A stretch of DNA of 54,286 bases from an uncultured Eubacteriales bacterium (GCA_964557845.1 CAZLBV010000240.1:1-54286), one strand, 5' to 3'. Positions 1 through 54,286 are shown, numbered from the stretch's first letter. Numbers and translations are program-made. The notes: a model not told the origin generated them from the sequence alone.

Positions 1-24
1 CGTTCACTAGTATGATATAAGCTT

Positions 25-1437
25 TTAGTCCAATTCAATTTCCTCAAGATATTCAGGCATATGCACCGGCCATCCCAATTTGTTTTTTATCTGTCTTGAG
101 AGTTCTGACATCGCCTCTTTTTCTCCATGAGTAAGAAAGACTCCGGAAGGGGGATTTTCCAGAGCCCCTAACCAATCAAGCAGATCATCTCTGTCCGCAT
201 GGGCAGAAAATCCTTGGATCTGTTCGATCCGTGCTTTAACTGGAAACATTCGGCCGTGGATCCTGACGGTTTCTCTTCCATTTATTATCTCTCTGCCCAA
301 GGTACCCCTGACCTGATATCCCACAAACAGGATCGTGGATTCTGCTTTAGAAATATTAGGTTTTAAGTGGTGCTTGATCCTCCCACCCGTACACATGCCT
401 GATCCAGCCATTATCAAGCATGATCCTTTTATATTATTGATCGCTTTGGATTCCTCAACCGATCGGATCAACCGCATTCCTGGAAACCGGAAGGGTGAGT
501 GTCCTTGTGCAAAAAGCCTTCTCGACTCTTTATCAAGACTGCTGATATGCCTTTGAAAAACATCGGTTATATCCACCGCCATAGGGCTGTCCAGGAACAT
601 CATCATATACGGAATTCGGTCTTCCCTGACTAAACCACTGAGATAGAACATTAATTCCTGAGCCCTCTCTATCGCAAATGTGGGGATCACTACATTTCCA
701 CCTGCACCAATCGTATCCCTTATGATATGAGCTAATAGATCATCCACACCATCACTGTCTTCATGATTTCTATCCCCGTATGTCGACTCCATAACAATAT
801 AGTCTGCGTTCTGAAATACCGTCGGATCTTTAACCAGTGGTTTATTCCACTGCCCTATGTCACCTGAAAACACTATATTTTTCTTTTTATTTCCATCTTT
901 GACGATAATTTCTATCATGGCAGAACCAAGGATATGCCCGGCATCATGAAAACAAACAGAGACGTTTCTATTTAAGGAAATCTTTTTTTTGTATGGTACA
1001 GCCTCAATTAGAGGAAAAACCTTCATGGCATCTTCTACTGTATACAGAGGAATTTCAGGGTACGGGCCTTTTCTTCCCTCTCTTCGATGCCTTTTTTTCT
1101 TATAGGCGGCATCCTCTTCCTGAATATGAGCGGAATCTTCCAATACTATTGGAAGCATTTCAAATGAAGGAGCCGTAGTTAATATTTTCCCAGAGAAACC
1201 TTGAAGCACCAATTTCGGTAACAAACCGCAATGATCAACATGAACATGGGTAAGCAATACATAATCTATATCCTGAGGAGGGACAGGGAATATTCCCCAG
1301 TTTCTGGATAGAAATTCTCTCTCTTGGAAAAGCCCGCAATCAATCATAAGCTTTAGGCCTCCTACCTCCAAATAATAACATGACCCGGTTACTTGTTGGG
1401 CTGCGCCTAAAAATTTTATGAACACTGTTTTCTCCAC
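25..1437 (-). CDS. MBL-fold beta-CASP ribonuclease (YSH1/TTHA0252-like)
   Basis: Motifs GAAQQVTGS, IDCG, LTHVHVDHCG, DAGHILGS, FSGD, ESTYG, beta-CASP PTFAIERAQE, GFSAHAD, THGE; GTG start. Confidence 0.9.
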   Translation of the reverse strand: MEKTVFIKFLGAAQQVTGSCYYLEVGGLKLMIDCGLFQEREFLSRNWGIFPVPPQDIDYVLLTHVHVDHCGLLPKLVLQGFSGKILTTAPSFEMLPIVLEDSAHIQEEDAAYKKKRHRREGRKGPYPEIPLYTVEDAMKVFPLIEAVPYKKKISLNRNVSVCFHDAGHILGSAMIEIIVKDGNKKKNIVFSGDIGQWNKPLVKDPTVFQNADYIVMESTYGDRNHEDSDGVDDLLAHIIRDTIGAGGNVVIPTFAIERAQELMFYLSGLVREDRIPYMMMFLDSPMAVDITDVFQRHISSLDKESRRLFAQGHSPFRFPGMRLIRSVEESKAINNIKGSCLIMAGSGMCTGGRIKHHLKPNISKAESTILFVGYQVRGTLGREIINGRETVRIHGRMFPVKARIEQIQGFSAHADRDDLLDWLGALENPPSGVFLTHGEKEAMSELSRQIKNKLGWPVHMPEYLEEIELD

Positions 1438-1659
1438 AAAATAAATTACAGGTTATGAAAAACCACCTGTGATCTTTCTCCCGGAAAGATGAATTATTAT
1501 ATGATAAACTGCCTCATTAAACAAATAAAGTGAATAAAAATTTCTCATTTACTCATCGACATATCCCCTCATTCAATTTAATGTTTTTATAGTTCGCAGT
1601 TATGTTTGTACATCTAAAAATAGTATTCTTTTATGTATGAATTAATAGTGAGGTTTTTG

Positions 1660-1856
1660 CATGAAACACTTGGCCCCAGCAAACCATTTAAAGATCTGGC
1701 TTGGGGACTGGCCACCCGAGGCATAGCAGTTTTGCGCTATGATAAACGCACAAAGATCTATGGTAAAAAAATAGTAGAAGAAAAGCTGCGCTTAACAAAA
1801 AGCAGGTCATGTCGATATTCGTGTGATCAAAGATATAGCAGAATGGATCAAAAAAA
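1660..1856 (+). pseudogene. Remnant of an alpha/beta hydrolase
   Basis: [30 protein letters not shown] is an internal motif of a common alpha/beta hydrolase family; a C-terminal-like [16 protein letters not shown] follows in another frame from ~1802; no GxSxG nucleophile region between them. Confidence 0.65.
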
Positions 1857-3116
1857 CTATTTTGAACCTTGATATACAGTTTTTCCCTGTATCAGAACTC
1901 TCTTTATCTGGGTTTTATAATTCAAAGGGTCGCCATCTGAAATAACAATATTTCCTTCCTTCCCCTTTTCCAAACTACCGATGCGATCATCCACACCCAA
2001 AAACTCAGCAGCAGTCAAGGTTATCGCTCTTAAGGCTGTTTCCCGGTCTAATCCTCCTTTTACCGCCAGCGCAGCTATAAGGGGAAGTTCCCGGATATTT
2101 CCCATACCTAAAGATTCCTCAGATTTTAATACTATCTTTACCCCTTTTTGAGCCAGAACCGCGGCATTTGAAATGTTGATCTCCTTGGTTTCCATTCTTC
2201 TAGGACCTATTCCAAAGGGACTGATGATGACCGGAATTTTTCTTTTTCCTATTTCCTCAGCTACCTTATAACCTTCTGCACATCCAACTAGAACCGCTTT
2301 TAGTTTAAACTCATCTATCAAACGAATCGACGTCATAATATCATCTACCCGGTAACTCTCAATAAAAACAGTTAATTCACCAGTTAGTACCTGTGATAAA
2401 ATTTCGAGTCTTAAATCTCGTGTAGGAGGAGCGGTATCTTGATCTTTTTTGTATTTTTCTCGATAATCATCCCATTTCTGACTGTATTCCTTGGCTTCGA
2501 TCAAGGCTTTTCTAATCACATAGGCACTCCCCATCCTGGTAGAAGGAAGCCTTCCCTTGCTTCCATAGGTCGTCTTTGGCCCTTCTCCAAGCGACATCTT
2601 CACTCCTGCCGGGGAAAGCAAAACCATTTGTTCCACTGTTTTTCCCGACAATCGGAGTACCGCTGTTTGCCCGCCTATTACATTCTTTCTGCCTGGAGCG
2701 GCCATGACTGTGGTTATGCCGGCTGAACGGGCATAGCGAATGTTTTTATCGAAAGGATTGATTGCATCAATTATTTTCATTTGGGCGGTATCCGGATCAT
2801 AAGTTTCATCCATGTTTCCGGCACCATATTGATCTGTTGTTCCAAGGGTTGTGTGGGATTCTATAAACCCAGGGAGGATCCAATTATTGGACGCATCGAT
2901 CACTTCAGCTTTTTCCGGAATAGGTATATTTTTTCCTATATCTGTAATAATTCCATTTTCTATCAAAATTATCCCTTCTTCGATCGGAGCACTGCTTATC
3001 GGTACGATATATCCATTCTTGATCACCAATTTTTTTGAAGCATCATCAGCATGTATTCCGAAATTTCCTACAATCAAGATAAACAGACATATCAAAAATA
3101 AAAATTTTATCTTCAT
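1857..3116 (-). CDS. Secreted amidohydrolase-family protein with degenerate metal ligands
   Basis: Signal peptide; [11 protein letters not shown] (HxH to HxT), [19 protein letters not shown]; start overlaps stop of upstream paralog (ATGA). Confidence 0.85.
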
Positions 3117-4381
3117 TGTCCACCTCTTTCATTTTCCAATTCATATACGATGGTTCCATCGATCAAAACCTTAAGCACATCAGTCTGAATATCAAAAGGA
3201 TCGCCATTAAAAATTACCAGATCAGCGTCTTTTCCTGTTTCAATGCTGCCTATACGCTTTTCCATTCCGACCAGTTTAGCGGGATTTATGGTAATCGCCT
3301 TTAGGGCTTCTTCGGGATCCAACCCATACTTGATAGCGACGGCAGCCTGAAAGCGAAGGAATTCTTGTTGGACAACATCGGCATCAGTCATGATATTGAT
3401 CTCGACTCCCTGCTTTACCAAGTAATCCGCTATATTGATCAAATTATCTTTTTCATCGAATGTGATCATCCTGGGGCCAACCACAACAATAACTCCTCTT
3501 CGGGCTAATTCGTCAGCAACTTTATAGGATTCCTCAGCATGGGCTAAAGACAATTTATAAAAATCGAATTCATCTGCCAGCCTGACCGCGGTCATAATAT
3601 CATCAACTGGTGAACAATGTATATGAACAGGAATTTCCCGGTTTAAAACCATCAACATTGCCTCTTTTTTTAAGTCTCTTGCTGGTGGTTTAGCTGTTTT
3701 ATCATTCTCTTTTTTCTTTTCATATAGTTCCAAAGCCTTTTTATAATCCATCGCTTCTACCATGGCTTTCCTAACTATATAGGCGGTTCCCATTTTCGTA
3801 ACCGGCAGAACTCCTTTGCCAGCATAATACCCTTTCCGGCCCATTGCCATCTTCATATCTACAGGGAAAACTAAGACCATATCATCTACAGTGTTACCAC
3901 GCAGTTTCAATGCGGCCGACTGTCCGCCAATAACATTTCCACTGCCTGGACGTGCAATGATGGTAGTAACTCCATGGGAAACAGCATCCTGAAAAGAATG
4001 GGAATGGGGCTCCATGCCCTCAGGATGAATAGAATCGATAATGCGAAGTTGAGGAGTACACGGATCGCTCATTTCGTTATCTTCGGTTATACCTCCACTG
4101 GGGCCAAGCCCTAGATGGGAATGAGAATCGATCAAACCTGGGGTAACTATACACCCGGAGGCATCGATGAGACTGAATTCCTTAGGAATCTCAATATTCT
4201 GCCCAACTGCGGTAATCTTCCCATTTTCTATAAGGATTGTCCCCTCTTCAATAATCCCTTGGGTCACGGTTAATATTTTGGCATTCTTGATGGCAGTTAT
4301 CTCATTCTTTCCGAAAAGAAAGAAAGATAGTGCAGCCAAACACCAAAGAAACAAAACCGGAAATCTCATAAATTTTATCAT
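3113..4381 (-). CDS. Secreted amidohydrolase (imidazolonepropionase-like family) with intact metal site
   Basis: Signal peptide; PGLIDSHSHLG, MKMAMG, HIH, LAHAE, MTD, IGSIETGKDADL. Confidence 0.88.
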   Translation of the reverse strand: MIKFMRFPVLFLWCLAALSFFLFGKNEITAIKNAKILTVTQGIIEEGTILIENGKITAVGQNIEIPKEFSLIDASGCIVTPGLIDSHSHLGLGPSGGITEDNEMSDPCTPQLRIIDSIHPEGMEPHSHSFQDAVSHGVTTIIARPGSGNVIGGQSAALKLRGNTVDDMVLVFPVDMKMAMGRKGYYAGKGVLPVTKMGTAYIVRKAMVEAMDYKKALELYEKKKENDKTAKPPARDLKKEAMLMVLNREIPVHIHCSPVDDIMTAVRLADEFDFYKLSLAHAEESYKVADELARRGVIVVVGPRMITFDEKDNLINIADYLVKQGVEINIMTDADVVQQEFLRFQAAVAIKYGLDPEEALKAITINPAKLVGMEKRIGSIETGKDADLVIFNGDPFDIQTDVLKVLIDGTIVYELENERGGQ

Positions 4382-4478
4382 TTACAACCTTCCATAAAAA
4401 AATCGAAAGACAAGTATAATACAAATCTATCACTCAGAATAGAGCAAATGTAATGAAACGTAGAATAGAAATTAATGA

Positions 4479-5291
4479 TTAAATTGTGATCACTATGGAA
4501 CTAAGTAAGTATAAATCAGTACTGTCAAAACCTTCCACAGGCATTCTCTGATAAATCACTTGAACGCTTGTCGACAATGCAAAATGTTCGTTGATCGAGA
4601 CGGCTAAAGATACATGAGAATTGGATCGATAGTCATTAAAATCCTCTAAGTTGAAGAACAGAGTCTCTTGAACTGTCATTTGAGAAGATTCTGAAACTTT
4701 AAGAGTAGCCTTAGTTGTGAAGATCGAGGAAAGAAAAGAGGTGCTGATGGTTTTTTCCCAGGACTCAGGAGAATTGGCACTGCTCTGCTCTGCTATTTTA
4801 TGTGTATTGTTTTCATTGTTCCATCCAAATGCCAGTTCAGACATGATCGTGATGGTTTCCCGGCCGATCCAGGTAGCTCCACCCCCCGCCGAGAAAGCCC
4901 ATCTAAAATTATAACCAGCCAGCTTATTTCTCTCATAGCGTATGAAACCCAATAAATACGCCACGGATTTTATCTTTCGGTCATATTTTAAGTGAGAATA
5001 ATAATAATCACTCTTTTTGGTCCCGTTAGCGGTTGCATTGATAAACCTTGCCTTAAGATTGATCCGATTATTTTTTATATCAAGGTATTGGTCCGAATCA
5101 AAGCTGAAAGAAAAAGTTTCGTTATTTCCCCGGGTAAGAACTAAAGATAAGCTGTTGTTTGAATTATATTTAAGATCTTTCTGCTCTGACTTTTCCTTGC
5201 TTTCTTCAGCGGCTGTTAAAACTGGTAAAATAAAAATAAAAAACAGCAGGGAAATAATTTTTAAGACTGCCCGCAATGATTTTCCATACAC
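4479..5291 (-). CDS. DUF481/YdiY-like outer-membrane beta-barrel protein
   Basis: Signal peptide, TRGNNET motif, alternating amphipathic strands, C-terminal STD...SSIVITI pattern. Confidence 0.7.
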   Translation of the reverse strand: MYGKSLRAVLKIISLLFFIFILPVLTAAEESKEKSEQKDLKYNSNNSLSLVLTRGNNETFSFSFDSDQYLDIKNNRINLKARFINATANGTKKSDYYYSHLKYDRKIKSVAYLLGFIRYERNKLAGYNFRWAFSAGGGATWIGRETITIMSELAFGWNNENNTHKIAEQSSANSPESWEKTISTSFLSSIFTTKATLKVSESSQMTVQETLFFNLEDFNDYRSNSHVSLAVSINEHFALSTSVQVIYQRMPVEGFDSTDLYLLSSIVITI

Positions 5292-5354
5292 AATAAAATT
5301 CCTTTCTATATTTAAAATACTAAACAGGAACCCAGTATCCGGGAGTTTTGCTTT

Positions 5355-5519
5355 CTAGTTTTTTTTGTTTTCCTTTTTTTTTTGATTTTTTTTCCAGTAA
5401 TTCAAACAGTCTGTATTGCAGAAATAATAAACATAATCCTTTCCTTCTGCCTGCAAAGCCGCAGACTTGGGAATTACTTTCTTGCAAACATGACAAGCGA
5501 TTTTTTCTTCTTCTTTCAT
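5355..5519 (-). CDS. Small DUF3330/TRASH-like metal-binding protein (54 aa), not in ORF track
   Basis: Hand translation MKEEEKIACHVCKKVIPKSAALQAEGKDYVYYFCNTDCLNYWKKNQKKKENKKN*; CxxC...FCxxxC; GAGGT ribosome-binding site upstream. Confidence 0.8.
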   Translation of the reverse strand: MKEEEKIACHVCKKVIPKSAALQAEGKDYVYYFCNTDCLNYWKKNQKKKENKKN

Positions 5520-5662
5520 ATTCTTACCTCGCCAAAATTCTAGAATCGAAAGACTATTTTAACCATAAACTAACTAAAAAAATCAATAAAAAATGCTTAC
5601 TAATTGTATAAGAATCCATTAATTTGTATTATAATTCAAATGAAATTTACCAGGAGATCAAA

Positions 5663-5797
5663 TTGAGACGTAAAACTCCGATTATTCTATTCATCTTATC
5701 AATAGTATTGATCATAGTGGGGCTTAAAATGGGAGAATACTGGAAAGTCTTGGAAAAAGCCATAACAGTGTGCTTGAGCTGTATCGGGATCGGATAA
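5663..5797 (+). CDS. CD1871A-family small membrane CxxC protein (44 aa), not in ORF track
   Basis: AGGAG then TTG start; MRRKTPIILFILSIVLIIVGLKMGEYWKVLEKAITVCLSCIGIG*; characteristic terminal CxxCIGIG directly upstream of a 4Fe-4S membrane protein. Confidence 0.85.
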   Translation: MRRKTPIILFILSIVLIIVGLKMGEYWKVLEKAITVCLSCIGIG

Positions 5798-5809
5798 CAG
5801 AAGGGAACC

Positions 5810-6688
5810 ATGAAGCTTCTTTTAAAACGCCGGTGGTTTCAAGCGATCAGCGCTTTGGCAATCAATGCGTATTTCCCTGGCTGGCTGAAGGGAGGGATCT
5901 ATCAGGGAAATGCCAAAGGAATCTGCGTTCCGGTTCTAAATTGCTATTCCTGTCCTGCTGCTTTGGGGGCATGCCCGATAGGTGCGCTTCAGAATTTTTT
6001 TGCCAGTCTTAGATTTAATCTATCGATAGCCCAATATCAATTTGGTCTCTATGTTATCGGATTTTTTGGTGCGGTGGGTAGTTTGGCCGGCCGTATTCCC
6101 TGCGGCTGGATGTGTCCTTTCGGCCTCCTGCAGGAACTCATGTACAAAATAAAAACTCCCAAAATCCGCATCCCCTATTTTTTATCTTATTTTAAATATG
6201 TTGTCTTATTGGTAATGGTTCTTGCTCTTCCGTTATTGATTGTTGATGATTTTGGTTTTGGGCAGACATGGTTTTGCAAATGGATCTGCCCGGCAGGAAC
6301 TTTAGAAGCAGGAATCCCTTTGGCAACCTTAAATACCACCATCCGCAGCCAGATAGGTTTCTTGTTCAGCTGGAAACTGGGGATACTTTCCCTTTTTTTG
6401 GTCTGGATGGTAGTCAGTAAACGACCTTTCTGCCGGCTTTTTTGCCCTTTGGGAGTGATATTAGGTTTATTCAATCGAATAAGCTATTTCAGAATGGCAG
6501 TGGATGATGAAAAATGTACACGATGCGACCAGTGTCTCATAGATTGTCCCGTGGACATCAAAATTTATGAATCTCCTAACAGCCCGGAGTGCATTCGCTG
6601 TATGAAATGTATAACTGTCTGCCCTTATGGAGCAGTCGATTATAAATTCATGAAGTCCAAGACGAAAGAACAACTGTCTGAAACTTGA
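5810..6688 (+). CDS. NapH/YccM-like membrane 4Fe-4S binding protein
   Basis: CVPVLNCYSCP, CGWMCP, CKWICP, CRLFCP and two CxxCxxCxxxCP ferredoxin motifs; several TM helices. Confidence 0.88.
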   Translation: MKLLLKRRWFQAISALAINAYFPGWLKGGIYQGNAKGICVPVLNCYSCPAALGACPIGALQNFFASLRFNLSIAQYQFGLYVIGFFGAVGSLAGRIPCGWMCPFGLLQELMYKIKTPKIRIPYFLSYFKYVVLLVMVLALPLLIVDDFGFGQTWFCKWICPAGTLEAGIPLATLNTTIRSQIGFLFSWKLGILSLFLVWMVVSKRPFCRLFCPLGVILGLFNRISYFRMAVDDEKCTRCDQCLIDCPVDIKIYESPNSPECIRCMKCITVCPYGAVDYKFMKSKTKEQLSET

Positions 6689-6727
6689 ATTCCAGATATG
6701 CCATCTAGACCATCGGGTTCATTAAAT

Positions 6728-7579
6728 TCACGAGATAGGCTTAAATCTGTATTTTGACTTTTCTTTGATTATTTTTCCGAAAAAATTGACGGGATCATGA
6801 TTAAATGCAAAGATCCAGTCTTCTTTGATCCCTCTGTCCAAATACTTTTTCTTATTCTCCATGGTCTCTACGGGATAGAGGTCATAACTCATGACATAAG
6901 ATAAACCGACATGCGCTGACATAGGTATCATATCGCCTAGAAAAAAAACACATCCTTCATCTGTCTCTATGAGAACACATTGATGGTATTTGGTATGACC
7001 CGGGGCGGGTAAAACTTTTACTCCTTTGCAGACCTCAGCGGTTCCATTTACCAGACAAAGCTGTCCGCTTTTCTCCAAAGGAACGAATAAGTGAGGCAGA
7101 TAACTGGCGCCGTCTCTGAATCCAGGTTTTTGTGCAACCTGCCATTCTCCCTTTTGGATGATATATTTTGCCTTTGGAAAAGCCGGAGTATATTCACCCT
7201 TTTCATTTTTTGTGATATTCCCCCCGCAGTGGTCAAAATGTAGATGGGTATTGATAACAAAATCAATATCTTCAACTGAATAATTCAACTCATTAAGGCT
7301 GGATACTAAACCTGGATCTCTTTCTATGCTGTAGTAGCGATAAAATTGTTTTTTTAAATAACTTCCGGCCCCGGTCTCTATTAGGACCGTTGTATCCGGT
7401 GTTTGCACTAAAAGGGAATTGAGGCCCATTTTTATTCTGTTTTCTGAATCTGCCGGACATTTTTTTTCCCATAGAGTCTTGGGGACCACCCCAAACATAG
7501 CACCACCGTCCAGATAAAAAAAACCATCACGCAGTCCGAAAATCTTAAATTTTCCTAGAGTCAGTTGGGTGAGAGTCAT
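6728..7579 (-). CDS. MBL-fold metallo-hydrolase (YtnP-like)
   Basis: LDGGAMFGVVPK, THLHFDHCGG, PGHT, GD, YDLYP, HDP. Confidence 0.88.
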   Translation of the reverse strand: MTLTQLTLGKFKIFGLRDGFFYLDGGAMFGVVPKTLWEKKCPADSENRIKMGLNSLLVQTPDTTVLIETGAGSYLKKQFYRYYSIERDPGLVSSLNELNYSVEDIDFVINTHLHFDHCGGNITKNEKGEYTPAFPKAKYIIQKGEWQVAQKPGFRDGASYLPHLFVPLEKSGQLCLVNGTAEVCKGVKVLPAPGHTKYHQCVLIETDEGCVFFLGDMIPMSAHVGLSYVMSYDLYPVETMENKKKYLDRGIKEDWIFAFNHDPVNFFGKIIKEKSKYRFKPIS

Positions 7580-8049
7580 CTGGTAAGTTTTTCCAGATCG
7601 TAAATAAGATCTTTTGTTTGATAAGCAGCAAGTTCTATTTCATCTGTATCCATCCGAATGGCGTCTTCAGGGCAAGCCTCAACACAAAACCCACAGAAAC
7701 AGCATCTATTCAGATCTATAATAAAGGTTTTGGGGTATTTTTGAATATCGGGGTCAGGATCCTCGGCAGCTTCAATATAAATACATTCAGAAGGACAGAC
7801 AGTCGCACAGAGCATACAGGCGACACACCTTGGTTTTCCATTTTCTCTAAGCATGATTCGATGTCTGCTTCTATGGCGTGAGGCCAGAGCCGGTCTTTCT
7901 TCGGGATACTGGATCGTAACCGCCCCTTTTCTTTTGGTTTTAATACCGAACAGCCTCAGTGTATGAAAAAAGATATTCACACAGAAATGACGGGCAGTAA
8001 TCACAAATCCACGAAGTATTTCAAAAAAGTATCCGAATAACTTAATCAT
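7576..8049 (-). CDS. nuoI: NADH-quinone oxidoreductase subunit I
   Basis: TIQYPEE, CVACMLCATVCP, CCFCGFCVEACPEDAI. Confidence 0.92.
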   Translation of the reverse strand: MIKLFGYFFEILRGFVITARHFCVNIFFHTLRLFGIKTKRKGAVTIQYPEERPALASRHRSRHRIMLRENGKPRCVACMLCATVCPSECIYIEAAEDPDPDIQKYPKTFIIDLNRCCFCGFCVEACPEDAIRMDTDEIELAAYQTKDLIYDLEKLTR

Positions 8050-8050
8050 T

Positions 8051-9127
8051 TTATAAAATTCTCATTACTACTGCGGTTGCAACCACATTAAAAATACTTA
8101 ACGGTATCATAAATTTCCATCCGAAATCCATCAGTTGATCATAGCGGAAACGGGGATAGGTCCAGCGGATAAGGATCTGCATCCAGCAAAAGAAGAATAC
8201 CTTCAGGTTGAAGATCAGGACCTGGAAAAACACCACAATCCCATGGGGAAGCAGCCATTTCCCTCCCCAGGGAAAATGAAACCCATCCGCATACAGCCAG
8301 GGAACCTGCCATCCTCCAAAAAACAGAGTGGTCAATAAACAAGCAATGATCAGGACTTTCATAAAATCCGTGAACATATACAGTCCCCATTTAAGTCCGC
8401 TGTATTCCGTGAAAAATCCGACAATCTCAGATTCACCCTCAGGCAGGTCGAAGGGAACTCTTTCTGATTCAGCCACAGCAGCGATCAGAAAAACTATAAA
8501 CCCAAGAGGTTGAATGAAAAACCCCCATTTTGGAAGCCATCCGAATAGAAGTTCCCCTTGGGTTTCAACGATCGCGGAAAAACTAAGAGAGGGAAAAACC
8601 ATAACCAATCCGACCAAGGACAGGCCCAAAGCTACTTCATAGGATATTAATTGAGCCGTTCCTCTAAGCCCTCCGATGATCGTCCATCTGTTATTTGAGG
8701 CCCAACCGCTGAGCAGCACTCCATAAATGGTCAAAGTCAGCATGGCGAGCACGAATAATACGCCCACATTCATATCCAGCACTTGCAGCTTAATCGTTCT
8801 CTCTCCGATCCTCAACACATCTCCAAAGGGAATAGCGGCAATGGTTACCAACACAAAGAAAAAAGACAGAAAAGGCGCCAGGTTATGTATGAATTTTCTG
8901 GAGAAACTCGGAGTAAAATCCTCTTTGAAAAACATCTTTATGGCATCGGCAAAAGGCTGAAACAAACCAAGGATACGGAATCCATAGATATTCGCACGGT
9001 TTGCCCCGATCCTATCCTGCATCACGGCGCTTTCTTTTCGTTCCGCCCAGGTCAGATACAAACTCAATACCAAAAACCAGATCATGGCGAAAATGATCTT
9101 AATGAGAATGATTAAAATATCAGTCAC
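8051..9127 (-). CDS. nuoH: NADH-quinone oxidoreductase subunit H
   Basis: ERK..QDRIG, QPFADAIK, SYE, ERVPFDLPEGESE, EYSG, RWTYPRFRYDQLM. Confidence 0.95.
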   Translation of the reverse strand: MTDILIILIKIIFAMIWFLVLSLYLTWAERKESAVMQDRIGANRANIYGFRILGLFQPFADAIKMFFKEDFTPSFSRKFIHNLAPFLSFFFVLVTIAAIPFGDVLRIGERTIKLQVLDMNVGVLFVLAMLTLTIYGVLLSGWASNNRWTIIGGLRGTAQLISYEVALGLSLVGLVMVFPSLSFSAIVETQGELLFGWLPKWGFFIQPLGFIVFLIAAVAESERVPFDLPEGESEIVGFFTEYSGLKWGLYMFTDFMKVLIIACLLTTLFFGGWQVPWLYADGFHFPWGGKWLLPHGIVVFFQVLIFNLKVFFFCWMQILIRWTYPRFRYDQLMDFGWKFMIPLSIFNVVATAVVMRIL

Positions 9128-10677
9128 TGTTCTTCCTGGAAAAAAGTAATTTCTTTTTTCATTGTTTGATAAATTCGGTCGATATTCTTGAATTGATTGT
9201 AATAACTGAAATTCAATCCGATTTTTTTTGCGATAGATAGAAGAATATCAAATTGGGAACGGCTTTCTCCCGGGCCTTCAAATACCGTGTCGAAATGCTG
9301 GATTATTCCATCAATGTTGACCCAAGAACCCTTTTTCTCAGCAGGATAAACAGAAGGCAGCGATATATCTACCATGCTGTCTAATTCACTTTTTCTTGGG
9401 CTGACCAAAAACTTGTTTTCAATCCTCCGTAAAAAATCATTCAGATCCGAGGATCCGATCTTATCAGCTAAAAATGAGTCGAATATCAAGAGCAGATCTA
9501 TTTTTTTAGCGGACAGGTCATCGAGCTTTAAGGGGTTCAAATCAAAACCAATTTCTTTGGCCCCCCTACGGTTAGGGGATCTCTCTGGGGTTAATAAGAT
9601 CTCATCAGATTCTGCGTCATTGGGATCAACAAAATAAATCTCATTGACCTTGAGATCTTCCTTGAATAATTTTTTTATTAAAAACAATTCTTCATTTGTA
9701 AGCCAGGAGCTCAAGATCAAAGCTATTCGGGAAGTCTTTTCTCTGTACAATAAACGTTTTATTTTTTCTGAGATAACATCTTCTGCCTTTTCCCATCCGT
9801 ATGAATGATCAAGATCCTGGGAAATAATTTCATCCGCCCGGTTACTATTTAAATAATCATAACCATAACGACCATGATCGCAGATCCAGTATCCATTGAT
9901 CTTATGGTTTTCTTCTGCTTGGATCCTGAGGACCTTTCTCGGAATTCTAAACCTGGGATTCTCGGGAAGATACTGAACAGAGATGCTGCATCCTCTTGAG
10001 CATAATGGGCAGATGGATACTCCCTTTTTTAAAAACCAGGTTCTGGATCTGAAGCGAAAGTCAGTATCGGTTATCGCCCCTACCGGACATAACTGGGCAA
10101 GGTTTCCGGAATAATTATTATCGATTGTCTGACCCTCTAAAATATTCACTTCTGTTTTATTTGATCGCTCAAATACACCCATCTCACCTGTTTTAGTTAC
10201 TTCACGCAGGAATCTGACACAACGCCGACAGAGTATACACCGCTCCTGATCATGCAGCAAATTTTTTCCTAGAGAAACTTTTTTGGCATGCCTTTCTTTT
10301 TCTTCTAGGTAATGGCCTTCAAACAGACCGTATTCTTCATAATAATCCTGAAGTTTACAATCGCCTGCTTGATCACAGATAGGACAGTCTAAAGGATGTT
10401 CAGTCAAGAGAAATTCCAGCACAGCTTTCCGCGCTTCCACTACTTTTTCACTCTTGGTGTAGACTTTCATTCCATCTCTGACCTGAGTCGAACATGCCAG
10501 CTCCAGTTTTGGCGCCCCTTCAATCTCAACCAGGCACATGCGGCAGGTTCCTTCAGGGGGAAATGCAGGATGATAGCAAAAATGAGGAATATGTATACCA
10601 ACTTTTTCGGCTGCTTTCAGAATAGTCTCCCCAGATGTGGATTCTACTGGTATATCATCGATAAAAAATTTTATCAT
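9124..10677 (-). CDS. nuoG: NADH-quinone oxidoreductase subunit G (short form)
   Basis: IPHFCYHP, CRMCLVE, HPLDCPICDQAGDC, CILCRRC, CPVGA, N7-type CPLCSRGC...C. Confidence 0.9.
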   Translation of the reverse strand: MIKFFIDDIPVESTSGETILKAAEKVGIHIPHFCYHPAFPPEGTCRMCLVEIEGAPKLELACSTQVRDGMKVYTKSEKVVEARKAVLEFLLTEHPLDCPICDQAGDCKLQDYYEEYGLFEGHYLEEKERHAKKVSLGKNLLHDQERCILCRRCVRFLREVTKTGEMGVFERSNKTEVNILEGQTIDNNYSGNLAQLCPVGAITDTDFRFRSRTWFLKKGVSICPLCSRGCSISVQYLPENPRFRIPRKVLRIQAEENHKINGYWICDHGRYGYDYLNSNRADEIISQDLDHSYGWEKAEDVISEKIKRLLYREKTSRIALILSSWLTNEELFLIKKLFKEDLKVNEIYFVDPNDAESDEILLTPERSPNRRGAKEIGFDLNPLKLDDLSAKKIDLLLIFDSFLADKIGSSDLNDFLRRIENKFLVSPRKSELDSMVDISLPSVYPAEKKGSWVNIDGIIQHFDTVFEGPGESRSQFDILLSIAKKIGLNFSYYNQFKNIDRIYQTMKKEITFFQEEQ

Positions 10678-10683
10678 CTTGCT

Positions 10684-11946
10684 TTACGACTCCTGCCTTC
10701 TGTTTTCTATATAGGCCTCAAACTCTTTTCTAAATTTCTTTACTATCGATAAAATGGGCATGGCCGCAGCGTCGCCCAATGGGCATAGCGTTTTTCCCAG
10801 CATATTGGAAGCAATCCTCCCGATCTCATCTATGTCTTCGTTCCTGCCTTCTCCTCTGGCAATCCGTTCAACTATCTTTTTGATCCAGGCATTCCCATGC
10901 CGGCAGGGAGTACACTGGCCGCATGATTCATGGGAATAAAAATTGGATATTATTCTAAGCACATCTACCATTGAAGTTTTCTCATCAATAACGATCACAC
11001 CCGCAGAGCCGAGCATAGAACCAGCTTCCATAAGTGAGTCAAAATCCATGTTTATATCGATCTCATCCTTGGTAAGGATGGGAGCTGACATTCCTCCCGG
11101 AATTACGGCTTTTAATTTTTTTCCGGCTTCGAGTCCTCCGGCATAATTAAAAATAATCTCTTTGAGATTGACACCCACCGGCAGTTCATACAGCCCTGGT
11201 TTTTTAACTGCGCCGCTCACTCCAAAGAGTCGAGTCCCGCCGTCTTTCAGTTTCCCCTGCTGACAGAACCAATCTGCACCATTTAAAATAATATGAGGAA
11301 CATTTGTCAGTGTTTCCACATTATTGATAACCGTAGGGCATTTAAAAAGTCCGATGGATGCCGGAAAAGGAGGCTTTAATCTTGGATTCCCCCTTTTCCC
11401 TTCGAGCGATTCTAATAGTGCTGTTTCTTCTCCGCAAATGTAAGCTCCAGCACCCCGATGTACATAAACATCGAGATCAAATCCGGTCTTTAAAATATTT
11501 TTGCCTAAATATCCGTGTTTATAAGCTTCTTGGATCGCATTTTCCAGGCGGACGGCAATATGTTCATATTCCCCCCGGATATAGATATAGGCGGTATTTA
11601 TCCCAACACAGAATGCGGTTATAATAATCCCTTCCAGGAGCGCATGAGGAGTATGGGATAGGATATACCGGTCTTTGATCGTCCCCGGCTCTCCTTCATC
11701 AGCATTTACACATAGATATTTAGGTTTCTCTACATCCTTAGGAACAAAACTCCATTTCATTCCTGCCGGGAAACCAGCTCCTCCCCTTCCCCTCAGACCA
11801 GCGGCTTTGACTTCAGTTAAAATTTCCTCCGGCGTCATTTTTGTCAAAGCCTTTTTAACGGCTTCATAGCCCCCCTTTTTTAGATATACCTCCAGTTTAT
11901 ATGCATTTTCCAGCCCGAAAAGTCTGCTTAATATTTTTTCTTTCAA
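10684..11946 (-). CDS. nuoF: NADH-quinone oxidoreductase subunit F
   Basis: GRGGAGF, NADEGEPGT, GAGAYICGEETAL, ESCGQCTPC, CPLGD. Confidence 0.95.
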   Translation of the reverse strand: MKEKILSRLFGLENAYKLEVYLKKGGYEAVKKALTKMTPEEILTEVKAAGLRGRGGAGFPAGMKWSFVPKDVEKPKYLCVNADEGEPGTIKDRYILSHTPHALLEGIIITAFCVGINTAYIYIRGEYEHIAVRLENAIQEAYKHGYLGKNILKTGFDLDVYVHRGAGAYICGEETALLESLEGKRGNPRLKPPFPASIGLFKCPTVINNVETLTNVPHIILNGADWFCQQGKLKDGGTRLFGVSGAVKKPGLYELPVGVNLKEIIFNYAGGLEAGKKLKAVIPGGMSAPILTKDEIDINMDFDSLMEAGSMLGSAGVIVIDEKTSMVDVLRIISNFYSHESCGQCTPCRHGNAWIKKIVERIARGEGRNEDIDEIGRIASNMLGKTLCPLGDAAAMPILSIVKKFRKEFEAYIENRRQES

Positions 11947-11950
11947 TTTC

Positions 11951-12424
11951 TTATTCTAATTCATCCAAGATCTTATCGATCTTTTTTTTATCCAAATGCC
12001 CATAATAATCAAAATTGATCATCATACAGGGAGCCATTTCACACGCACCCAAACACTGAACTGTCGACAAGGTGAATTTTTTGTCGGAAGTAGTCTGCCC
12101 TACTTTGATCCCCAGTTTCTTACTGAGATATTCGATCAAACTCTCCGCTCCCAATAAAGAACAGGTTAGATTAGAACAGATCTGGATATGATATTTGCCG
12201 ACAGGTTTCCGGTTAAACATGGTATAGAACGAAATCACTTCCTTTACCCTTACTTGAGTGATACCCAGCAGTTCAGCCACTCTTTTTTCTTCATTCTCGG
12301 AAATATAACCGAATTCCCGCTGGACCAGATGTAAAACCGGGAGCAAGGCTGCCGCATTATCAGGATAGGAAGATAGGACATCCTTTATTTTTTGTTCCAG
12401 TGCATCTGAAAAAGCAGCACTCAT
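11951..12424 (-). CDS. nuoE: NADH-quinone oxidoreductase subunit E
   Basis: SFYTMF, CSNLTC, CLGACEMAP 2Fe-2S motif. Confidence 0.93.
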   Translation of the reverse strand: MSAAFSDALEQKIKDVLSSYPDNAAALLPVLHLVQREFGYISENEEKRVAELLGITQVRVKEVISFYTMFNRKPVGKYHIQICSNLTCSLLGAESLIEYLSKKLGIKVGQTTSDKKFTLSTVQCLGACEMAPCMMINFDYYGHLDKKKIDKILDELE

Positions 12425-13752
12425 CTATCCAGTTCTCCTCCTATCATGTTTAAAGATCCAAAGGTAGGAATAACATCTGCTATCATATGCCCGATGATCA
12501 TTTCTTCTAAAGCAGAGACTATATGAAAACATGGAGCTCGGAGATGAAGCCGGTAAGGCCTGTCCGTACCATCAGAGACGATGTAGAAGCCAACCTCTCC
12601 GCTTCCTCCTTCCACAGAAAAATAGACCTCTCCTTTGGGAGGGCGTATACCATGATCTTTCATGAAAAATTTAAAATGATTGATTATACCTTCTATATTG
12701 GTATAGGTATCTTCCTTAGGTGGAACTATATATTTTTTTGTTTCGGTTAAAATCCCTGGATATTTATCCTTTTCCGATCCTTCCAGATTAGGAGAGAGCT
12801 TTATCCGCCTGGTTTCCCTTTGGCTGCGTGAGATCTCAATGGCTTCAGAAGGCGGTATTCCATCTAACTCAGACAGGATCGGCGCAGACGGCCCGGGAAT
12901 CTTATTCAGTGCCTGTTCGATTATCCGCAGGCTTTGCTCCATCTCACGCATCCGGACACTATAACGATCATAATTATCTCCCTTCTCGCCAAGGGGAACC
13001 TCAAAATCAAGCAAATCATAGACTAGATAGGGATGGGCTTTGCGCACATCATACATTACCCCGCTGGCACGAAGACAGGGTCCGGTAAATCCATAATTGA
13101 CTGCCATATCAGGACTCACGACTGCGACATCCCTGGTTCGATCGATCCATATCTTGTTTTTATCCAGAAGTCCGGAACAATCTTTTAATAATTTCCTGGT
13201 GGCTTCAATGGCTTTTTTAACCTGGTTATGAAATTCATGGTGCAGATCGGCTCTTACTCCACCAATTCGAATATATGAGGTTGTCATTCTGGCACCAGTG
13301 GTCTGTTCGATTACATTCCAAATTTCCTCTCTGGCCTGAATTAAATACAAAAAAACAGTGAAAGCTCCGCATTCCATTGTCATGGCTGCCAGGGCGGTCA
13401 AATGGTCGCTGATTCTGGATAACTCGCACATCATCACACGAATGTATTGGGCCCTTTCAGGTGATTCGATCTCCAGCATCTTCTCGAGCGTCATTACATA
13501 TCCAAGATTGTTAATGAGAGGAGAAACATAGTTGAGCCTGTCGGTGTAAGGGAGGAGATTGAAATAGGTTTTATTTTCACACGTTTTTTCAAAACCACGA
13601 TGTAAATAGCCTACCTCCAGCTCTGCATTGAGAATTTTTTCTCCATCCAATTCCAGCATGATCCTGATCGTCCCATGCATAGCAGGGTGAGAAGGCCCCA
13701 TGTTGATCAACATGGTGTCCTGCCGGGCTTCTTTTTGGATCCTAGTCTTCAT
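12421..13752 (-). CDS. nuoD: NADH-quinone oxidoreductase subunit D
   Basis: NMGPSHPAMHG, GYLHRGFEK, DRLNY, GELDR terminus; no Ni-binding CxxC pairs. Confidence 0.95.
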   Translation of the reverse strand: MKTRIQKEARQDTMLINMGPSHPAMHGTIRIMLELDGEKILNAELEVGYLHRGFEKTCENKTYFNLLPYTDRLNYVSPLINNLGYVMTLEKMLEIESPERAQYIRVMMCELSRISDHLTALAAMTMECGAFTVFLYLIQAREEIWNVIEQTTGARMTTSYIRIGGVRADLHHEFHNQVKKAIEATRKLLKDCSGLLDKNKIWIDRTRDVAVVSPDMAVNYGFTGPCLRASGVMYDVRKAHPYLVYDLLDFEVPLGEKGDNYDRYSVRMREMEQSLRIIEQALNKIPGPSAPILSELDGIPPSEAIEISRSQRETRRIKLSPNLEGSEKDKYPGILTETKKYIVPPKEDTYTNIEGIINHFKFFMKDHGIRPPKGEVYFSVEGGSGEVGFYIVSDGTDRPYRLHLRAPCFHIVSALEEMIIGHMIADVIPTFGSLNMIGGELDR

Positions 13753-14239
13753 CTCTTTTTCTCATCGGAATGATAGGCTGTTGTTTACGCAAGGGGTAAT
13801 CTTTGCGCAATGGGAATCCTTCAAATCCATCATACATAAGCAGTCTTCGCAAATCCGGATGCCCGGAAAAGGTAATCCCGAACATATCATAGATTTCTCT
13901 CTCCAGCCAATTAGCATTTTTCCAGAAAACAGTAAGGGATTTAATCTCGGGATCTTTCTCATGCAGACGTATTTTAATTCGGATCCTTTGATTGTGATCA
14001 AGTGAAAAAAGATGATAGACCATCTCAAAACGCTGATCCTCTCCTTTGAAATCCACACAGGTTAAATCCAGCAGCATAGAGTAAGAATAGGGTTCCTGTC
14101 TCAGGAATTTTACGATGTCATAAAGATCATCTCTTCCAATAATGATGATCTCATCGTTGAATTGGACAAAAGAATCTAGAATTTTACCGGGAAATTTTTC
14201 CTCTAGGATCTGAATTATTTTTTTGACTTCCATCGCCAA
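13742..14239 (-). CDS. nuoC: NADH-quinone oxidoreductase subunit C
   Basis: ANWLEREIYDMFGITFSGHPDLRRLL, PLRKDYPL. Confidence 0.93.
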   Translation of the reverse strand: MAMEVKKIIQILEEKFPGKILDSFVQFNDEIIIIGRDDLYDIVKFLRQEPYSYSMLLDLTCVDFKGEDQRFEMVYHLFSLDHNQRIRIKIRLHEKDPEIKSLTVFWKNANWLEREIYDMFGITFSGHPDLRRLLMYDGFEGFPLRKDYPLRKQQPIIPMRKRDED

Positions 14240-14727
14240 TCATGCTTTTGATTTTGAATTTTATCCTGTAATTTCTCCAGGGCATTCAGAATAGTCTCCG
14301 GCCGGGGAGGACATCCCGGGATATAGACATCTACCGGGATGATCTTATCAATTCCCTGGACAACCGCATAATTATCATAAATGCCTCCGCTCAAGGTACA
14401 AGCCCCGCAGGCAATGACCCATTTTGGTTCACAGAGTTGATCATAAACCGTTTTAAGGACAGGAGCTTCCTTATGCGAGATCGTTCCCACCACAAACAGC
14501 ATGTCCGCCTGGCGAGGTGAAAAGGTTGTCATCCCGACACCAAAACGATCAAAATCCCAATGAGCACAAGCAGCGGACATATACTCCATACCGCAACATG
14601 CAGTGATAAAAGGATAATGAAACAGAGAATACTTCCTCCCCCATCCCAACATATAGTTTAATTTGGTAGCGAACCAATTACCCTTATATTTATGAGGGTA
14701 ATAACTTCTATTTTTTATCCTTCCCAC
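14215..14727 (-). CDS. nuoB: NADH-quinone oxidoreductase subunit B
   Basis: TACCGMEY, SPRQAD, GAC, VDVYIPGCPPRPE; start probably the GTG at 14727 overlapping the nuoA end (ORF track starts at 14748). Confidence 0.93.
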   Translation of the reverse strand: MGRIKNRSYYPHKYKGNWFATKLNYMLGWGRKYSLFHYPFITACCGMEYMSAACAHWDFDRFGVGMTTFSPRQADMLFVVGTISHKEAPVLKTVYDQLCEPKWVIACGACTLSGGIYDNYAVVQGIDKIIPVDVYIPGCPPRPETILNALEKLQDKIQNQKHDWRWKSKK

Positions 14728-15077
14728 TTGAATGCCCCTTTTTTCCAAGCATAAACAAAACCTGCCGCCAGAATAAAAATATAGACAAACATCACTACCA
14801 TAACAGGACTGCCCATTTGTTTAAAAACCAGAGCCCACGGATAAAAGAATACCACTTCCACATCAAATAAAAGAAAAAGAAACGCTATTAGATAGTATTT
14901 TATAGGGACCGGATTAATCGTAGTCTGCAGGTAGGGGCTTCCGCATTCGAACGGCCTGTCCTTGACAGGATTGGATTTTTTGGGCCCTAAGATTTTGTTT
15001 ACGATGACCATAAATCCCCCTAGGGCACCAAAGATGAGAAAGACTAATGTTATTTCGATCATCGAATTTAAGGGCAT
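14715..15077 (-). CDS. nuoA: NADH-quinone oxidoreductase subunit A
   Basis: PFECG, FLLFDVE, YPW, WKKGAFKW; three TM helices. Confidence 0.93.
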   Translation of the reverse strand: MPLNSMIEITLVFLIFGALGGFMVIVNKILGPKKSNPVKDRPFECGSPYLQTTINPVPIKYYLIAFLFLLFDVEVVFFYPWALVFKQMGSPVMVVMFVYIFILAAGFVYAWKKGAFKWEG

Positions 15078-15241
15078 GATTTTATAAAAATAAATTCAAA
15101 GATGCAATCATTTTTTATGTTTTTTTTATTTAAACTTTCATGATCCAATCAATTAAAAACGTAAATTATCAAACAGGCCAGGAACACTATGATCAACAGG
15201 GCAAGACTGATATAAATTATGTTTTAACTATCAAATTCCAA

Positions 15242-15270
15242 TTGACAAAAGATTGATTTCAATAAATAAT
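15242..15270 (+). promoter_or_regulatory. sigma70-type promoter of the sulfatase-like pair, with a palindrome in the spacer
   Basis: TTGACA-17 nt-AATAAT; ATTGATTTCAAT at 15252-15263; ATG only 8 nt after the -10 box and no SD. Confidence 0.6.
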
Positions 15271-15278
15271 TTATCGTT

Positions 15279-17924
15279 ATGAAAATTAAAATTTTTAAGT
15301 TTAATTTACTTTTTTTATTGGCCATTTTGCTGCTGCTGTATCCCATAATTCAATGCCGCCAGTCAAATGATGGAAGATCGGTTTTAAAGAAAAACGGTTT
15401 ACTGAGATTAATAGATAACTTAGATGCCGATTCAGTAAAAACAACTCCTTTTAAGGACCTTTTACAGCAGTTTGAATCTATTGATGACGATCTCAATGGT
15501 AAGATCACTGAATTTCGCGAATTGTCGACCAGCAAACAAAGAGTCTTTGCCGCTACCACCAGTCACTCTATACTTGGGTATTCAGATACCGAAAAACCTC
15601 AGAAGATGGTCATTCTGATGAACGATACCCCCCTTGAATTCCTAAATGGAGGAGAAGAGGGTTTCATCCGCTGGAAATGGATCAAAACCAATCGTGATAT
15701 CGATTTTAGTTTTGACAAAAATTACAACAAACGTTTGCAGTATTTATTTCTTGAGGAGAATGAATCCTTTGAATTTGAGACTATTTTTCCTGACGCGCCG
15801 GTTGAGATCCAAATTCTGGCCCGGAGAAACTGGCATCCGATTGATCTTCAAGTTCTGCTGGATGGAGAAGTCATAGCAGAAAATCCGATCAGCAGAAATT
15901 CTCAACTTTTTAAGATTCCGGTTAACAGTTCCTGCGGAACCCATAAAATAAAATTACAAGCTGGAATATCTGAAAGGTTGAAGGTACAAACCAGGCCTAC
16001 CCCTCCTCGGCTTTTGATAAACCTCATCCGGGTCATGACAAAAAATGATGTCATTCTCTTTTTTGTGCCTGCTTCACTGCAAAAAGATCTGTTTGGGAGT
16101 AATTTAACGGCGGAGTATTTAACCGACTTGAGCGAATCCGGTGAAGAGAACCCTTCTTATAAATTGTATAAAATCAAGTACACCCATACTTTGGATGAAT
16201 ATGATCAAAAATACAATCCGGAAAATATCAAAAAAAAGATCAATTTAGAGAATCTATCCCTGGATGTTCTGATGGCTCCTCCTGAGACCAGTATGGAATT
16301 TCAATTTTCTTTACCAAAGAACTGCTATCTTGAATTTGATACCGGTATATATACTGAAAATGTATATGAAGGTCCATTTGCAGCGCGCTTTAAAATCATC
16401 CTGGAAGAGGGCAAAAACCAAAACACACTCTATGATAAAGAATTTGTTTTACAACCAGAAAGTCTTAAAGAACAGATGATTCATGCAAAGATCGATCTAA
16501 ATCAGTACGCAGATAAAAACATTAAGCTTACCTTTATCACTGAAAAATCTGAGCAAAGCTCTCCTGAAAACAATAATTTTGCTTTCTGGGCTAATCCTAT
16601 CCTGTACACACCAAAACCCGATAATATGAATATAATCTTGATCTCACTGGACACATTAAGAGCCGATCATCTTTCCTGCTACGGGTACCATAGGAATACA
16701 AGTCCTAATTTAGACGAGTTTACCAAAGATTGTGTTCTCTTTGAAAATGTTTTTGCTCATAGCTCCTGGACTTTACCATCTCATCTTTCCATGCTCTTTT
16801 CTTTAAATGGTGCCAGCCATCAAGTCTACCATAACACCCAAAAGATAGATAACTCGATTCCCTCCCTGGCCTCCTATTTAAGAGACAATGGTTATGTCAC
16901 CTATGGCTTCACAGGCGGAGGCTATGTGAGTTCCATATATGGTTTTGCCAAAGGTTTTGATTGGTATGATGAACCTGTCGGCGGACGGAACGCGCCCCTG
17001 GCAGATGATGAAGCCGAAAGGCTCTATGAATACACCTCAGATTGGATAAACAAAAATAAAGACAAGCAGTTTTTTCTTTTTCTCCACACCTTTCAGATCC
17101 ATGGTCCCTACCAATGTCCCGAACCTTGGATCGAAACCTATTTAGATGAAAACGCCAAATGGAAAGGCATCGGACTCCGTCTGCTTTTGGAAGAAAAAGG
17201 ACAAGATTTCCCATTCACCCCTGAAGAGAGAGAAAATATAAAAGCCCTCTATGACGGCGAGATCAAATACACCGATGAGACTCTGATCAAACCCTTGCTC
17301 GAATTTCTTAAAAAAAATAATCTGTATGATAATACATTATTGATCATCACTTCCGATCATGGTGAAGAGTTTTATGAACATGGAGGATGGCTCCATTCCA
17401 GAACTTTATATAATGAATTGATACGCGTTCCTCTTTTCATTAAATTTCCTTCATCGCAATACAAAGGAATGCAGATCAAACCTAACGCCCGTTTGATAGA
17501 CATTATGCCGACTATATTAGGAGCATGCTCGATCGATTATCCGGGAGACTCTTTGGAGGGAAAGAGTTTGATGGATCTAATAACCGGAAATGAAACAGAA
17601 GACAGGACATTTATAAGCGATCTGGCCTATAAAGACATCTATGATCCAAGTCCCTCGCTCATCGCTACTAACGAGGGCAATATCAAAGTGATCATTGAAA
17701 AGTCAAAAACCGGGATTAAAAGCATCGAGACTTATGACATAGAAAATGATCCGGGAGAACAATCCACAAGCGTTTTTAACAAGGCGGTAAAGGTCAGAAA
17801 TAGTATTCTAGATTTCATCGACAAATACTACCAAGAAAAACTTAAGGTCCAGCGCAAAAAAAGTCAGGTTCACCTCGATGAAAAAATGAAGGAAAAACTG
17901 AGAGCCCTTGGATACCTTCGTTAA
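15279..17924 (+). CDS. Exported sulfatase-like hydrolase/transferase with a large N-terminal extension
   Basis: N-terminal signal/TM; SLDTLRADH, WTLPSH active-site segment, YDGEI, SDHGEE, LRALGY terminus. Confidence 0.88.
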   Translation: MKIKIFKFNLLFLLAILLLLYPIIQCRQSNDGRSVLKKNGLLRLIDNLDADSVKTTPFKDLLQQFESIDDDLNGKITEFRELSTSKQRVFAATTSHSILGYSDTEKPQKMVILMNDTPLEFLNGGEEGFIRWKWIKTNRDIDFSFDKNYNKRLQYLFLEENESFEFETIFPDAPVEIQILARRNWHPIDLQVLLDGEVIAENPISRNSQLFKIPVNSSCGTHKIKLQAGISERLKVQTRPTPPRLLINLIRVMTKNDVILFFVPASLQKDLFGSNLTAEYLTDLSESGEENPSYKLYKIKYTHTLDEYDQKYNPENIKKKINLENLSLDVLMAPPETSMEFQFSLPKNCYLEFDTGIYTENVYEGPFAARFKIILEEGKNQNTLYDKEFVLQPESLKEQMIHAKIDLNQYADKNIKLTFITEKSEQSSPENNNFAFWANPILYTPKPDNMNIILISLDTLRADHLSCYGYHRNTSPNLDEFTKDCVLFENVFAHSSWTLPSHLSMLFSLNGASHQVYHNTQKIDNSIPSLASYLRDNGYVTYGFTGGGYVSSIYGFAKGFDWYDEPVGGRNAPLADDEAERLYEYTSDWINKNKDKQFFLFLHTFQIHGPYQCPEPWIETYLDENAKWKGIGLRLLLEEKGQDFPFTPEERENIKALYDGEIKYTDETLIKPLLEFLKKNNLYDNTLLIITSDHGEEFYEHGGWLHSRTLYNELIRVPLFIKFPSSQYKGMQIKPNARLIDIMPTILGACSIDYPGDSLEGKSLMDLITGNETEDRTFISDLAYKDIYDPSPSLIATNEGNIKVIIEKSKTGIKSIETYDIENDPGEQSTSVFNKAVKVRNSILDFIDKYYQEKLKVQRKKSQVHLDEKMKEKLRALGYLR

Positions 17925-19557
17925 TACTCGAAAATATTTCAGTCAAAAAAAGTATTCATTCTTAGTATACTCAGCATTTATTCTTTTACTTATATTAGGG
18001 AGCATCCTTTGCCATCGAAATAACAAGGCCGGCAAAAATATTATTCTTATTACACTGGATACACTCAGAGCCGATCATGTAAGCGCCTTTGGAAGCGAAT
18101 ACGCCGAGACTCCCCATATTGATTTTTTTGCCGAATCCGGAATCACCTTCAACACCTGTTACAGCCCGATCCCCATAACCCTTCCCGCTCATGCTTCTCT
18201 CTTTCATTCCTTATCCCCTCATGAGATCAAGGTGTATAATAACGGTCAGATCCTACCCGAAAAAAGCCCTTCTCCTTCCCTGGCTACTGTTTTTAAACAA
18301 AAAGGATACGATACCGCTGCCTTTGTTTCTTTAGGAGTCCTGAAATCTCATTTCAGAATAAATTCGGGTTTTGATCTCTATGACGATAGATTTCCTGAGG
18401 AGAGATGGTATCTCACTGCCGGGGAAATCAATAAAAAAGTTTTTTCTTGGCTGGATCAACCACACCCCGATCCATTTTTCCTGTGGATCCATTATTCCGA
18501 TCCTCATGACCCCTATGCTCCGCCTACGCTTGCTCCCGATTTTCGAGTCCAACTGAACGGTCAAGTCCATTCGGAATTCTGCCTGCAGAAAAAAGAGGTT
18601 ATTACCTGTGAATTCGAATTGATTCCGGGAGAAAATACAATCGATCTGGTATCTCTGAATGACTTTCCGGTCCCTCGGGATGATTATCGGATAAGCTTGA
18701 ATGATTTTGAGCATGAAGACAGGGACTGCTTAAAATTCAATTATAAAAACCTTACCTTCTATCATCAAGATGACAGGAAAAGTGCTTTCATTAAAAAGAC
18801 CGGGCAAATAAAAATATTCAACTCCGGGAGTAAAATGAAATGGATCCTTCGTTTTCAGGGAAATATTAATCTTTTTCCCTCGGAAATGTCGGAAGGCTAT
18901 ATAAATGAAGTTAAATATTTGGACTCGGAAATCGGAAAACTAACTGAACACCTAAGAGAAACAGGATTACTTGAAAATAGCACCATCGTATTAGTCGGCG
19001 ATCATGGAGAAGGATTGGGTGAACATTATTCTGAGCTGGGCGACCGCTATTATGGGCACATTCATTATCTATATACCTTTCACACCCGAATACCTTTGAT
19101 CATTTACGATGCTTCATTTAAGGACAATCCTCTCAGAATAAAAAAACCAGCCACATTGATGGATATCGCTCCGACCATGTTAAAATTGGCAAACATACCC
19201 ATTCCTTCCTTATTCAAAGGAGAAGATCTTATGGGTTTAGACAGCACCACTCCCGCAAATGACGTCCTGTTTTTTGAAACCTATTCTCCGGAAGCAGCGG
19301 CCAACCGGTTCGGGCTGTTAAGTTATCCCTGGCTTCTTATCTTTACACCAGGTGAGATGCTCTACGAATTGTTTGATCTTAAAAACGATCCGCGACAGCA
19401 GAATAATATTTATCCATCCTTCCAGGATAACGTCCTTATCAGAGAATTGACCCAGAAACTCAATACCCGGGCAAGAAATATCCTATCCACGAAGACAGAG
19501 GTTGAATTCGATCAGAAAAGCCGGGAAATATTGAGGTCTTTGGGTTATATCAAGTAG
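17908..19557 (+). CDS. Membrane-anchored sulfatase-like hydrolase/transferase with an internal insertion
   Basis: TM helix; TLDTLRADH, ITLPAH, HYSDPHDPY, GDHGEG, LRSLGY; start overlaps upstream gene. Confidence 0.86.
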   Translation: MDTFVNTRKYFSQKKYSFLVYSAFILLLILGSILCHRNNKAGKNIILITLDTLRADHVSAFGSEYAETPHIDFFAESGITFNTCYSPIPITLPAHASLFHSLSPHEIKVYNNGQILPEKSPSPSLATVFKQKGYDTAAFVSLGVLKSHFRINSGFDLYDDRFPEERWYLTAGEINKKVFSWLDQPHPDPFFLWIHYSDPHDPYAPPTLAPDFRVQLNGQVHSEFCLQKKEVITCEFELIPGENTIDLVSLNDFPVPRDDYRISLNDFEHEDRDCLKFNYKNLTFYHQDDRKSAFIKKTGQIKIFNSGSKMKWILRFQGNINLFPSEMSEGYINEVKYLDSEIGKLTEHLRETGLLENSTIVLVGDHGEGLGEHYSELGDRYYGHIHYLYTFHTRIPLIIYDASFKDNPLRIKKPATLMDIAPTMLKLANIPIPSLFKGEDLMGLDSTTPANDVLFFETYSPEAAANRFGLLSYPWLLIFTPGEMLYELFDLKNDPRQQNNIYPSFQDNVLIRELTQKLNTRARNILSTKTEVEFDQKSREILRSLGYIK

Positions 19558-19559
19558 GA

Positions 19560-20009
19560 TCAAGGATTATCTTTCTTCTTTAGAAAATTATAAATTTGGG
19601 CAGGGAGACGCCAGAATATCCGGTTGATCATACGTAAAAAAAAAGGCCGTCTTGGATTAATAAAGCCCGATTGGCCCTGTTTTTTTCTTTCCTCTGCCAG
19701 CACTCTCTGGACTATGGGACAACCTAAACTTTCGCGGCAGTAGGGACTCAATTTGCCCTGGCTAAGATATCTCCGTATCTCCTGAATTTCAGGAGAATTC
19801 CAGGCTTCTTTCCAGTCTTTCATAGGAGCAACAATCGGATTTCCATAACAGCAAGGAAGAATCCCTCTTCTTAAAATGTAATAACTTTCCCATGGTTCCC
19901 GGCAGAGTGGGAATTTTGAATAACCAAGATCAGTATTATCATTTTTATTATCCATGTCATTTAGTCTTTCATCGGCTTCAGATTTTATCTTATTTCTTTG
20001 ATCGCTCAT
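19560..20009 (-). CDS. Stand-alone SPASM/Twitch Fe-S domain protein
   Basis: CREPW...LPCC...WNS..IQEIR...CRESLGC pattern; AAAGGT upstream of the ATG; 2 nt after the radical SAM stop. Confidence 0.72.
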   Translation of the reverse strand: MSDQRNKIKSEADERLNDMDNKNDNTDLGYSKFPLCREPWESYYILRRGILPCCYGNPIVAPMKDWKEAWNSPEIQEIRRYLSQGKLSPYCRESLGCPIVQRVLAEERKKQGQSGFINPRRPFFLRMINRIFWRLPAQIYNFLKKKDNP

Positions 20010-20011
20010 TT

Positions 20012-22840
20012 TCAGGACCTTTGAAATTCAAAATAGAAATCAGTGCCGGTTTTTTTGCCCGGCTCTTTGATGGTTCCAAATTCAAACTGATTCGCTACCG
20101 GCACTCCATAACGCTCGGAAAACAATTCACACTGTTTGAAGATCTCTTCCAATTCCTTCCTTGGCAAGAGTTCTTCTTTATAATTAAAATGGTACCCACC
20201 CCTATCTTTTTCGATCTTTGGATCCAATAAAAACAACAACGGCCTTAAAACCAGAGCGTCTGCTTCAATTCTTTGGCACAACCGGAAATATTCCTCCAGA
20301 TCTCCCCGATTGACTTTCATGGGCATAAAAACCATATTAATCTTAGGAAAATTATTATGTTTTTTCCTTTCCCGGTTCAATAATTCCAGATTGGGAATAA
20401 TCGAGTCCCATTTATCATTTCTAATTTTTGCATAGGTTTCCTTAGTGGCAGCATCTAGAGACACATAAAGAAAAATAGGTTTTCCTACCAGGGCTTGGAT
20501 CGTTCTTGTGGTGAAGGCCTGACCATTAGTAGAAAGTTCCAGATATTTATGGTGTCTGGCGAAAAGTTCGAGGATCTCTTTAAAACGGGGATGCAGCAGA
20601 GGCTCTCCAAAAGAACAATTGACCAGGGTTCTCGCCGATCTGAAGAAAGGACCATATCCCTCTAAAGTCTTTTCATCCACATTGACATCACTGTACTCAC
20701 CCTCTAATTCTTTCATACTATCCCATAAACAATACACACACGGAGGTTTGATATTACACTTTCCATAAAGATCGATCCCCAGGTTCAATGGATAGGACTC
20801 CAGTTCTGTTTTTCCCTCGATCATTTCTCGGTAATTCATGATCGCATTACGATGAAAATAAAGGTAATTGGAATGGGCATCATCATCATCATGCAGCCTC
20901 AGCTCAGCAACTCTAACTCCTAAATTTCTTTTATCATCAAGGTGAAATTTTAAAGGAAATAGTTTATTTACTGAAAACTCCAATTCAAATTCAATACCGT
21001 CTACTGCACTTTTCATTGGAATATTATTTTCATTTTGTCCCGGGCCCGGTTTTATCTCTACACTGTAGAAATTCCACTTATGCATGAGTGGAATTTCTCC
21101 GATCTCAACTCCTTGTAGCTTCAACCTCAATTTTTGGCTGAAATCCATGAATTCCGAAAAAGCGTAAAAACTGATATATTTATATGCGTCAACCTGTCGT
21201 GGGAGAATGCCTGATTTCGCATTTTCAGAAATCCATACAAATTCATAGAAATTATCCTGTTCCCACTCATTCCACCCGTTGTAATTTTCAGCGATCAGGA
21301 TCTCATTGTCTTTTTTACTGAGAATCTCGACTTTATCCACTAAGATTCCCAGCTCTCTTTTATCCTCTCGATCAAGCGGTTTAAAGATCTTATTCAGCTT
21401 CATGTCAACCTGAACATGATCTTCGGTATTTTCTAATGGAAAAATATAGACATTATTTTCGCCGTGTATTTTTGTTTCACCTTGCAGTTTTTGATTAACC
21501 CAGACTTTCAGAACCGGATCTTCTTCATGATGAAAAGTATGCCCTCCCCGTATCAACAGATACCTCCTTAAGCCTGGTTCTAAGCCGCTGAAAAAACACA
21601 CTGCTTCTTGTTTCATCCATCGCGGTTTGTTTCCGGAGGATTCATGACCTGATCTCTCCTCATCATACCAACCTTCGAACAATTTCTCGATTTCGGAGGG
21701 AACCTTAAGCTCTACCTCTTTAACCAAGATCCCCAAAGTTCGTTTATCTCCTGGGACCGCAGCCGGAAAAGTCTTATCAAGGATCAGATCTACTCGGATA
21801 TAATCCTGAGTCATACCCAAAGGGACCAAATATTTTTTTTCATCCGGATTGATTTTAAAAACTGCTTTTTCCTCTCCGGAAACCAGGATTCTGAGTTCTG
21901 GATCGACCTCATCTCGAAAGGGATGCCCCGCCTTTATGACTAAAAAACGTCGAGCCTTCTCTTCTAAATTGGTAAAAACAAGGACCGCCTTTTGTCGCAT
22001 CCACCGGCAGCTGCCTTGAAACGAATCCTGATCCTTATTTTCAGGAGGATACCACCCTTCAAAATAAGTATCCACAGAATCTCCATCCAAAAGCTCCCAT
22101 TTGGTTACAATCATCCCCAGTTCACGCGTTTCGTGTATTTTGGATTTATCAAAAACCTTATCCAGGCACAATTCTGCTTCCACCATTCCGGAGACATTTT
22201 TCAGGGGTATCAACAACCGGTTCTGCCCAGGTAAAATCTCATATACCTCCTTTTTACCACCGGAGATCTTGATCTCAAGCTTTGGAGCCTCAGCAGCCTC
22301 AAAGGGATGGCCGCAAGTCAAAACAAAAAAACTGGTTGCACCGGAGGGGACAGGGCCGATGATACACAGCGCCTTTTGTTTCATCCATCGAGATTGTCCA
22401 TTTTCGTCATGATCACTCATTTCGGGCAGATACCATCCATCCGCGTAGAAATTCATTTCTTCCGGTAACAGAACAGCCAGGTCCCTTATCATGATTCCCA
22501 GGTCGCGTCCATCTCCGGGTATCTTAAATACACGGTCAAGCATAAACTCGATAATCAACTCTCCAGATTCGTCAAAAGGAATGCTGTAAACAGAAAAAGC
22601 AGAGGTTATCTTTCTGGAACCCGCTTTGTTCCCATTTATGATTATTTCCAAATCCGGAATCTCTTTATCTAAAAAGGAATGCCCTGCTTGAAAACAGAGA
22701 TATCTTTTTCCGGGAGGCTCCAGGTTTTTTATTTTACAAATCGCTGTTTGTCCTATCCAGCGAAAAGATCCTGAAGCATCAGATTCCTCGCCGAACCATC
22801 CATTTAGATAATCAATCTCAAAATTATTAAATTCAGACAT
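20012..22840 (-). CDS. Radical SAM protein with five N-terminal tandem domains
   Basis: CNIKPPCVYC, FGEPLLHP, STNG, VSLDAA core in the last ~280 aa; five repeats of GW..E...RW...GH.F...D.R.LG. Confidence 0.85.
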   Translation of the reverse strand: MSEFNNFEIDYLNGWFGEESDASGSFRWIGQTAICKIKNLEPPGKRYLCFQAGHSFLDKEIPDLEIIINGNKAGSRKITSAFSVYSIPFDESGELIIEFMLDRVFKIPGDGRDLGIMIRDLAVLLPEEMNFYADGWYLPEMSDHDENGQSRWMKQKALCIIGPVPSGATSFFVLTCGHPFEAAEAPKLEIKISGGKKEVYEILPGQNRLLIPLKNVSGMVEAELCLDKVFDKSKIHETRELGMIVTKWELLDGDSVDTYFEGWYPPENKDQDSFQGSCRWMRQKAVLVFTNLEEKARRFLVIKAGHPFRDEVDPELRILVSGEEKAVFKINPDEKKYLVPLGMTQDYIRVDLILDKTFPAAVPGDKRTLGILVKEVELKVPSEIEKLFEGWYDEERSGHESSGNKPRWMKQEAVCFFSGLEPGLRRYLLIRGGHTFHHEEDPVLKVWVNQKLQGETKIHGENNVYIFPLENTEDHVQVDMKLNKIFKPLDREDKRELGILVDKVEILSKKDNEILIAENYNGWNEWEQDNFYEFVWISENAKSGILPRQVDAYKYISFYAFSEFMDFSQKLRLKLQGVEIGEIPLMHKWNFYSVEIKPGPGQNENNIPMKSAVDGIEFELEFSVNKLFPLKFHLDDKRNLGVRVAELRLHDDDDAHSNYLYFHRNAIMNYREMIEGKTELESYPLNLGIDLYGKCNIKPPCVYCLWDSMKELEGEYSDVNVDEKTLEGYGPFFRSARTLVNCSFGEPLLHPRFKEILELFARHHKYLELSTNGQAFTTRTIQALVGKPIFLYVSLDAATKETYAKIRNDKWDSIIPNLELLNRERKKHNNFPKINMVFMPMKVNRGDLEEYFRLCQRIEADALVLRPLLFLLDPKIEKDRGGYHFNYKEELLPRKELEEIFKQCELFSERYGVPVANQFEFGTIKEPGKKTGTDFYFEFQRS
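20880..22840 (-). repeat. Five diverged protein-level repeats of ~125-140 aa
   Basis: Starts NGWFGEE/DGWYLPE/EGWYPPE/EGWYDEE/NGWNEWE; ends GDGRDLGI/HETRELGM/GDKRTLGI/EDKRELGI/DDKRNLGV. Confidence 0.88.
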
Positions 22841-22844
22841 TTCA

Positions 22845-24248
22845 TTAATCGTTTAGGGTATGGATCGCTTGGTTATCCGCTTTGAGGGCTGCTTCCATTA
22901 TCGATTCAGACAAAGTCGGGTGTATATGGATCGATCCCCCAACGTCTTTAAGCTTTAATCCTGTATGAATTGCCAGAGTCAATTCACTGATCAATTCACT
23001 CGCATTGGGCGCTAACACATTGGCTCCGATAATCTTATCCTCTTTATCAGCGATGATTTGTACGATCCCTTCCTGGGCTCCCATGGTCAAAGCTCTGCCG
23101 GAAGCCTGCAAGGTGAACATCCCGGTTTTGATTTCGATCTGCTTTTCCTTGGCTTCGGTCTTATTTATTCCAACAGAAGCATATTCCGGTTCGATAAATA
23201 CCGAATAAGGTAAAGCATGATAGGAGATCCGCTTATTTAAACCCGAAGCATTTTCAGCTGCCAGGATCCCCTCATGGGAAGCCTTATGCGCCAATAATTT
23301 TCCTCCGATGAGATCACCGATGGCATATATCCTGGGGACTCCGGTTTCCAATTTTTCATTCACCCGGATAAAACCTTTTTCATCAGCCAGAAGATCAGGA
23401 CAATCTTTGACTAACTCCTCAGAGTTGGGTTTTCGTCCTGCCGCCAGGAGTACTCTATCCGTTTCAATCTCAAAATCTTGCTCAGTTTTAAGACAGGTCC
23501 CCGAAATCTTTATGGACTTTTCCGTAAGTACACTCTTTTTTATGGACATCCTGGTATTGATCCTTATCCCCTGCGATTTAAGCGATCTTTCTATTCTAAG
23601 AGCTATGTCCCGGTCGATCCCAGGAAGAATTTGGGGCATTATTTCCAGTACCTCAACCTCACATCCCATTCTGTGATAGATCACACCCATTTCCAATCCG
23701 ATGGCCCCGGCACCGACAACCAGGAGCTTTTTGGGGATTGCTTTTAATCCCAACGCATCCCTGCTGGTAAGAACAAATTTTCCATCTGGTTTGAGAAAAG
23801 GGAGAAAGGCCGGCCTGCTCCCAGTCGCCAGGATTATCTTTTCTGCTTCAACCATTTCCTCTTTCTCCCCCGTTTTTATCAGGATAACATTCTCAGATGA
23901 GATCGATGCGGTTCCTTTTATGAGTTCGATCTTGTTTTTATTTAACAGGAATTCTATTCCCTGGACCAATCGTTCGACCGCTCTCTCCTTTTCATCCTGC
24001 ACTTTTTCCCAATTGAGGGAAATATCAGCTACCGGACCATTTATATTTGCGTTTGATTTTATATTCTTTATTAGGCTGGTTTGATGAAGCAGAAATTTTG
24101 TGGGTATGCAGCCCCAGTTCATACAGACCCCGCCCACTTTATTCTTTTCTACCAACAGGACTCTTTTCCCCAGCTGGGCTCCTCTGATAGCAGCAATATA
24201 TCCTCCCGGGCCGGCTCCAATTACCACAATATCCCATTTTTTTTCCAT
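22845..24248 (-). CDS. lpdA: Dihydrolipoyl dehydrogenase
   Basis: GAGPGGY, GGVCMNWGCIPTK, GAGAIGLE, LAHKASHEG, HPTLSE. Confidence 0.93.
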   Translation of the reverse strand: MEKKWDIVVIGAGPGGYIAAIRGAQLGKRVLLVEKNKVGGVCMNWGCIPTKFLLHQTSLIKNIKSNANINGPVADISLNWEKVQDEKERAVERLVQGIEFLLNKNKIELIKGTASISSENVILIKTGEKEEMVEAEKIILATGSRPAFLPFLKPDGKFVLTSRDALGLKAIPKKLLVVGAGAIGLEMGVIYHRMGCEVEVLEIMPQILPGIDRDIALRIERSLKSQGIRINTRMSIKKSVLTEKSIKISGTCLKTEQDFEIETDRVLLAAGRKPNSEELVKDCPDLLADEKGFIRVNEKLETGVPRIYAIGDLIGGKLLAHKASHEGILAAENASGLNKRISYHALPYSVFIEPEYASVGINKTEAKEKQIEIKTGMFTLQASGRALTMGAQEGIVQIIADKEDKIIGANVLAPNASELISELTLAIHTGLKLKDVGGSIHIHPTLSESIMEAALKADNQAIHTLND

Positions 24249-24487
24249 TGCACATTCCTAACAAATTTGCATGTATTATATACATAATGCCACATAAATG
24301 AAAACTTTTATGATGCAGAGAGAATAAAGCGGTTTATTATAACTGGCCACTTAAAACTTTACATGATTAATCCTCCTTCCTGGCTTCTTGATTCTGACTT
24401 TTTTCCCCGGCAGTATGCTTCACGTTTCCCCCTTCTGTTTTCGAACAGATAAAGACTTGACAGTCTTGATCAAAAAAGTAATAAATA

Positions 24488-27301
24488 TTGAGAACTAAAC
24501 CAAGGAGAAACGATCTGAAAAAAAATAGATTATTTATTATAATCACAGCCATAAAGATAAAAATTGCTTTTCTGCTGATAATTTTGATCATCACCCCCTT
24601 AAAAGCAAGTGGAACCGGTATAATCCAAGGTTTTGTCTATACTCAAAACCGGCAGCCTATCTTGAACGCCAACATTAATCTAACCCATGTTCAAACCAGT
24701 ACAAGCATGACGATTGACTCTGATATCGAAGGTCAATTCTTACTGGCCGGCCTTCCTCCCGGTTCCTATAAGATTTCAGTTGATTCTACTGGTTATATGA
24801 CTTTGGAGAACAAGACACTCCATTTAGAGCCTTCCCAAAATATTAATATTGAGATCATTCTTTCATCCAGGGAAACACAAAACCAATCATCAGCTAAAAT
24901 CTTATGGATGGATTACAGTAATTGTATCTACCAGACATCTCTAAATAAAGCTCAGCTTCATCACTCACCCATTGCTCATAATGTGTGGTCTTTGATCGAA
25001 AACATGGACCTTTCATCCAATACCAACCGGATCGATGTCGGCGGACTCTGGAATAATTATGCAGGGCTTTTTAGCGCCCGTGGAGGCGCTTCCTGGACCC
25101 AAAACCAATACCTTCTCAACGGAATGGATATCACCGACCCTTTTGAAACCGGAAAACCCCTTTTATTTCCGGATATATATGCTTTGGAATTTACCCAGCT
25201 GATCAATGCCGGGCATCCGCCCTCAGCTCTCTCTCCCGGAGGATATTTTAATCTGATCACACAGCGGCCATCAGACACTTTTTATGGCGGCCTTTCCGCC
25301 TTCTATATCCAGCGATCTCTGCAGAGCAGCAATATTACCGCCGCACTCCAAGAAGAAGGCTTATCTGAAAGCCATACCTTCGATTATTTAATGGACGGAA
25401 ACTTTCATATATCCGGACCTATTGTTCCCCAAAAAATTGCTTTTTTCACTTCTGTCTCCGCGTTTGACCTATCCCGTGACATTGCCGATTATAATTCGAT
25501 GGACCGGTCCACAGTCTTGTCCGGATTATTCACCTTAAATTTTAAATTACCTTCAAGCCAATTGAATCTCCTCTGGACCGGGCAAACCCTTAATTATCCT
25601 TCATTTGGGGCTAAAAGGCATATCCCGTTTACAGCTACATTGGATCGAAAGGATCAATACCACTTAATGCAAGCCATCTTCGAGACCAGACCTCATCCTC
25701 ATCATTTTGTTAAGATCGGGGCTGGGTATAACTTGGGTGACATCCATTCAGATTTTCAGGATGATCCGGGCCTTCCCTATTCCCTAAATCTGTTCGAAAA
25801 TGATTACTCAGGAGCCGCGCCACAGTCCTATAATGATCATAGAGAGACACTGAATCTAATGATCGGCGGCTTATCCCTTTTTCCAAGTATCCTTGGAACT
25901 AAACACCAACTGCAGTATGGATTTCAAGCCCGGTCCGCCGAATCAACTTCTCAAATTAATATCTACAAAAACCTTCATATCCATTATTTTAATGATGATC
26001 CATTAGCTGTCATAAAATACAATACCCCCCTGGAACGAAAGGAAAAAGGCCGCTATTTAAATTTTTACTTTCAGGACACACTGACATTAAAGAATTATTT
26101 ATCTTTTTATGTGGGCTTCAATCTGTCCAATGACAAAGCATGGTCACCCGATATCCCAGAAACATCCAATAGGATCGAATGGATGCATGTATCCCCCAGG
26201 ATAGGTATGATCATACCATTGGATCGAGCCAAAACCTCAGCCCTCAAGTTATCTGCTGCCAGATATTATTTTACTCTCCGTCTCCAATACCTAATCTATG
26301 GGAATCCCAATTCTCTGGGGGGATTGGTTTATTCGTGGGAAGACCGTAATAATGACAATATCTTTCAAGAGGATGAGAAAGGTCAGCTCATCCGCCGGGA
26401 GGGGCCCTATTTTGCTGAGATAGATCCGGACATTAAAAGGCCTTATACGGATGAGATCGCCCTTTCATTCAATCACGCTGACCAATCCGGCTGGTTCTTC
26501 ACTATCGGCGGCTTTTTCCGGTCCACCAAAAATCTCATTAATACATTAAATACAGGCGTTCCCTTATCGGTTTATATACCTGAGTATTTCATTGATCTCG
26601 GAGATGATAGGATAAAACATTCCTACGATGACCTGCTCTTTACGGTTTTTAATCAAAATCCCAACACACTCGGACAAGATTTTTTTCTTCTTACAAACGC
26701 CGACCTCGGGAATAAACCTACTTATTATTTTGGTGCAGATATAAATCTTCTTAAAAGATTTGGGGAGAAGTTCACCTTCTATTTTTCATTAAATGCCATG
26801 GAAGTAACCGGAACAACCAATCCGGGTAATACAGAGTATGAAAATGACGATGGAATCATCGGCACTCTGTATAACGACCCCAATACGCTTATCAACTCCC
26901 GGGGCAGATTGCGTTTTGACAGAGCTTATACCTGCAGGCTTGGATTTACCTATTTAGCTCCTTTTGATATCAGATTGGCGGCAGTCCTGAAATATTACGA
27001 TGGCCAACCCTTTTCACGTAAAATTATCATTTCCGGGATGAATCAAGGACCATTTTTTATCCAGGCCCACCCCCGGGGTGAAGCTAGATATGAGTTCAAC
27101 AGCACTTTTGATATCAGAATAGAAAAGATATTCAGGTTCGGATCCTCTCAATTTCACATCATTCTGGATGGATTTAATCTTTTAAACAGCAGTCTGGCAA
27201 CTCAGGAAAACGCCCTCACCGGACCTGATTACTTAATCAGAGCCGCCAATGAAATTCAATCTCCCCGAGTTTTTCGTTTAGGATTAGCCTATGAATTTTA
27301 A
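24488..27301 (+). CDS. TonB-dependent receptor-like outer-membrane protein with a carboxypeptidase-regulatory-like N-domain
   Basis: Signal peptide, G.IQG.V...LPPGSY.I N-domain, plug NQYLLNGMDITDP, SPRIG, KRPYTDE, terminal PRVFRLGLAYEF; true start may be CTG at 24515. Confidence 0.85.
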   Translation: MRTKPRRNDLKKNRLFIIITAIKIKIAFLLIILIITPLKASGTGIIQGFVYTQNRQPILNANINLTHVQTSTSMTIDSDIEGQFLLAGLPPGSYKISVDSTGYMTLENKTLHLEPSQNINIEIILSSRETQNQSSAKILWMDYSNCIYQTSLNKAQLHHSPIAHNVWSLIENMDLSSNTNRIDVGGLWNNYAGLFSARGGASWTQNQYLLNGMDITDPFETGKPLLFPDIYALEFTQLINAGHPPSALSPGGYFNLITQRPSDTFYGGLSAFYIQRSLQSSNITAALQEEGLSESHTFDYLMDGNFHISGPIVPQKIAFFTSVSAFDLSRDIADYNSMDRSTVLSGLFTLNFKLPSSQLNLLWTGQTLNYPSFGAKRHIPFTATLDRKDQYHLMQAIFETRPHPHHFVKIGAGYNLGDIHSDFQDDPGLPYSLNLFENDYSGAAPQSYNDHRETLNLMIGGLSLFPSILGTKHQLQYGFQARSAESTSQINIYKNLHIHYFNDDPLAVIKYNTPLERKEKGRYLNFYFQDTLTLKNYLSFYVGFNLSNDKAWSPDIPETSNRIEWMHVSPRIGMIIPLDRAKTSALKLSAARYYFTLRLQYLIYGNPNSLGGLVYSWEDRNNDNIFQEDEKGQLIRREGPYFAEIDPDIKRPYTDEIALSFNHADQSGWFFTIGGFFRSTKNLINTLNTGVPLSVYIPEYFIDLGDDRIKHSYDDLLFTVFNQNPNTLGQDFFLLTNADLGNKPTYYFGADINLLKRFGEKFTFYFSLNAMEVTGTTNPGNTEYENDDGIIGTLYNDPNTLINSRGRLRFDRAYTCRLGFTYLAPFDIRLAAVLKYYDGQPFSRKIIISGMNQGPFFIQAHPRGEARYEFNSTFDIRIEKIFRFGSSQFHIILDGFNLLNSSLATQENALTGPDYLIRAANEIQSPRVFRLGLAYEF

Positions 27302-28112
27302 CCGTTTTTTTCGATCTCTCTTTATTCTGCTATTTTTATTATTGGCCAATTTTGCGATACGCTCATTTGCATATGAGATATTCATTTACCGGCCGCTTCT
27401 TCAAAAAAATCCTTTTTCGGAATCCCATAAAATCACGTTACATGGAGAATATTTTGCGCATCTTCAAAATCCAAGCACCTTTCCCAGCTACAATGACCTC
27501 AGCGGCCCTGAGGACAGATGGAATTTCGGTTTTCAAAATAAGATCTATATTCATAGAAATACCCGCTTTTTAGCCCAGCTTTATACGCATGATGACGGAG
27601 ACAAACGGACAAAGTTTGACTGGCACTTTTCGCTTCGTCAGCATATACTTGAAAATCTTGTTTTCATAATTGGACACGACAGCAATCATGATTCCGACCG
27701 GGAAAGTTTTTTAAATGGTAAAAGTTATTTTACCAACCGCAATTATTTAGGGATCGGGATACCATACGAACAAAATGGAGTTTATATTGAGCCGTTCACC
27801 TGGTTTTTCCATCATTCCAATCAGAGAGGCCACCTTGACCTTTCCGGAAATGAGCTGGTTCAGGAATACGGCATTAGAATAGGGATCCATCCGCATAAAT
27901 TCTTAACGTTGAACGGACAGATCATCTCACAATCAGAAGCCTATTTCTCTCTGGGACAGGCGCTGTTGGCTGATCTGATCCTGCGCATACATGTGACTTC
28001 CTACTTAGAGATATCTACAGGAATATCCTTATGGAAGGATATCCAAAAAAGCCGTTTAGGGAAAAAACAAAGATTCTATAAAATTCTATGGGGTATAGTC
28101 ATACCTTTTTAA
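27291..28112 (+). CDS. Hypothetical exported beta-strand-rich (probable outer-membrane) protein
   Basis: Signal peptide, amphipathic strands, HDSNH motif, C-terminal Phe; overlaps receptor stop. Confidence 0.65.
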   Translation: MNFNRFFRSLFILLFLLLANFAIRSFAYEIFIYRPLLQKNPFSESHKITLHGEYFAHLQNPSTFPSYNDLSGPEDRWNFGFQNKIYIHRNTRFLAQLYTHDDGDKRTKFDWHFSLRQHILENLVFIIGHDSNHDSDRESFLNGKSYFTNRNYLGIGIPYEQNGVYIEPFTWFFHHSNQRGHLDLSGNELVQEYGIRIGIHPHKFLTLNGQIISQSEAYFSLGQALLADLILRIHVTSYLEISTGISLWKDIQKSRLGKKQRFYKILWGIVIPF

Positions 28113-28313
28113 TTTTTATGAGCAAGCCGGATTAGTAAATACAATTTTTTATAAATGAATCGTTGATTTTCTATGAACTATTTTTTATCCTGAATTGTTC
28201 TTAGATCTATTGATCTTGATCTCGATGGTGAAAAATGACATCAATATCCGTAGGGAACTCATCAAAACATGGGGAACTCCCAAACTTAACAAATAACAAC
28301 AGTAGGAGGAATC

Positions 28314-30332
28314 ATGCTTGAATCCACCGGACAAATCATTTTTTCTTTGGTGATCATAGCTACCTTTTTTGCCTTTGCTATTCCAGTTTATCGCTATATC
28401 CGAATAATCCGGGCCGGACATCCTGAGGGTCGATATGACCATTTGGGAAAACGCATCTCTCAGGCGTTATCTAAAGTTCTTTTTCAAAGATGCACCCTGA
28501 GGAGCGAGCGGGTATTTTCAGGATTTATGCACGTGTTTATTTTTTACGGAGCCCTCACTTTCGATACCATGACCGTTAACCACACTTTAGAAGGGTTCCT
28601 CCCCAATTTTTATCTTTTCGGTAATGGGGCTTTTGGAGATTTTTTCTCCTTGATCGTGAATATTTTTGCCGTTTTGGTGTTAGTGGGAGTGGCCTTTTTT
28701 GCCTTTCGACGATTTATAATCAGGCCAAAAGCTTATGCCACCACCCCACTTGATTCCGGAATCATCTATGTAGCATTAATCTTTGTTACTTTGAGTTATA
28801 TGTATTTTGAGGTTTTTTCCATAGCCCATCATCCAGGGACAGAACGCCTTTCCTTCCTGGGAGCTCCTATCGCTAGAGCGATAACCGAATCGGGAATGTC
28901 ACCAGCATCGATCAACAACCATTTTCATATTGCCTGGTGGCTTCATATTATCTTTGTGTTTGGATTTATTGCTTATGTTCCCCATTCTAAATATTTTCAT
29001 ATGTTTGCCGGTCCTTTTAACTTGGTCTTTTCTCCCAATAAACCTTTGGGAGAACTCGATGCGATAGATATAGAGAAAGCTGAGACTTTCGGAATCGAAA
29101 AAACCCTTGATTTTTCCTGGAAAGACCACTTGGATGCCTTCGCGTGTATGGAATGCGGACGATGCCAGGATGTGTGTCCGGCTTTTAACTCAGACAAACC
29201 TTTATCTCCAAAAATGATCATATTCAATCTGAGAGAACATCTTAAACAAAACACCGGTAAAATAATTAAAAATCAAAGAGAGGATCTAATTCCCTTAATG
29301 CAAGAAGTATTTACCGAAGGTGAAATCTGGACTTGCACTACCTGCGGAGCCTGTATGTATGTATGTCCGGTAGAGATCGAACATATTCGTAAAATTATCG
29401 GACTTCGGCAGGGACAGGTATTGATGGAGAGTAAATTCCCGGCAGAATTAAACAATTTCTTTAGAAACATGGAAACGAACAGCAATCCATGGGGCATTGG
29501 TTTTGCAGAACGTGCCAACTGGGCTGAAGGCTTGGATGTGAAATTGTTGAGCGAGAAACCGGATGCAGAGTACCTTTTCTGGGCGGGATGCACAGGCTCC
29601 TTCGATGAAGAAGGCAAAAAGATAGCCCGGGCTATGGTAAAGATATTACATCAAGCCGGTATAGATTTTGCGATCCTGGGAACTGAGGAAAAATGCTGCG
29701 GTGATTCTGCTAAAAGATTGGGAAACGAATATTTATTCCAAATGCAGGCCGGTGAAAACATCAACAGCTTCAAAAAATATAAGGTTAAAAAGATCATCGT
29801 GACCTGTCCTCATGGATATCATGTTTTCAAAAATGAATATCCGCATTTATTCGATATCATTCCAGGCCTGTCCTCCGAAGACAAGCAATCTTATTCTGAA
29901 ATCCAAGTGATCCATCATGTCCAATTGATCACTGACCTGATAAAAAATGGGCGACTCTCTTTGGGAAAGACTATCGACAAAAAGATGACTTATCATGACT
30001 CCTGTTATTTGGGGCGGCACAATAATATCATTGAAGAACCTCGATATATCCTGTCCCGGTTAAATCAAAAACCTCTGTCTGAAATGGCCAACAATCGTAA
30101 ACATAGTTTCTGCTGCGGAGCAGGAGGAGGTTTGATGTGGACAGAAGAGAATTTAGGGAATCGCGTAAACCACATGAGAACAGACGAAGTGATCGCCACC
30201 AATGCAGATATCGCGGTGACCTCATGCCCATTCTGTCTGACCATGATCCAGGATGGGCTTAAAGACAAAGAAAAAGAACAGATCAAAGTCAAAGATATTG
30301 CTGAGCTGGTCGCAGAAACTTTAACTGACTAA
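28314..30332 (+). CDS. Membrane Fe-S oxidoreductase (FadF/HdrD-like: NarI-like TM + 2x4Fe-4S + 2 CCG domains)
   Basis: AGGAGG SD; His-bearing TM helices, CMECGRCQDVCP, CTTCGACMYVCP, CCGD, YHDSCYLGR, CCGAGGG, SCPFC. Confidence 0.9.
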   Translation: MLESTGQIIFSLVIIATFFAFAIPVYRYIRIIRAGHPEGRYDHLGKRISQALSKVLFQRCTLRSERVFSGFMHVFIFYGALTFDTMTVNHTLEGFLPNFYLFGNGAFGDFFSLIVNIFAVLVLVGVAFFAFRRFIIRPKAYATTPLDSGIIYVALIFVTLSYMYFEVFSIAHHPGTERLSFLGAPIARAITESGMSPASINNHFHIAWWLHIIFVFGFIAYVPHSKYFHMFAGPFNLVFSPNKPLGELDAIDIEKAETFGIEKTLDFSWKDHLDAFACMECGRCQDVCPAFNSDKPLSPKMIIFNLREHLKQNTGKIIKNQREDLIPLMQEVFTEGEIWTCTTCGACMYVCPVEIEHIRKIIGLRQGQVLMESKFPAELNNFFRNMETNSNPWGIGFAERANWAEGLDVKLLSEKPDAEYLFWAGCTGSFDEEGKKIARAMVKILHQAGIDFAILGTEEKCCGDSAKRLGNEYLFQMQAGENINSFKKYKVKKIIVTCPHGYHVFKNEYPHLFDIIPGLSSEDKQSYSEIQVIHHVQLITDLIKNGRLSLGKTIDKKMTYHDSCYLGRHNNIIEEPRYILSRLNQKPLSEMANNRKHSFCCGAGGGLMWTEENLGNRVNHMRTDEVIATNADIAVTSCPFCLTMIQDGLKDKEKEQIKVKDIAELVAETLTD

Positions 30333-30339
30333 CTCATAA

Positions 30340-30495
30340 GACTTGCACTGAAAATCGAAACGGCCTGGTTTATTTTCGAGTCGAAAGGTTAGGCTGAGCC
30401 GGGTACTGCCACAGCGAGGCCGCAGCCCATGAGATAATAGCTATCTACATTGAATGAGCTCTAAGACGAAATCGGAGCAGTGAGATCAGCGCACA
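30340..30495. other. GC-richer structured intergenic element (candidate ncRNA or REP/MITE-like repeat)
   Basis: Several inverted repeats (GAAAAT/ATTTTC, GGGTACTGC/GCAGCCC, AGATA/TATCT, CACTG/CAGTG) between convergent genes; no U-tract. Confidence 0.35.
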
Positions 30496-30498
30496 AAT

Positions 30499-31530
30499 TC
30501 AAAGCAATATTGATTTCATGGCTTCCACCGCATGATCCACATTCGAATCATCTAGATCCTTATGGGTTACAAAACGAATGCCTCCCTGAGTGGCCAGGGC
30601 CAGAACCCCCAGATTCCTGAGTTTATCAAGAAGTTGAGGAATGGTCATGTCGCTTCGATCAAGATTAAATATGATTATATCGGTTTCAATTAGATCCGGA
30701 TTTAATATGACTCCCGGCAGCCGGTAGATCTCGTGGGCCAGTTTTTTTGCCCTAAGATGGTCCTCTTCTAATCTGTCTATCATTTCTGTCAAGGAGATAA
30801 TACCGGCAGCTGCCAATATTCCTGCCTGACGCATTCCTCCTCCCAAGACTTTTCGAATCCTTCGACTGTAATCGATAAAATCTTTGGATCCGGTCAATAC
30901 CGACCCGACCGGAGCCGACAATCCTTTAGAAAGGCAAAACATCAATGAATCAGCCACAGCCGCATATTCCTTCACAGGGATACCGGAGGCAATACTGGCA
31001 TTGAATATCCTCGCTCCGTCAAAATGAATCCTAATATCATTTCTATCCGCAACCTCTCTGATGGCTTTCAGATTCTCCAAGGGGACAACCGCACCCGACC
31101 AGTTATTATGCGTGTTTTCTACACAGATCAATGATGTTCTAGGGGTATGAACGCTCGCCAGCCTGATACTGTCCTGGATCAGGCCAGGATCCATGGCTCC
31201 TCTATTCGATGTAAGGGGCCTGGGATTCACCCTTGAAACAAAAGTAATACTGGTTGATTCCATGTTGTATATATGGGAACGGTATTCAACAATGATCTCT
31301 TCCAATTCATGCGTCCACGTCTTTACTGCGATACAATTACCCATGGTTCCGGATGGAACAAATAAAGCAGCCTCTTTTCCTATGATCTCAGCAGACATAG
31401 TCTCTAACTGCAGTACTGTGGGATCATCACCCAGAACATCATCTCCTACGACGGCATCCGCCATTGCCTGGCGCATTTTAACTGTAGGACGAGTCACCGT
31501 ATCGCTTCTGAAATCGGATATCTTTTCCAT
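30499..31530 (-). CDS. ltaE: Low-specificity L-threonine aldolase
   Basis: DFRSDTVT, GDDV.GDDPT, SGTMGN, ENTHN, DGARIFNA, CLSKGL (PLP lysine), GGGMRQ. Confidence 0.92.
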   Translation of the reverse strand: MEKISDFRSDTVTRPTVKMRQAMADAVVGDDVLGDDPTVLQLETMSAEIIGKEAALFVPSGTMGNCIAVKTWTHELEEIIVEYRSHIYNMESTSITFVSRVNPRPLTSNRGAMDPGLIQDSIRLASVHTPRTSLICVENTHNNWSGAVVPLENLKAIREVADRNDIRIHFDGARIFNASIASGIPVKEYAAVADSLMFCLSKGLSAPVGSVLTGSKDFIDYSRRIRKVLGGGMRQAGILAAAGIISLTEMIDRLEEDHLRAKKLAHEIYRLPGVILNPDLIETDIIIFNLDRSDMTIPQLLDKLRNLGVLALATQGGIRFVTHKDLDDSNVDHAVEAMKSILL

Positions 31531-31677
31531 GTCTTCACCTCCATGTTTTGTTCGTGTATTATAGTGAATTCCATTCTATACAGCAATCGTATGAAACTTT
31601 TTTACTGTTTACTTGGTTTACGATCTATGGTACAAATATTTTCTATTAAAGATTTCGTCTGTTCTTTATTGATGATC

Positions 31678-32388
31678 ATGAAAAAGGTATATAAATATGC
31701 GTTGCTCATACTTCTGCTTTTAAATACCTTTATAATCAGCGCGTTTTTCTCACATTGTTTTTTCTTGAAAGGAGAGATGGTCAGCGTTCCTGATCTTTTA
31801 GGGATGTCGCTGGACAAAGCTGAATCTGAGTTAGCGGCCAAGAAATTATTTGTTGTCCAAAATGGAGTGAAGCTGCATGAATATCTTGAACAAGGAAAAA
31901 TAATCAGTCAAGCCCCTCCTCCCAATACCAAGTTAAAGATCAATGAAACTGTCAAGATCGTTCTCAGTGCGGGAAAGGAACAAGTCTTCGTACCTAAGCT
32001 TGTAGGTACAAATCTTCAAGACATTAACACTATTTTGGTCGAAAATGAGCTGAAAAGAGGGAGAACTTCCCATGTTCATACACCCAAATATGCTGCCGGG
32101 AAAGTGATCGCTCAATACCCCTTGGAGAATGAGGAAGTCCCGATTGACACCAGGATCAGTCTCTTAATCAGTCAAGGTGAAAAGGAACAAAAATATTTGA
32201 TGCCGGATCTGATCGGAAAGCGAGCTTCGGAAGTAATTGCAAGTTTAAAACAGATGGGATTCAACGTTGGGGATGTTCGTTTTCAACTCTACCGCGGGCT
32301 GGAATCCGGGATTATCATCAAACAAACTCCCCCTCAAGGATTTCGTATCCAGAAAAGAAACTTGATCACTTTGGAGATAAGTAAATAA
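31678..32388 (+). CDS. Triple PASTA-domain membrane protein (no kinase domain)
   Basis: One TM helix, then VPDLLG / VPKLVG / MPDLIG repeats each with I..Q.P; start likely 31672 or 31678 rather than 31543. Confidence 0.85.
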   Translation: MKKVYKYALLILLLLNTFIISAFFSHCFFLKGEMVSVPDLLGMSLDKAESELAAKKLFVVQNGVKLHEYLEQGKIISQAPPPNTKLKINETVKIVLSAGKEQVFVPKLVGTNLQDINTILVENELKRGRTSHVHTPKYAAGKVIAQYPLENEEVPIDTRISLLISQGEKEQKYLMPDLIGKRASEVIASLKQMGFNVGDVRFQLYRGLESGIIIKQTPPQGFRIQKRNLITLEISK

Positions 32389-33056
32389 TGTCTCTTTTAG
32401 CTGCATCTATTTTATCCGCTGATTTCTCCAATATTGCAGATGCGGTTTTCCTGGCTGAAGATGCTGGAGCAGATATTATCCATCTTGATATCATGGACGG
32501 CCATTTTGTACCCAATCTCACTGCGGGCCCGCAACTTGTAGCCTCTATCCGAGAGAAGACGAAGCTTCCCCTTGATGTTCACCTCATGGTAGAAGAACCC
32601 GCGAAGTTCATACCTCTTTTTGCTGAGGCAGGGGCAGATTGGATATCCATCCATATTGAAGCCTCCGTACATCTTCATAAAGACCTTCAATCGATCAAGG
32701 AATTCCATAAAAAAGCCGGATTGGTTCTCAACCCAGCTACTCCTATACATCTTATGAGCGAGATCATCTATGAACTGGACTATATTCTTCTCATGTCTGT
32801 TAATCCGGGATGGGGAGGACAGTCTTTTATCGAATCATGCCATACCAAATTAAAAAATCTTGATGACTGGATCAAATCATTAAAATTAAATGTGTCGATC
32901 GAGATAGACGGCGGGGTGAAATACGATAATCTGGAAAAAATCCTCAGGGAAGGCGCAGATATCCTGGTTATCGGGTCAGAGATCTATAAGGCTAAAGATC
33001 CCCGTGACACTATTGACAGAATAAAAAAATTGATGAAAAAGATTGATAAAAAATGA
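32388..33056 (+). CDS. rpe: Ribulose-phosphate 3-epimerase
   Basis: SILSADF, HLDIMDGHFVPN, DVHLM, MSVNPG, IDGG. Confidence 0.95.
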   Translation: MSLLAASILSADFSNIADAVFLAEDAGADIIHLDIMDGHFVPNLTAGPQLVASIREKTKLPLDVHLMVEEPAKFIPLFAEAGADWISIHIEASVHLHKDLQSIKEFHKKAGLVLNPATPIHLMSEIIYELDYILLMSVNPGWGGQSFIESCHTKLKNLDDWIKSLKLNVSIEIDGGVKYDNLEKILREGADILVIGSEIYKAKDPRDTIDRIKKLMKKIDKK

Positions 33057-34000
33057 AATGTATCGTAACCGGTGCTGCCGGTTTTATCGGATCGCATCTT
33101 TCCCAGAAATTGCTGAAAGAGAACTATGAGGTTTTGGGTATTGATGATTTTCAAGATTATTATCCGAAATGGATCAAAGAAAGAAATATTGCTCCCCTTC
33201 TAAAGCAAAAAAATTTCAATTTAATGCCGGAAAATATAAACTCTCTGGACTCTGATTCCCTTTTGGCAAATCACGACTGTATTTTTCACCTAGCAGCTCA
33301 GGCTGGAGTAAGAAGCAGTTGGGGAGAAAATTTCTCTGTCTATACCCGGAACAACATCGACACCACCCAAAAACTGTTAGAATCAGCCAAAAAAAACGAT
33401 TTAAAAAAATTCATTTACGCTTCCTCATCTTCGGTATATGGTGACTGCCATGATCTCCCCATGAAAGAAAACAGCCCTCTTAAGCCCTATTCACCTTATG
33501 GAGTTACCAAGCTGGCAGCTGAACATCTTTGTACACTCTATTATAGGAATTACTCCGTACCTACTGTATCTCTTAGATTTTTTACGGTCTATGGCCCGGC
33601 GCAGAGACCGGATATGGCCTTCCATAAGTTTTTCAAAGCAGCCTTAGAAGGGAAAAACATCACGATCTATGGAGACGGCTCCCAGACTAGGGATTTCACC
33701 TATATCGATGATATTGTCGAGGCTATTCTTTCCGCATTTCGTTCAGGAAAACCAGGAGAGATCTATAATCTGGGAGGAGGTAAAAATATAATATTGCGGG
33801 AAATATTCCCGTTGATAGAAAATGTTTGTCAAAAAAAAATAACGATCAACCATATAGACAGACAGTATGGTGATGTCTCTCATACCTTTGCCGATATAAC
33901 TAAAGCCAGGAAAGACCTGGGTTTCTCTCCCCGAATCAAATTAGAACAAGGATTGACGGAAGAGTGGAAATGGATACAAAATATATATGGTTTGGTCTGA
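33053..34000 (+). CDS. NAD-dependent nucleotide-sugar epimerase/dehydratase
   Basis: TGAAGFIG, HLAAQAGVR, SSSSVYG, YGVTK, RPDMA. Confidence 0.9.
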   Translation: MKCIVTGAAGFIGSHLSQKLLKENYEVLGIDDFQDYYPKWIKERNIAPLLKQKNFNLMPENINSLDSDSLLANHDCIFHLAAQAGVRSSWGENFSVYTRNNIDTTQKLLESAKKNDLKKFIYASSSSVYGDCHDLPMKENSPLKPYSPYGVTKLAAEHLCTLYYRNYSVPTVSLRFFTVYGPAQRPDMAFHKFFKAALEGKNITIYGDGSQTRDFTYIDDIVEAILSAFRSGKPGEIYNLGGGKNIILREIFPLIENVCQKKITINHIDRQYGDVSHTFADITKARKDLGFSPRIKLEQGLTEEWKWIQNIYGLV

Positions 34001-34015
34001 ATAAAGGAAATAAAA

Positions 34016-34807
34016 ATGAAGAAAACAGCATACTTTGCAGTCGCTATTCTGGTTTTTTCCCTGGGTGGGACAGGGTGCGGGAAAAAACAGGCTGAAATAG
34101 CTCCGGAAATAGCAACCTCAGATGAAGCCTTGTTTGAAATGGGAGAACAATTTATAGAAAAAGACCCTGAAAAGGGCCGTCTTTATCTCAGGCAGGTTAT
34201 AGATTCGTTTCCTAAAAGCATATTTGCCCAAAGGGCAAAATTACTCATTGCAGATTCCTATTTTGACATGGGAGATGAAGGCAGTATGATCATTGCCCGT
34301 TCGGAATACCAGGAATTTATATCGCTATTCCCTTACAGCCCTTCTGCTCCATATGCTCAATATCAAGTCGCCTTGACTTATTTTAAAAAAGCTTTGAAGC
34401 CAGGAAGGGATCAAACTAAAACTAAACAGGCTCTTATGGAATTTCAAAGAGTTGTCTCTAATTATTCCACCAGCGAAGAAGCCGGGATGGCCCGAGATAA
34501 GATCAAAGAATGTGAGGAAAGACTGGCCGAACATAATTTAAGCATCGGAGAGCTATATTATAAAAGAAAAGCCTTTAAAGCAGCAGTAAGCCGTCTTAAT
34601 GAGATATTGACCGAATATCCCAATTTTTCCAGTATGGACAAAGTCTATTTTACTTTGGGAGACAGCTATTACCAATGGAATAAACAAGAAGAGGCCCTTC
34701 CCTTTTTTCGAAAACTTATAACTGATTATCCAGAGAGCAAATATGCAGAAAAAGCTGCCGATAAAATCGAAGAGATCGAAGAATTACAGCAGATCGATAA
34801 GTTTTAA
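34016..34807 (+). CDS. bamD: Outer-membrane assembly lipoprotein BamD
   Basis: Lipobox-like TGC, TPR helices, FI.LFP.S..APYAQY, RDQ..T..A, RLAEH. Confidence 0.85.
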   Translation: MKKTAYFAVAILVFSLGGTGCGKKQAEIAPEIATSDEALFEMGEQFIEKDPEKGRLYLRQVIDSFPKSIFAQRAKLLIADSYFDMGDEGSMIIARSEYQEFISLFPYSPSAPYAQYQVALTYFKKALKPGRDQTKTKQALMEFQRVVSNYSTSEEAGMARDKIKECEERLAEHNLSIGELYYKRKAFKAAVSRLNEILTEYPNFSSMDKVYFTLGDSYYQWNKQEEALPFFRKLITDYPESKYAEKAADKIEEIEELQQIDKF

Positions 34808-34821
34808 TCAGGAGGAAGATT

Positions 34822-35604
34822 ATGCAACTAAAGAAGTTCGGATTAACTATAGTCCTGATCTTTTTCGTTTTTTCAGGGCTGTATGCAGGCCAGGAAAATT
34901 ACACCTATAATAAGACGGATAAATCCGTTGTTATAAAACCAGGTCTTGACTTTGAATATTTTACTCAGAAGGTAGATCTGGAAGACGACGAGGAATATGC
35001 AGATCTTACACTTTATCTTTTTAAAATCAATTGTGAGTTTGAGTTCCAAGGGGGGCTATTCTTGACATTAAACCTTGGATATACTCTAAATGATTATAAA
35101 TCAATTACTTTCCGCGGCCTGCCTATTTCAGTCGAGCTCGATGTGGGAGGTGTCAGCGGATATTTATTCGGAGGCTCAATAAGAAAGACTATTGCTCTTT
35201 CAGGTGATTTTGAGATAGAAGGGCAAGGGGATTTCGTTTATAATTATGGAAGAGAGAAAAGTTGGCCTGTTCCCAGCCTCAGTGTCAAAGGAGAGGTAAC
35301 CGGTAAACCAACCTGGATGAGAATCATGGTGGGCCCGAGAGTTGCTTATAAAGGATTTAATGCATTCGTTCCTTATGCCTCCTTGAATTTCTATAGATTC
35401 TGGGGAACCTTTACGATGGATCAAACTATTGAGGATCTGACCGGCCAAGAAGAGAAAAAGATGTCTGGAAAAAATTTTATAAATGCGGTTTTGGGAACTG
35501 AATACAGCATCTCTGAATCATTACAGATAAAAGGACAGGTTGAATTACGTCCCCATTCAGATATTGATTTCGGATTTCTTCTTGGGATCAGGTATCTATT
35601 TTAA
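34822..35604 (+). CDS. Hypothetical outer-membrane beta-barrel protein
   Basis: AGGAGG SD, signal peptide, amphipathic strands, beta-signal-like LGIRYLF. Confidence 0.7.
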   Translation: MQLKKFGLTIVLIFFVFSGLYAGQENYTYNKTDKSVVIKPGLDFEYFTQKVDLEDDEEYADLTLYLFKINCEFEFQGGLFLTLNLGYTLNDYKSITFRGLPISVELDVGGVSGYLFGGSIRKTIALSGDFEIEGQGDFVYNYGREKSWPVPSLSVKGEVTGKPTWMRIMVGPRVAYKGFNAFVPYASLNFYRFWGTFTMDQTIEDLTGQEEKKMSGKNFINAVLGTEYSISESLQIKGQVELRPHSDIDFGFLLGIRYLF

Positions 35605-35616
35605 CCGGAGAAAAAG

Positions 35617-36972
35617 ATGAAAAAATATAAAGCTCTTTTCATAATATTCATAATATTTGTATTTGCTGCCGACTCATCAGGATTAAAGCAGGATAATGAT
35701 CAAGATAATGAAAAAGGGGGATCAAGATTATTCCCCGGGAAATTCCGTTCTGCCAGATTCTATTCCATTCCGAGAACAACAACCCTACAGTATGCGCCAG
35801 ACCGGATTCTAGTTAAATTCAAGCCGATAGTTTCTGATCAATCTATAAAAGCTGCAGTACAGTTGACCAACAGTCAAATTATTAAAAATATCAGCCGATC
35901 CAATATTTTCTTGATCCGGATACCACCGGAATCATCCGTCGGAGAAATGGTTTTCACCTATCAGCAAAACCCGGACGTGGAATACGCAGAACCCGATTAC
36001 AGGACCCGCATCACCACCACACCGAACGATATTCTGTTTGAATATCAATATGCACTTTTTAACGAAGGCCAGGCGATCGGAGTACCAGGAAGCCCTCAAG
36101 GGAAAGAAAGGGCCGATATTAAAGCGACCGCAGCATGGGAAGAAACAACCGGAGAAGAAGAAGTGATTATTGCTATCGTCGATACCGGAGTAGATCTTAA
36201 ACACCCTGATCTGATCAATAAATTATATTCCAATGGGTATGACTTCGCGAATGATGATGCGGAAGCGGACGATGATCACGGCCATGGCACTCATGTTGCA
36301 GGGATTGCAGCCGCAGAAACCGATAATAATGAAGGTATCGCCGGTGTTGCCTGGAATTGTAAGATCCTTCCAATCAAGGTCATGGATGATGAAGGAGAAG
36401 GATATTACAGCTGGATGATCTCCGGGATAGATTATGCCATACAACAGGGAGCAAATGTCATCAATCTCAGTTTAGGGGGTGATGCAGACTCAGATTCTCT
36501 CAAGAATATCATCAAAGCAGCTTTTGAAAATGAAATTGTAGTGGTTGCCTCTGCCGGAAACGAAAACAGTTCGGTGCTCTTTCCTGCAGCCTATGATGAA
36601 TACTGCCTGGCAGTTGCTGCCTCTGATTATGATGACCTTCGCCCAGATTGGTCTAATTTCGGGACGGAAATAGATGTGGCTGCTCCTGGAGTCAGAATTC
36701 TGAGTTGTATACCGACCTGGTACTGGGGCCCTGGTTCCCTTCCGTATGCTTTCTCCAGTGGAACATCTATGTCTTCTCCCCATGTGGCTGGTCTGGCTGC
36801 TCTGATCAAAGGATTAAAAAATTGGCTGAGTGCCGCAGAAATTATGAATGTTATCCGTTATACCTCAGATGATATTAACAATGGAGAACATCCCGGAAAA
36901 GATGAATATATCGGCTATGGACGGATCAATATGGAAAAAGCTCTGGTGCCGATTAAAATAACAGAAAAATAG
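35617..36972 (+). CDS. Secreted S8 subtilisin-like serine protease
   Basis: Signal peptide, prodomain (ILVKFK...VEYAEPDY), catalytic triad VDTG / HGTHVAG / GTSMSSPH. Confidence 0.93.
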   Translation: MKKYKALFIIFIIFVFAADSSGLKQDNDQDNEKGGSRLFPGKFRSARFYSIPRTTTLQYAPDRILVKFKPIVSDQSIKAAVQLTNSQIIKNISRSNIFLIRIPPESSVGEMVFTYQQNPDVEYAEPDYRTRITTTPNDILFEYQYALFNEGQAIGVPGSPQGKERADIKATAAWEETTGEEEVIIAIVDTGVDLKHPDLINKLYSNGYDFANDDAEADDDHGHGTHVAGIAAAETDNNEGIAGVAWNCKILPIKVMDDEGEGYYSWMISGIDYAIQQGANVINLSLGGDADSDSLKNIIKAAFENEIVVVASAGNENSSVLFPAAYDEYCLAVAASDYDDLRPDWSNFGTEIDVAAPGVRILSCIPTWYWGPGSLPYAFSSGTSMSSPHVAGLAALIKGLKNWLSAAEIMNVIRYTSDDINNGEHPGKDEYIGYGRINMEKALVPIKITEK

Positions 36973-37092
36973 TAGTATAAACTGAATATAGACACAGGAA
37001 TTTTCTTCAATTCGAACTTGGATAGATCGATTAAAAAAAACCACTGACGTGAGTAAATCCCTGAAAATTCCGGGTAAATTAGAGATGAGAAA

Positions 37093-38790
37093 ATGATAAG
37101 GCATCTAAGGATCAGAAACCTTGCAACCATCGAAGATCTGGAGATAGATTTTTCCGATGGTTTTTCAATCCTTACCGGAGAAACCGGCACTGGAAAATCC
37201 GTCATTATGGGATGTATACGTCTGGTTTTAGGTGAGAAAGGATCTGTGGATCTCCTAAGGACCGGAAAAGCCGATGCATCGGTTGAAGCAATCTTTCAAC
37301 TTACCGTGCTTTCTCCAGATTTAAAGAATTTTTCTCAGGAAGGAGATGAAAATACATTTTATCTGCAAAGAAATCTGATGGAGAGCGGAGGCGGGCGGGC
37401 CTATATAAACGGAACTCTTGTCCCGATTAAAAAGATCAAGGAGAATTCTGAATATTTCATCGATTTTTACGGACAGAACGACCATATATTTCTGCGGCAA
37501 TCAGAAAACCAACTGGATTATCTTGATTCCTTTGCCCAAACCTTTCCCTTAAGAAAAGATGTTGCCCAAACAGCTCAATTGCTAAGGAAACTCACAACTC
37601 AAAAAAATGAACTCGAACGCAAAGAACAAGAAAGGGCTCACCAGCTTGATTTTCTTGACTACCAGATCAAAGAAATCGAAAAAGCGGGGCTTTCACCTGG
37701 AGAAGAAGAAGAAATCAGAGCTGAACGAGAAATCCTTAGGAATGCAGAAAAGATCAATTCCCTGGTCGAAGAGGCTTTTGAATTAGCCTATAATAATGAT
37801 TCATCCATTTCAGCCTTGCTTTCACGACTTACCAATATTATTTCTCAGCTTTCGATCTACAGCCAGGAATTTAAGGAAATCGATGAAACTATTACTCAAT
37901 TCTCTATCTCTATAAGAGAATTCTCTGATTTCCTGATAAAATTCAAGGAAAGGCATGCCAATTCTTCCGAGAAACTTGACAGCCATGAAGAGAGATTAAA
38001 TCAGATTGAAAAACTTAAAAGAAAATACGGACCGAGCATTGATGATATTCTTGCTTTTTTAAAAAATGCAAAAAATGAATTTGAGGAACTGAGCATTAGT
38101 GAAGAAAAATTAGCTGGCTTAAATAAAGAAGTCCAGGAGACTTTTGAAGAATACTGTGAAAAGTCCGAAAGATTATCTCGTTTCAGGCAGGTAAAGGCAA
38201 AAGAACTGGAACAACTGATCGAAAATGAGATTGGGCTTTTAGGGATGACTAAAGCTAAATTTAAAATACTCATAAACTCGGTTCCACCTGATAAAAATCT
38301 AACCGAAAAAATTAAAGATAATGGTATAGATGAAATCCAATTTCTGATCAGCCCTAATCCTGGAGAAAGCCCAAAGCCCTTAGCGAAAATAGCCTCCGGG
38401 GGAGAATTATCCAGGGTTATGCTCGCCCTAAAATCCATAGGGAAACAATTAGACTCGATGAAAACCCTAATCTTTGATGAGATCGATTCCGGTATCGGCG
38501 GGAAGACCGCGGATTTTGTTGCCCAGAAACTCAAAGATCTGGCGAAAACTAATCAGGTGATCTGTATTACCCATCTTCCTCAGATCGCTTCCTGTGCCTC
38601 TGATCATTTCCGGATAGATAAAAAAATAGAGAAAAACAGAACATACACGATCGTGAAAAAACTGGAATTCAACCAGAGAATCGAAGAGATCGCCCGTCTT
38701 CAAGCAGGCAGTCACATAACGGAAACATCCTTGAAGAATGCTCGAGAAATGCTGGAAAGCCATTGCGTTGATACAAAGAATCATTCCTGA
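37093..38790 (+). CDS. recN: DNA repair protein RecN
   Basis: TGETGTGKS, coiled coil, ASGGELSRVMLALK, FDEIDSG, ITHLPQIA. Confidence 0.95.
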   Translation: MIRHLRIRNLATIEDLEIDFSDGFSILTGETGTGKSVIMGCIRLVLGEKGSVDLLRTGKADASVEAIFQLTVLSPDLKNFSQEGDENTFYLQRNLMESGGGRAYINGTLVPIKKIKENSEYFIDFYGQNDHIFLRQSENQLDYLDSFAQTFPLRKDVAQTAQLLRKLTTQKNELERKEQERAHQLDFLDYQIKEIEKAGLSPGEEEEIRAEREILRNAEKINSLVEEAFELAYNNDSSISALLSRLTNIISQLSIYSQEFKEIDETITQFSISIREFSDFLIKFKERHANSSEKLDSHEERLNQIEKLKRKYGPSIDDILAFLKNAKNEFEELSISEEKLAGLNKEVQETFEEYCEKSERLSRFRQVKAKELEQLIENEIGLLGMTKAKFKILINSVPPDKNLTEKIKDNGIDEIQFLISPNPGESPKPLAKIASGGELSRVMLALKSIGKQLDSMKTLIFDEIDSGIGGKTADFVAQKLKDLAKTNQVICITHLPQIASCASDHFRIDKKIEKNRTYTIVKKLEFNQRIEEIARLQAGSHITETSLKNAREMLESHCVDTKNHS

Positions 38791-38791
38791 A

Positions 38792-40138
38792 ATGTCCACC
38801 CTTAAAAACAAAACCTTTTATATTCATACCTTTGGGTGTCAGATGAATGAAAATGACTCTGAACGGATAGCCGGTTATTTACAGGCTGAAGGAGCTAAAA
38901 AAACGGATGTAATTGAAAATAGCGATGTGATCATCATCAATACCTGCGCAGTAAGAGAAAAATCAGTAGAAAAACTGTATTCACTCTTAGGCCGGGTAGC
39001 TCAGATAAAAAATCATAAAAAGATCCTCCTAGGCGTGGCCGGATGTGTCGCCCAGCTCTATCGGTCCAGGCTCATCACAAGCAGACCTTTTATCGATTTC
39101 GTTATCGGCCCGGATAATTACCATCTTCTTGTTCCGAGGATCAATTCGATCGAACACGATAAAATCGTATTGACTGAAAGGCACCGCCATTGGGAAAATA
39201 CTCCACCTACCCTGTTTAGCCGGGAGCATCCAGTGATCGCATATATCACGATCATGGAAGGATGCAACAATTTCTGTACCTACTGTATCGTCCCATTTAC
39301 TCGGGGAAGAGAAAAATATCGGCCCAAAAAAGCGATTTTAGAGGAAGCGGCTTACTTATCAGCTCAGGGATACAAAGAAATACAATTATTAGGTCAGAAT
39401 GTTAATTCTTACCTTGATCCAGATTCTGATACTGATTTTAATGGTCTCCTTGAAGAAGTCGATAAAATTAAATCGTTGGAGTGGGTTCGGTTCATAACCT
39501 CTCACCCTAAAAATTTTAATCTTGAAACAGCACGAATCATGAAAGATTCAGAAAAAATCTGCCCACAACTGCACCTTCCAGTCCAGGCTGGATCAAATTC
39601 AGTCTTAAAAAGGATGAAACGGGGATATAACAGGGAAGAATATTTAGAAAAAATACATAAAATCAAGGAGTTAATGCCTGATATCAACCTCAGCACCGAC
39701 ATAATTGTGGGATTTCCGGGTGAGACAGATAAAGATTTTCAAAAAACATTAGATGTTTTGCAAGAAGTCGAGTACAGCAATATTTTTTCCTTCCGTTATT
39801 CACCACGTCCTTATACCAAAGCTTCTTTGTGGGAGGATTCTGTTCCGCTCTCCGTAAAAAGGGAACGATTGATCCAGGTTCAATCACTGCAAAAAAACAT
39901 CCAGCTAAAAAACAATAGAAAGTTGATCGGAAGCAGAATGAAAGTGCTCTGTACCGGATTTAGTAAAAAAGACAAGAATAAATACAACGGAAGAAACCAA
40001 GGATTTCAAGTCATTAATTTTTATTCAGACAATGATTCTCTCAACCAATTCGTAAATGTTCAGATAACCGGCTGCGGCCCTTACAGCCTACATGGAAATA
40101 TCAATATTACAGCCATTCCCAAGATTACCCAAACTTAA
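38792..40138 (+). CDS. miaB: tRNA methylthiotransferase MiaB
   Basis: TFGCQMNENDSE, NTCAVRE, GCVAQ, CNNFCTYC, TSHP, YSPRP, TRAM domain; start taken at ATG 38792 just after the recN stop. Confidence 0.93.
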   Translation: MSTLKNKTFYIHTFGCQMNENDSERIAGYLQAEGAKKTDVIENSDVIIINTCAVREKSVEKLYSLLGRVAQIKNHKKILLGVAGCVAQLYRSRLITSRPFIDFVIGPDNYHLLVPRINSIEHDKIVLTERHRHWENTPPTLFSREHPVIAYITIMEGCNNFCTYCIVPFTRGREKYRPKKAILEEAAYLSAQGYKEIQLLGQNVNSYLDPDSDTDFNGLLEEVDKIKSLEWVRFITSHPKNFNLETARIMKDSEKICPQLHLPVQAGSNSVLKRMKRGYNREEYLEKIHKIKELMPDINLSTDIIVGFPGETDKDFQKTLDVLQEVEYSNIFSFRYSPRPYTKASLWEDSVPLSVKRERLIQVQSLQKNIQLKNNRKLIGSRMKVLCTGFSKKDKNKYNGRNQGFQVINFYSDNDSLNQFVNVQITGCGPYSLHGNINITAIPKITQT

Positions 40139-40158
40139 CTTTCCTTTTCAAAAATAGT

Positions 40159-40218
40159 TAATCTGAACTATTCAGGTTAAATGGATTCATTGAAATCAAT
40201 GATGTTTTATGCTATATG
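40159..40218 (+). promoter_or_regulatory. Hairpin after miaB plus putative hppA promoter/operator
   Basis: TTAATCTGAA-CTA-TTCAGGTTAA hairpin; TCATTGA-AA-TCAATGA palindrome (40187-40202) over TTGAAA; TGnTATAT extended -10. Confidence 0.45.
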
Positions 40219-40250
40219 TCATTAAACATTTTTTATATAAGTTGAGAAAG

Positions 40251-42209
40251 ATGATAACAATAACTCCTTATTTATTTATTTTAGGATTTGCAGGCCTCGG
40301 ATTAGCCATCACCATCTATTTTCTGATCCAAAAGCACCCCAGCGGTAATAAGAATATGCAGGAAATTTCTGAAGCTATCCATTCTGGGGCAATGGTTTTC
40401 TTGAAAAGAGAATATTATTTTATAATAAGCTTCATAGCATTTGTATTTTTAATCCTATGGAAATTATTCTCTATTTACACCAGCTTAGCCTTTTTGACGG
40501 GGGCAAGTTTCTCCATGCTGGCTGGTTTTATCGGATTAAAGGCTTCGACCAGATCTGCGGTAAGAACCACTCAGGGAGCCATTGAGGGAGGAATGACCAG
40601 GGCTCTTTCCATTGCTTTTCAAGGGGGCTCGGTCATGGGAATCTCAGTAGCAGCTTTAGGTTTAGCCGGCCTCGGTTTATTCTATTTTTTCACAAAAGAT
40701 CCGATAATAATCAATGGCTTCGCCATGGGAGCAAGCTCGGTCGCCTTATTCGCACGAGTCGGCGGTGGCATCTACACCAAGAGTGCCGATGTAGGGGCTG
40801 ATCTAGTGGGAAAAGTCGAGGCTAAAATCCCGGAGGATGACCCGCGAAACCCTGGTGTGATCGCAGATAATGTGGGAGATAATGTAGGAGACACAGCAGG
40901 GATGGGGGCAGATCTGTTTGAATCATATGTCGGTTCTGTGGTTGCATCGATGGCCCTCGGAGCTACCATGACACCATCCTTAAATTATATGTCTTTTCCC
41001 TTATTTCTCATCGGAATAGGATTTCTTTGTTCTATAATTGGAGTTTTTTCGATCAAGATTTTAAAAAAATTCAATCCTCAATCTGCATTACGAAATTCCA
41101 CCTATATAAGCGCTTTCGTCTTCCTATTGGGAGCCTTTTTTTCCACTAAAGCCATCATTGGCGATCTCGATATTTTTTGGGTCGTATTTACCGGAATGTT
41201 GGCAGGTGTTTTGATCGGACTGGAAAGCGAATATTTTACCTCAGGTCCTCCTATAAAAACTTTAGCTAAAACAGCAAGAACAGGCAGTGCACCTTTGATT
41301 ATAACCGGATTAGCTATCGGCTTTAAAAGTACTATATTACCTCTTTCGACTATAGCTGCCGCCATCTACATTTCTTATAATCTTGCCGGACTTTATGGGA
41401 TTGCTCTGGCGGCAGTGGGAATGCTGGCAACCATTGGTATTGTCATGACAACGGATAGTTACGGGCCGATTGCTGATAATGCCGGAGGTATCGCTGAAAT
41501 GGCTGGGGCAGGTAAAGAAATCCGCTCAATCACAGATAAACTCGATGCGTGCGGCAACACTACTGCGGCCATTGGTAAAGGATTTGCTATAGGTTCTGGA
41601 GCCTTAACCGCTCTGGCATTATTTTCCGCCTACCAAAAGACTGCTAATATAAATGAAATCAGTTTGACCAATTCTGATACTATTGTCGGATTGTTGTTAG
41701 GTGCTCTCATGCCTTTTGCGATCGCTTCGGCTACTCTGAGTTCAGTCGGCAGGGCTGCCGATAAGATGGTGGTGGAAATCCGGCGGCAATTCCGAGAGAT
41801 CAAAGGATTAATGGAGGGAAAGGCTAAACCGGACTCAAACCGCTGTATCGATATAGTTACACGCAGTTCCTTAAAAGAGATGGTTTTCCCAGGGATATCC
41901 GCGATAGTCGCTCCGCTTCTGGTCGGTTTCATCATTGGGCCTGAAGCTTTGGGAGGATTTTTGGCCGGAGCAACCTCGACAGGGGTTTTACTGGGAATTT
42001 TCATGGCTAACACTGGCGCATCCTGGGACAATGCCAAAAAATGGATCGAGGAAGGAAATCTCGGCGGTAAAGGGACCGAGGTACACGCAGCAGCAGTTAT
42101 TGGAGATACGGTGGGAGATCCGCTAAAAGATACAGCCGGTCCTTCAATGAACATATTGATAAAACTTATGGCGGTAGTCAGTCTGGTTTTTGCCCCTTTG
42201 ATCATGTGA
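40251..42209 (+). CDS. hppA: Membrane pyrophosphatase, K+-dependent, probably Na+-translocating
   Basis: [40 protein letters not shown] (Ala = K+-dependent), [10 protein letters not shown]; start 40251 (track gives 40209). Confidence 0.93.
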
Positions 42210-42298
42210 GTTTATCATTCACTTGATCAAAATCGGGTATCTTATCCAGTTTTAACCTCGCTCAATCATAAATATCAGGGGAAATTAAGTGAGAACAT

Positions 42299-42327
42299 TT
42301 GCTATTATCATTTATTTCAGTTATAAT
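42299..42327 (+). promoter_or_regulatory. sigma70-type promoter of the nusA-infB operon
   Basis: TTGCTA-17 nt-TATAAT, 50 nt upstream of the nusA ATG. Confidence 0.7.
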
Positions 42328-42377
42328 TTTTGATTCATAATTCTCCTGATTTAGTAACAATTTAGGCAGATATAAAG

Positions 42378-43406
42378 ATGAAAGTTAATGTATGGAATAC
42401 TATCGTCCAACTCAGTAAAGAGAGAGGAGTCGATACTGGGGTTATCGTTAACGCCATCGAAGAATCACTGCTGGTCGCTTCGTCTAAATATTTCAACCAC
42501 AATGAAAAGGTTAACATCGATTTCAAACCGGAAAAAGGTGAATTGAGAGTGTATTCTGTAAAACAGATCAGTAAAACTCCTAAAGATCCAGCCCTAGAGA
42601 TCTCCTTACAAGAAGCAAAAAAAATCGACCAAAAAGCTGCGTTAGGAAACTATATCGAATTGGACCTGCCCTCAGAAACATTGGGAAGAATCGCAGCTCA
42701 AGCGGCTAAACAAGTTATTTTTCAAAAAGTCAGAAGCGCAGAACAGGAAAAAATCTATAATACTTTTACTAAACGTAAAGGAGATATTGTAACCGGAGTA
42801 GTGAGGCGGCAGGAAACCAATAAGAATTTTATTATCGAAGTGAATAGAACCGAAGCCCTTTTTCCATATCGGGAAAAATTACCCAACGAAAACTTCCGGC
42901 GGGGAGATCGGGTAAAAGCTGTCATCACTCAAGTCCTAAAAGAAACCAAAGGCCCTCAGATAATCGTTTCCAGGGCTGATCCAAGACTTTTATCTAAATT
43001 ATTAGAATTGGAGATCCCGGAGATCAACAATGGCAATATTCAAATCAAAGATATCGTACGTCAACCAGGAGACCGGGCTAAAGTAGGTGTTTTTACTAAA
43101 GAGAAGGATATAGACCCTATCGGGGCCTGTATTGGAGTTAAGGGAAATAGAATCCTGTCTATAAGTCAAGAACTTCAGGGAGAAAAAATCGACGTGGTTC
43201 TTTGGTCTGATGATCCAAGGAAGTACGCGAAAGCAGCACTCAGTCCTGCGAAAGTTAAGAATGTTACCATTCTTAACCAAACTGAAAGGGTTCTACAAGC
43301 CCTTGTCTCTAAAGACCAATTATCCCTTGCAATTGGCAAGAAAGGTATTAATGTCAGACTGGCCTCTATGCTGGTTGGATGGAAAATAGAAATCAAAAAT
43401 GAATAG
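42378..43406 (+). CDS. nusA: Transcription termination/antitermination factor NusA
   Basis: GRIAAQAAKQVI, S1 domain, GACIG.KG.RI, LAIGKKGINVRLA. Confidence 0.95.
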   Translation: MKVNVWNTIVQLSKERGVDTGVIVNAIEESLLVASSKYFNHNEKVNIDFKPEKGELRVYSVKQISKTPKDPALEISLQEAKKIDQKAALGNYIELDLPSETLGRIAAQAAKQVIFQKVRSAEQEKIYNTFTKRKGDIVTGVVRRQETNKNFIIEVNRTEALFPYREKLPNENFRRGDRVKAVITQVLKETKGPQIIVSRADPRLLSKLLELEIPEINNGNIQIKDIVRQPGDRAKVGVFTKEKDIDPIGACIGVKGNRILSISQELQGEKIDVVLWSDDPRKYAKAALSPAKVKNVTILNQTERVLQALVSKDQLSLAIGKKGINVRLASMLVGWKIEIKNE

Positions 43407-43431
43407 TTTTTGATCTGGAGAATAGATAATT

Positions 43432-45231
43432 ATGACTACACAAGCGAACAAAAATACGGAAAAGAAAAAAGAATCTTCGGAGAAAACCCCTCCAAAAATT
43501 AACATATTAGAGGGAATGAATATTAAAGATCTTTCCATCCAGTTGGGGATACAACCAAAACATCTATTGGATAAACTGAGCGCCAAGGGGATTTCTCTGG
43601 GAGTTAATGATACTATCAATGAATCAATCGCCAAAACTATATCGGAAATTTATAAATTCCAACTGGTTATAATTCCGATCGAAGAATATCTCCGAACTAT
43701 GGCGAAAAATGATCAAGAAAACATGCTTCCAAAACCGCCTGTAGTCACTATTATGGGTCACGTTGATCACGGAAAAACAACTTTGTTGGATTCGATCCGA
43801 AAATCCAACTTAGTAAAAAGAGAATCTGGAGGAATCACCCAACATATCGGAGCCTATCGGATCGAATTCAAAAACCATCCCATCACTTTTATTGACACTC
43901 CAGGTCATGAAGCTTTTACTCAGCTCCGTGCTAGAGGAGCAAATCTCACCGATATCGTTGTTCTCATTGTGGCAGCAGATGATGGTGTTATGCCTCAAAC
44001 TAGGGAAGCCATTAACCATGCAAAAGCAGCAGAAGTGCCGATAATGGTCGCCATAAATAAAACAGATAAAGCCAATGCTGATATAGATAAAGTGAAACAA
44101 CAACTTTCCAAAGAGGGGCTGCTAGTAGAGGACTGGGGCGGCGATATCATCAGTGTAAATATTTCTGCTTTAGAAAACACTAATTTGAATGAACTGTTGG
44201 AAATGATCTTATTGCTGAGCGAAGTTTCCGAGATAAAAGGAAATCCCAATGTTAATGCCCAAGGCGTCATTCTTGAAGCAAAACTGGATTCCCGAAAGGG
44301 ACCTGTGGCCACTGTTATTATACAGCATGGAACTCTGCATTTGGGAGAAGCATTTATTTCCGGAACATGCTATGGTAAAGCCCGCGCTTTATTTGATGAA
44401 AGTGGAAATCCTTTAGAAGAAGCTGAAATATCCTTTCCAGTGGAAGTGCTGGGGTTTTCAGATGTACCAACTGCAGGAGATTATTTTGCAGTGGTCAATG
44501 ACATAGAAACAGCCAAAAAAATATCCCAGTTCCGCTTATCTCAAATTAAAAAGAAGGATACCAGAAGACCGGAACACTTGACTCTTGACCAATTGTTTAA
44601 AGAGATAGAAGAAGGAGAAGTAAAAGAGCTTCTATTGATCATAAAAGCCGATGTACAAGGTTCGGTTGAAGTCCTCCAGAGCCTACTGCCTAACCTCAGT
44701 AACGACAAGGTTAAAATAAATATAACCCATGCTGCCACCGGAAAAATAACAGAAAGTGATGTTATGCTGGCATCGGCCTCGAATGCGATTATCATTGGTT
44801 ACAATACTAAAGCTCCTCAGAGTATAATCGATCTTGCCAAGGAAGAAAATGTAGAGATCAGACAATATAACATCATATATCAACTTACAGATGACATAAA
44901 AAAAGCCATGAAGGGGCTCCTCGAACCTGAAATAAAAGAAATATATCTGGGAAGAGCTGACGTAAGAAGAATCTTTAACATTCCTCGAGTGGGGGTAATT
45001 GCAGGCTGCCTTGTCACTGATGGTAAAATCAGCAGAAATGCTGAAATTCGGATTATCCGGAATAACAAGATAATCCATAAAGGAAAAATTTCATCTCTTA
45101 AGCATTTAAAAAATAACGTCACCGAAGTAAAAAAAGATCTTGAATGCGGGATTGGAATAGCTAATTTTAAGGAATTAGAGGAAGGTGACATTATTGAGGC
45201 GTATCAGAAGGAAAAAGTAAAATCTGAATAA
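43432..45231 (+). CDS. infB: Translation initiation factor IF-2 (short N-terminus)
   Basis: MGHVDHGKTT, GGITQHIG, DTPGHEAF, KADVQGS, ECGI. Confidence 0.96.
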   Translation: MTTQANKNTEKKKESSEKTPPKINILEGMNIKDLSIQLGIQPKHLLDKLSAKGISLGVNDTINESIAKTISEIYKFQLVIIPIEEYLRTMAKNDQENMLPKPPVVTIMGHVDHGKTTLLDSIRKSNLVKRESGGITQHIGAYRIEFKNHPITFIDTPGHEAFTQLRARGANLTDIVVLIVAADDGVMPQTREAINHAKAAEVPIMVAINKTDKANADIDKVKQQLSKEGLLVEDWGGDIISVNISALENTNLNELLEMILLLSEVSEIKGNPNVNAQGVILEAKLDSRKGPVATVIIQHGTLHLGEAFISGTCYGKARALFDESGNPLEEAEISFPVEVLGFSDVPTAGDYFAVVNDIETAKKISQFRLSQIKKKDTRRPEHLTLDQLFKEIEEGEVKELLLIIKADVQGSVEVLQSLLPNLSNDKVKINITHAATGKITESDVMLASASNAIIIGYNTKAPQSIIDLAKEENVEIRQYNIIYQLTDDIKKAMKGLLEPEIKEIYLGRADVRRIFNIPRVGVIAGCLVTDGKISRNAEIRIIRNNKIIHKGKISSLKHLKNNVTEVKKDLECGIGIANFKELEEGDIIEAYQKEKVKSE

Positions 45232-45249
45232 TTTATCTATTCAAGGACT

Positions 45250-45531
45250 ATGATTATCGGATTGCTCAGTCTAGAGATATATTTACCTTTTTCCCATTCC
45301 TTAAAAGAAAAAAGAAAAAGACTGGTCAGAATAAGGGACCGGCTTAAATCCAAATATAATGTAGCCTTTTCTGAAATAGATTATCATGAGAAATGGCAGA
45401 GAACACTTATCGCGGTGGTCACGCTAAACGACCAGAAAATAATTGTGGAAAAGACCCTCAATAAAATTATTGATGAAGTTCATGAATTAATCGATGGGGA
45501 AATAATAAAAACTGCAATTAAATACTATTAA
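45250..45531 (+). CDS. DUF503 (YlxP-like) protein
   Basis: SLKEKR...YNVAFSE..WQR; usual position between infB and rbfA. Confidence 0.85.
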   Translation: MIIGLLSLEIYLPFSHSLKEKRKRLVRIRDRLKSKYNVAFSEIDYHEKWQRTLIAVVTLNDQKIIVEKTLNKIIDEVHELIDGEIIKTAIKYY

Positions 45532-45638
45532 ATGTTAATAATGATTTATAAAACTAAAATATGTTTTTCTTCATTTTTAAAAGTTCTTGACGGCGATTGA
45601 ATATTCATTAATTAAAAACAAATGAAAAGCATGTTCTA

Positions 45639-46004
45639 ATGAAAAAAGAAGAAAGCCGAAGACAAAAACAGGTTTCCAGTGTAATAAAAGAAACACTTGG
45701 ACTCCAGATCCTTGAAACCTTTCGTGACTCAATAAACGCTTTAGTCACAGTCTCTAAGGTAGAAATGACCAAAGACTTAAAAAAAGCCTATATCTATTTG
45801 AGTTTCTTTGGCCAAGAAGATAAAGACCTAGTCTTAACCAAGATCAAAAATAAATCAGGTTATCTAAGAAAAACGGTTGCTTCGAAAACAAAATTAAAGT
45901 ATAATCCCGAGCTAATTTTTTTTCTTGATTTGTCTCCAGAATATGAAGAAAAAATAGATCGGTTGATCAAAGCCGTCAATAAAGATGAAAAAAAGACAGG
46001 TTGA
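45639..46004 (+). CDS. rbfA: Ribosome-binding factor A
   Basis: VTVSKV.MTKDLK.A, LKYNPEL.F; operon context. Confidence 0.88.
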   Translation: MKKEESRRQKQVSSVIKETLGLQILETFRDSINALVTVSKVEMTKDLKKAYIYLSFFGQEDKDLVLTKIKNKSGYLRKTVASKTKLKYNPELIFFLDLSPEYEEKIDRLIKAVNKDEKKTG

Positions 46005-46974
46005 ACAAGTTGCCAAAAAAATAATTGAAAGTCAACGCATAGCGATTACTTCCCACCTTCGCCCAGATGGAGATTCGATCTGTACCGGCCTTGCTCTGTA
46101 TTTGATGGGAAAAAACCTGGGTAAAGAAATGGCGATCATCAATCATGACCCTACTCCCTTCCCATTCCATCTCTTTCCTGATGCTGAAAACATTACCATC
46201 GGCCAGATCCCTCCGGATAAATTTGATACTGTTATTCTGCTGGAATGCGCAAATATAGAGCGATCCGGCCATAAATACATTGATAATAGTTTTAAAATCA
46301 ATATAGATCATCATCATTCCAATGATTATTATGGTGATATCAATTGGGTAGAACCGGATGTAGCAGCTGTTGGATGCCTGATTTACTATTTAGGTGAGGA
46401 ACTTAAAGTGAATTTCACAACCAGGATCGCTAATCATCTCTATTGTGCAATAGTATCAGACACAGGCTCTTTTCAATTTTCCAATACAAATTCTCAATCG
46501 TTTAAAGTTTGTTACGAACTCACAAAAAAAGGGGCCTCCCCTGTCACTGTTTCTGAGCGTTTATTTTCCAACAACTCTCCTGAAAAGATAAAGCTATTAG
46601 GACTGGTTCTTTCGACTCTCCAAATAGAGAATAAGGGAAAGATAGCAGTGATCACCATGTTCAAGAAACACCTTAAGATGCTCAAATTAGATGAGATCGA
46701 TACAGAAGAAATCACCACGCTGGTCAGATCTATTAAAGGCGTTAAGGTCGTCCTTTTTTTAAAAGAGATTGAAGATAACATATTCAGGGTGAGTATCAGG
46801 TCTAAAGGAAGTGCAAACGCCGCAAAAATCGCGGAATATTTTAATGGCGGAGGACATTTACATGCTGCCGGATTTACTGCCCAGGGATCTTATAAATCTT
46901 TAATCAAGGCTATTCCCGAGAAGGTAAACCAGTTAATGATATTAGATACACCGTCAAAAACAGAAGACTGTTGA
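45985..46974 (+). CDS. nrnA: DHH/DHHA1 oligoribonuclease-PAP phosphatase
   Basis: H.RPDGD, IDHH, SDTGSF, GGGH.HAAG. Confidence 0.9.
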   Translation: MKKRQVEQVAKKIIESQRIAITSHLRPDGDSICTGLALYLMGKNLGKEMAIINHDPTPFPFHLFPDAENITIGQIPPDKFDTVILLECANIERSGHKYIDNSFKINIDHHHSNDYYGDINWVEPDVAAVGCLIYYLGEELKVNFTTRIANHLYCAIVSDTGSFQFSNTNSQSFKVCYELTKKGASPVTVSERLFSNNSPEKIKLLGLVLSTLQIENKGKIAVITMFKKHLKMLKLDEIDTEEITTLVRSIKGVKVVLFLKEIEDNIFRVSIRSKGSANAAKIAEYFNGGGHLHAAGFTAQGSYKSLIKAIPEKVNQLMILDTPSKTEDC

Positions 46975-47014
46975 TCTGATCAACCTGGACTATTCACGCA
47001 TCGAGTTAAACATT

Positions 47015-47944
47015 ATGGATGGCTTGATCCTAATCAATAAGTCTAAAGATATGACATCACATGATGTGGTGATCAAAATCAGAAAAATAACTGGAGAAAA
47101 AAGAGTAGGTCATTTTGGCACTCTAGATCCACTTGCCACTGGGCTGCTTATAATCGCACTTGGAAAAGCCACCCGATTTTTTCCTTTTTATTCCACGAAA
47201 GACAAAGTCTATCGGGGAGAACAAAGATTTGGATATGCCACCAACACCTATGATTCCACTGGTGATCGTATTTCTTCCCTAACCTTGGAATTTCCTGAGA
47301 AAAAAAAAGTACTCCAAGCCATGAAAAAATTTATTGGGGAGATACTGCAAATTCCTCCGCCTTTTTCGGCCAAAAAGTATAAAGGAAAACCGCTCTATTT
47401 CTATGCCAGGAAAAATGAAACAATAGAAGTTAAGCCTGAAAAGATCAAGATCTATACATTCAAACTTTTGGCTTATGATCCACCATTAATGCAGTTTGAG
47501 GTCAAATGTTCTGCAGGAACTTATATTCGCTCGCTTGTACACGACCTTGGTCAAAATTTGAACTGTGGAGCCCATTTAACAGCCTTGTGCCGCACGGAAT
47601 GCTCGGGATATTCTCTTGACAACAGTCATATTCTTAAGGATCTAGAAAGGTCTTCATCCCAAGAATTGATCGATGCCTTAATACCTATAAACGAAATGCT
47701 TCCGGAGTTTCCAAAATTAATACTTAAAGACTCAGCCATATCCTCTGCCTTGAACGGAAACATGATCACGATTGATGATATCGCCGCAATTAAAGACAAA
47801 GACAGCTCGGGTAAACCCGGATCCGAATTACTTGTCCGTCTTTTCAACCAAAATAATGAATTCATAGCGTTGGCAAAAAAGAGATCGGAAAAAAATTGTT
47901 TTCATCCTTTTTTAGTGCTTGACTCGCATCTATCTATACATTAA
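47015..47944 (+). CDS. truB: tRNA pseudouridine(55) synthase
   Basis: TSHDVV, GHFGTLDPLATG, PP.FSAKK, CSAGTYIRSL. Confidence 0.94.
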   Translation: MDGLILINKSKDMTSHDVVIKIRKITGEKRVGHFGTLDPLATGLLIIALGKATRFFPFYSTKDKVYRGEQRFGYATNTYDSTGDRISSLTLEFPEKKKVLQAMKKFIGEILQIPPPFSAKKYKGKPLYFYARKNETIEVKPEKIKIYTFKLLAYDPPLMQFEVKCSAGTYIRSLVHDLGQNLNCGAHLTALCRTECSGYSLDNSHILKDLERSSSQELIDALIPINEMLPEFPKLILKDSAISSALNGNMITIDDIAAIKDKDSSGKPGSELLVRLFNQNNEFIALAKKRSEKNCFHPFLVLDSHLSIH

Positions 47945-47956
47945 ATTTATGTCCTA

Positions 47957-49429
47957 ATGAGCAAAAAAGAAATATTCGTTTCCAGATGGGGCATTATTTT
48001 TGCTGGTTTAGGTATGGCGGTAGGAACCGGTAATCTATGGCGTTTTCCCAGGATCGTTTCCCAATACGGAGGCGGTTCCTTTATGCTGATATGGTTGATT
48101 TTCCTATTCATATGGGCGCTGCCAATTCTCATTATCGAAATGTCGATAGGCAAAAAGACCAGAAGGGGTGTCATTGGCTCCTTTACCCAATTAATGGGGA
48201 AAAAGTATTCCTGGATGGGAGCTTACGTGGCGTGGGTAACAGCTGCGATTACATTTTATTATACAGTAGTCACAGGATGGTGCCTCAAATATTTTTTTGC
48301 AACCTGCTGCCAAGGATTGATCAAGAAATCTCCGGTAGAATTTTGGAGTAACTTCTCCAGCTCCTGGGAACCGATTCTGTTTCATTTTTTTGCTATCGGA
48401 ATCGGCTGCTTCATTATTTATGCTGGTGTCGTCAAGGGGATTGAAAGAGCCAATAAAATTTTTATTCCATCCCTGTTTTTACTGCTTATAATCGCCGCTA
48501 TTCGCTCGGTCAGCCTGCCGGGGGCAATCAAAGGGCTTGATTTTCTTTTTGCGCCCAATTTTTCCCAGCTTGGTGAAATAAAAGTCTGGCTCAACGCCTT
48601 AAGCCAAGCAGCATGGTCAACCGGTGCAGGCTGGGGATTAATGCTGACATACTCTATCTATTCCCACGAAAAAGAAAATCCCAGCTTAACTTCATCTACC
48701 CTTGGGTTCGGTGATTATGTCGCCTCTCTTTTTGCAGCTATTACAGTTATTCCTACGGTTTTCGCCTATTTTGCCCTTCAGGCCAATGCCAAAGAACAAG
48801 TCATGAATGTAATCGAACAGGGAGATCGCGGCTTGACTTTCACTTGGATTCCTACCCTATTTTCAAAAATCCCTGCAGGAACATTCTTTTTAGCCATTTT
48901 TTTTCTTGCTCTTATTTTTGCCGCCCTGTCATCTTTGATCTCAATGCTTGAATTGATCACCAGAATTTTTATTGATGCAGGCCTTAAACGCAAAAAAGCC
49001 ATTTTTTTTGTCGGGTCTACCTGCTTTATTCTTGGTTTACCCTCGGCTATAAGTATGGGTTTTTTTGATAATCAAGATTGGGTTTGGGGAATGGGGCTTA
49101 TTATAAGCGGTTCATTTTTTCTGCTTATAGTTTTAAAAATAGGCCCTAAGAAATTTAGACAAGAGATCATGCCGGAAGTTACAGGCAAACTGAAACCCGG
49201 AAAAGGTTTTGACTTTCTGGTAAAATTTCTACTTCCTCTGCAGATCCTGGCCATGCTGGGATGGTGGTTTTGGGACAGCTATAAACAGAATCCGGATAAC
49301 TGGCTGAATCCATTTGCTCAATCTTCTGTGGGAACAGTCCTTTTCCAATGGGCCATAGCTATCCTTGTTTTTCTTTTCTTAAATAAATTCTTAACAAAAA
49401 GAGTGGAAGCTAATTACGATGTCGACTGA
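47957..49429 (+). CDS. NSS-family sodium-dependent transporter
   Basis: GMAVGTGNLWRFP, GGGSF, KGIE, AALSSLISM; about 12 TM helices. Confidence 0.92.
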   Translation: MSKKEIFVSRWGIIFAGLGMAVGTGNLWRFPRIVSQYGGGSFMLIWLIFLFIWALPILIIEMSIGKKTRRGVIGSFTQLMGKKYSWMGAYVAWVTAAITFYYTVVTGWCLKYFFATCCQGLIKKSPVEFWSNFSSSWEPILFHFFAIGIGCFIIYAGVVKGIERANKIFIPSLFLLLIIAAIRSVSLPGAIKGLDFLFAPNFSQLGEIKVWLNALSQAAWSTGAGWGLMLTYSIYSHEKENPSLTSSTLGFGDYVASLFAAITVIPTVFAYFALQANAKEQVMNVIEQGDRGLTFTWIPTLFSKIPAGTFFLAIFFLALIFAALSSLISMLELITRIFIDAGLKRKKAIFFVGSTCFILGLPSAISMGFFDNQDWVWGMGLIISGSFFLLIVLKIGPKKFRQEIMPEVTGKLKPGKGFDFLVKFLLPLQILAMLGWWFWDSYKQNPDNWLNPFAQSSVGTVLFQWAIAILVFLFLNKFLTKRVEANYDVD

Positions 49430-49514
49430 TGCACTGATATTCATGATTTTTATATTCGGTATCTGCATCGGAGGATTTTCCTTTAGTTTGTATTTATCCT
49501 CAAAAAATAAATAA
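49419..49514 (+). CDS. NSS transporter small subunit (31 aa), not in ORF track
   Basis: MSTDALIFMIFIFGICIGGFSFSLYLSSKNK*; M..A.IFM.....GG pattern of Corynebacterium MetPS-type small subunits; overlaps transporter stop. Confidence 0.75.
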   Translation: MSTDALIFMIFIFGICIGGFSFSLYLSSKNK

Positions 49515-49598
49515 TATACACCAACAAAATCCACTGATCACGATGCCTGAATAATCAAATTTATTATCCATTTTTTTGAATTCTGAATGAATCTTTCC

Positions 49599-49627
49599 TT
49601 GAATTTTGTTGTCATGTATTGTATTTT
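49599..49627 (+). promoter_or_regulatory. Putative promoter of the DUF507 pair
   Basis: TTGAAT-17 nt-TATTTT, 9 nt before an ATG that lacks an SD. Confidence 0.35.
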
Positions 49628-49636
49628 AGATAGATT

Positions 49637-49915
49637 ATGAGATTAAATAAAAACCAAATCGAACATATGGCTTTTGTCATAATTCGAAATCTTATAAAAG
49701 AAAAAAAAATTCTGACTGAGAACAGATCTAAACTCGTTGAAAAACTCGAAACTCTGCTTTTCGATGAATTCCAAAAAGAAGATAAACTCGATCAGGAAGT
49801 CAGGAACATTCTTAACCAACATATGGAAAAGATCAGAAAAGATAATATCGAATACCAGACCATGTTCAGGATGATAAAAACCAAATTAGCCAAAGAAAAA
49901 GGAATTGTATTATGA
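49637..49915 (+). CDS. DUF507 family protein
   Basis: MRL....I..MA...LDQEVR.IL...Y..MF..IK.KLA.EKG.VL. Confidence 0.82.
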   Translation: MRLNKNQIEHMAFVIIRNLIKEKKILTENRSKLVEKLETLLFDEFQKEDKLDQEVRNILNQHMEKIRKDNIEYQTMFRMIKTKLAKEKGIVL

Positions 49916-50199
49916 GCATACGGTTATCTCGAGAAAAGATCAATTACCTTTCTCGACAGATATTGAATACGCTCTTCAATGACAGTGATGTAGAATTCTT
50001 AGATGAATCGAATGAAATCAGATTGTGTATAGTTCATAGTATCGAAGAGGAAATGAAGCTCTACGAACTCATTGATAAAAAAGCTGTTGATAAAATTGAA
50101 TCCCAAAAAAAATCAATAAAAGAAGGCAGCCGGGAATGGGATATTCTGTATAGAAAATACTATAACGAAGAAATAGCAAAGCTTGGAAAGATATTTTAG
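49912..50199 (+). CDS. DUF507 family paralog
   Basis: RLSREKINYLS...EGSREWDILYRKYYNEE; ATGA overlap with upstream gene. Confidence 0.82.
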   Translation: MSIRLSREKINYLSRQILNTLFNDSDVEFLDESNEIRLCIVHSIEEEMKLYELIDKKAVDKIESQKKSIKEGSREWDILYRKYYNEEIAKLGKIF

Positions 50200-50201
50200 A
50201 T

Positions 50202-51080
50202 TTATTTTAGATCTGCTCTGTTAGTCAGAACAGCCTTTTTCCCCAAAAAATTTCTAAGCGCTTTTTTCCAGTTAGAAAACAAATCCAGTCCTATCCCCTT
50301 AGCTTTATGGTTTTCTAATACAGAATAATTGGGACGCACAGCTTTAGCTCCATATTCTTTGGATGTAACTGGTATTAATTCCGTCACATTCCCGGTTATA
50401 TCCAATATTTCTTGCGCAAACTCAAACCAGGTGCATTTCCCTTCATTAGTTAGATGATAGATTCCGAAATTGTCTGTCTGGATCAGCTTGCTTATGACAT
50501 ATGAAAGTTCTTCGGTTGAAGTTGGGGTAACAGTTTGATCATTGACTATTCTAAGCGGCTTTCCTTTCCCGGCTCCGGATAAGATAGCGTCGATAAAATT
50601 TGTCCCCTTCCCCCAGCATCCTGCCAATCCATACAATCCACAAGTTCGAATAAGAAAATACCTTTTACAAATATTCCGGACAAAATATTCACCTGCTAAT
50701 TTAGAGACTCCATAAACACTTAGCGGGTTGGGTAAATCTGATTCAATGTAGGGGCTCTTTTTCTCCCCATCAAAAACATAATCCGTGCTGAAATGAACCA
50801 GGGTTGAATTCAGCTGCCGGCAAATAAATGACAGGTTTCTGACTGCATGTGCATTCATATGAAAGGCTTCTTCCGGATTATCCTCACATTCATCAACTCG
50901 ATGGTAGCCGGATGTATTGATAATTATGTCAGGACGGATATCTGTCAACTTGGATTTTGCAGCCTCGGTGTCTTTGACATCAAACTGAGGATAATAAAGA
51001 GGAAAAAGTTTGAATTTATCCAGCCACGGCAATAAATCTGAACCTAATTGACCATCTGCACCTATAAGCACAATTTTCAT
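50202..51080 (-). CDS. rfbD: dTDP-4-dehydrorhamnose reductase
   Basis: GADGQLG, VD.CE, STDYVFDG, YGVSKLAGE, DQ..TPT, RP.YSVL. Confidence 0.92.
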   Translation of the reverse strand: MKIVLIGADGQLGSDLLPWLDKFKLFPLYYPQFDVKDTEAAKSKLTDIRPDIIINTSGYHRVDECEDNPEEAFHMNAHAVRNLSFICRQLNSTLVHFSTDYVFDGEKKSPYIESDLPNPLSVYGVSKLAGEYFVRNICKRYFLIRTCGLYGLAGCWGKGTNFIDAILSGAGKGKPLRIVNDQTVTPTSTEELSYVISKLIQTDNFGIYHLTNEGKCTWFEFAQEILDITGNVTELIPVTSKEYGAKAVRPNYSVLENHKAKGIGLDLFSNWKKALRNFLGKKAVLTNRADLK

Positions 51081-51124
51081 ATTCAGAAAACCACTCTCTT
51101 TGACTTGATATAATCAAATTGTTT

Positions 51125-51165
51125 AAAAAAAAAGCCGGGAGAGTTCTCTCTAATACTCTCCCGGC
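51125..51165 (-). terminator. Rho-independent terminator of the PKD protein gene
   Basis: 11-bp stem GCCGGGAGAGT/ACTCTCCCGGC followed on the minus strand by a 9-nt U tract. Confidence 0.85.
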
Positions 51166-51189
51166 CGGTATAGACAACTCGCTATTAGA

Positions 51190-52644
51190 TCAGAATAGCA
51201 TCCTGAAACCTAACATAACCTTATAATGTTTAGAGAAAGAACGGCCTTCTCCTAAGGGAGCATGGGTTTCGAAGAATAGTGAACCAGAATTGGAGTAATT
51301 CTCAAAGAGTTTGAATCCGAAATTACCGATCAAAACTGCATCGGCATTTCTTTCTTCTCTCACTTTGGTATCGAATCCTGCACCAGCACCAAAGAAAGCA
51401 GGGCCGGCATGAATGTTTAACAAGGCGTTCGCCATAAAGAAGGATTTCCAGGGAGATCCATCCAAGGTCAAGGCCCCTCCGCCAGAAATGATAAAATCGA
51501 GAGTATCGGGAACAATGTTATACAAAAGACCTAATCTTGCACCGACGAATTTCCCAGCACTTCCCCGGGCAAACAGCCACATTCCTTCAGCTAAGAAATA
51601 AGCACGTTTCTGTGTCACTTCCAATTCTACCATTGCAGGCTGTGAAACCGCACCAAAATCATCCGTGACTACAGCAGTAACAGTATAAATGCCGGCTGTT
51701 TTAAATATTTTTTCCCAAGCAAAGGGTTTCTCCGAATCAGTATAGGTATCGACGATGTTTCCTTCAGCATCCTTTATTTCAAAATCTGCTTTCACCACTT
51801 CACCATCGGGATCAGTCGAGTTGGAAGCATCAAAAGTGATCGGTCTTCCGACGTAATCTATACATGGCATGCATGATGTCCAGAGTTTACATATAGGCGG
51901 AAAATTGATGTAGGTGCTAGCCTCACATGGATTAGTAGAAACGACTCCTTCCATGTTATAAGCTTTCGCTTTAAACATATATTCACCAGGTGTATCAAGT
52001 TTGATCTGAAAAGAAGGCTCTTCTGGAGTAAGTTGCTTTGTGTCCATTATATTCCCTTCTGGATCTATAATATCGAACTCCATTGATTTTGCGTCTTTTG
52101 TACCACTCATATCTACGGTGATAGTATCATTAATATTTGCTTTAACAGGAGTCACAGTTATATCACAGGTGGCAGGAGGCACGGCTTCTTCAATTCCTAT
52201 CAGTGCAATATTGCCGCAAGGTTTCGGCATGATAAACTTATAGTTTTTGTAATCCTTATTTACAGTAAAAAGAAATGCAGGCAGAGCATCGTTTCCAGCC
52301 CATTCCAGATCTTCAACAACTTTTATCTTCCCCTGAGAACGAAAGAGCATCCACATGAATTTTTGTCCGATGGGGAGTTGAACTTCTTCAAATTCGGCGG
52401 CTCTTAACTGGTCCATAAAGGGAAAATAGAGATCACCATATCCTGCAAGATCGAATCCGTATTTAATATCAGCAGGATATGTCTCTACCAGCATCTTCAT
52501 GACTTCAGAAGTAGGAATATCCCCTTTTACCCGAACCAAAGGGTATTGTCCAACTTGACGCAGTTTTTTTGTTTCCGCAAAAGAATTTATACATAATAGA
52601 ACCGCTAGCCCCATGACTAATAATACTAATTTTCTTCTTCTCAT
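51190..52644 (-). CDS. Exported PKD/Ig-domain protein with a C-terminal beta-barrel
   Basis: AAAGGAGG SD before ATG 52644; signal peptide; FDASNSTDPDG...GIYTVT..VTDD.G PKD motif; terminal amphipathic strands ending LGFRMLF. Confidence 0.8.
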   Translation of the reverse strand: MRRRKLVLLVMGLAVLLCINSFAETKKLRQVGQYPLVRVKGDIPTSEVMKMLVETYPADIKYGFDLAGYGDLYFPFMDQLRAAEFEEVQLPIGQKFMWMLFRSQGKIKVVEDLEWAGNDALPAFLFTVNKDYKNYKFIMPKPCGNIALIGIEEAVPPATCDITVTPVKANINDTITVDMSGTKDAKSMEFDIIDPEGNIMDTKQLTPEEPSFQIKLDTPGEYMFKAKAYNMEGVVSTNPCEASTYINFPPICKLWTSCMPCIDYVGRPITFDASNSTDPDGEVVKADFEIKDAEGNIVDTYTDSEKPFAWEKIFKTAGIYTVTAVVTDDFGAVSQPAMVELEVTQKRAYFLAEGMWLFARGSAGKFVGARLGLLYNIVPDTLDFIISGGGALTLDGSPWKSFFMANALLNIHAGPAFFGAGAGFDTKVREERNADAVLIGNFGFKLFENYSNSGSLFFETHAPLGEGRSFSKHYKVMLGFRMLF

Positions 52645-52811
52645 ACTTCCTCCTTTAAGAAACAAAATTGAAATCAATATATATATATATTAATTAATTA
52701 TAAAAAATCTGTTTTGTCAAGTAAAAAAGGGAGTTACATGCATTAACTTCTACAAATTAAAAACTCTTTTTATTTATTTTTGGCATTAATTTTGTCGTTT
52801 TTCATAGCCAA

Positions 52812-53498
52812 TTATTTTAAAAATTCTTTCATTATCGTAAAAATATGTCTCGAATCCTTAGGAGATGAGTTTAATACTTTTTCAAATAATGGTTTCAAAT
52901 AACTTCCCTGCTCTATCAGTTTTTTTAGAAAAAATTTAGCTGCTCCAATATTTATTTCAGGGTGCGCCTGTATTCCCCATATAGGCTTATCCTGGTATTG
53001 AAAGGCATGGACATCACAAAATTCAGAAGCAGCTATTATGGAAAAATCATCATTCAAATTTATTACCTCATCGAAATGGATCGAGAACATATATGCCGTA
53101 TTATTATCTCCAAGAATTCCCTTGTTTGACTTTATCTCGAGGGGTATCCAGCCTACTTCTGGATGAGGGCTTCTACGAACAGATCCCGGGCCAGCCAAGG
53201 CTAAAGCCAGCAGCTGATGACCGTAACAGCTACCGAGTATTGACAACCCCCTTAAGATCGCTTCCTTTATCAATGTGATTTCCTGCTCGACCCATTTTTC
53301 CCGTTCAATGATAGATGCTTCGGAACCGGTAATTCTTATATGAGTATATCCGTGGTTTAAATCCGGGAACATGCCATTTTTTGCTCTAAAATCATACCAT
53401 TCTTCATCAAGATATGTACTCCAATGCTTAACCGGCATGTAGATGGAGGGATCAATGCTATTGTCGATGATAGCAATTTTAACTTGACTTTTTTTCAT
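52812..53498 (-). CDS. Stand-alone class I glutamine amidotransferase-like protein
   Basis: TGS, LGSCYGHQ, E.GW, H.DEV, IQAHPE. Confidence 0.88.
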   Translation of the reverse strand: MKKSQVKIAIIDNSIDPSIYMPVKHWSTYLDEEWYDFRAKNGMFPDLNHGYTHIRITGSEASIIEREKWVEQEITLIKEAILRGLSILGSCYGHQLLALALAGPGSVRRSPHPEVGWIPLEIKSNKGILGDNNTAYMFSIHFDEVINLNDDFSIIAASEFCDVHAFQYQDKPIWGIQAHPEINIGAAKFFLKKLIEQGSYLKPLFEKVLNSSPKDSRHIFTIMKEFLK

Positions 53499-53634
53499 TT
53501 TTCCCTATTTTCCTTATAGAGGAATAAAAGATTATAATTTTCGGAAATAAAAAATTCAAATTTTTTTAGGTGTTGACTAAACATCTGATCCTCTCTTTTC
53601 AGTTTATTTTTTTGTTTTTCTAAGGAGAATTAGA

Positions 53635-54030
53635 GTGCATAACGTAAAAAAGGAAATTGAACTTCAAGTCATCACACCCAACGAGCCTGGCATCTTAGGG
53701 CGAGTTCTGGGAACGTTAGCCAATGCATCTGTTAACCTAAAAGCCATGTGCGCTTTTTCTGATGAAAAAAAGGGCATATTCTATATACTCACTTCCGACT
53801 ATAAAAAAGCAGAGAAAGCTCTTTCTTCATTAGGATACGAAGTGAAGACCAATCCAGTTATTACAGTAAAAATTGATGATCGTATCGGAGCCGGAGCAGA
53901 AATCGGCGCACTACTGGGAAACGCCATTGTTGATATCAATTACTGTTACGGATCTTCTTCCGGCCTCGGAAAGGCGTTATTGGTCTTCAGCACCAACAAC
54001 CATCAGAGAACATTAGATGCACTTTCATGA
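53635..54030 (+). CDS. Tandem ACT-domain protein
   Basis: AAGGAG + GTG; NEPGILGRV...VNL and DRIGAGAEI...VDI.Y.Y repeats. Confidence 0.85.
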   Translation: MHNVKKEIELQVITPNEPGILGRVLGTLANASVNLKAMCAFSDEKKGIFYILTSDYKKAEKALSSLGYEVKTNPVITVKIDDRIGAGAEIGALLGNAIVDINYCYGSSSGLGKALLVFSTNNHQRTLDALS

Positions 54031-54286
54031 TATAAATATCCATCAACAGTTCAAAAATCTACAGATAACTTAAATTAAATCAAAAACCAATCAGTCTAAC
54101 CATCAAGAAACCTTAGGGAAAAATTTTGAAGCAAGCCATCCAGTTTAAATTAATGGGCTAGAAAGCTAACCTGAACTATTCATAAAAAATGCCGATGTAG
54201 CTATTAAACAATTTATTATCATGAAATTGGAATATTTTTCAAAAAACATTTTTTTCTTCAGGATGTGGTTTATAATGTTCATTTTA

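Follow-up and report, generated by a model that had tools for sequence, protein, structure and literature searches.

A radical SAM gene and a split-off Twitch-type gene that may encode a two-subunit, sugar-altering enzyme beside Thr-type sulfatase-like genes

Two adjacent minus-strand genes in a 54,286-nt stretch of DNA from an uncultured Eubacteriales bacterium (the window; positions are counted from its first letter) are a two-gene unit encoding the halves of one enzyme, a 942-aa radical SAM protein and a 149-aa Cys-rich protein. The larger protein belongs to a radical SAM family that is distinct, widespread, and unstudied, and that has no curated model. Our best guess for the function of the pair is sugar or glycan tailoring, and the adjoining sulfatase-like genes and lpdA appear to be its neighbors by shared gene order only. 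Taken as a whole, this reading (a two-subunit radical SAM enzyme, probably sugar-altering, with the Thr-type genes and lpdA not among its partners) is the one we favor and find reasonably probable.

Layout of the locus

The genes and the features within them are as follows.

15279-17924, plus strand: gene for an 881-aa exported protein (ORF; PF00884)
17908-19557, plus strand: gene for a 549-aa exported alkaline-phosphatase-superfamily protein, lipobox-like (ORF; PF00884)
19560-20009, minus strand: gene for the 149-aa Twitch-like protein, the small subunit (ORF)
19719..19904, minus strand: codons of C36 to C97, spanning the four Cys presumed to ligate one auxiliary [4Fe-4S] cluster (alignment)
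20012-22840, minus strand: gene for the 942-aa radical SAM protein, the large subunit (ORF; PF04055)
20282..20767, minus strand: radical SAM core, residues 692-853 (Pfam PF04055)
20729..20758, minus strand: SAM-cluster motif CNIKPPCVYC (Cx5Cx2C), residues 695-704 (motif reading)
20891..22819, minus strand: five tandem domains of ~125 aa (self-alignment)
22457-22819, minus strand: tandem domain copy (alignment)
22076-22456, minus strand: tandem domain copy (alignment)
21692-22075, minus strand: tandem domain copy (alignment)
21296-21691, minus strand: tandem domain copy (alignment)
20891-21295, minus strand: tandem domain copy, the last (alignment)
22845-24248, minus strand: lpdA, dihydrolipoyl dehydrogenase, 467 aa (ORF; TIGR01350)

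The open reading frames and spacings given in an earlier note on this DNA were confirmed on the sequence: lpdA lies 4 nt from the radical SAM gene, which lies 2 nt from the 149-aa gene, and the stop codons at 19557 and 19560 face each other across 2 nt. The 549-aa gene starts with TTG and overlaps the upstream 881-aa gene by 17 nt, and lpdA is a member of TIGR01350 (509.3 bits against a cut-off of 408.8, over residues 5-463). Promoter-like sites occur upstream of 15279 (11/12 matches) and upstream of lpdA (10/12), the total of such sites being at the level of shuffled sequence (29 versus 24.3, sd 5.5). The junction between the radical SAM gene and the 149-aa gene reads TGA-AA-ATG. A 1184-nt contig from a separate study (run X2) covers window positions 19595-20778, across the radical SAM stop codon and the start codon of the 149-aa gene, and shows 0 differences; the split is therefore not an artifact of one assembly.

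The large protein and its family

The 942-aa protein matches Radical_SAM (PF04055; E 4.2e-11, 43.7 bits against a cut-off of 29.5), and C695, C701, and C704 of its core are invariant across 69 aligned sequences. Their spacing is Cx5Cx2C, not Cx3Cx2C. Upstream of the core stand five repeats with 24-33% mutual identity, 12 invariant columns, and the pattern GW..E...W...A...F...L...P...F...R.LG. Both the unusual cluster motif and the five extra domains had been pointed out in the earlier note, and both hold. The last repeat copy is present in every orthologue, and copy number is variable: among 120 close homologues we counted two copies in 53, three in 51, one in 9, five in 6, and four in 1. The repeat domain had no Pfam match and no PDB sequence match, no signal peptide was seen by eye in the protein, and no NCBIfam model scored over its cut-off for it.

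The family comprises about 100 representative clusters (101 matched at E <= 1e-30), and of the 150 best of these clusters, 111 show its Cx5Cx2C hallmark. Homology of the N-terminal domain extends throughout the family; when the repeat domain was compared with the N terminus of a fused class of ~485 aa, hhalign returned a probability of 96.7% (E 3.2e-10).

The small protein and its fused relatives

A Twitch domain is described in PMC9477430 as having three or four conserved Cys that hold one auxiliary cluster, C-terminal to the barrel. The 149-aa protein agrees with this description: C36, C53, C91, and C97 are invariant in 21/21 small proteins and nearly invariant in fused relatives, the domain is C-terminal when fused and here stands in trans, and cluster binding is predicted. 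A weak Pfam match to SPASM (E 2.6e-3, 18.4 bits) lies below the cut-off of 21.5. The C-terminal tail is basic and amphipathic, with a hydrophobic moment of 0.69 at residues 128-145.

Of 80 genome loci, 77 had a Twitch-coding stretch downstream of the radical SAM core, and the three without it were those ending at a contig end. It was in frame and uninterrupted in 46 of these 77 loci, as befits the earlier suggestion that the auxiliary domain had been split off and belongs with the radical SAM gene, and was a separate ORF in 31. On a quick tree, 28 of the 31 split loci fell within one group of 36 rows (SH-aLRT 91), and the split/fused label changed 4 times, against a mean of 29.1 for shuffled labels. 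All 11 orthologous loci of relatives share the split arrangement of the window. Judged by sequence, the 149-aa protein is thus a split-off Twitch-type auxiliary domain; binding between the two subunits is likewise predicted, with the fused relatives as its basis.

Indications of a sugar or glycan substrate

By profile, the best solved relatives in the PDB were cytosylglucuronate decarboxylase (7vob, E 1.8e-7), MoaA (4.7e-7), and BtrN (5.4e-7). Family members occur fused to GT4, to a sulfotransferase plus methyltransferase, to an aminotransferase, and to DUF4214. In the ~485-aa fused class, 8 of 10 metagenome loci had glycan-type genes within 6.5 kb (GT4, GT2, WbsX/GH99-like, sulfotransferase, UDP-GlcNAc 2-epimerase, or ABC-2), these members with glycan contexts being only ~30-35% identical to the window's core. 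It is because such distant fused members sit in glycan-biosynthesis clusters that sugar or glycan tailoring is our best guess. Elsewhere in the Aminicenantes, the pair is found in contexts with LpxC and a GlmU-like gene, LpxK, or a lipid A acyltransferase. The repeat domain is without a known match, and the substrate may therefore be a protein or lipid instead. Of the earlier proposal of an envelope glycan-tailoring module, what gains some backing is its application to the radical SAM pair by itself, from fusions, profile relatives, and glycan loci.

Gene order around the pair

The order nuo, sulfatase-like gene, lpdA is conserved across the Aminicenantes order with or without the radical SAM pair. 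Among 40 relatives, P0004 orthologues were found in 20 and radical SAM orthologues in 11 (both in 9, P0004 only in 11, radical SAM only in 2); the genomes without a detected radical SAM gene are 82-97% complete, and genome-wide absence is therefore not proven. The sulfatase-like gene directly abuts lpdA in five contiguous loci without the radical SAM gene (G013, G030, G020, G002, and G038), and lpdA keeps its position in the backbone where genomes lack the pair. The slot between them also holds, in other cases, a polytopic membrane protein with a discoidin domain. In G027, which is a single contig, the backbone stands without the pair, and the pair lies 1.1 Mb off beside LpxC and a GlmU-like gene; G021 similarly has the pair far from a kept backbone.

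Within Aminicenantes-type loci, the pair was beside a sulfatase-like gene in 16/24 by tblastn or 15/24 by HMM, and lpdA was directly upstream on the same strand in 11/24. An oppositely oriented gene cut lpdA off from the pair in 4 loci, and lpdA was not within 10 kb in L054 and L060. A comparison of neighborhoods had been proposed as a check in the earlier note, and its outcome went against the linkage proposed there: among 56 loci outside the Aminicenantes-type group, lpdA was within 10 kb in none and any alkaline-phosphatase-superfamily gene in two. Neighbors in the 56 closer non-Aminicenantes loci were mostly housekeeping genes, with the top neighbor family present in at most 10. A five-gene system joining the pair with lpdA and the two Thr-type genes is therefore not supported, since the order stands without the pair in relatives, the pair lies elsewhere in two genomes, and linkage is not seen outside the Aminicenantes-type group. 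The earlier note had itself allowed for a coincidental adjacency.

The Thr-type sulfatase-like neighbors

Both plus-strand proteins match PF00884 (E 4.8e-49 and 1.6e-42; 167.7 and 146.3 bits against a cut-off of 25), in the 881-aa protein after an N-terminal ~440 aa of unknown family. The 881-aa protein carries TLPSH at residues 498-502 (16770-16784) and the 549-aa protein TLPAH at residues 91-95 (18178-18192). In alignments with solved S1 sulfatases, Thr91 of the 549-aa protein falls where these have Cys/Ser (the formylglycine position), and His95 falls where they have Arg; that the putative targets carry Thr/His had been noticed before. We rejected identity as S1 formylglycine-dependent sulfatases for both genes: the PF00884 domain is present, but the C/S-x-P-x-R signature is not, and for that reason they are not formylglycine sulfatases. 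Thr is a standard nucleophile of the alkaline phosphatase superfamily, as in NPP, according to PMC3693508. PMC5066984 reports Thr at the nucleophile site in 30 of 59 PF00884 seed sequences, and in it the SulfAtlas authors consider the PF00884 profile to take in many non-sulfatases.

The closest solved sequences were S1 sulfatases (E 1.6e-26; LtaS followed at E 1.3e-6), and all NCBIfam scores of both proteins were far under the cut-offs. Thr and His are retained in every full-length orthologue examined, with Pro substituted in a few, and they are kept in seven genomes without the radical SAM gene (G039, G040, G013, G030, G020, G002, and G038). The genome that holds the window, G000, has nine T-x-P-[SA]-H paralogues, seven of them on other contigs, together with two C-x-P-S-R (Cys-type) sulfatases and seven TIGR03942 matches, of which two are canonical (454.6 and 427.5 bits; cut-off 349.45).

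Alternative explanations

The new maturase suggested in the earlier note would have the pair act in the cytoplasm, before export, on the exported proteins encoded next to it, turning their nucleophile Thr into a ketone or changing it in another way, much as anSME acts on Cys or Ser. The pair does adjoin Thr-type genes in the window and in 15-16/24 Aminicenantes-type loci, the radical SAM protein stays in the cytoplasm and the targets are exported, an arrangement shared with anSME, and the Thr is exactly at the formylglycine position. We nevertheless give this reading very little credence. The backbone is unchanged without the pair in the five contiguous loci, and 11/40 relatives have a P0004 orthologue and no radical SAM orthologue that we could find, with T-x-P-x-H kept in all seven whose orthologue was read. 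The pair is remote from the backbone in G021 and G027, seven of the nine T-x-P-x-H paralogues in G000 lie elsewhere, and linkage is absent in 54/56 outside loci. No anSME model is among the 14 NCBIfam families matched by the 942-aa protein (E <= 0.01), the window's contig is not among the TIGR03942 matches in G000, anSME is not among the PDB matches of the family profile up to E 0.1, and the small protein has four Cys where a SPASM domain has seven or eight. Moreover, a Thr nucleophile is nothing unusual in the superfamily, according to PMC3693508 and PMC5066984. A narrower version, in which the pair of backbone-linked Aminicenantes modifies exported Thr-type lipoproteins before export, for example from Thr to a ketone as an optional cofactor, strikes us as just as improbable; if true, it would mean an optional, previously unknown protein cofactor, and relatives without the pair would run unmodified enzymes. 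Only slightly greater is the chance we give to a link with lipoamide and glycine cleavage, in which LpdA (the L protein) and proteins of glycine cleavage would be partners of the enzyme. Besides lpdA, which immediately precedes the pair in the same orientation in the window (at 4 nt) as well as in 11/24 Aminicenantes-type loci, this reading can draw on a separate clade (loci L070-72, 74, 78, 84, and 91) in which a fused gene is followed by same-strand glycine-cleavage genes (gcvT in 6/7, gcvP in 5/7, and gcvH in 4/7). Each association, however, is limited to one clade, and the link was a post-hoc pick among many neighbors; lpdA keeps its place without the pair, is divided from it by an opposite-strand gene in 4 loci, is not within 10 kb in L054 and L060, and is near 0/56 outside loci, and gcvTHP of G000 are on another contig.

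A looser association, in which one envelope glycan or glycolipid is the substrate of both the pair and the Thr-type proteins, these not being obligate partners and lpdA being uninvolved, would place radical tailoring in the cytoplasm and phospho-group transfer or hydrolysis outside. We consider it unlikely, though deserving of some weight, since a family member is near Thr-type alkaline-phosphatase-superfamily genes in three lineages: the Aminicenantes, L063/L064, where two membrane-anchored LtaS/EptA-like genes are directly downstream on the same strand, and G025, where the genes nearby include three GT4 genes and one for an 856-aa protein homologous to the 881-aa one. That the slot beside lpdA also takes the discoidin-domain membrane protein fits as well. 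Against it, 2/56 outside loci is about chance (a rough estimate is 4-5% per locus at ~10 PF00884 genes per genome), L063 and L064 are near-identical lineages whose proteins, in L063, are of another subfamily than the window's, and the phyletic patterns of the pair and P0004 are uncoupled. Finally, the idea that a disabling mutation caused the split and left the pair as a pseudogene seems hardly credible. Decay could be read from L054, L060, and L065, 3 of the 31 split loci, where the ORFs share a frame with a single stop between them, and from L082, L098, and L105, split cases standing singly among fused relatives. In the split clade, however, both ORFs are intact and every cluster Cys is retained in 28 loci at 52-93% identity, the starts and stops are closely arranged, most loci falling between -20 and +83 nt, and the junction recurs in a second sample.

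Proposed enzyme

Under the two-subunit, sugar-altering reading that we favor, the 942-aa and 149-aa proteins would form one cytoplasmic radical SAM enzyme. The large subunit would carry the SAM-cleaving [4Fe-4S] cluster on its Cx5Cx2C motif and probably hold the substrate with its five N-terminal domains, and with its four Cys, the small subunit is predicted to hold a single auxiliary [4Fe-4S] cluster, fully ligated. The gene would have split within the linker in an ancestor of the Aminicenantes and an Acidobacteriota sister group, the split having since been retained. We infer that the enzyme takes an H atom from a sugar or envelope-glycan precursor, after which oxidation, epimerization, or a similar step may follow with the auxiliary cluster as electron relay. 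The Thr-type neighbors would be exported alkaline-phosphatase-superfamily enzymes that use Thr as direct nucleophile and need no maturation. Their genes and lpdA belong to a conserved backbone of nuo, sulfatase-like gene, lpdA, and TonB-like receptor, with a variable slot in which some genomes have the pair.

Comparison with known systems

The anSME/AtsB/ChuR enzymes (TIGR03942) combine a radical SAM domain with an auxiliary Fe-S domain, as does the window's pair, but their motif is Cx3Cx2C rather than Cx5Cx2C, and their substrates carry C/S-x-P/A-x-R where the window's neighbors have TLPSH and TLPAH. The SPASM domain of anSME is fused and, as described in PMC9477430, has seven or eight Cys for two clusters, in contrast to the four Cys on a separate protein here. 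NPP, LtaS, and phosphoethanolamine transferases have the PF00884 fold and Thr nucleophile position in common with the window's neighbors, which are lipoprotein-like, as opposed to anchoring by five transmembrane helices.

In NF033640 (N_Twi_rSAM), the 149-aa protein matches positions 4-67 (the Twitch part) and the 942-aa protein positions 181-296, so that together they resemble a single model with its parts permuted; membership was rejected at 22.2 and 24.0 bits, respectively, against a cut-off of 170. Cytosylglucuronate decarboxylase (7vob/7voc) and MoaA (1tv7) both act on nucleotide or sugar small molecules, and they are distant from the window's enzyme, with other architectures and a likeness of profile alone. 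BtrN (2-deoxy-scyllo-inosamine dehydrogenase, PDB 4m7t) acts on a sugar-like small molecule and has a radical SAM core with one Twitch-type domain, as here; it is a single chain of ~270 aa without N-terminal repeats, its motif is the canonical Cx3Cx2C, and its profile match is weak and spans only the N-terminal part of the core. The single-chain members of the family itself (~480-620 aa; Acidobacteriota and metagenomes) share with the window the Cx5Cx2C motif, the core, a four-Cys Twitch-like domain, C-terminal in their case, and an N-terminal domain ending in R-E-L-G. They are one polypeptide with usually one copy of the N-terminal domain, whereas the window has five copies and its Twitch domain in a separate gene.

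Features of the locus

The sequence features on which the earlier note drew, namely five open reading frames (ORFs), their spacings, the repeats, the Cx5Cx2C cluster motif and the Thr/His motifs, are real, and the genes are arranged as follows.

Genes of the locus (window coordinates)
15279-17924, + strand: Sulfatase (Pfam) gene, 881-aa product, TLPSH motif
17908-19557, + strand: Sulfatase (Pfam) gene, 549-aa product, Thr91/His95 at the nucleophile site
19560-20009, - strand: Cys-rich gene, 149-aa product, SPASM match below threshold
20012-22840, - strand: radical SAM gene, 942-aa product, five repeats plus core
22845-24248, - strand: lpdA, TIGR01350 at 509.3 bits (cut-off 408.8)

On the - strand, 4 nt separate lpdA from the radical SAM gene and 2 nt separate the latter from the 149-aa gene, with the convergent stops 2 nt apart. 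The 942-aa protein is built of five ~125-aa repeats (24-33% mutual identity) followed by the radical SAM core, in which the cluster motif reads CNIKPPCVYC (Cx5Cx2C); the Twitch part of NCBIfam model NF033640 (positions 4-67) is also matched by the 149-aa protein. The stretch from the radical SAM stop to the Twitch start is bridged by a contig from a second study with 0 differences. Alignment of the 549-aa protein to solved S1 sulfatases puts its Thr91 and His95 at the Cys/Ser and Arg positions of C/S-x-P-x-R. The start of the 549-aa gene is tentative: its only in-frame start before a signal-like segment, a TTG, lies where the gene shares 17 nt (17908-17924) with the end of the upstream 881-aa gene.

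The radical SAM gene and the Twitch gene probably form one split enzyme

Clear radical SAM orthologs, matching at E <= 1e-120 and 50-62% identical across the last repeat and the core, were found in 11 of 40 relative genomes, and a homolog of the 149-aa gene follows directly in all 11. A survey of 80 loci drew on a single genome for each species: in 77 the core is followed by a Twitch-coding stretch, and the remaining 3 stop at a contig end. In 46 loci this stretch reads on in frame without a stop (fused), whereas in 31 it forms an ORF of its own. The split state occurs in all 23 assessable Aminicenantes-type loci and in 5 loci of other Acidobacteriota (52-57% identity), and these fall into one group of 36 rows in a quick maximum-likelihood tree (SH-aLRT 91), in which row L062 is counted as split although not assessable. 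Three more split loci stand singly among fused relatives in the same tree. The two ORFs of most split loci lie in different frames and overlap by <=20 nt or are separated by <=83 nt; at loci L054, L060 and L065 they share one frame with a single stop codon between them, an arrangement compatible with read-through as well as with a recent split.

In the 21 small proteins compared, four Cys never vary, and in the fused relatives they are nearly invariant, a pattern that fits the Twitch domain (one auxiliary cluster) as defined in the available text of the RadicalSAM.org paper (PMC9477430). At the C-terminal end of the small protein, a basic, amphipathic stretch is conserved. The proposal that the radical SAM and Cys-rich genes belong to one unit is thus borne out by the frequency with which the Twitch stretch follows, or is fused to, the core, and the two genes appear from these alignments to encode the two parts of a single radical SAM-Twitch enzyme that is split by nature. 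That the pair is instead a decayed fused gene, as a pseudogene reading would have it, is unlikely because both ORFs are conserved across 28 loci. The auxiliary domain is separate in one clade and has been so through long divergence. Within open-access literature, we found no described radical SAM enzyme with its Twitch or SPASM domain as a separate polypeptide. Such a natural split would let enzymologists make, label or swap the auxiliary-cluster domain independently of the catalytic core.

A large radical SAM family with a multiplied N-terminal domain

The core was searched against 1.84 billion representative sequences; the number of proteins matched falls from 5554 at E <= 0.001 to 506 at E <= 1e-10 and to 101 at E <= 1e-30, and the 101 representative clusters at the strictest threshold are mostly from Acidobacteriota. 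The best 150 carry Cx5Cx2C in 111 cases (mostly CNxxPxCxYC), Cx7-9Cx2C in 11, Cx3Cx2C in 6 and no motif in 22, the last of which look like fragments. The usual form, of ~485 aa, has one N-terminal domain, the core and a Twitch-like end, and its N-terminal domain is homologous to the repeats of the window protein (hhalign probability 96.7%, E 3.2e-10). Repeat number varies among 120 close homologs (2 repeats in 53, 3 in 51, 1 in 9, 5 in 6 and 4 in 1), which places the window protein, with five, at the upper end of the range.

Source databases name these proteins, mostly from Candidatus Aminicenantes, only as "radical SAM protein" or "MoaA/NifB/PqqE/SkfB family"; no NCBIfam model came near its cut-off for a family protein, and the neighbors of one homolog (P0075) in protein-similarity space are only generic radical SAM/SPASM proteins. 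In the available text of the RadicalSAM.org paper, Cx5Cx2C is named only for Megacluster-4-10 (PMC9477430). The repeats had no match in Pfam at E <= 5 and their profile found nothing credible among PDB sequences (best E 0.08). Against longer proteins the profile recovered only the family itself; of the 8000 candidates that were scored 7 matched, and crowding affected this outcome. Our literature searches on this family, including its Aminicenantes or polysaccharide context, found no description of it. We conclude that this is a large radical SAM family without a curated model, combining Cx5Cx2C, a Twitch-type domain and an N-terminal domain of unassigned fold multiplied up to five times.

The repeat domain is also found outside the family. 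A 288-aa lipoprotein-like protein of the window's own genome (P0269; L119:8391-9257, - strand, G000:C68), encoded divergently from lpxK, ends in it, and of 41 genomes searched 25 have similar frames of ~295 aa, among them genomes in which no radical SAM ortholog was found.

In some genomes the pair occupies a variable slot in a conserved backbone

The earlier note had joined lpdA, the radical SAM and Cys-rich genes (the pair) and the two Thr-type sulfatase-like genes into one five-gene system. The order-wide backbone consists of the nuo operon, one or two sulfatase-like genes, lpdA, a TonB-like receptor, a 273-aa gene and a 672-aa gene. Orthologs of P0004, the sulfatase-like protein of the window used for these counts, were found in 20 of 40 relatives; 9 relatives have both this gene and the radical SAM gene, 11 have P0004 only and 2 have the radical SAM gene only. 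In five genomes with no radical SAM gene (G013, G030, G020, G002 and G038) the sulfatase-like gene abuts lpdA directly within contiguous loci, so that the missing pair is not an assembly gap. Genome G027, a single contig, carries the pair at 1.63 Mb, beside LpxC and a GlmU-like gene, and its backbone, at 2.76 Mb, is likewise bare; G021 has backbone and pair on different contigs. The position between lpdA and the sulfatase-like gene is a variable slot, taken by the pair, by a ~800-aa discoidin membrane protein or by other genes, or left empty.

Among 24 Aminicenantes-type loci, several of which (e.g., L054, L057 and L061) are the same contigs as in the relative-genome set and hence not independent of it, the gene directly upstream of the radical SAM gene is lpdA in 11; an oppositely oriented ~800-aa gene intervenes between the two in 4, and L054 and L060 have no lpdA within 10 kb. 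Outside the Aminicenantes type, 35 of the 56 loci hold at least 18 kb; lpdA is near none of the 56 and an alkaline phosphatase (AP) superfamily gene is near 2, the closely related L063 and L064. We roughly estimate that a genome with ~ten PF00884 genes would have one within 10 kb of any single gene in 4-5% of cases, and 2 of 56 is therefore about chance. No neighbor family occurs in more than 10 of these 56 loci. With these counts and the bare backbones, neither a family-wide linkage of radical SAM homologs to lpdA nor the five-gene system is supported, and the real unit is the split enzyme of a large uncharacterized family. The AP-superfamily genes of L063 (8792-15441) and L064, acidobacterial, non-Aminicenantes loci of the split clade, are two paralogs on the same strand after the radical SAM and Twitch genes; their products (P0272, P0273) have an N-terminal multi-helix membrane part and an LtaS/EptA-like domain and are not of the T-x-P-x-H kind.

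The ~800-aa product of the variable slot (P0270) is a polytopic membrane protein whose only family match is an F5/8 type C (discoidin) domain at the C terminus.

P0270-type genes, often in the slot or divergent from the radical SAM gene
L018:11185-13572: P0270
L015:6237-8642: P0270-type gene
L035:10896-13298: P0270-type gene
L027:12732-15233: P0270-type gene

Genes of this type adjoin the radical SAM gene in L015/L054 (the same place), L018, L042, L045, L047, L051 and L060 (fragments), with weaker relatives in L066, L089 and L094. As an obligate partner of the pair, P0270 was rejected: no homolog was found in the window's genome, only 3 genomes (G016, G021 and G032) have both a close ortholog and the radical SAM gene, and such orthologs are also present in 3 genomes (G014, G022 and G039) where no radical SAM ortholog was found.

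Thr-type proteins and the maturase idea

The pair had also been proposed as a new maturase acting on the Thr-type proteins. Thr and His at the nucleophile site are kept in every full-length ortholog examined, with Pro replaced in a few, and they are kept as well in seven genomes where no radical SAM ortholog was found (G039, G040, G013, G030, G020, G002 and G038). By eye, ortholog N termini have a hydrophobic stretch ending in Cys, and the proteins therefore look like lipoproteins. The window's genome has 13 PF00884 loci: nine T-x-P-[SA]-H, two of C-x-P-S-R type, one of another type and one partial. Only two of the nine T-x-P-[SA]-H proteins are in the window, these paralogs being scattered over nine loci, and the same genome encodes canonical anaerobic sulfatase maturases (anSMEs) and Cys-type sulfatases.

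Sulfatase and maturase genes elsewhere in the window's genome, G000
C314:8091-9179: canonical anaerobic sulfatase maturase, TIGR03942 at 454.6 bits (cut-off 349.45)
C307:5100-6182: canonical anaerobic sulfatase maturase, TIGR03942 at 427.5 bits (same cut-off)
C242:709-1653: Cys-type sulfatase by motif, CSPSR
C114:1890-2978: Cys-type sulfatase by motif, CAPSR

A full-length paralog of the 549-aa protein (40% identity, TLPAH) lies at C263:3354-4937 of this genome (L038:3309-4940), on a 5.9-kb contig without a radical SAM gene.

An anSME reportedly oxidized threonyl peptides in vitro, and our search for literature on threonyl oxidation by anSME found none. According to the available text of the SulfAtlas paper, Thr occupies this site in 30 of 59 PF00884 seed sequences, and its oxidation, never demonstrated, would yield a ketone (PMC5066984); a further source counts Thr among the regular nucleophiles of the superfamily, NPP being an example (PMC3693508). 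The Thr-type proteins, as far as sequence can tell, need no maturase. The idea of a new maturation system fails on the retention of Thr/His without the pair, on the seven of nine paralogs outside the window and on the canonical maturases elsewhere in the genome, and consequently no new protein cofactor is to be inferred from the locus. Two genomes with the radical SAM gene and no P0004 ortholog (G026 and G034) were dropped as counter-examples to the maturase idea; other T-L-P-[SA]-H proteins are present there, so they are no evidence against it.

Probable role and relation to known enzymes

By profile, the nearest solved relatives of the family are cytosylglucuronate decarboxylase (E 1.8e-7), MoaA (4.7e-7) and BtrN (5.4e-7), with no anSME within E 0.1 among solved structures. 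Family members are fused to a GT4 glycosyltransferase, to a sulfotransferase plus methyltransferase, to a class-III aminotransferase, to DUF4214 and to TPR repeats. For the ~485-aa fused class, glycan-type genes (glycosyltransferases, WbsX/GH99-like domains, sulfotransferases, UDP-GlcNAc 2-epimerase, an ABC-2 exporter) lie within 6.5 kb in 8 of 10 metagenome loci with flanks, some of which are mutually related, leaving ~five independent contexts. Other Aminicenantes sites of the pair are beside LpxC and a GlmU-like gene, LpxK or a lipid A acyltransferase. Given these profile relatives, fusions and glycan and lipid A contexts, we favor radical tailoring of a sugar or envelope-glycan precursor as the probable role of the pair, in which the repeats may serve for binding and the auxiliary cluster, with Cys as all its ligands, may relay electrons. 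Against it, closer relatives in other Acidobacteriota have mostly housekeeping neighbors, and the repeat domain is unmatched in Pfam and PDB. In the metagenome glycan clusters, a fused member stands with one or two further radical SAM(/SPASM) paralogs (L136:5617-7050 and 9915-11348; L135:6984-8408), and a ~531-aa protein without any Pfam match, not found in the window's genome, recurs beside the fused member in several loci.

A link of the pair to lipoamide-dependent enzymes would draw on lpdA, the L protein of the glycine-cleavage system, upstream in Aminicenantes, and on a clade of seven loci (L070, L071, L072, L074, L078, L084 and L091) in which the fused gene is followed on the same strand by glycine-cleavage genes (e.g., L074:9104-16097), with gcvT in 6 of 7, gcvP in 5 of 7 and gcvH in 4 of 7. 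Each of these links is limited to one clade, however, lpdA holds its place without the pair, and gcvTHP of the window's genome is on another contig. We consider such a link improbable, and the glycine-cleavage and lpdA neighborhoods may be chance. Four of the seven loci of this clade have a GT4 gene upstream.

Sugar or glycan tailoring remains the favored role, and the glycan contexts of distant members point to undescribed radical chemistry on polysaccharides. The three solved enzymes nearest to the family are small-molecule or sugar enzymes of the Twitch/MoaA kind. The radical SAM plus Twitch architecture is of a known kind, whereas the auxiliary domain standing as a separate protein in one clade appears to be new.
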